Shown: piece after piece, positions 1 through 64,000 of the stretch
Numbering within the stretch: position 1 is the stretch's first letter
Layout of the letters: every line of letters begins with the position of its first letter
Source: Anthoceros angustus
Lineage: Eukaryota; Plantae; Anthocerotophyta
Assembly: GCA_010909165.1 (NCBI GenBank)
Contig: MU008175.1
Location: 62,001-126,000 of the forward strand
Length of the DNA: 64,000 nucleotides
Reading direction: 5' to 3'
Notes under the pieces: model-generated
The model's database searches: none
What the model was told of the DNA's origin: nothing
The model's input: the letters and a program-made list of their open reading frames with translations, nothing else
Made by a program: the position numbers and the translations under genes

Positions 1-22929: not shown

Positions 22930-25201
22930 GGAAGGTGGAGCAGATCGTGGGCGAGTTCTTCGCCAAGAGCCTGCACATCATCTTGGAGTCCCGCATCCCG
23001 GACATCCATGCCAGGAGCCAGCACCCCGCCGACTCCTCCTGGTCCGGGGCTTCCTCCAGGAGCGGCACCAACACATGGTTCAACATGATGCTGGACACGT
23101 GCGCCGTGGCCGCCGAGGCCGCGGAGCCCTGGCGCCAGAGCGGCTTCAGCCTGGGCCTCCCCATGGTGGTGGACGTGCATGTGCACCAGGGCAGGAACAG
23201 CAGCAGCAGCGGCAGCTTGGAAGGGGCCAGGGACAGGGACAGGGACACCTTGCTGGAGCGCTGGATGGTGAAGTATGAGAGAGCGGATTCCAGGAAGCGG
23301 GGGACGGAGCTGGGCGGGAAGGAGGAGGCGTGGGGTGGCAGCGGCAGGAGCGGCTCCTCGTCCGCGCATTCCCGCTCGGGGCGAGGGGCGGGGGCAGGGT
23401 TTGGGAACCCCATGGCGCCGGTGCCGCTGGTGTACAAGCGGGCTGTCAGCATGCTGCGCGCGCTCTACTGCACGGTGCGGAATCTGCCGGCGTATCGCCT
23501 CTTTCGGATTGCCAAGAATTCGTCTCTCAGCCGGAGCTTCACGCTGGCGTTCCGGGTGTCGGGGGCGGCCCCCGACCTCACGGATCTGGACGAGGCCGCC
23601 ATGACGCCCCACAAGTTCAGCCCTATTGAGACTCCGGACGGCAGGCTCAGCCTGTCTGTGGTGTACAGGCCCACGTCGGCCAGCGAGGTGACGCCGTCCA
23701 TCGTGCCAAGGATTATATCGGATTATGTGGGGAGCCCGCTGACGGAGTTGCGGCGGCTCTCCAGTTCGCCGCATGTTGGGTCTCTGCCCAGCGGGGGTGT
23801 GGGTAAGAGACGGGGGGTAGTGCCTGCCGTGTCTCTGCCCAGCTCGCCTTCTGGGCCTAACTTGGATCGCAGGCACAGCTGGAGCGGGGGGGTGAACAGG
23901 GCATCTGGGTCGTCACTGCCTTCTCCTACCGTGAGGAAGGGGAGTGCGTCTCCGTCTCCTGTGCATCCTTCTGACTTTTCTCCCTCTCCTCCACACCCGC
24001 AGTCTCCTCGGCCTGTTTCCTCACCTTTAGGGCATGGGACTCCCCCTCGGAGTTCCCCTTCTCATCCCATCCATGGGCGGTATCCTTCCCAACCTTCCTC
24101 CCTGCACCAGACTTCTCAACCTATTCCTGTCATACAGCGGCAGCGGTCTCCTAGGATTACTCCCTCGCCGTCTCCCTCTCCTCCCAACCCCTCTGTGCCA
24201 CAGGATCATAGATACTGTAGCGCACCTGTGAGCATTCCGAGGCCTTCTGCACGTAGTCCTAGGGTGCTGCCACCTGCTTTAGAGGCGCATAGCAGGAACT
24301 CTCTGCCTCCCCAGTCTCCCAAAAGCAGGGAGCCGCTGACTCGGGCGCTGTCCTTGAATTCCAGGCCACATTCTGACCATGTGCCCAACTTGCATTCGCC
24401 GTCCGAGGGGAAGATTGCAGCTAGGCTCTTCATAACATCTCTGACAGGTCAGGATAGTCTCACCTTCACCAAGCCTGCTGTGAAGTCTGGAAGGCAGGGT
24501 GAGCTGGAGGATGACGATGAGGAGCTGTGCCCTTTCGCTGTTGACGATGATGATGCTGACGGATACGGCAGCAGGTTTGCAGTTTTCAATTTTATACCTG
24601 AGTGTTGCATCTTTCTCTCCTTGCTTCTGTCTCTTTCAGCTGTGCAGCCATTTGCTTGCAGCACAATGGCTTCTTGTTTCTGGAGTTCTCACCTACTGCT
24701 GGCTGGTGTCACAGGTTGAATAGTCCAGTGGCCAAGGAAAAAGCGGCCCCTGCTTTTGAACATAGTGTGGGCTCGTATCAGAGGTCTCAAGACGCTGCAG
24801 TGGGTGCTCTGGTGAAGATGTTAAAAGCTGCTCCACCTCTACGTCCGGCAACTTATACTCACGGTTTTCCGCCAGAGACACCTTACGTAAAATTTGGTGC
24901 AGGGGGTTTTGCAGAGGCGTCAGGAAGAGCAGACTTTTGGGGTGATTCTTTATCTGGTCCTGGTCTTGGATGGGGTGTTCAGTCAGGAGATTTCAGGATG
25001 GATGGTGCATCCGTACGCGGACCCATGGTTCCATCTAGCATCGTCGGGTCTCAGGAGCAGAGGGATCAGAGTGGTTCTCGTATCCTAAAAACAGCAGCTG
25101 ATGCGTTGGAGGAGTTGAAGGGCTATAAAGAGATGAAGGAGCATCTCTTGAGGCAAAGTGGAGGCACCTTGGCTACAACCCTATCCGCACCACAGCTGTG
25201 A
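22884..25201 (+). CDS. ATG13: Autophagy-related protein 13, 2 exons (22884-24574, 24715-25201), about 725 aa
   Basis: HORMA-type N-terminus KVEQIVGEFFAKSLHIILESR, WFNMMLD, LLERW, VYKRAVSMLRALYCTVRNLPAYRLFR. Ser/Pro-rich middle; ELCPFAVDDD; C-terminal SQDAAVGALVKMLKAAPPLR and ADALEELKGYKEMKEHLL. Phase-2 GT-AG intron. (CAG)10 polyQ at 22899-22928. Confidence 0.92.
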
Positions 25202-27836
25202 AAAGTGGAGGGAAAATTCGCTCCTTGTACAGATTGTATCCGTAAAGGCTCCCTCGTGGGTGTCGATGGGACATTCAGGGTTCCAGCAGTTTCTGCCGTT
25301 GCCATATGATTCATTCCAACCCTCTTGTCATCTAGGCGCTGACTGGGAGTTGCAAGTATGGAACATTCCTGTGTCTTGCCAGCACGGGTGGCACCATCGA
25401 AGGATTTGTCACCTATGCAGGCCATACGTGAAAACATGTAAAATGATTTTGGAGTATCAACGTACATGATGTACATAGTTAGTTAAGGTATATTGGCACA
25501 GGATTGAGGGCCTCAACTGGGCAGAATTGTAGCAGCGTAAGTGTATAGCTTCCAGGGTGGGTGGGGTTGGCTTGCGTGGCCCTGTTGGAAGGATTTGACT
25601 TTCATTCAATTGAAGCACCAGTGAACATTTTGGTGGAGGAGTTTGTGGGGCCTTTCACTGATTCTCTAAGCTTGAGTTCCATCGCGCAGAATAGAAGCGA
25701 TTCCAAGCTTCTTAACTTCCTTCTAAAGCAGGGTCATGTGACACTCAGTCCTGGACTGACCCTCCAGGTTGGTCCCCCTGCCTATTTCTACAGCATCCGT
25801 TGACGACCAAGTGCTTTTCAGCAAGTAGATTATAGCACGTCGCAGTGCTTGAGACGACTTCACAAACTCGACTGCCAATTGTTAACTAATATTCGCCATC
25901 CTCCAAGAAGATGAACGTATTCGGCATTGGCACCGAAACGATACTTTACCGTGCATCGAATTTCATGCTCGCACAGTGCCAACAGAGTGAGTGTTCCAGG
26001 GAGGCCCCTTCTGCCAAGTCCTGACCTTCGAGTGTCTCCTCCTTGCAGTGTCGTCTGCCACCCGCTGCCATTCCAGGCCCTGGCTTGGAGGACGGCACCT
26101 TTTGTGATTGGGAAAATTCTCTGTTCCATTAAAACGCATTCATGGAGAGTACCCAAAGCAAATGTGCCAGAAAAGCCAAACACGATCTACATAGATGTTG
26201 CTAGGTTCCTCAATCACGCAGCCACTTCTAGCCAATTCAATATGTGAGTAGATAAACTTAGATAAAAGACTTACTAGGTTACTTGCAAGTTGCAACACTA
26301 TTCAAGACTACCCTACCTAGAGGGGTGGTTCAACAGGGTAATGCCGAAATAATTATTTTTTGGAAATAATAAGGTTCAACATAAATATTTATAATTTTCA
26401 AAATTTCAACATTTATGAAAATAATTTTATCAAATTTCAACATTTATTAGAATACATAGGTATCTATATAGAACTAATAGATATGTAAAGATCTCCCCTA
26501 AACAGGCCCTAATTTTCCACACAAACTCTAGTTTCCTTGTTTTCAGCATCAACTCGTAAATTTTTACACATTCGGCATTTTAAGTATAATAATTTCTGGA
26601 TTTTTAATTTTTACTAATTTTAATTAATTAACAACGAATCACCCTTCAGGACGGTACTCATCATGATCTATACATTACTAGTACACTTGAAGTAGGAAAA
26701 CCACTAAAATAGAACCTTAGTTTTAGTATTATATATAGGTAATGCTGCCATATCTGCTACTTCATATTATCTTTTTACTTTTTCTGAGGGTAGTATATAA
26801 CATCCTCTTAATAGTGAAACAGGAGATCTCTAGCTGTGGGACTTCAGCATGCCCACAATGTGGTACGACATAAATAAGAGTTCCAGCTTTGGATATATCC
26901 CATAGGGTGGCAGGGTGGAGGGTGGCAAGACATGAAGAAGAGTTCCATGAATAAGATTTCCATTCATGAATCCATCCCGCTAGGTGAGACGACATGATCA
27001 ATCACCCCCATTATTAAACCAATTATCCCTTTAGGTAATATTACATTAAACTTGAGGGAACCCAATCTAGCAATGACCCACCTGATATAAACCAGTTGTC
27101 GCTTTAGGTAATATTACATTAAACATCCTCTTAGTAGTGATCCACCCCTGGGGCGCTTAATTACAAAGTTCAACTCCAATGTGTAGTGCACCCAAGCTCC
27201 ATTGGTATCAAATATTTTGATATTAGAGACTCTAGTGTCCAATATTTAGGTCCATGAAATGAAATTTCCTTTCTTCCTAATCATTTATCTAAAATACATA
27301 ATTATTAAAAATATTATATAAAATAATATTACATATATGATATTTATATAATATACAGATTATTTAATAAATTATAATCATAAAATAAAGTCCATATTTT
27401 ATATATTTAATGATAAGAGAGAGGTAACAATCAACTAACTGAATATCTCGGCCGCCCTTTCCGCGTGATACCTAGGTAGTTATGCTGCGTGTTTATGTAG
27501 GTACAAGGTATCTTTTAATTAAAACACGTAAGCGGGTGATAAATGATGAATTTTGCAAAGTGGAGACCCGCCGCCGCCGACCGTGTGGAGGATTGGGTCC
27601 TAATTCGTATTTGGAGAGCATCTCTTAAGCACGCCAGCCAGCAAGATGCGCAGCCACGGCGAGCTCACACCGCGGACGCCAGTCCAAGGCCGGGGGGAGC
27701 TGGGGGTCGGCTCGGGGCGCATCTCTGGCTCCTGTGATTCCCAACAGCGCGCTTAAATTCCATCGCCCGCGACCTCGCCCAACGGTCGACAGGTCCAGCC
27801 GCGCGCGCCTTCTCCGCCCTCCACCTCCCGCCAGCC

Positions 27837-30800
27837 ATGGCAGTGCACCAATGGCGGCTGCAGCTCCTCCCTTGTGTGCCTGCGGACAGGCCCAGGGCAG
27901 CCCGCGCGCACCCGGAGGCTGCCGCATTCCACCTCGGAATCCCTAGAATCAACCTGCCCGCGAGAGGCCTGCCGGTGGCGAGGATCGCGGCCGAGCTCAC
28001 AGGTAGGTGGTTTGCCGCTTGCTGCTTCTGCGATGGGAGACAATGGCTGCAGATCTGACCTCGTGCCGGTGTTGTGCCTCGGCTTGTGCAGCTGACAACT
28101 CCGTGCCGAATCGGAGGAATTCGCCGCAGGGAAATGGCGCAGGTGAGGATGGAGCTTGCAATTGTGGTGATGAAAGATAGCTGCAGGCGGCTTGCTCCTA
28201 GCTGCCTTGTTTTGGTTTGCTCACGCAGCGTGACGTTTGTTTGTGGCCCGCTCAGGCGACAGCTCCGTGTCCAATCGGCTCAAGGCGCAGGCCTCGCCTC
28301 CAGGTGTGCGGCATTTTTGTGGCTGTGAGCCGCGTTTTTTTGTTACTTTCCATGGCCATGGCCCCGGTGCAGGAGCTTACTTGGATTGCGTGGTTGGCTT
28401 TGTAGCAGCTTCTTCGCCTTCACCTTTAGATCTGGTGGATGTGTCGTCGGACGCGGATTCCGCCGCTGCTTTAGGCGCGGATTGGCACGCTCCGGACCTA
28501 TGGAAGGAAGCGCTTGCGAATCTGGCCTCGCTTCCGACTGCGCCGGAATTTATGTCGGAATCTATAGCCACAATTCGGGGGATGTTGAGGAACATGGGGA
28601 ACGGGGCCATCTCTCTCAGCCCCTACGACACGGCTTGGGTGGGAATGGTGGCCGCTTTGGACGGGTCTTCTAGGCCGCAATTTCCGATGTGCATCGATTG
28701 GATTAAGGCGCACCAGTTGAGCGATGGCTCGTGGGGAGAGACGGATATCTTCTGCGCGTATGACCGTATTTTGAACACGCTTGCCTGTGTAGTGGCGCTT
28801 GAGACCTGGGGCATTGGAGAAGGCACCGTGAGAAGAGGTGGGATGTTCAAGCCTGGCCTCGGGTGGTGGAAATTTCTTAAAAATTCTTCCAATCTTCTCA
28901 CCCTGTAGGAGCTTGATGTTGGCAGGATGTGAGTTCGTCCGCCAGAACATCCACAGGATTGCAGATGAGAATGAGCAGCATATGCTCATCGGGTTTGAGA
29001 TTGTGTTCCCTGGAATGATGGAGGACGCCAGGAAGCTCGGGCTGGACCTTCCCTACGACTCTGACATCACCCAGAAGATCCTCATGGCAAGGGAGCGCAA
29101 GCTGCAAAAGTAGGCTGATTCAAAGAGTGATTGTATCGCAACTGCAAGCGAGGCTGTGCGCGCAGTGCAAGAGGACTGGGAATCCAGGTGATTCTGTTTT
29201 GAATCACGGGTCTCGAGATTTATGTCCATTTTTGGTGCCACTGTTGCAGGATTCCGATGGAAGTTCTGCACAGTTATCCAAGCACTTTGCTGCACTCGGT
29301 GGAGGGCCTTCGGGATGTTGTGGACTGGGAACGTCTCGTCAACCTCCAATCCAAGGACGGCTCCTTGCTCGCCTCCCCAGCCTCCACCGCCTGCGCATTT
29401 ATGTACACTGGCGACTACAAGTGCTTCCAGTACCTTAACAGCCTGCTGGTACAATTCGACGGTGGAGGTGAGACTGATCAACCTCCAGATTTGTTTACAA
29501 GCTTGCATCGTTGCTGTTCAGATGGCTCTTTTTCTCTTCAGCTTCCTATCTTGATCACTGATAGCACAAGGGGTACGTTTATGTTCAGTGCCCAACGTCT
29601 ACCCTGTCGATCTGTTCGAGCGCATGTGGATCGTGGACCGGCTTGAACGATTGGGCATCGCTCGCTATTTCAAGAAGGAGATAAAGATGTGCCTGGATTA
29701 TGTGTACAAGGAATGGTCGGCAACTGGTCTGGCTTGGGGGAGAGGTTCCACGGTCACTGATCTGGATGACACTGCCATGGGCTTCCGGCTGCTCCGCAAG
29801 CACGGATACGACGTCTCTCCAGATGTCTTTCTGCCCTTCAAGAGGGACGACCAGTTTTTTTGCTTCGCCGGCCAGTCGGGGCAAGCAGTGACCGGGATAT
29901 TCAACTTCTACAGAGCTTCGCAGACACTGTTTCCTGGAGAGACTTTGCTGGAGGAGTCTCGAACATTTTGCCGCAATTTTCTTGAGGCAAAATGGCACGC
30001 CAATGAAGTCTACGACAAGTGGATCATCACCAAGGACCTGCCCGGAGAGGTGGAATATGCCTTGACTTTTCCCTTCTACGCCAGTCTGCCTCGGATTGAG
30101 ACCAGAGCTTACCTGGATCACTATGGGACCGATGACATCTGGATTGGCAAGACGCTTTACAAGTAAGTCGGATTCCAAGTTTCCAGTGAATGGCACAGCA
30201 GTGTCAGCATCCCATGGCTGACGCTGCTCCTTATCAGAATGCATTACCTTCACAACCCAACCCTCCTAGCATTTGCCAAGGCCGACTTCAACCTTTGCCA
30301 GAAACGATATCAGCAGGAGCTTGAGCATCTTGTCAGGTATGGGTGCATAAATAATGCGCAAAGCATCATGACTTTCAAGAGCTAAGAGCTTCGCATGGAT
30401 GTAGAATTTTGTGTCGTCCGCAGTCAAGGTCGTGTCGCTGATGCCGTCATTGTGGACAATCGCAGATGGAATGAGGCAGCGGATTTTTCACGGCTATCTT
30501 TCGCGAGGCAAAAGGTGGTGGAGTGCTTCTTCGCAGCCGCTGCTACCATGTATGAGCCGGAGCTGAACAGCGCTCGGAGAGTTTGGGCTCAGATGGGAGT
30601 GCTAACCACCGTGCTGGACGATTATTTTGATACGGGCACTCCCATTGAGGATCTTCGGCGGTTCAAAGCCGCTGTAGATCGGTAAGGATACTCTCCAACC
30701 TTTCTCGATCTTTGTCTCGTGGCCTTGGGTGGCCTCTTGGAACCTTGTGATAAACAGGTGCCTGTTATGCTTGCAACGTAATCGCAGCTGGGATCCATCT

Positions 30801-31653
30801 CTCATTGACATCGAGAACGAGAGGCAGAGGATCACATTTATGGGTCTGTACAACACCATGAATGGCATAGCCGCTGAAGGATATCTGGGTCAGGGCCGAG
30901 ACGTCAGCAGGCATCTTATCGGCTATGTAATATACCAAACCCTTGGAACTGAAAGAGTAGGCTAGGTGCATGTAGAGGTCTACATTCCTGATTTGTCCTT
31001 GGGCATCTATGTGGGTGCAGTACAAACGGTGGATCGGCTCCTGTTTGGTGGAGGCCGAGTGGGCAGAAAAGCAAGAGATTCCCCAGTGGGAGGAATACAT
31101 GGTGAATGCGGAACCATCAATTGCCCTGGAGTGCGTGATGCTGCCGCCCATCTTTTTCGTGGGTGAGGAATTGAGCGACGAGGTGTTGGAGGGAGAGGAG
31201 TTCGTGAGGCTAACCAAGAAAGTGAACGTCATTGGCCGTCTGCTGAACGACATTCAAGGTTACAAGGTGGGTGATCAAGTTCCTCAACTCCAGATGCTTC
31301 ATTTGGAGGCCCCGTCACACTTCCCGACTAGGTTTTTAACACCCAAGATATTTCTTGCTTTGCAGAGAGAAGCTGCAGAAGGAAAAGCCAACAGCGTGCT
31401 CATTCTAATGAGGGACCATCCTGGAGCCAGCGAGGAAGAGACGAGGGCTACTCTCTGCAAGATAATTGACACCACTATGCAGGAATTGACACTAGAGGTA
31501 CTTCAGGCCTCGGAAGTTCCACAGGCTTGTAAGCAGGTGCTTTACCACATGGCCAGAGTCATGCATCTTTTTTACAAGGATACCGACGGCTTCAGCTCCC
31601 TCACAGCCATGAAGGAGCATGTCAAGAAACTGCTTTTCGAGCCCGTTCTCTAG
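27837..31653 (+). CDS. Bifunctional class II/class I diterpene synthase (CPS/KS-like), plastid-targeted, 12 exons
   Basis: Exons 27837-28002, 28053-28142, 28256-28303, 28373-28837, 28926-29109, 29250-29467, 29589-30162, 30238-30336, 30466-30681, 30788-30926, 31021-31266, 31366-31653 chain in frame. Motifs SPYDTAWV, QLSDGSWGE, DLDD (DxDD), DDYFD (DDxxD), RLLNDIQGYKRE (NSE/DTE). The first three exons are less certain. Confidence 0.94.
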
Positions 31654-32469
31654 AGAAGACGAAGAAGAAGTCTATTACAGCCCACCTGGACGGGTTTTCT
31701 GTCATGGGACTTGGTCCTTAACAACTTGTACCATGTTGTGACTAAACTACTTGTACAAAGGCATCCACTCCCTCTAGGCACCCCAAGGCACCCCATTTAA
31801 GTTCTAAGCGCAGGATGCTTAACATCTGTGCTTAGAGGCTCAAAATCAAAGCACAAATAACCTCTAAATTAGCCGAAACTGAACGTCCTTTGCACATTGG
31901 GACCAGGCAACTAACAGATTTATCTTACTAAAATCGGGAATCCCCGCTGTATTTTAATCTCAATTGACCAAGTTATTTTGGGCTTCGTCATATGTATTTT
32001 CTTGCAAATGAAGTCAGAAACTCATATATTTTCTTTTGTGATTACCCACGAAAATCACATCTATTACTTACTATGGTTACCCATAAATCATAGAATTCCG
32101 CTACCGGAAGACCTGTGCAACCTGCATATCTGTAATTGGTGTGTGGAAACATGGGAAACAAGAAATCATCCTTCGTGGCCCGGCCATAATGGTGCAAAAG
32201 GATGAGTGCCTCTCGATTTCTTGATCACAGAACCAGATGCAATTTGATGAGGAGGCTGCTCAAGCACAACCAACTTGGGTGCTTCTTTTTTTTGGCGAAA
32301 TGTCTTGAGACTTTTATTTTAAAAAAAGCAATAAATACAGAAAGTCCCCAAGAGAGAAGCAGGAGCCTAGAAATGGGCTAGCAGCTACGGGCCACAACGG
32401 GACCACAAGAGCAGCTCAAACAAAAAGCACAAAACCCCGAAGGTTAGTCTAGGGGACACACGCATCCCA

Positions 32470-33400
32470 GAATCAGCTAGAAAGTTCTTTCAACTTCAGT
32501 GTGGGGCGCATAGGCGTTCTCCACAGAGTGCATTCCGTGCACGATAACTTCTTTGAGATAGTCCAACTCGAACGAACGAGCGGGACAACTCCCGTCCGCA
32601 ACCTCCGCTGCATCATATGCACTTTCAGAGATTCTAACTGATCATGGTCCTTGGAAACCAGCCCTTCGAGAGCGCCCTGAAAGATGGTGTGGGAAAGCTT
32701 CCACTCGTGGCTCAGCTCCTTCCAGGTGAGCACAGGGTTAGCAGTCATGGCTCATAACTGCGAAACCACACATCATCAATGATTTCCCGCCAACGCGAAA
32801 CCAACACCCTCTGCAAGGTACGAGATCTAGAACAAAACAAATTGGGCGCTTCCACTTCGAGGTTACCGGGTCCTGCTGGCCTATTTTTCCAATAATTCAT
32901 GCTCACACCTCGTGCTCAATTCAACACCTTATGCAACGACGGCTTTCCAATGGTGTGCGCATTGCCTGTATCCTCTTCATGGACTTCCACAAAGGCATCT
33001 CGCAACGGGAGGCACGAGTATGTGGATTTTGTGGCATACTTTGCGTGGCATTGACATGCCATTCTAGTCATCGTAACTAGCAGAGCATCCTCACCAAAAT
33101 TTAATACGAAAAACTCAACCTGGACCGAGTTCAGGCGTCCTGATCGGCAAATCCCTCGCAAAATTGGGTCGGTTGAAGGCAAAATTTTGTAACACACACC
33201 CCAAAACGCGTGGGCGGTCTACCCACACGGCGCCCTACCATTCGCGTGCTCGCTCCACCATGGCACGTCCTACCAGCACCTTCTCTCTGTTAGGTGCGGA
33301 ACAGGAGGAAGCGGAAGAAGGCTCCCCGGCATCCTTGATTTACAAGGGCCGCGTATTTTCGTGCGAGCCCAAAAACACATCTTAAAGTCTCGATTCGAGA
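32470..33400 (-). mobile_element. Possible decayed LINE 3' region
   Basis: Fragmentary frames (CLPLRDAFVEVHEEDTGNAH; WTISKKLSCTECTLW) loosely resemble the zf-RVT/C-terminal part of plant L1 elements. Many stops. Confidence 0.28.
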
Positions 33401-33965
33401 CGGTCGTTCATCCTGGGTTAAGGAGGGCCGAGAGAAGAGGTTATGGGGGAAGGTCGTTTCTTTGGATCCATGGGGTCAATTCAACCATGGAAGTGGGCTT
33501 GGAAAAATATGAGGAGGACGCCCAAAGGCAAAGACAAGTTTGAATAGGGTTTAGAAATTACGAACATAGCATCTGATTAGAAATTGAGGCCAAGTACATG
33601 CAGGTTATGCAAAAGGGATGTTGAAACTGAGGAACACTTTGTTTTTCTCTAGCCATCTACAAAGATATCATGAACTTTGCCATCTAATTTTCAGCAGCTT
33701 GATTTGCACTTCGAGGCTTCTTCTAGGTTTCTGACCCTATTGTTGCAGGAGTATGCTTGAGGGAGTTCACAACAAAGTACATCCAGCTTTTCAACCTACC
33801 AGACCTATGACTATACTTCACACCACTACTATTTAGATCAAATTCAAAATGACAGTTTAACATCAATAATTTGAGATGTATCTCTATCTTTATTAATCCC
33901 ATGATGGAAATTCCACATTAGGGGACTTCAATGTACGTCTTCTTCTTCTACCCATTCACTCTCAA

Positions 33966-34100
33966 TTTGAGATCCTTGAATATTTTGGATTAAACCTTTC
34001 AGTTGAGATTTGAGATCCCCTGAATATTTTGGATTAAACCTTTTAGTGGAGTCTTTTGAGATCCCCTGAATATTTTGGATTAAACCTTTTAGTGGAGACT
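33966..34100 (+). repeat. 43-46 bp tandem repeat x3
   Basis: TTTGAGATCC(C)TGAATATTTTGGATTAAACCTTT.AGT.GAG repeated three times. Confidence 0.8.
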
Positions 34101-34544
34101 CCATGGGTTAAACCTTGTTGCAGAGGCACCATGACTTATAGCTTTAAGAGATCACAATCTTGTATATAAAAAAAATATAAGAAGGAGAAGGGTGCACCAT
34201 AACTAGTACGTTTTGAAGAGGCATGCAACCCTTTACACTAGGTAGATAAGAATTATGTCCACTACCCAACAAAAAGAATTCGTCCGATAACTCCCATGTC
34301 AAAACACTAATGGAGGAGAAGAAACTAAACGTCCGACTAAAAGAAATGACTCATTTTGAGCCACTTGAGTCGGTCAAGTCGAGAATTAACGGAGTTGTGA
34401 GCTGGTGAAGCTCCTGTGAAGAAAATACACACGGCTTGCTTGCTGAGCACTTGTTTGATCGCTGTGGTCCTAAAGCCCCTCTTGTGGACACTTCTGATTT
34501 GAAAGGAAATGTTGGGATAAGACAGTGTCTGGTATGTGACTCTT

Positions 34545-36266
34545 TCAGGCAATTCGCGAGTAGGTGGTGGCGCGGATGGGACAATCTGACGACAGAGGAT
34601 AGTGGCAGTAGGTGTCGTTCTTCATGCACAGGAAGAGGCGCTCGTAAGCGGCCCCCATTTTGGAGGCGGTGAACATGAGAGCCGCATAGTCCAAGCACAT
34701 GCGGCCCTTCTTGCGCAGCGCTTCCCTGCCGTCGCGGATGACGGTGAGCAAAGCCGCGGTGAGCGCCTCCACATTGGGCGAGAAGGTGTAGCCGAAATCC
34801 TTGGACACCACCACGCTCCAGGTGATGCTGGAGAAGTGCGTGGCCAGCAGCGGCTTCCCGCACTGCATGGCCTCGAGCAGGGTGTGATCCAGGCCCTGCG
34901 CCCGCAGCGTAGGGTTCACGAACACGTCGAGGGCGTTGTAGAAGTCCGCCAGCTCCCAGGGCGTCATCGGGCCAAGCATCTTGGCGTTGGGAGCCAGCTC
35001 TCGGTATCTGTCCCCCCAGGGCCCGTTCCCCGCCACCAGCAGGTACACGTCCTTGTGCTCCTTCACGATGTGCGCGAAGGCGTCGAAGAGCAGCGGGTGG
35101 CCCTTGTCCCGCACCAGCCTCCCCGCGGCCCCGAGCACTAGGGTTGCGTTGCGCGGGACGCCGTGCTTGGCCAGGAACGCGGCTCCCTTGGCCGGGTCCG
35201 GGTGGAACTTCACCTGATCCACCCCGTTCAGGATGATGTGCACCCGCTCCAGCGGGATCTCGTAGATGGTGCGCAGGACGTCCCCGACGTAGTCAGAAGT
35301 GGCAACGTGATGGTTGTAGCTATGGAAGAAACGGACTTCATCCGCCACTTTCAACACGCGCTCCGCCAGGCTCTTCTGCAGATCGGGTGACCTCGGCTCG
35401 CCCGGCTTGCGGGTCAGGTCATGGACGATGTCGGAATGGATGGTCTCGTATGCGATGCCGTGCCAGGACGCGGCCAGGCGAGGGACTTCCCGGGCCCTCC
35501 AGTGCGGGAGAGCCACGCTCTCCGAGTGCACGCACTCGAAGGGCGCGCTCCCGTTGATGCTCACAAACCTCTCCCACGCCTCGGCGTGGTCGAAGCCTCC
35601 GCCAGGGTTCGGCTTCAGCATGTGGATCTCCAGGTTCTTCCCGTCCTGGAGCTCCCGCGGCAGGTTCTCCATCTCCGGGGACGTGGTGAAGACGTGCACG
35701 CTGTGCCCCCGCTCCGCCAGCACCCGGTGCAGCGTCATGGCGTGCCGCTCCAGCCCGCCCGGGGTGCCGCCTACCGGCCACTTCTTGACGAAGAGCGCCA
35801 TCCTCAGGCTCTCCGGGGGCGGGCCGAAGCAGAGCCGGTTCCAGGCCGTGTCCAGCTTCCGCAGATCCCCCGACCACTGCGCGGCCTGCTGCTCCCGCTC
35901 CTGCTGCGCGGCCCACTGCGGTCCCCTCGCCTCATGCCGCCCGCGCTCCGCGCACGACGGCGCCCACCCGAAGATGGCCAGGGAGTACACCAGCAAGCAC
36001 GCCGCCATGACGAAGCCCCAGCCGCAGTGCCAGGACGCCACCACGCGCCGAGCTGTGCCCCGCCATCGCTGCGACACTCCCCCGCCTTGCAGCTCTTTGC
36101 ATCCCGCGCCCATGCCACACCGGCCACCGCGATCCAGATCTTGCCAGATTATGCATGCGTTATACCTCGCCTCGTCTCGCCCGAGATCGTGCCCTGCCAT
36201 GCCCCATTTCAAGAAACACCACCCGCCGTGCGGTCTGTACGTGTGCAGCTGCTGCCGATGGATCAA
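34545..36266 (-). CDS. GT4 (Glycos_transf_1) family glycosyltransferase, type II membrane protein, intronless; true start probably a downstream ATG (e.g. 36199 or 36113)
   Basis: TM segment GFVMAACLLVYSLAIFGW; GGLERHA; ILNGVD; GRLVRDKGHPLL; DVFVNPTLRAQGLDHTLLEAMQCGKPLLAT (GT-B C-terminal motif). Confidence 0.9.
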   Translation of the reverse strand: MIHRQQLHTYRPHGGWCFLKWGMAGHDLGRDEARYNACIIWQDLDRGGRCGMGAGCKELQGGGVSQRWRGTARRVVASWHCGWGFVMAACLLVYSLAIFGWAPSCAERGRHEARGPQWAAQQEREQQAAQWSGDLRKLDTAWNRLCFGPPPESLRMALFVKKWPVGGTPGGLERHAMTLHRVLAERGHSVHVFTTSPEMENLPRELQDGKNLEIHMLKPNPGGGFDHAEAWERFVSINGSAPFECVHSESVALPHWRAREVPRLAASWHGIAYETIHSDIVHDLTRKPGEPRSPDLQKSLAERVLKVADEVRFFHSYNHHVATSDYVGDVLRTIYEIPLERVHIILNGVDQVKFHPDPAKGAAFLAKHGVPRNATLVLGAAGRLVRDKGHPLLFDAFAHIVKEHKDVYLLVAGNGPWGDRYRELAPNAKMLGPMTPWELADFYNALDVFVNPTLRAQGLDHTLLEAMQCGKPLLATHFSSITWSVVVSKDFGYTFSPNVEALTAALLTVIRDGREALRKKGRMCLDYAALMFTASKMGAAYERLFLCMKNDTYCHYPLSSDCPIRATTYSRIA

Positions 36267-36744
36267 GAAAGGTGCTCAAACGACTCCTGCGGACCAAGAA
36301 ATCATCAGCATGCATACAGCGCAATCCATCTTTCGTCATCCATTTCCCATCCTGCCAATGTCTGTAGGTAGGTTGATGCTGTTCCCCCGTTCCCACGAGA
36401 CCTCTTCACTTTGCGCCTCACGCCATTCATCAGACCCGCTGCACAAATGATACCTATCTAACGCATCTCGATGTATGGCAGCCTGCATCTTCGACTTCCG
36501 CAGCGCGGCAACGTCCGCGCTCCTACGTTGGGGAGAGTGATGCGGAAAATGCGGGCTTTTGATAGGAGGCCACAAAATTTTTCCATAAAATGAAATTGAT
36601 TCTCAAGACTGCCTCAATTGTGAATCATGAGTCATTAATTAAGATGGTTGACAAATTATTTTTATTTACATGTTATATATAGTTATAAATAATATTTGTA
36701 GACCATGGCTACTCTCGCATCCAACACCAGAAGATGGCCCACGT

Positions 36745-37209
36745 CGTAAAGGAAAAAGCTTAGCTTAGGAGTCTTCAATCACATCTAAAAGTCTATTGTG
36801 CTCTGAAATAATAGACAATACTCCTTTGCCATATTTGGAGATGATGACTTATCACGTGTTTCTCAAAGACATTAAGCAATGCCAAACAGTCTGATTGGTA
36901 GTATCTCGAGAGTTATAACTTATTCTCGATCGTCATGTACTTATATTATATTGATAGAATACTAAGTCTATTCAATGCCTATTTCATACCTATTCCGTTC
37001 CTTTTTATTTTTTAAATATTTTTAGTAAAACAAAATCGAAAATCCCATTCAGGAGGTGAAACTAACATGAATGTATGTTTCAAAAGGTCCCAATTACCAT
37101 TTAGGGAAAAGTCGCATGTTTTACAATGTAAACTAAAGGGAGTAGGGTCGGAGGTTCCATTTAGAGAGGAATCCCATTTATAGAGTTCCCAATTAGGGGG
37201 GGCCGACTG
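36745..37209. mobile_element. Partial Tc1/mariner-type element, longer relative of the MITE at 63137-63664
   Basis: 36745-36813 and about 37010-37209 align with the MITE. Ends in CCCAATTAGGGGGGGCCGACTG followed by TA. Carries about 200 bp extra internal sequence; left TIR not seen. Confidence 0.75.
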
Positions 37210-38349
37210 TAGTATCAAAAAATTAGAGTGGATTCCAATGAATCCTTGACGTAATGTGATTTCTCCTTTACTAGATGATGAGCGTATCATGCATGAGAAG
37301 GATGGCATTGAGCAACACATTAATTGTGGGGCATTGTTTTTCGGAAGGCCGGACAAAATACAAAGTTTATTGCAAAAGATTCACATATCAATTGTAAGTT
37401 ATGCTACCACCAAGGCAGTAGCTGAGAAGGGAAAAGCTATAGAGCTACTCATGAGTGTTAAAGGCCCCCTAGGGGCTTGGGCCGTATGCAACAGTAATCA
37501 ATAATAATTAGAACAAATAGATATTTAATTAGAATATCATGAAATATACATAATTATATCTATAACATGATAAATCTGATAGATATTAGAAAAACGGATC
37601 GAGCCCGTGACCGGGCGTCTACACGATAGGCCCCGTCACGATGTCTAGCTAATGAATTCGCAACTCGTGTTAAGAGGTAGGTAGGCAACGCGAGCTATTT
37701 TAAGTTCTTTTATATAAATAGCTAGTTCTTTTATATAAATAGCAATACTTTAATGCAAATCATAAGCTTGCTTTCGTTAAGCAAATCTCAGTTCATTCCA
37801 CCATACCAAATAAAGCCTTCTTTCCCTTCTTGGCGAAATTCGCCGACTTCATCTCCATGGCGTAGTAGGCTTAGGCAAAAGTTGGCCCTAGGAGGAAAGT
37901 TGCAAGTGCTTTCACGCCCTCCTGTGTAGCTTTTGCCTCTACACGATTGCGTTCGAACTTCTCGAGTGTGAGGTAGCAATACATTATATACTTCACACTT
38001 TCACCATCTTCAGGGCAATTTGCTTTGAGGGATTTGACATGTCTGTTCAGGCCAGGCCATAAGCAGTTTGGGCAAAAAGGAAGAACTTCCTGCAAATGCT
38101 TTCAAAGACCTTTCACTATGAAAAAACAAATGGAGCAGTCGCAATTCGCAGTTTCTGACACGAGATGTCTCGTTATGGAAATAAAAAAACTGTTGAAACT
38201 GTTATGTTGCGGTGCTTTTCATAAAATATTGCGCCGTTTCTAACCCAAGCTACTATTTCATATCGAACAAAATGATCAGCATCTTTCACGGACCGGGTCC
38301 CAAGATGTCTAAGATTGACCTGGACATCAGTTTTTTTTTTTGAACCAAA

Positions 38350-41300
38350 ACTATGGGAAAACAGTGTAGTAAGTCCATGAAAGATGGAGAAAACACACAT
38401 GAGGTCTCACAGCCTAGGGCCTTGGACCCCTCACACCTGGAGCAATGTCAATCGCACAGGCCCCCCCCTCCCCCCTCCGGGGCTGCAACTTCCCTCGCAC
38501 GACCTAGAGGGAGAAGTGGACGGCGTGCCACACTCAAAGGGGGAAACGAGTGCTCTACATGTCTCGCTACAAGCGCTCTCACAATCCCCTCGGACCCGCA
38601 CCAGGGGAATTGGCATTGGAACCGCTAGTAGAGCCCGCAGGGGGACTCACATTTTCTCCCATCACTCTCTCCTACAGGCCAGAGTCGAATAACATCTAGA
38701 AGTTTCAAAAACAGGTCGCAAGCCTCCTCAAACGATCTACTGCTTTATGGAGATGCTTCCAAAACAATTCAGCAGACTTTACCACCATGGAACTCCTCGA
38801 GCTCAAAGTCTGCTCCCTTCTCAATGATCTTACAGTCTCATGCTTCGGAGCCGTCAAGCATTGGCCCCGCTCCTCGCTTCAAGGTAACCTCCCGGCTGGG
38901 CGCCGGCTCTGAACCCGCTCCCTTCAAACGAAATTCTTGATCCAAATCAATGAGAAATATTGGCAAGACAGTGGCAAGTTCCACAAATGGTTATCTAAAC
39001 CGCCCACCGAGGCGGCCCCAGAACCCGAGGCAGACATGAACATACTAGCCGAGTATTGGGTGGCACAGTGCCAAGGATGATAACAGACCGAAGAGGACCT
39101 CGGCCCCTTTCCCTTGGGTTTTGCCCCCCATGGCGTTGAAGCTGGGACAATGCTCTAGGACTTGTGAAGCCGCAAAGGCTCCTTAGAGCCTCTTTTCTCG
39201 CCAACTCTCAAAGGTATCTCCACATGCATTCGGCGAGGAGACGAGAAACGGGGACCGGGATCCGACCAACTCTCTTATGAAGTCCTTAAGCTATGCCCCC
39301 CAAACTTTGGCTCATTGGTTGTGTCTGGTCTTTTCGTACTAAATAACCTCCCATAGCATCTTCCCAACGTACAAGGTTGGGTTCGTCCGCCTGGCCCTCA
39401 AGCCACGGCGATCCCTCATTCGACCTCAGAGCTGGCGACCTATCACGCCTCCCGGGCACGGTCTTTCCCTGACTGATAAAGGCAGAGACCTCGACTGCTT
39501 CAACCTCTGATCCACTATGTAAGTCGGAGTCACACCCGGAGTAGCGGGGTGTCTAGATGGCAATATTACCCTAGCCTTGGTGCTAGAACACGCCCGAAGA
39601 GCACACAGGGCGATCTTCGTTCTCTTCACAGACCTTAAGAATACTTTCGGGACTGTGACATAGGCCTCATTTCCAAGATCATCCGCTTAATCCCTCTCCA
39701 CCCCTCGCTCAAGGCTATGTGGTCTGAAACTATTCGGGGCAGTAGGATGCGTCTCCTCAAGGGCCAAAGCTCCTCCGATGAGATCCTCAATTCCCGTGGT
39801 ATCCCCCAAGGAAACACCATAAGTCCACTCACATTCGTCGTCGCACGAGACACCCTTTTCAAATGGGTGGAACGGAACTGCCATGAATTCAAGATGCACG
39901 GCGTCGCGATCCATGGGGTGGACTACATGAATGATGAGGCTCGAATCTCCAGTACTTAGAGTGACATCCAAACAATGGCCCTTCGGGAGTCCGCCTTCTA
40001 CGGCTGGGTGGGAATAAAATTCGACATAGCCAAGTGTGGATGGTGGGGATTGAAGGCGGATGGATCCGAGTTCCAAGAAGACTTCTATCTACAAGGCCAA
40101 CATGTCCCGCAGCTTCCCCACACGGCCGCTTTCCAACACCAAGGCATCCGCACACGGCTCACAAGTGAGGGCAGTGGAAGCACACGTCTTCAGGATGCTG
40201 ACGGCCGTACTGTGGGAGCCAAGACTCCAGCACCGGACAAATTCACTAAACGGCTTGCAGTCATTAGGAATGACGCCCAACGCCTCAAGTTAGTTCATCC
40301 TAGTCCCGCCTCCGGATGATCCATGAATGGGGAAACCCAGTCATGTATTACCCCTTAGCGCACCTGAACATTCTGGATGAAACCCTCCACCAAGCCACAT
40401 CATACATGTTGGTTTCAGCCCGCCGAGTGCTAGGCTTGGGGGACAAAGAAGGAATCTGAGGCCAACTCTGCGCGCCCATAGAGTTGGGAGGCCTCGGCCT
40501 GCGGGACTTCATCAAAATACGACAAGATACGCTCGTTCGTAGCCTCTTCCGCTGGCTACAACAACCATGTTTCTGGGCCCTTTTTATAGGCCATGCCTGA
40601 ATCGTTGCCGAATTTGCCAAGTGCCGCCATGTACCCGAAGGCATTTTCTTTGACTGGGACCTCACCCTCCCTCTCCCGGACGCGGAGTTAGGCCAACCGA
40701 ACTCCTCTTTTGCCAAATGGTTTGCTACCACCGGCAAGGGCCGCATTATTATGACCGACATGGGGCCAAACCCATCCCCATTTCCCAATATAACAAAGCT
40801 CACAACGAATTTAAAAGGTCAACGCAATCTGAGAACCATTCGGGAGATGGAATGCTATGATGGCTGGAAGTAATGGCACTTCCCCAACCCCTCAAGCCCC
40901 GGGTAGTCAGAGCTGGATCACCCACTCTAATGTCCCCACAGTCGAGTTCTCCACCATGTGTCGGTTCCTTCACAACTGCACGCCCAGCAACTCGCGTCGA
41001 GCTATTACACACGGAGGGGACCCTTTCTGCCACAACTGCACCCTCCGCAAGAGGAAAACAGGTGCTCACATCCTCTGTGCATGCCCCAAGCCGCGCCTCA
41101 AGATCCTGCGGGTCCTCCGACATGACAAGATTATCATGGAAGTGGCCACATGGTTCACTTTCCATTTCAACGACCGACCCCTCCCCATGGGCCAAATCTA
41201 TATGGCACATAATGAGTTCGGTCTGTTCGGGGGTGCAGCCGAACTCCTTGCCTTCCCACACTTCCGGGAGGTCACCGGTCGGCTTTAGTTGGACTTAATA

Positions 41301-41600
41301 ATCTACTATGATAGAAAAGGGCCACGTTCGGAGGAGTCGGATCACTCTTCCCGCAACTGGATCATCATCACTGATGGTGCAATGTCCCAGGATTGCTTTA
41401 TTGCTAAGACCCAAGAAGAGAAAACCGCCAAATATGCCGACCTGGCGGCAACAATCTGACGAACCAACTCCTGTTCCACCATCAGATTCATCAAGGCACG
41501 ATCCCACACTCGCTCCACAAGTTTCCCGGTGCCCTTGTCCCAAGCGCAAAGGTCTCCTGGCTATATGACGAGATCAATAAAGCGGTGGTGAACTTCAACC
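38350..41600 (+). mobile_element. Decayed non-LTR retrotransposon of the RLE (restriction-like endonuclease; R2/NeSL/HERO-like) type
   Basis: In order: PGSDQLSYEVLK (39255), WRPIT (39433), GVTPGVAGCLDG...FTDLKNTFGTV (39528-39657), GIPQGNTISPLTF, YMND (39924, the YADD position), AKC, GGLGLRD, CCHC knuckle CHNC..TGAHILCAC (41028-41084), RHD (41118), L*LDLII (PD position, 41292), IIITD (41373), EKTAKYADL (41418-41444). Many stops and frameshifts; boundaries approximate. Confidence 0.88.
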
Positions 41601-42318
41601 TCAAATTGTGGAGCACCCGAGACCTGCTACAGGCGGGAGGCGACGCAGACGCCTACACCACCGCCGGGCCCTTCTTCATGCGGCAAAGACCCCTCTTCAC
41701 CCTGACCCCCGTATGACCCTGTGGAACACCAAAGTACTTGTACCCACAGCTGGCGACTTTTACGCCACTCAATAAAGCTTCCTGTTTCCAACATCACAGC
41801 TAAAAGATGCTTGTCGGAGTTTCTGGGCAAGCCATCCCCTCGGGTCGACGAAAGGGACACCCCGGAAGGTGGCGCTAGGCACCCCCTAGAAGCCTATTTC
41901 ACTCAGTGGGGAAGCATCCCAAGGACAACATAAACCAACAGCAGGTCGCCGGGGTCGCGGAGGATGGAGCTAAACCCCGGGGTGTCGGGGCATGCACAGG
42001 CCCGCCAGGTCCTAGGCGGTATCATTTCGCATTTCTGCTACTGCTAGCTTGGCACCGGACAGAGTCAATGATGGGATCATGGCCGATCGAGGGAGCCTGC
42101 TGCTTGTGACGGATGAATAAGTCCAAGGTGTGCAGCTAAATAGGGAGCCCTTATCCCGCCTTAGCACAAGTCGGGTCGCGGCATTTGGCTGTCTCGAAGG
42201 GTCTGGCCTTGCACTCCTCCCCGCGACGATGGAGAGGAACGCTAACTAGCGGGACACAAATAGAGCGATGATACAGCACGTTAAAATGCCAAAAGCCATC
42301 CACTATTGCATAACGCCA

Positions 42319-42337
42319 GGACTGTTCACTCACCAAT

Positions 42338-42379
<42 letters not shown>
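42319..42379 (+). rRNA. 61-bp fragment of nuclear LSU (25S/28S) rDNA, domain V region; not a gene
   Basis: GGACTGTTCACTCACCAATAGGGAACGTGAGCTGGGTTTAGACCGTCGTGAGACAGGTTAG matches the conserved eukaryotic LSU sequence as recalled, with 2 substitutions. The flanks do not continue as rRNA. Confidence 0.92.
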
Positions 42380-42620
42380 GTTGGGGGCTCGTTGCTCTAG
42401 GTGCTCTTTGACGGTCACCCTCAATCCAACTTTGAGCTGAGAGTCTTCACTCCCGACAATGATATGTCCTTGGTGCAAACTCCACTACTCCCTGGCTGCT
42501 GGTTTCGCATGGGGACGAGTTAACTAACGCCGCGCACGGTTTACCCGCCCGGAGGAGAGAGGTGCACTCTCCCAAGCCTAGCCTGCTCATATAATCCAGA
42601 TATGCAAAAGAAGAATATTT

Positions 42621-42760
42621 GTGGATTTTGTCGAGAGCCTCAAGTGGATTTTGTCGAGAGCCTCAAGTGGATTTTGTCGAGAGCCTCAAGTGGATTTTGT
42701 CGAGAGCCTCAAGTGGATTTTGTCGAGAGCCTCAAGTGGATTTTGTCGAGAGCCTCAAGT
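42621..42760 (+). repeat. Perfect 23-bp tandem repeat x6
   Basis: GTGGATTTTGTCGAGAGCCTCAA in six identical adjacent copies, no spacers. Confidence 0.97.
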
Positions 42761-45367
42761 TCCCCGACTCCTTCCACCAAGGGGCTCATATGGGCTAGGT
42801 GGAAATCAGCTCTAGAGTCCCAAGGCGTATACGCACATTGATTCCAAGGATTTTTTTCCCATCTATTAACCAAAATCTTTGAAAACTCGTCTAGTACAAA
42901 TATTTTCCGTGAGGAAACTTCCGTGACCACGCGGGCTACATAACCTTCGAGGTTTCTTCGTTTGGCACACCGGTCGCCAAAGGACCAGCCTGGGATGGAC
43001 GAAACAACAATAGCTGTTCCAAGAGCTGGCTGGCTGTGGACTGGGAGTGTGGAATAGGAAGAAGGCCGGAAGCGTCTAGACGCCAGATTTTGATTCCATC
43101 CGACACTAGAGAGAGCCTCCATTGGGCCAGGTAAGGGGGAGGGCACTGGCGGTGGGTGGCACCTCGGAAACAGCCGAGTGGCGGGCCCCGCGGGACATGG
43201 TCGTCGTGTGGGGTACAGTCAAAAAAGGAGAGGCCGCTGCGTATGGAGGGATGACCTGCCTGACCGGCCCTGACTGGACCTGACCGGCCCTGACCGGCCC
43301 CGGCCCCGGCCCCAATAATGGTACCAACTCCATCGCAGCTGAGCCGTGAGCCGATACGATTCGCATTGCCCATCCCACGCGCTTCGCATCCGATTTTACT
43401 GCCGCCAGCGAGCCACACCCGCACCCACAGCCACCCACGTGGTAAATCACCCGCGCCTCACGCTCCAGGATTCTTCGCTTCCAGCCCTGCTCCTTGTCGG
43501 TCCACTTATTATTGCTTTTCACACTGCGCCGCCTGCTATTCCCGACAACGAACCGCAGATGTTGTACATGCTCCCGCCGTAGATGCTTCTCCAACACGCA
43601 ATTATTTACCGCGTACACGCCCCGGCGCTGTAGGAAGACAGCCTACCGACTTACCAACCGGGGTTATGCTTGTCTTCTGCCAGCCCACGGCTCGGAGTGA
43701 ACGCAGGTAGGCCATGTGCACGCCGTCCCAAGAAGGGCCCCACCATCCTCGGCACCCTCTTGGAACTCCCCGTCCAGGAGCCAAGTTGCCGTTGGGGAGC
43801 ACAGACCGTCTTCACGCTCTACCTTTCATGCCCTCGTATGTACTGTCCATACTTTCCTCCAGCCAAAGTGCCTACATAGGTACAACTTATTTACCCTCGT
43901 CTAGCCACCGCTAATTGGAGCATTTAAATAATTACATAGAATAATTAATTATCGTGATATTAATTTTTTTGAAAGATTACAAAATGTAGAGTTATAATGA
44001 TATCAGACTGAAGGTACAATATGTGATTGAATATTTCTGGTAGTTTTGGAGAATATATATATGTTTTGCTGACAAGCATATGTGATAAGATCGCACTCTT
44101 ATTTCACGATAAAAAAAGATCTCTCTCTGATAAATTTAAAGTAATACTAGATAGTGATTATATAATTATTAAAAAAATTAAAATAAACATACTATATATG
44201 AAGGGTATGCCTTTTAAAGCCACTAAACTAAAGAGAAGAGTTTGTTGAGCGAGGAGAGATAGGCCATTGGTGGAGGTTTGCCTCTTATATTTGTGTCAAG
44301 TGTGTATCGTTATTCTAAAACTAACCTGAAAACAAATCGCATATTTTAACTATATAATAAAAATAAATCTCATCTAATATAAAATAACTCACCCTATGGA
44401 GTTACTCCAGATCGTATTCCTAGTGTGGGACTTTCGATGTATATTTTGACATATCTGTAAAGTAGTTGTAAATTTAGAGACATGTGAAACCCTGGCCAAG
44501 TTTGAGAAGACATATAAATCGGATTATTCACTTTAATAGAAAGGATGGAAAGGCTAGCCTATAACTTTGTGTGGAAACCTAATCCCTGCCAAGATAACCT
44601 AACAGTGAGCTAAGCTGGGATTGATTGATCGCGTGGTAACTTGTGAGAGTACTTTTAGCCTAGGTATACCCATAGCCTAATAATCGATCGTAATTGCGTG
44701 CTAGTACCAGGCCTTTGCTGTCTGGCTGTTTCGTACCCACCAGCGGGCTGAAAGATAAATAGGAATGTATGCCCTTTCTCTCTCACATGTTACGATCCCT
44801 ACAGGTTGTTGGAGCAGCACCCACTACCAAGAGCACACAGAAGCAGAGTCTGAGAGGCAGGCAGCTAAGCTACACGAGTTGTACGCTCCCCGAGCAAATT
44901 TGCCAAGGTCGGTGTTTCTACCTTACAGATCTGGAACGAGGGTTTGGTGGCCGCCGCCAGCGGGGTTCACTCACATGCTGTGCTGCCTGCTGCCAGATCC
45001 GAGCTCTGCTTTGCCTTTGAAGGACGGCTCCACATTTCCACACAGTGGTGTGGGCTAAGGCTGGAGGCTGCGGCGAAAGCACGCAAGCGGCAGGGCGGTG
45101 TGTGCATTCCACCCATGAGTTTGGGTGTTTCAAGTTGCTGGTGGCAAGAAGAAAGTTGGGTGGGCAGGAGGAAGGCTCTGTGGAGACGAGCGACGGAGTG
45201 GGATAGACTGCTGAGACCCGGGGCAGAGCGGTAGGTAGGGGCGGGGTAGCGGCGCAGGTGGCCTCGCAGGCACAGGCCTGGCAGAGCAGAGCAGAGCAGA
45301 GCGGCCGAAGGAAGTGGCAGCGAAACCTTCTTTTTGTGACTAGGGTAGTGGTACATTCTTGCGAGCC

Positions 45368-47812
45368 ATGGAAACCGCTGTGCTTTCAGCCAGGGACCAT
45401 CTTGCGGAGTACCGGCATCATGCCAGGACCGTTCCTGGCCTAGCCTCTCCAGTGGGGGCTAATCCAAGATCGAGGAGGAAGTCCGGGAAGACAACCCCTC
45501 AAGTGGCAATTGCGTCCATGATGTCGGATGCGGCGTGGTATCTCAGTGGAGATATATCTGTTGGTGTTGTACGGGGTTTGGCCGCTTCCGGCAGCGGCTC
45601 TCCAGCCCGACTTGTTCACTCTGCTTCTTCTTCTTCTTCTCCTCCTCCTTCTTCCTTGTCTTCTGCCAAGTCGTCGTCAAATGGCTTGCATGTTACCCTC
45701 TTTGGGTCCTCACAATCGGCGCTGCAAGGAAGCCAGTTTAACGGAGCAGGAAGTGTGCGTTCCGGAGTTTTGCCCAAGCCCGCCGCCGTGCTGGAGCGGG
45801 TGCACGGCAAGAAGGTGACGGAGAGGAGAGGCTCCGAGGCCGCCGTTTTGGACAGGACCTCGGACAAGAAGCCCCAGGAGAGGGGCAGAGCCTCGCTTGA
45901 GAAGCGGCCAGCTAAAGGCAGTTCCGACAGCAGCGCCTCCGAGCGGAGGTCTGACGTTCTTGACAGGCGGCCAGACAGGAAGATATCTGAGAGAGAAAGA
46001 TGCTCTCCCAATGCCGACATCTACAAGGGTAGACAGGACTCGGAGAGATCGACGTCCTCTTCCAAGCAGAGAAGCGCGGCATCGGCTGCTCCCGTCATCA
46101 CCATCCTCAGGAGACCCCAAACCAAGGAGGCTGCGGCTGAGAATCTTGCTATCATCACCGGGGTGCCGCTGTCTGAGATATACAAGAATGGGGTTCCTGC
46201 ACCCCCTCCCGCGGCTTTGGCTGAAGCTTCCGTGGCCAAGGATGTTCCCTCATCCAAGGGCCTGTTAACAGCAGATGAGACAGGGAGCAGTGTTGAATTT
46301 GCTGCTGAGCAAGGCGATGGGCAGTCCTCTGCGCATCGAGGGCCGACTGTGGCATTAGATGCGTCTATGGCGAAGAAAGTGAGCTTGTTGCAGCGGAGAA
46401 GCAAGGGTGAGGCCGTGGCCAAGGATGTTCCCTCATCCAAGGGCCTGATAGCAGGAGATGAGACAGGCAGCAGTGTTGAAGATGCTGCTGAGCAAGGCGA
46501 TGGGCAGTCCTCCACGCATCGAGGGCCGACTGTGGCATTAGATGCGTCTACGGCGAAGAAAGTGAGCTTGTTGCAGCGGAAAAGCAAGGGTGAGGCCGTG
46601 GCCAAGGATGTTCCCTCAGCCAAGAGCCTACTTCTAACAGGAGGTGAGACGAGGAGCAGCGTTGCAGATGCTGTTGAGGAAGGTGATCGGCAGTCCTCCA
46701 CGCATCAAGGGCCGACTGTGGCATCAGATGCGTCTACTGCGAAGAAAGTGAGCTTGTTGCATCCTGAAAGTCAGGTGGAGGCTGTGTCCAAGGATGTCTC
46801 CTCATCCAAGGGCCTTGTAACAGCGGATGAGACAAGGAGCAGCGTTGCAGATGCTGCTGAGGAAGGTGATGGGCAGTCCTCCACGCATGAAGGGCCGACT
46901 GGGCCATTAGATGCGTCTACTTCGAAGAAAGGGAGTTTAATGTATCGAAAAAGTAAGGGTGAGGCCCTGCTGAAGGGAGTCGCACCCTTTTCCAAGGATA
47001 GTGAAGTTGTTCAAGTGGAGGACGCATCTGGCGACAAGTTTGATGGTCAACGGAGTTTCCGGGCATCTCCCAGTTGCGAGAGGAGGTCTGACAATGCTCA
47101 TCAAAGACCTGTGCGCGTCAAATCTGGCGAGGGCAAACAGGGGTGTGGGGACTCTGATCGGCAAGGAAGGACAGGAGATTCGCCGGTAAAAGAATCGGCA
47201 CGAACTATTACCAAGGTCAGAGAGAAGAGTGGGAGTCCTCGAGGGAGGTCGGCTGTTGGGCACCCTGCAGTGGTGTCTCCAGGGAGTATCAGCTCGGTGA
47301 CGGGCCACCCCTTGAAAAGCAGTAGTGGCAACTTTGGTTTTCTCGACTCATTATCGGATATCTTATTCCTCGGCCCAAGATCACCAGCCAATGAGAGATG
47401 GGCAGGGCCGGCTTATTCCAACTCCCCCCCTCCTAGCTCTCTTCCCATGCCTAAGTTTTCCCTTCCCAAACTCAGGGATTCGGCAGTCGGTGATTTGGAT
47501 GTGCTTTCAAGTGAATCTGACTCTTCTTCTGAGTCCAGCGACGAACTGTCTGAAGAAGCTTCTGCTGGTGAAGGATGGATGCATGAATCCTCGTCTGTTC
47601 GAGGGTCTTCATCAGCACCGCCTTCGCCTTCTCGAACAGTGGCAGGTTCTAGTGAAGTTTTGCAGGTTGGGCCGGATGTGTCCTCTGTTGCCAGGGATTT
47701 GAGGCGGCTTTTGAATATGGATGTCTCTGGAAGTAGAGTGGTGGACGGACTGGAGAAGTTTAAAGAGACTCTTGCTACTGAGAGGCTCAAGAGGATTCTC
47801 CAGCTCGGGTAG
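45368..47812 (+). CDS. Large intrinsically disordered Ser-rich protein with a C-terminal PNRC-type motif and four 61-62 aa repeats, intronless
   Basis: Open 814-codon frame. WAGPAYSNSPPPSSLPMPKFSL matches the plant PNRC-like motif; ARDLRRLL and ATERLKRIL are typical terminal helices of that family; VITILRRP motif upstream. Confidence 0.75.
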   Translation: METAVLSARDHLAEYRHHARTVPGLASPVGANPRSRRKSGKTTPQVAIASMMSDAAWYLSGDISVGVVRGLAASGSGSPARLVHSASSSSSPPPSSLSSAKSSSNGLHVTLFGSSQSALQGSQFNGAGSVRSGVLPKPAAVLERVHGKKVTERRGSEAAVLDRTSDKKPQERGRASLEKRPAKGSSDSSASERRSDVLDRRPDRKISERERCSPNADIYKGRQDSERSTSSSKQRSAASAAPVITILRRPQTKEAAAENLAIITGVPLSEIYKNGVPAPPPAALAEASVAKDVPSSKGLLTADETGSSVEFAAEQGDGQSSAHRGPTVALDASMAKKVSLLQRRSKGEAVAKDVPSSKGLIAGDETGSSVEDAAEQGDGQSSTHRGPTVALDASTAKKVSLLQRKSKGEAVAKDVPSAKSLLLTGGETRSSVADAVEEGDRQSSTHQGPTVASDASTAKKVSLLHPESQVEAVSKDVSSSKGLVTADETRSSVADAAEEGDGQSSTHEGPTGPLDASTSKKGSLMYRKSKGEALLKGVAPFSKDSEVVQVEDASGDKFDGQRSFRASPSCERRSDNAHQRPVRVKSGEGKQGCGDSDRQGRTGDSPVKESARTITKVREKSGSPRGRSAVGHPAVVSPGSISSVTGHPLKSSSGNFGFLDSLSDILFLGPRSPANERWAGPAYSNSPPPSSLPMPKFSLPKLRDSAVGDLDVLSSESDSSSESSDELSEEASAGEGWMHESSSVRGSSSAPPSPSRTVAGSSEVLQVGPDVSSVARDLRRLLNMDVSGSRVVDGLEKFKETLATERLKRILQLG
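46232..46970 (+). repeat. In-frame tandem repeat, 183-186 bp x4
   Basis: Units start at 46232, 46415, 46598 and 46784 (VAKDVPSSKGL..DETGSSV.DAAE.GDGQSS.H.GPTVALDAS.AKKVSLLQRKSKGEA). Confidence 0.92.
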
Positions 47813-50800
47813 TGCTATAAAGCACAGCTTGACAGGAGGGATGGGGGACGGTGGGGGAGACGGGGAAGTAGGTGGGTGCTGGGGTGGAGGTCGTGGGGTG
47901 TGGTGGCTGGGGACGAATGCCAAGGTGTTTGCGGAGGGGGGTTTCGGGAGAAAGCAGTTTTGTAACTTTGCAAGCAGCAGCCTTTGTGTTCTGCTTTTGC
48001 TGAGTGCATCACGCCATCATGAAGGTGAGACCTTGTATCAGTTACACTTGGAGTGGTTACTGGTGAATATTTGGGCTTTGGAGGAGTATCTTTTGTCTGC
48101 AGCTGAGGAGGAGGTTGCTGCAGCTGTACAGCGTCTGGATTAGGAGGTTTGTGGAGCTTGCTGAATTGTGCCTAGCAAGAGACGAGAAGCCTTTCAGCTT
48201 GTGGAAGGCTCCAAGCTATGGATGGCGGGGTTGGACAGTCCACACTTTTCGGCAACTCTTGCTGGTTAGCAAGGGAAGAGGCTTGCGGAGTCCTTTGTGA
48301 TGTATGTAATTATACACTGTCGTTACTAGGAGTGCTCCCGGATCTGCTGTGAAGATATGGACTGGGTCAGGGGCAGAAGGTGGGTAGCAGATCATGTGAA
48401 GGAATTGGTTTTCTCTGTCTCTGCGATTCTTCGTAGTCTTCAGGTACATACATTCTAGCGGAGGATTTTTTGACTTCCATAGACAGCCTGAATGTGGGCC
48501 ACTTTGTTGTACTATACTTCTGATGGTTAGAAGCAGGCGTACACGACAGTTTGGGGAGCAGGTTCGACGGCCTTCAGGGCAGAATCTCTTTTCACATATG
48601 ACAGTTTGTAGTGTAGCCAACGTTTTCTAGTGCAGGTCAATAATCGTTGGAGGTTGGACTCTTTAGTGAGGGTTACTGTGCATCTGAGGATAACTGGTGG
48701 CAAGTGTGTGCTTGCCTTGTAAATGTCTGTACATGTATTGTTCAGTGTAGAAGCTGCAAGGTTCGATAGATGTGGGCAGGTGTCAGGCACGCCTCAGGGA
48801 GGCGAGTTTGATGAATGCCTGGAAGATGGGCAAGTCAAGAACTCTGGCTCTTCAGTTTCAACTGGGTGATGATAACCCAAGGGACTCAGGTGTCTGGTGT
48901 TAGCACACCTCCACCAGCAGAAGGATAGTGGTGTACTTCTCTTTTTTTTTTTTTTTAGTGTTAGGTAGGAAGCTTTAAAGAGCAGGTAAGGTGCAGGCAA
49001 CGACTGGCACACTGCAGGCAAGGGGTGGTTGAGCATGGCCTCATCATGCAGTGACCAATTCAACTGAAAGTTCTGCAGTGGTGGAGATAAAAGTGGAGTT
49101 GACGGGTGATGTGTACTGTGTTCTTAAACTGGATCTGGGAACTTGCTGAGGTTGGAGGAGTCCCATGGTTAGAAGGCGTGCAGGAGTGGGGGATGTGCAG
49201 GAAGGTTGCCAGGGTGCTTTTTTTAATCCTGGCAATCTTTGGGATTCTTAGGATTCAGTGATGATGGAAACGTACAACAGAAGTAATTTGGGTGGCAGAT
49301 ATTTCCCGGAAGGACTTCAGTTAGACATGCTAGTTAGTGACATCGCAGGTTCAAGCAACTTTAGTGGGACTTGTGTGAGATTTCGCGGGAGGCTATAAGC
49401 AGATTAGTTGGTGGCATAGTGGCATCAGGTTACTCTTTGAGCCAGGTTATCTTCTAAGCGTGCGAAGGCAAGGATTGTCAGGGGAAGTACTGGCTGGCAA
49501 ATCATCCGCTGACAGGAAAATGACTGGTTTTTCGGTAGCGGAAGCAACAGATGAATGCGGATCATTCGGTGAAATATTTTGTGTCCACCTGCACGCAGAT
49601 GATGTGAAATGTCTGTGATGCAGACTTGAGTGGACTTTCCTGTGTGTGTGGAATTGAGTACTTCAGCACATTGAAGAAAGAAGGCAGAGTACACGGTCGG
49701 TTTCTGATGGCGGTTCTGGTTGCTTTAGGATGTATTTTGCAGCTGGAGATCGTACCCCATCAGTTTGTCCATGAACGGATGGCTGGTTTGCAGGTTATGT
49801 TCTTGGCTGCCTGTCCGTTTTTATGGTGAATGGCCATCAGTATGCAATTCGTTGTGACACTTTGATCTAAATTGTTCGATTTTTGTTGTCGTTTTGCAGT
49901 CATCTTAGCCCACATGGAGTGACCGGCATGGATGTAAGGTGGTAGGTTCTTCCGCCCCCTGCGCGTTCCCTCTTGTCTCTCCACACGCCAGGTCTTCCTG
50001 GAGTTGTGGGTTGGCATTACCCTGCTGTGCAGCGAAAGCTACCAAGCAGATTCGCTGTGAGGCAGGTGGTTGTGCAAAGGACCAGATCTCTCAATTGTTA
50101 AAATCAAGTTGTCCACACTTTCCTGGTCTGGAAACAGAGCTTTGAAGACTTGTGTGTAGGAAGGAGTTACAGTAGTAGCACTCGTGACCGTGACTATGGG
50201 AAGATAGTTGTAGTGTAGACGCGCTTTGGACGTTATATCTGGTCATGACTTGCTCAGGAAATAGATTTTTGCTTTTGTCTCAGCGGTAAATGCTAAATTC
50301 ATACCGGCAAACAGCGTATTGCAAAGAGCGGACATCTTAAAACAATGTTAATCAATACGAAGAAAACGAGGCAATGGCCTTCGTGCCTCCTCGTCTTTCT
50401 GTGCCGTATCTTCTTAACTTTTAGACAAAGTCGATTAAATCCCCGTGACAGAACCTGAGTCTGAACATGAATGACTTTTTTTTAACCGTAGCAGTAATAA
50501 AAATAGATTAAAATAGTTTTTTTAATTCAGGTTAACATTTACTTTTATTTTGCACGAATTTTAACATCAATTCAATTTTCAAGCCAAAATCGGTAAAAAG
50601 TGAAGTTTTGGTTCGAGCCTGTGATTTGTCGGAATCGTAGTTTGCATATGCCACGTACGCAATTATAGTTTAGTACATGAACATGTGTCTCGGGCAAAAT
50701 TGGTATGGTTCAATTTTAGTTGCGCCCAAAACTTGAGCCCAAGCACACCCCAACCATGAGTCCGTTCGTTCATTGTTTCACCTGAGTATGCACTACAATC

Positions 50801-52117
50801 TGCCGTGGATGATATTGCAGGGTTTCAAAGCCTCCCGAGTCACTTTGCACACAATGACAGGGTCTACATCATAGAGATCCTTAGCCAAGAGCCATCGGAA
50901 CACACACTTAGAATGGTTGAGGAAATGTATTGGGATAGCATCCCACTCTATAACCTTATGTTTTTTATGGCACGACTTTGAGACATGGCGATGGAGGTGG
51001 CGTTGGAGTTTCTTAAACGCTAGGAAGCTGTGCATCCCTTTTGTGACATGTAAGATCTCAACATTTATTCCTATATGATTGCATTCTCCACATTATGTGG
51101 ATACATACAAGAGATGTGTTGTTTGATGAGGCGGAGGCAACTAATTAGACATATGTTTAAATTCTTTTGGAAGCACAGGAGGGTCAATTTGTGTCACGCA
51201 CACTTAGCCTATTTTGTGATAAGTTTAGTGGTATTGAGAAATGATTATACTTGAAACAACATGTGTGGTAAGCCAAAGAGCTTGTAGAGTAATCTTGCTG
51301 TCCAGCTATATTTTACGGCCTAGAATCTTGCTATCTATCTAATTTTTATAGGCTTTGATGGGATTTTTATGAACATAAAGCTTATGTTGGAAAGGTATAT
51401 ATGTTTTTTAAAAGCTTATATAGTAGAAGGTATGCTGATTCTAAATGTGTGGGAGTTGATGATATCGTTGCCGGGGATAATAGGCTGATGTCATGCCGTG
51501 TGATACTAATCTCTGCACTTGGGTTTAGTGTTTGATTAGCATTAATTAATCCAATTACTTATCTCTAAGTAAGTAATTAGTGTTAATTAATCTAAGGTTC
51601 TTATGTTAATTAAGCATTGATTAGTGTTAATTAATCTAATGTGCTTATGTTAATTAAGAATTGATTAGTGTTAATTAAACATGGTTAGCAATAGCTAAGT
51701 GGATAAGCTCAATATGCTTTGGCATATTCCTTGCATATTATAGTGTATTCTTAGGATACAATAGCTAAGTGGATAAGCTCAAGTAATATGCTTGGCATAT
51801 TCCTTGCATATTATAGTGTATTCTTAGGATATTCCTGATAATGTCATGATAGGATATCTTAGGAATATGCGATGCAGTCTAGTATATATAGACCCTTCCA
51901 TTGAGACAAGCTCGGATCATACTGTCCTCTGACAATAGGCGTGGCCAATGAGAGATGCGTGAGGAATTGCGTGTTGTTCTCGTGGGGAGAGTGTGTTTGT
52001 GCCACGATGCGAGCTACTCCTCCTGTTGTTATTGGTTGCACTTATATATCTGCGTATTAGATTTGTTTGCTTGGTTGTTGGTCGGGAAGTGCTTATATGA
52101 ATTGCCGCCACAAATGC

Positions 52118-52243
52118 GATGACTTCTAAGAGCTCCTATCAACGGAGTTGTTTGGCACTTTGATGTCCACTCATCATATCCTGGGGTTGAAGAAGGTCCA
52201 AAGGGTTCGGTTGTTCGCTGATGAAAGTGGTACGTGAGTTGGG
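52118..52243 (+). rRNA. rrn26: Mitochondrial LSU rRNA (rrn26) fragment, NUMT copy 1
   Basis: GATGACTTCTAAGAGCTCCTATCAACGGAGTTGTTTGGCAC...CCTGGGGTTGAAGAAGGTCCAAAGGGTTCGGTTGTTCG...GAAAGTGGTACGTGAGTTGGG matches plant mitochondrial rrn26 domain V as recalled (GGTTCGGTTGTTCG is mito-type rather than plastid-type). Differences are mostly C>T/G>A. Confidence 0.85.
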
Positions 52244-52633
52244 AACACCTGATAGCATAGTCAATCATTTACTTAGCCTGGAGGTGGACATTGGTACCTT
52301 TGCTCAGTGTGACAAGTGTGCCTCCTACAATGGATGCGGTGGGTCGGAAACAATGTCACAACTTATCATGTGATGAGAATATATAGACCCTTCCATTGAG
52401 ACAAGCTCGGATCATAGCTTGTCCTCAGATATCTCTCTGAGGCGTTGTGAGGCCAAGGAAGCGTGTAATGTGAATTTGCGTGTTGTTCCCGTGGGGAGGT
52501 GTGTTTGTGCCACGTGCGAGCTACTCCTCCTGTTGTTATTGGTTGCACTTATATATCTGCGTATTAGATTTGTTTGCTTGGTTGTTGGTCGAGGAAGTGC
52601 TTATATGAATTCAAGTGCTTACCTCGTGCGACA

Positions 52634-52761
52634 CTGATGACTTCTAAGAGCTCCTATCAACGGAGTTGTTTGGCACTTTGATGTCCACTCATCATATCCT
52701 GGGGTTGAAGAAGGTCCAAAGGGTTCGGTTGTTCGCCGATGAAAGTGGTACGTGAGTTGGG
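52634..52761 (+). rRNA. rrn26: Mitochondrial LSU rRNA (rrn26) fragment, NUMT copy 2
   Basis: Same sequence as copy 1; retains CTGATGAC at the start and TTCGCCGAT. Confidence 0.85.
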
Positions 52762-55478
52762 AACACCTGATAGCATAGTCAATCATTTACTTAGCCTGGA
52801 GGTGGACATTGGTACCTTTGCTCAGTGTGACAAGTGTGCCTCCTACAATGGATGCGGTGGGTCCAGAAACAATGTCACAACTCCTTGCACAGTGATGAGA
52901 AGGGGGTACTTGTAGACATAACATGACGGATGCATTCACTTTTCCAACTGAAAATAGGCTATTGGTGAGCTTAGGTTCATGGATGACATTGCAAGAAATT
53001 CAGGGGTTTTACTTTAAGGGTTTGAATACTTATAACACTTCTACAACCTTTCAAATTCCTCTTGTAAAATTTTTGGTTGTTTTACCATGGAAATAGGCGA
53101 GTAACTTTACGTAACACCTACGTAGATTTACTTGGTGGGGGGAATAGCTGACATGGCATTACTTGACATGGTAAATCGACAGCGATTTTGCAATTGACGT
53201 TGTAAAATAGGTTTGAGATCTTTAGGGAAGATGCTAGTTGTAAACTGGAGGTTTGAGACCTACAGAGAATATGCTAGTTTGAATTTAAACTCGACAGGCT
53301 GTGACTGGCTATCCATGTATTTGGATGAGATGTTGGGTGCCATCTCTAGGCTGACGTATTGGGTGGATGCATAGGGCTGAAGAAAGTCTTAACAACCAAA
53401 AACATTTAACTTACTAACATATCTATGAAAGTCACTTTTGCAAAAGAAAGTCCTAACAACCAAAACTATTTAATATATTAACATATATCATATATTTTTT
53501 TGTAAACCTAGGCCTCACGCCTCACAAGTTCCTTTGAAGTTTTTTTAGAGGTTTTTAACTTCATATGTGCTCTATTTTTGAATCTTCTTTTGGCTAAGTT
53601 GAGCCATAAACATTAGGAATACTTGTCTAAAAATAACATATACTTGAACATGAACAAGATCGAGTCTACAAAATCAAGCAAAAAAGGCAAGTACATATTG
53701 TTGAGGAAAATAATAACCATAAAGTCTATTATGTATATTGGTGATCAAGTTGAAAAGAGGTTGTTGGGAACCAACTAGGAAGTTTCAAGTGAATTGAAAT
53801 ATGTTCTATACTATACCAAGTGCAGAATATCACGTAGTACTTGCGATAATCGCCTTGCGTTGGGCAACTAAAGGACTTGGATGTTTTACCAGTGTTACAT
53901 CAGACAGTTTTATTTGTAGGATTAACCTTGAATGAAGGGCAAATTCTACAAAGCATGACCTCATTGTGACTTTATGAATGTATGTTAGGGACAAACAAGC
54001 CTATGTAAGTTTTTAACCAAGTTGGGGTAAGGCTTTCAATTTCTTTTGTTATTTTATAAATATGGTACCTCACATGGAGATCTTCTACCTAATTTTGGGG
54101 ATAAATTTTTTATCTTTGTACTTTTCCTTAAGAGGGTTCTAGAAACAATGTATGCTTAAATATGCTACCTTATTCTAAGAAGATTTATATTTACTTGTGC
54201 TCGAGTATTCTAAGAAGTTTTATACTGAATTATGCTTTATATAAGGACCTCTCATACAGTTTGCTCTCTTTGTAAAACAATTACTTACCACATATGTTTT
54301 ATTTTTTATAAATACTTATATTAACTTGGAGATGTCCTAAAACTAAAATTTTTAGCCTAGGCTAAATAATAAATTAATAATAATTTTTTAAAAAACAGAA
54401 TTATCATGGTTTGTTTTTTTTCCTTCTTTTTGAACTTTTAGATGTCCAATTATCATGTAAGACTTACTTCTATTGAACAATTTGTGGAAACAACGCGCAT
54501 TGTTCTGTCCAAGAAAACGTTTTTTAGTTCATATATCTACAACACAAAATGTGCGGGAGTGAATGGCTTTACCTACTTTTAGAAAAATGGATAAATTTTT
54601 TGATGATGTATGTGGACTCGTCTTTCCAATATAGAGGAATGACACAAGTTGTTGTATCTCTCATAGCCAGTTTGGTTGAATATCTTTAAAATATGAATTA
54701 TAACTTATAATTCATATACCAATAATAAAATATTATGCACGTGAGTGATGTATTTTGTTTCTAGTGAATTATGAGTAACGTATTTTTGGACGACATGTAG
54801 CTTTCTATAGATAATCTAAACTGATATCATAAAAATGTATTATCTATATTGCGTTCAAAATCATTATAATTGATGTATATTTTAAAGATCTTACTATCAA
54901 AGCAATAAGTTCTTAAGACAAAAATTAAAAATATGTAGATAGTAAAAGACAGAATTCTCATTGTTTGCCTGGTCAAATCAACAAAATGCATTGGAAGAAG
55001 GAGAAGGCTGACATTGTCCTTCCATCGAGATTTGTACGCCTGATGAGAAGTTTGTTTAGGGGCAAACTAGGAAGCCCGACCGCAGCTCGTCTCGCCTCAC
55101 GGCGTTTGAAGGAAATGTGAAATTGTCTTTTTCTGTAAATGCAATTTCCAAAAAACAAGTTAACTGTCCGTTGCCACCCGACAAATCCGGGGCCTAGCCG
55201 GTATGCCACACCGCGGGGACATGAACGGCAGTTATGCGCCACCTTAAGTCTCCCCATGTCACAGGCAGAGCGGGGGTTTTTGCTGGGCGCCCACAGCCAG
55301 CCTCGCAGCCATTCCAGGGCTGGATTCGTCCGCAGAATCCCCGAAAGGACTGAAATTCATGTGCCCACAATCCCGATAATCCGACATCGTCCTCAGGCCT
55401 TGCAATCGTCGAGCAACAATTTCAATTCCTATCCTGAGATCCATCCAATTGATGCACGGCGTGCCGGTGCTGCCGGCG

Positions 55479-56558
55479 ATGAGAATGGGCTCCATTACAG
55501 AAATTCTGCTCTTCTTCACCTTCGCCACGCTGTTGTTGCTAATCGGTCAGGTGGGTCTGGGCAGCTCGGCGGAAATCAGAAGCCCACAATGGAGGCCCGA
55601 GGGCGGCGAGTCCAGCTTCCACAAGGACCAGTCTTTCGAGGATGAATCGAAGTCCGTTGTTGCAGCCTTTTTGAGACGATCCCAACATGTACACGGCGTG
55701 CAGGAGCGGCATGGCGATCCTGCTCGTGAAACTGCGCCGGTGGCTGCCAACCTGATGACATCCAGCAAGGGATCGAGGAAGGCCAAGCCAAGAGAGGAGA
55801 TGGTGGACAAGTTCGCATACTTCGGATACAACGGGCGGTGGAGGTCGCACAGCAACTTGACGTACGCGCTGTCGACGACGGCCGTGACGGCGCTGGTTCC
55901 ACGCAAGGACATCGTGTTCGCCCTGGAGGGCGCGTTCCGGACGTGGGCGGCGGTGGTGCCGCTCACCTTCGCGCTCCTGGACGATATGTACTTCGAGTGG
56001 GCCGACATCAAGGTGAGCTTCCTCACGGGCGACCACGGCGACGGGCAGCCCTTCGACGGCGCCCTGGGCGTGCTCGCCCACTCCTTCGCCCCCGAGGACG
56101 GTCGCCTCCACCTCGACCTCGCCGAGCAGTGGAGCGTCGACGTCTTCTCCCCAGAATGCCTCCTGCTCCAAGACACCATGGACCTACAGTCCGTCCTCCT
56201 CCACGAAGCCGGCCACCTCATCGGCTTGGGCCATTCGGACGACCCCTCCGCCGCCATGTTCGCCGACATCTCCCCCCGCCAGGTACAAAACTCCAGACTC
56301 TGCTACATCCTTTCATCCTTCCATCGATCCAGTCCGGACTCGAGCTCTCAGCTCTGTTTTGCTTTGCAGGTGAAGCACGACCTCAGCACCGACGACATCC
56401 AGGGAGCGCAATCCCTGTACGGCCCTAACCGCGCCTTCCAGGTCCTGCAGGGCGTGATCGCGCCCAGCCCATCTTCCGCCCTCGGCGACGGCCGCCATCG
56501 CCGCCTCTCCCTGCTGCTGCTGCTCCCCGTCTTCCTCTTCGCCGCGCTCTTCTCATAA
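55479..56558 (+). CDS. Matrixin (M10) matrix metalloprotease, 2 exons (55479-56282, 56370-56558), signal peptide and probable GPI/TM tail
   Basis: GDHGDGQPFDGALGVLAHSFAPEDGRLHLD, zinc motif HEAGHLIGLGHS, Met-turn AAMFA, DDIQGAQSLYG. 87-bp GT-AG intron. Hydrophobic N- and C-termini. Confidence 0.93.
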   Translation: MRMGSITEILLFFTFATLLLLIGQVGLGSSAEIRSPQWRPEGGESSFHKDQSFEDESKSVVAAFLRRSQHVHGVQERHGDPARETAPVAANLMTSSKGSRKAKPREEMVDKFAYFGYNGRWRSHSNLTYALSTTAVTALVPRKDIVFALEGAFRTWAAVVPLTFALLDDMYFEWADIKVSFLTGDHGDGQPFDGALGVLAHSFAPEDGRLHLDLAEQWSVDVFSPECLLLQDTMDLQSVLLHEAGHLIGLGHSDDPSAAMFADISPRQVQNSRLCYILSSFHRSSPDSSSQLCFALQVKHDLSTDDIQGAQSLYGPNRAFQVLQGVIAPSPSSALGDGRHRRLSLLLLLPVFLFAALFS

Positions 56559-58873
56559 CCTGACTTAAACCTGCGGTTTAATTATTCTAACCACTCTCCA
56601 TATCAACTAACTACTGAAACAACGTCTCGCACAATGATCTCACCGAAAGGAAACCGTTATCACAACAATTCACGATTCAGAATTCACGAGTCAATATATT
56701 CACGACTCACGAGTTTACGGTGTCGACAGCACTAGCAGCAGAGCCTGGAGGCCGACTTCTATTTTCCAAGGGAAGTATGTTCGGGCACTTACTCTAAACC
56801 ATCTCTTGGGCTGTTTTGATGTAGATGGAAGAAGCATCTCAGATGTTCATTCCGCGTGGGAACAAGGTGCGGACCTGAGGTCCCCGAGTCACCACGGCTG
56901 GATACAAATGGCCCTTTGGATACTTGCAAAGGGCCACAAATGGCCCGGGCAAGTAGCTTATCTAAGTGTTGTAGACTTGATGCCTCATTCAATAGTATGA
57001 ACTTCGAATGTAGGACGAGCAGGTCTGCTCTCCTAAACTGGGAAAAGGCACCAGGATCCCTCATGTAGTCCTGGATCAAACGACCAAAACAGCGTGAGCA
57101 GCAGGTTCACCGGCTCTGTGGACAGTACGAAGCCGTCTAGCGAGAGGAATAGCTGCACACTTTTCTAACATTAGGCAGGAAAGACAGCAGCAGTATGCTC
57201 GCTGCTTACTTTTTCAGTTAAGACAAGCAAGACCTTTTCGTGGCAGCTCCGAGATCTTTGCCTCTAGCAAACTAAAGTCCTGTGCAGGCAGAAGAGAAAG
57301 CTTTGAGCAAAACCATTACCGTGGTGGCAGATATGTAGATACTACAAACAAAACAGGGTTAAACTAACCTTGGATGTGAAGTGATGGTGGTCACTGGACC
57401 TCATGTCCGCAACATGGAGAGCTCCCAACTGCCACCGCAATGCGAGACAAGCCATGAATACGAGAACAGAAAGACAAAAAGGAAAAGGGCAGCAAACCTC
57501 CAGGCCGATAGGGTAATCTAACCTGCTTCACCACCAGTTAGAGGGACTCGGGAAAACCCTAAACCCCAGAAACGCAAAGCACAACTTTGCCCTTCACCTT
57601 GCTCAAGGGCACAGTCAGGCTGCCCCCTACGTGAGGATCAGGCATTGTGCTCAAGTGTAGAGGAGCCATCCGTGAGTGCAAGCAGAGGGCATTGGCCTTC
57701 CCCATCGACCTCAACCTAACCAACCGGGAGGATGGCACCCGCACAACCATGGCCGAGTTGCTACATTTCTCTCACCCAAGCCTTAATCTCAAACATGTCC
57801 AACCTGCTTCAAAAGCTTCTCACCAAGTGTGCATGATGAATGACCACAACATCCGCCCTTCTCACCTCCTCCACAGGTTCTCCGAGGACCTCGGGGCAAC
57901 AACTTGCCATTCCCCCACCCGGTTAGCGCATTCACCATCGTAACCTCAAGGTCCATACCAGCCCCCATTGCTGGACAAGAGACGAAACACCAGTCGAAGG
58001 AGCCCCAGCAGAACCCTAACGTGATTTACAGACAACACCTGATTCACCCAAACCTTACCTGCATACTGTCATCCAAAAATGACCATACCAATTCCGTCCT
58101 TCGCCTCACCAGGCTCCGATCTTCCCATCACGTTCTGTCATCCTGGTCCAGCCAACGATTGTGCGGGAAAGGGAGCATGCAATGCGTCTTCTTGGAGGTA
58201 TGGGCTGCTTTTGGGAGAAGCCTGAAAGACAGGCACGGCACTTCCTTCGTCCGGGAGTCAATAGAAACTCGTCAGTCTGGTGGAGTTTTGCTTGTGCTAA
58301 GCTGCTTCGTAGATTGTTAGTTGTTTCGTAGATCGTTAGCTGTAGATGCTAGGCAGAGAATTTTAGAACACTCATTGTTGGGCTGTCAGGATTCTGACAT
58401 GGCCTTGAAATTTGACTCCTTGGTCACGCATCGATCATGCAAGCATGAAATATACGTGGTGCCTGGTCGCAGGCAGGTACAGATATCGCACGTAACAACC
58501 TCAATTGCGCTCGTCTACCTACTTACGATGTTCAAACAACTGCTGCAATTGAGAGGCCCATGCTATGTGGTAGAAGAATTCAGTACAAGAATTGGGTCAA
58601 AGTCCGCGCCTACTGGTGATAGAAGGAATGGAGTCCACAAAACTCTGAAATGCAGCTCCGAAATCAGGTCGTCCACGTCAGGTTTCACCGTACAGATCAG
58701 TTGCCCGAGTGTCATATTGTTCACCGTGCCCTGGTTGGCTGTCAGATGGCCACGTTAGCTTCAGCCGAGCCTGGCGCTGGACATGACAGTCTCGGACAGT
58801 CAATGAGAGACCATGGCCTAACAAGTGGAAGCAAATGTAACGTGTTGCTACCTCCTGTTGCCGTGGCCGGATG

Positions 58874-61542
58874 CTAATGCCGGGGAGCTGTGCTGAGAGC
58901 ATTGAACAAATCTGAAATCAGGTCGTCCACGTCTTCTATGCCCACCTGCCAAGTGACAAGGCCAGTGGCACCCATCAACGGCGTACTTGCTGGTCAGGAC
59001 AGGTACGAAAGGGATAGCCGAGAGGCATTCGGTAGATGAGCTGTTAGATACAAGGGCCTACACAAGAGAGTGGTTGACGGCACGTACTGAAAGACGGATC
59101 AAGTCCTCGAACAAGCCTCTCGCTTTCCGAACCTCTGCTGGAATGCTAGCGTGAGACATAAAGCAAGGCAAGCTGATTAACGACTTCACGCTACCTGCAT
59201 CAGGATGTGTACGTCAACGAGTACATCATTCACATGTGGACAGTGAAGTGGAATCTACATCAGCCCGGGGATGTGACGATCAGCTTACCAAAGCTTACAG
59301 TGATGCTGAAAAGCTTGGTCTGTTCTGCAATGTGCTTGGAGATCTCCAAGGACCCTGTAGTGAAGCTCAACACAGAGCCTGCACCTTTGCACTGTTGTCC
59401 AGAGCATATCAGCAACCTCATGATTTGGTGTAAGGTTTGTGGAACGGCTGGACAGAGTGGGGTGGGTCACCTGAGAAAAGTGGAGATCACGCCCAGGGTG
59501 GCCAGGCAGCCCCGCATAGTTCACTCGTTTGACGAGAGGGTGTCCTGCCAGGTATTCGGCGATCTTCTGTGCACTGGCCTGTTGAAATGACAACATCTCA
59601 GCAGGTGTGATAAGGGAGGGAGTGCAGAGCAAACAGATAAGTGGATATCTGCATCTGAGCACCTGCTGTTTCTCTACCCTCAGAGCCATTGTCTTGATGC
59701 CCCGGAGGCACAGCCAGCAATCAAACGGTGCTAGACCTGTCCCCTCTGCATTTTGGAGGAAGTAGATATCTTTCGCCAAGCTGCAACGAGGGCGAACTAA
59801 GAGAGAATCAGCCCTCAACATCTAAGTTACGATTCATGGTGAAGCAGCTACAAATACACACCTCTCTCCCTTCACAGCCAGGATCCCCGCCATCACATCA
59901 CTGTGACCCGCAATGAATTTTGTGGCTGAGTGCATCACAATGTCTGCACAAGCACTGACATGAGAAGGTTGAAGCCAACCACTCCAAAACCACTCAGCAA
60001 CACAGTAGTTATTAAAGCACCTGCTCCGAGGGACAGTGGTTTGGAAAGAACGGGAGACATGATGCTGTTGTCAACAATCACAATGGCTCCGTGTTCATGT
60101 GCCACTTTTGATATTGCCTGCCCACGGTCAGTTGCTAACCTGTTTTAGGGACGTTCCTACTGATGAATCACAAAAAAAAGATAATTAAGGCAGTGTGATA
60201 GGATGAGAAACCCGGATATCAGATATCTGCTGTCGTGGATTAGTTGGACTTTCTAGCCAGACGAGCTTTGTCTCAGGCCCAATAGAAGCTTTCACTTCTT
60301 CCAAATTGCTTGTGTCTACTCTCCTAAATATAATGCCAGCAGCAAATCAAAACAAAGATGATGCCAGACAAATCAGAATGCAGAATGTCAAACAGTGAAA
60401 AAAGACTCACGCACGGAAACTATGATTGCTTACTTCACGATGACACCGGACTTTGGCACAACTCTCGACAGTAGCCTATCAGATCCCCCATATATGTCAT
60501 CACCAGCCACAATCTCCTGCCCTGCAGACAAACACAATCCATGATGAGAACGCTCAGATTTGTTCAGACGGGAGACTAAACAGGCATACATTAGCCCTGT
60601 CTCACCTGCCTGAACCAGATGTGTCACAGTAGCCAAAGCAGCCATCCCAGTGCTGAAGGAGAATGCTCGATCCGCACCCTCAAGCTGAGCAACCAATCTG
60701 CTTTGTCCACTGTCAACTTAATTGTAACGAAGCATGGAAGAGCAAATCTTCCCAGAAAACGACCATACTCACTTCTCCAGTGCATCACGTGTCGGGTTGC
60801 CACTCCTTGTATAGTCATACTGGCCATTCTCTGTGGCTGATGGCTGGCATCAACAGAAAGGAAATGCAAGAGATTCACAACTCAGCTTCTGGAAATCCAA
60901 GTGACCCCGCTCAAACAGAATGGAGCAAGAGGATACCTGCTTGAAGGTTGCTGTCTGGTACAGGGGAGTGCTAAGAGCTTCATAGGGATCAAACGTATTA
61001 TCCAGTTGCAGCAGCTGTGTTGAGACGCTCAGCTTTCTTTCCTGTACAGCTGAGAGAGACCGAATTCTTATCATTCTGATGACCAGTCCAAGCCTCAGCA
61101 GCTTGGCACCACAGAGCGCCACCAACTTCAGGTAAGAGGATGCAAATGTCACAGAGGCAAACTACCAGCAACAGGCGCTTTCAACAACTCCTGAGCATCT
61201 CCCTTCTCCACCACAGTATCATCAACCACGGATTCCCCTGTGTGAGGTTCAGCACGACACCTCACCCCCACACATCTTGATTGCCATTTGGCATTCACCA
61301 ACGCCCCATTGTGGCATAGCTGCAAATAGAAAGGAGAAAAAAATTATCTGACTCTCACATTCCAAAGCAAGAGCATTCCCCTGTCTCACCTTCAGACCGA
61401 GCCCTACAAATTGAGAGCCACATCTGCCCGGAAGGCGAGAGACACCCAACCACGAGCTCCAGCTTATGGGTAACCGTGGAAGCTCTTCCACCACGGTGAG
61501 TGCATGGAAGGACGAGGCAGCCCTCTCCATGGCGACCTCCAT
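58874..61542 (-). CDS. CBL: Cystathionine beta-lyase, plastid-targeted, multi-exon
   Basis: Transit-peptide exons 61542-61390 and from 61319. Then [65 protein letters not shown] (PLP lysine), [45 protein letters not shown] and [13 protein letters not shown]; stop at 58874-58876. Confidence 0.95.
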
Positions 61543-61738
61543 TGCGTTCTTCCACTCAGTGTGGAATCGATTCCCAGCTATGGGGAAGGCAGGATGCAGT
61601 CACATTCAAAACGGAGTCCGTTGCAATATTTACATATTCGGTTCACGGGTTAAGGATGCAGCCTGAACTGTTGCCCTTTCCCCGATTTACATATCATGTC
61701 AAAATTGGAGAGGAAGGAGCGACGGCGCTGAGACTGCG
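61543..61738. promoter_or_regulatory. Probable bidirectional promoter/5' UTR region
   Basis: Only 196 bp separate the divergent ATGs at 61542 (-) and 61739 (+). Confidence 0.55.
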
Positions 61739-62344
61739 ATGGCTGGCGGACAAGGGAAGGTAGCAGCAAAGGGAGGCCAGCAGAAAGGGAAGGCAGACTC
61801 TAAGCCTACCAAGCAGAACACTGTACAAGGCAAGGCCCCAGCAGCGGGAGGAAAGAGCCAGGAAAAGTCAGGCTCCGGGAGTAAGGGCAAGGCGAAGGAG
61901 GATGCGCCGAAGGCAAAGTTCTATGTCAAGGACGGCAAGAACTACAGCTACAAGGTACTCAGATCAAGCTTGCTGCAAACAGTCTTTTTCGATTTCGAGA
62001 GTTTGAATCACATGATCTGACGTTTTCTGCCAATGCAGGTGCCGGGATCTGTAGAGGTGGGAAGCGTGCAGGAAGCGGAGGCTCTGATGAAAGTGCAGGA
62101 GGAAACCATTTACGGTCTAGGGCCGGGTGGTAATGTTCCTCTGAATGTGGAAGAGTCCGAGGAAGAGTCCTCTGAGGAAGAGGAAATCGAAGCTATTCAC
62201 AACACAATACGAGGAGAAGCAGGTCCTGGTCGGGGAAGAGGTAGTGGCGGTCCGGGCAGAGGGAGGGGACGTGCATATGACAAGCATCATCAGAAAGATC
62301 GTGCCTCCAAGAAACATTTCACCAGCCTAGGTGGTGGATATTAG
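61739..62344 (+). CDS. 173-aa Lys/Gly-rich protein resembling the C-terminus of plant ASCC2-like CUE proteins, 2 exons (61739-61954, 62039-62344)
   Basis: KFYVKDGKNYSYKVPGSV...IYGLGPGGNVPL...GRGRG...HHQKDRASKKHF matches, from memory, the tail of plant ASCC2/CUE-domain proteins. Phase-0 GT-AG intron. Confidence 0.75.
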
Positions 62345-63136
62345 TCGTGTGGCTACATTTGAGCGCTTTCCGGGGCGTCTGCATCGACGCATGGTTGTCG
62401 GAGGTGAGGTTCTTTTATTGTGCGAACAGATCTGGAATGGCTTTCTTTCAACATTGACAACTTTGACAGGCATCTTCATGCCTCACCATGACTGGTAGTG
62501 TCCGAGTCGTCAAGCTTGTTCTTTGAACCTGAGTGGTAGAGTTCTCGATGCTGGTCAGATGGTTTGCAGGAGTAGAGCTCTTGGAATACCTTTGTTTTAG
62601 CAATTTAACTTACGGTGTTCTGGATGATGCAGATGGACCGTCCCTCTTGCATTGTTATTGTTGTTGCTATTGTTGTAGCAAAACAGGAGTTGCCAAGCCA
62701 TTGGTGTTCATGTCGCGATGCATGCACAGCTGCTGCTGCCCATCGCTTATGCTCTATCGATGCATCTGCAGCTACTTCCAATTGTTGTCGCTCTGATGCT
62801 ACATGCGCAGCTGCTGCCCCTTGCTGTTGCTGTAGCAATGGATGCGTACTATTGCTGCCGAAATCTGTTTTGATACAGCAACTGCTGCCCATCGTTGTTG
62901 TTGTTGTTGTTGTTGTAGCAATGCAGCTGCTGCCGCCCAGATATTTCTCCAACCTAACAACTGGACAACGTCTTCTGAACTGGACAAATTTTGAATGCTC
63001 GGCTGGGTAGAAGTGGAACACACCAGAAAACAATCCTACTTTGTTGGTTCTTTTTCTTGTTATGTCTTCCCTTGCGGTACTTCAATGTTATGGCCTCCAT
63101 TCAATGCTCCGCTGTGGAAGACGCGCATGTCACGTA

Positions 63137-63664
63137 CAGTCCACCCCCCCTAATTGGGACTGGTTCGGAGTGCCTTTAGAGGTCCCATTAAGGGAAGTGT
63201 CCCGATTGTATTTTTCCTGTTTAAAAATAATAAAAATGTTATAAACTTTAAAAAAATTGAAAAATACTCAAAAAAAAAGAAAATTTAAATTTTGATTGAT
63301 AGGTTTCACTAAAATTAATTTTACCAGTTCTTTATACAATTGTTTGAAAGCTAGCACTCTCTAAGCAGCATAAAAACCTCTACCTATCATAAAGGAAAAG
63401 CTTAGCTTAAGAGTCTTCAATCACACCTAAAAGTCTATTGTGCTCTCAAATAATGGATTCTTTTTCTTTCTTTTTAAATTTTTAGTAAAAATTAAAAATC
63501 CCATTTAGGAGGTGAAACTAACATGAATGTATGTTTCAAAAGGTCCCAATTACCATTTAGGAAAAGTCCCATTTATTACATTGTAAACTAAAGGGAGTAG
63601 GATGGCAGGTCCCATTTAGAGAGGAATCCCATTTATAGAATTCCCAATTAGGGGGGGCCGACTG
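63137..63664. mobile_element. 528-bp Tc1/mariner-type MITE
   Basis: TA|CAGTCCACCCCCCCTAATTGGGA ... TCCCAATTAGGGGGGGCCGACTG|TA: 23-bp TIRs with 2 mismatches, TA TSD, AT-rich interior. Confidence 0.9.
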
Positions 63665-64000
63665 TATGTGTCTCTGACGAGGAGCCTGTCCTCCTCCGGC
63701 AGCACCTGCATACATGTGTACTTAGAAGGCCCCTTGTCTGGGTACGTGGAAATTAGTACAGGTTAAATCACTGGCACACCAGAAGTAAAGTGTCAAGGTG
63801 TGGCCAAGAGTTCACATCATTGGTAAACTAGAAGCAAAGTGTGAGTTCTGAGGTGGCCTCTTTCTTTGGTGCCTCCGACTCCTTTGTGAGCCATCCCCTA
63901 CGGCTCTGGCTAATTTGCATTTTCATTCTGAACAGAATTTGGGCAACCTATGAAACTCAACTTCCGGACCTGTAGAACGTTTGTATTTCCTTCTATACAG

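Follow-up and report, generated by a model that had tools for sequence, protein, structure and literature searches.

The 64-kb stretch of hornwort DNA that was analysed (hereafter, the window) contains a decayed retroelement of about 4.0 kb, located approximately at positions 38350–42318, and a short piece of a nuclear large-subunit (LSU) rRNA gene that directly follows it. The neighbor genes encode a glycosyltransferase and a matrixin, both ordinary single-copy plant genes. The annotated features are the following.

38350..41668, plus strand: decayed body of a single-ORF LINE of the restriction-like endonuclease (RLE) type, delineated by the GC step, tblastn and three-frame translation; its parts in order are the 5' UTR/N-terminal region, reverse transcriptase (RT), linker, CCHC, RLE and C-terminal tail
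39307..40298, plus strand: RT domain, broken (weak Pfam RVT_1 match, tblastn)
40905..41460, plus strand: CCHC zinc knuckle and restriction-like endonuclease motifs (alignment, translation, phmmer)
41669..42318, plus strand: 3' untranslated region of about 650 nt (the ORF homology stops at 41668)
42319..42379, plus strand: 61-bp fragment of the nuclear 25S/28S gene, interpreted as a 3' tail derived from the target (Rfam match, 28S comparison, sub-pattern counts, cnidarian junctions)
42380..42620, no strand assigned: GC-rich flank after the rRNA tail, without rRNA, protein-family match or repeat of the 5' flank

A decayed RLE-type retrotransposon and its surroundings

The GC content climbs from 0.38 to 0.55 at about 38350, and this position was taken as the 5' edge of the element. 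Three-frame translation demonstrates an ORF broken by many stops and frameshifts. Proteins of a cnidarian family described below match the window collinearly from 38916 to 41668, that is, approximately from residue 140 to the C-terminus, with 22–40% identity in tblastn; the matched part includes RT residues 275–607 of one of these proteins (P0004). The Pfam RVT_1 match to the piece 39717–39959 is weak (E 7e-4, under the curated cutoff). The zinc knuckle (C..C...H....C) and the endonuclease (RHD, (P)DL, WIIITD and K..KY) are represented by their motifs with one stop inside, and the invariant positions C58, C61, H71, C76 and R88 of the alignment are common to the window, the cnidarian proteins and the R2-like RLE proteins. 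Despite the stops and frameshifts, the RT, CCHC, RHD, (P)DL, the (D/E)-containing strand and K..KY occur in the proper order. The element belongs to the RLE-type non-LTR retrotransposons (R2/R4/NeSL/HERO/CRE supergroup), and the copy in the window is dead and has no function.

The 5' flank of the element is AT-rich, non-rDNA sequence with GC content of 0.38. Given this flank and a length of about 4.0 kb, compared to 4.35–4.5 kb in full-length relatives, the locus seems to be an almost complete copy that was retrotransposed to a place outside rDNA. The 3' flank has GC content of 0.54, and the GC-rich block reaches about 43900. Since the two flanks are unlike in GC content, the copy may sit inside, or be fused to, some other sequence. 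No target duplication was found around the copy, as the regions 37000–39000 and 42380–42520 share no word of at least 9 nt; such absence is expected for an off-target copy. Neither 25S sequence on the 5' side of the copy nor a second copy of the 25S segment was found in the 64 kb. The ORFs beside the element (42709–43710 and 37012–37504) have no Pfam match. Self-BLAST of the region 41600–43300 against the window did not reveal a second copy of the element and yielded only a 23-bp tandem repeat. The repeat unit (GTGGATTTTGTCGAGAGCCTCAA) is present six times at 42621–42760, 240 nt past the 25S tail.

A nuclear 25S fragment at the 3' end of the element

The first-pass annotation had proposed that an isolated 61-bp piece of the nuclear 25S/28S gene, flanked by non-rRNA sequence on both sides, lies on the sense strand about 0.8 kb past the endonuclease motifs. 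All these points are borne out. The eukaryotic LSU model of Rfam matches positions 42316–42377 of the plus strand at model positions 2925–2984 with 31 bits; the E-value of 3.4e-5 refers to the 1.5-kb stretch searched. An additional upstream arm of this alignment (42185–42199) contains many non-canonical pairs and spans a 116-nt insert, and was rejected as an artefact. In direct comparison with cnidarian 28S, 59 of the 61 positions are identical. Both mismatches are transitions, C for T at 42322 and T for C at 42330, and the final 49 nt match exactly. Sub-patterns of 29 nt and 21 nt taken from the piece were each found a single time in the window and in none of 100 shuffles. The fragment is thus real and not a chance match.

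The homology begins at 42318/42319 and ends after GGTTAG at 42379, where the 28S gene goes on with TTTTACCC and the window with GTTGGGGG. The piece is on the strand of the element, approximately 0.87 kb past the RLE catalytic motifs (about 41290–41450). This 61-bp tail, in sense orientation, is the sole 25S sequence of the window copy, which itself lies outside rDNA. Further nuclear-type rRNA was not found in the 64-kb window, whose other rRNA sequences are two organellar-type pieces at 52 kb.

The 61 nt correspond to the peptidyl-transferase-centre region of the LSU rRNA and start within the sequence GGATTGTTCACCC, which we take to encode the A-loop hairpin (helix 92) of this centre; the alignment to the LSU model of Rfam annotates a hairpin at the same sequence.

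Relatives of the element are found in cnidarians

The 143-residue RLE piece was used as a phmmer query against 1.84 billion representative proteins with E-values up to 0.001, and only two proteins were retrieved. The first one (P0001) is a 279-residue fragment encoded on a metagenome contig; the contig (L002) contains another decayed copy without an LSU flank, and hence is uninformative on the junction. The second one (P0002) is an 886-residue protein from the sea anemone Actinostola sp. Its close kin come from the coral Oculina patagonica, from assembled contigs of public sequencing runs, and from metagenome contigs (proteins P0003–P0007, loci L003–L010). P0002 and its kin align collinearly with the window element over about 2.75 kb and reach 187–296 summed bits, while two R2-like RLE proteins (P0008 and P0011) score 0 and 31 bits. 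The homology between the window element and P0002–P0007 is collinear across the RT, linker, RLE and C-terminal tail. This cnidarian family comprises the only full-length relatives found among the 1.84 billion representatives, and the phmmer search of the same set returned no plant relative of the RLE piece.

Pfam analysis of the full-length proteins P0003–P0005 detected only RVT_1 and a weak zf-RVT. Neither an N-terminal zinc finger nor a Myb domain was detected in these proteins by Pfam, and no CCHH pattern is present in the aligned N-terminal 230 residues; this result describes the relatives only, as the N-terminal region of the window element is heavily decayed. A PDB search with P0004 gave R2 proteins as the best matches (E 2e-17), in the RT alone, and the C-terminal half of P0004 matches only unnamed arthropod and cnidarian clusters in the ESM Atlas.

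The cnidarian family occupies a fixed site in 28S genes

The members of the P0002 family from Actinostola, Oculina, the public-run contigs and the metagenome contigs are located within 28S genes. At the 3' end, all seven readable junctions (L001, L003, L004, L005, L006, L008, L010) resume 28S at (A)(T)TGTTCACCC, so that the 3' junction of the family can be written as GGA(T)(T)/TGTTCACCC (here and below, the slash within a sequence marks the junction). At the 5' end, the element comes after GGGTTTAGACC(G) in all four readable cases (L001, L003, L006, L007). Taken together, the fixed 3' and 5' junctions imply a target duplication of 40–41 bp. The Actinostola locus (L001) may serve as an illustration. 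There, the 28S gene reaches GGGTTTAGACCG at about 9169 and is followed by the element with an ORF at 10001–12661 and a 995-nt UTR; 28S restarts at TGTTCACCCACC (about 13657) and proceeds to the gene end at 14130, and about 41 bp of 28S are present twice. The cnidarian relatives are a site-specific family with a 40–41 bp target duplication.

Downstream of the 3' junctions the cnidarian 28S sequence is unbroken to the gene end, and no separate built-in copy of it is visible. The 3' UTRs are 605–694 nt long in four members and 995 nt in the fifth one, L001. The last 60 nt of the 3' UTRs at six loci (L003, L004, L005, L006, L008, L010) contain a GC hairpin followed by GAGATATCAT, the latter being situated approximately 30 nt before the 28S junction; the UTRs often end with CCCC. 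Together, the hairpin and GAGATATCAT make up a 3' end that is a candidate for protein binding.

In Actinostola, the contig is a mosaic of rDNA. The 28S gene of this contig has a second insertion of about 5.2 kb (L001 3796–9023) at CCACAGGGAT/AACTGGC, which corresponds to positions 2825/2826 of the Rfam model; the RLE element follows approximately 145 nt downstream. The minus strand of this insertion has ORFs of 410 and 301 residues, and the shorter one gave weak helicase-like Pfam matches. In addition, partial 28S 5' pieces (model 24–1451, twice) are found at 16294–20574, downstream of the occupied unit.

The hornwort tail starts close to the cnidarian 3' junction

The 3' junction in the window, cca/GGAcTGTTCACtC, is only 2–5 nt off the 3' junctions of the cnidarian family and has the identical orientation; a random 25S fragment would meet both the position and the strand with the probability of roughly 1 in 1000. 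The distance of about 650 nt from the end of the ORF to the tail equals the usual length of the 3' UTR in the cnidarian family. At the nucleotide level, alignment of the 3' UTRs of the window element and the cnidarian members gave no credible homology for the window or for L001. The tail extends 20 nt beyond the cnidarian duplication before it stops at GGTTAG, and the 40–41 bp duplication of 28S that is characteristic of the cnidarian family is absent at the window copy.

The first-pass annotation had suggested a family target at or near GGATTGTTCACCC. This suggestion agrees with the 28S specificity of the nearest relatives and with their 3' ends, seven out of seven at the same junction. As the tail starts within 2–5 nt of that junction, sequence comparison strongly supports an rDNA target at or near GGATTGTTCACCC for the lineage of the element. 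The tail and the junctions of the relatives both fall in the A-loop region, at about position 2930 of the LSU model, in agreement with the earlier statement that the classical R2 site is a different one. The plant lineage probably has, or once had, as its target an rRNA-gene site that is unreported for plants in the literature searched.

Possible origin of the copy and its tail

We consider it likely that the window contains a dead, dispersed copy from a lineage of RLE-type LINEs specialised for the A-loop site of the LSU rRNA gene. By analogy with R2 and with the anatomy of the cnidarian junctions, the endonuclease would nick the antisense strand at GGA(T)(T)/TGTTCACCC, and the sense strand would be cut approximately 40 nt further on. 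As in R2, the 3' end freed by the nick would serve as the primer on which the element RNA is reverse-transcribed. An element RNA made from a copy within rDNA would include downstream 25S sequence at its 3' end, and reverse transcription of such 25S-tailed RNA at a non-rDNA place would copy the 61-nt tail along. The nicking sites, the co-transcription, the off-target origin of the copy and hornwort rDNA as the present or past target are what we infer from the junctions and from the known behavior of R2. Several observations weigh against this reading: it relies on one heavily decayed copy with protein identity of 22–40% to the relatives, the copy lies outside rDNA and has neither 25S sequence nor a target duplication at its 5' end, the tail runs 20 nt beyond the cnidarian duplication, the two flanks are unlike, and the 3' UTR ends show no homology at the nucleotide level.

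The tail could also be a built-in mimic of the target, a 25S-like end that pairs with the nicked target in priming and is carried by all copies, whether they lie in rDNA or not. Such an end would have a parallel in the 28S-like sequence inside the 3' UTRs of fish R2 elements, suggested to stabilise the intermediate (PMC5035012), and it would fit the defined end of the tail at GGTTAG. However, the 28S-like part of the fish elements is clearly diverged, whereas the hornwort tail retains 59 of 61 identical positions in a badly decayed copy; moreover, the cnidarian 28S is continuous to the gene end, with no separate built-in copy visible. On both counts, the evidence leans towards a flank rather than a built-in 3' end, and we regard the mimic as unlikely. 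The two possibilities are mechanistically close: a read-through tail and a built-in 25S-like 3' end imply the same target, and a single copy fits either.

Still less probable is insertion of the element at its normal site in an orphan scrap of rDNA or in a true unit, or subsequent relocation of part of an occupied rDNA unit, with deletions or rearrangements that spared only 61 bp. R2-type insertions frequently delete target sequence at the 5' junction, and the GC-rich block runs beyond the tail to about 43900. On the other hand, apart from the tail, 25S sequence is absent from the 64 kb, the 5' side of the copy included, two independent losses with clean edges would be required, and the genes around the copy are of the ordinary single-copy kind.

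We find it very improbable that the 61 bp are a chance capture at a repair junction or belong to some other element beginning at 42380, although non-rRNA sequence is indeed present on both sides of the piece and the region 42380–42620 matches no rRNA or protein family. This explanation does not account for the match of the 5' edge to the 3' junction of the relatives, for the orientation, or for the UTR length. By the coincidence of the edges, the earlier alternative that the tail is the 5' junction of something starting at 42380 is likewise disfavoured. Template switching of the RT onto free rRNA was rejected, since it does not predict the junction coincidence.

Returning to a dispersed copy of an A-loop-specific lineage, one may tentatively extend it to an old, zinc-finger-less lineage of RLE LINEs kept in both cnidarians and hornworts, either by deep common descent or by transfer between kingdoms, with live copies still residing in hornwort 25S genes. 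This extension is possible but doubtful.

Comparison with known site-specific LINEs

The architecture resembles that of R2: a single ORF encodes the RT, CCHC and a C-terminal restriction-like endonuclease, and there is no poly(A) tail. The cnidarian family also shares with R2 the sense insertion into one fixed site of the LSU rRNA gene. The target of R2 is AAGG/TAGC, hundreds of nucleotides upstream of the A-loop site, and to our knowledge R2 has been reported from animals only. The differences are the A-loop site GGAT/TGTTCACCC instead of AAGG/TAGC, the target duplication of 40–41 bp made by the cnidarian family, and the N-terminal zinc finger(s) and Myb domain of R2, none of which were found by Pfam in the cnidarian relatives. 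Moreover, the two R2-like RLE proteins compared barely match the window element.

R8 and R9, similarly to the elements described here, are rDNA-specific RLE elements with targets other than that of R2. Both are members of the R2-A clade and have three zinc fingers (PMC3581529), whereas none were found in the cnidarian family. R9 has an unusually long target duplication of 126 bp, according to the work cited in PMC9977147, compared to 40–41 bp in the cnidarian family. Kojima, Seto and Fujiwara (2016) described fish R2 lineages with a 28S-like sequence in the 3' UTR (PMC5035012). Similarly to the hornwort tail, it is an rRNA-gene sequence at the 3' end with the potential to pair with the target; in contrast to the tail, which is near-identical to 25S and starts at the junction of the relatives, the fish sequence is diverged, lies inside the UTR, and accompanies the canonical R2 site.

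Two other groups are of relevance. Utopia elements are RLE LINEs specific to U2 snRNA genes, and their target is kept across very distant eukaryotes (PMC4640811). Thus, they are a target-specific RLE lineage spread over distant eukaryotes, as may be the case here, but their target is a different gene. The planarian elements LIN9, LIN24 and LIN26 of the NeSL clade are RLE LINEs at 28S sites other than that of R2; one 28S flank given for them in the supplement of PMC4640811 is the reverse complement of 28S sequence some 90 nt before the A-loop site, and hence marks a different site on the other strand. None of the described R-element sites that could be checked is the A-loop site. In Table 1 of a 2024 review (PMC10946416), no LINE with a target site inside the plant 26S/25S gene appears. 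Our literature search found no paper on RLE LINEs in hornworts and none on a cnidarian element at the A-loop of 28S, although the cnidarian family may already be catalogued in Repbase.

What the window copy points to is a variant of rDNA-specific RLE LINEs with a new target site, and the presence of such LINEs in a land plant. If an A-loop-specific lineage with live hornwort copies does exist, it would be the first case in land plants of an RLE LINE specific for an rDNA site, and its target would be a new, universally conserved landing site. A target shared by hornworts and cnidarians, if confirmed, would be the second case, after Utopia, of specificity retained across very distant eukaryotes. 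Site-specific rDNA LINEs are a model for target-primed reverse transcription and are under development for safe-site gene insertion, including the use of animal R2 proteins in plants. With such confirmation, a natural enzyme of plant origin, together with an invariant landing site, would become available for study.

Other features of the window

The two organellar-type LSU rRNA fragments mentioned above are located at 52112–52263 and 52633–52781 on the plus strand. Both match positions 2477–2632 of the bacterial LSU model of Rfam, with 92 and 101 bits, and sit within a tandem duplication of about 510–518 bp. They cover the organellar counterpart of the peptidyl-transferase-centre region from which the 25S tail derives, with an internal deletion and loss of similarity after GTGAGTTGGG, and are probably an old organelle-derived insert or a part of a repeat. 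Between the RLE element and these fragments, an 817-residue ORF on the plus strand (45359–47812) contains internal tandem repeats of 183–186 bp and has a match to the PNRC motif with E 1.2e-6.
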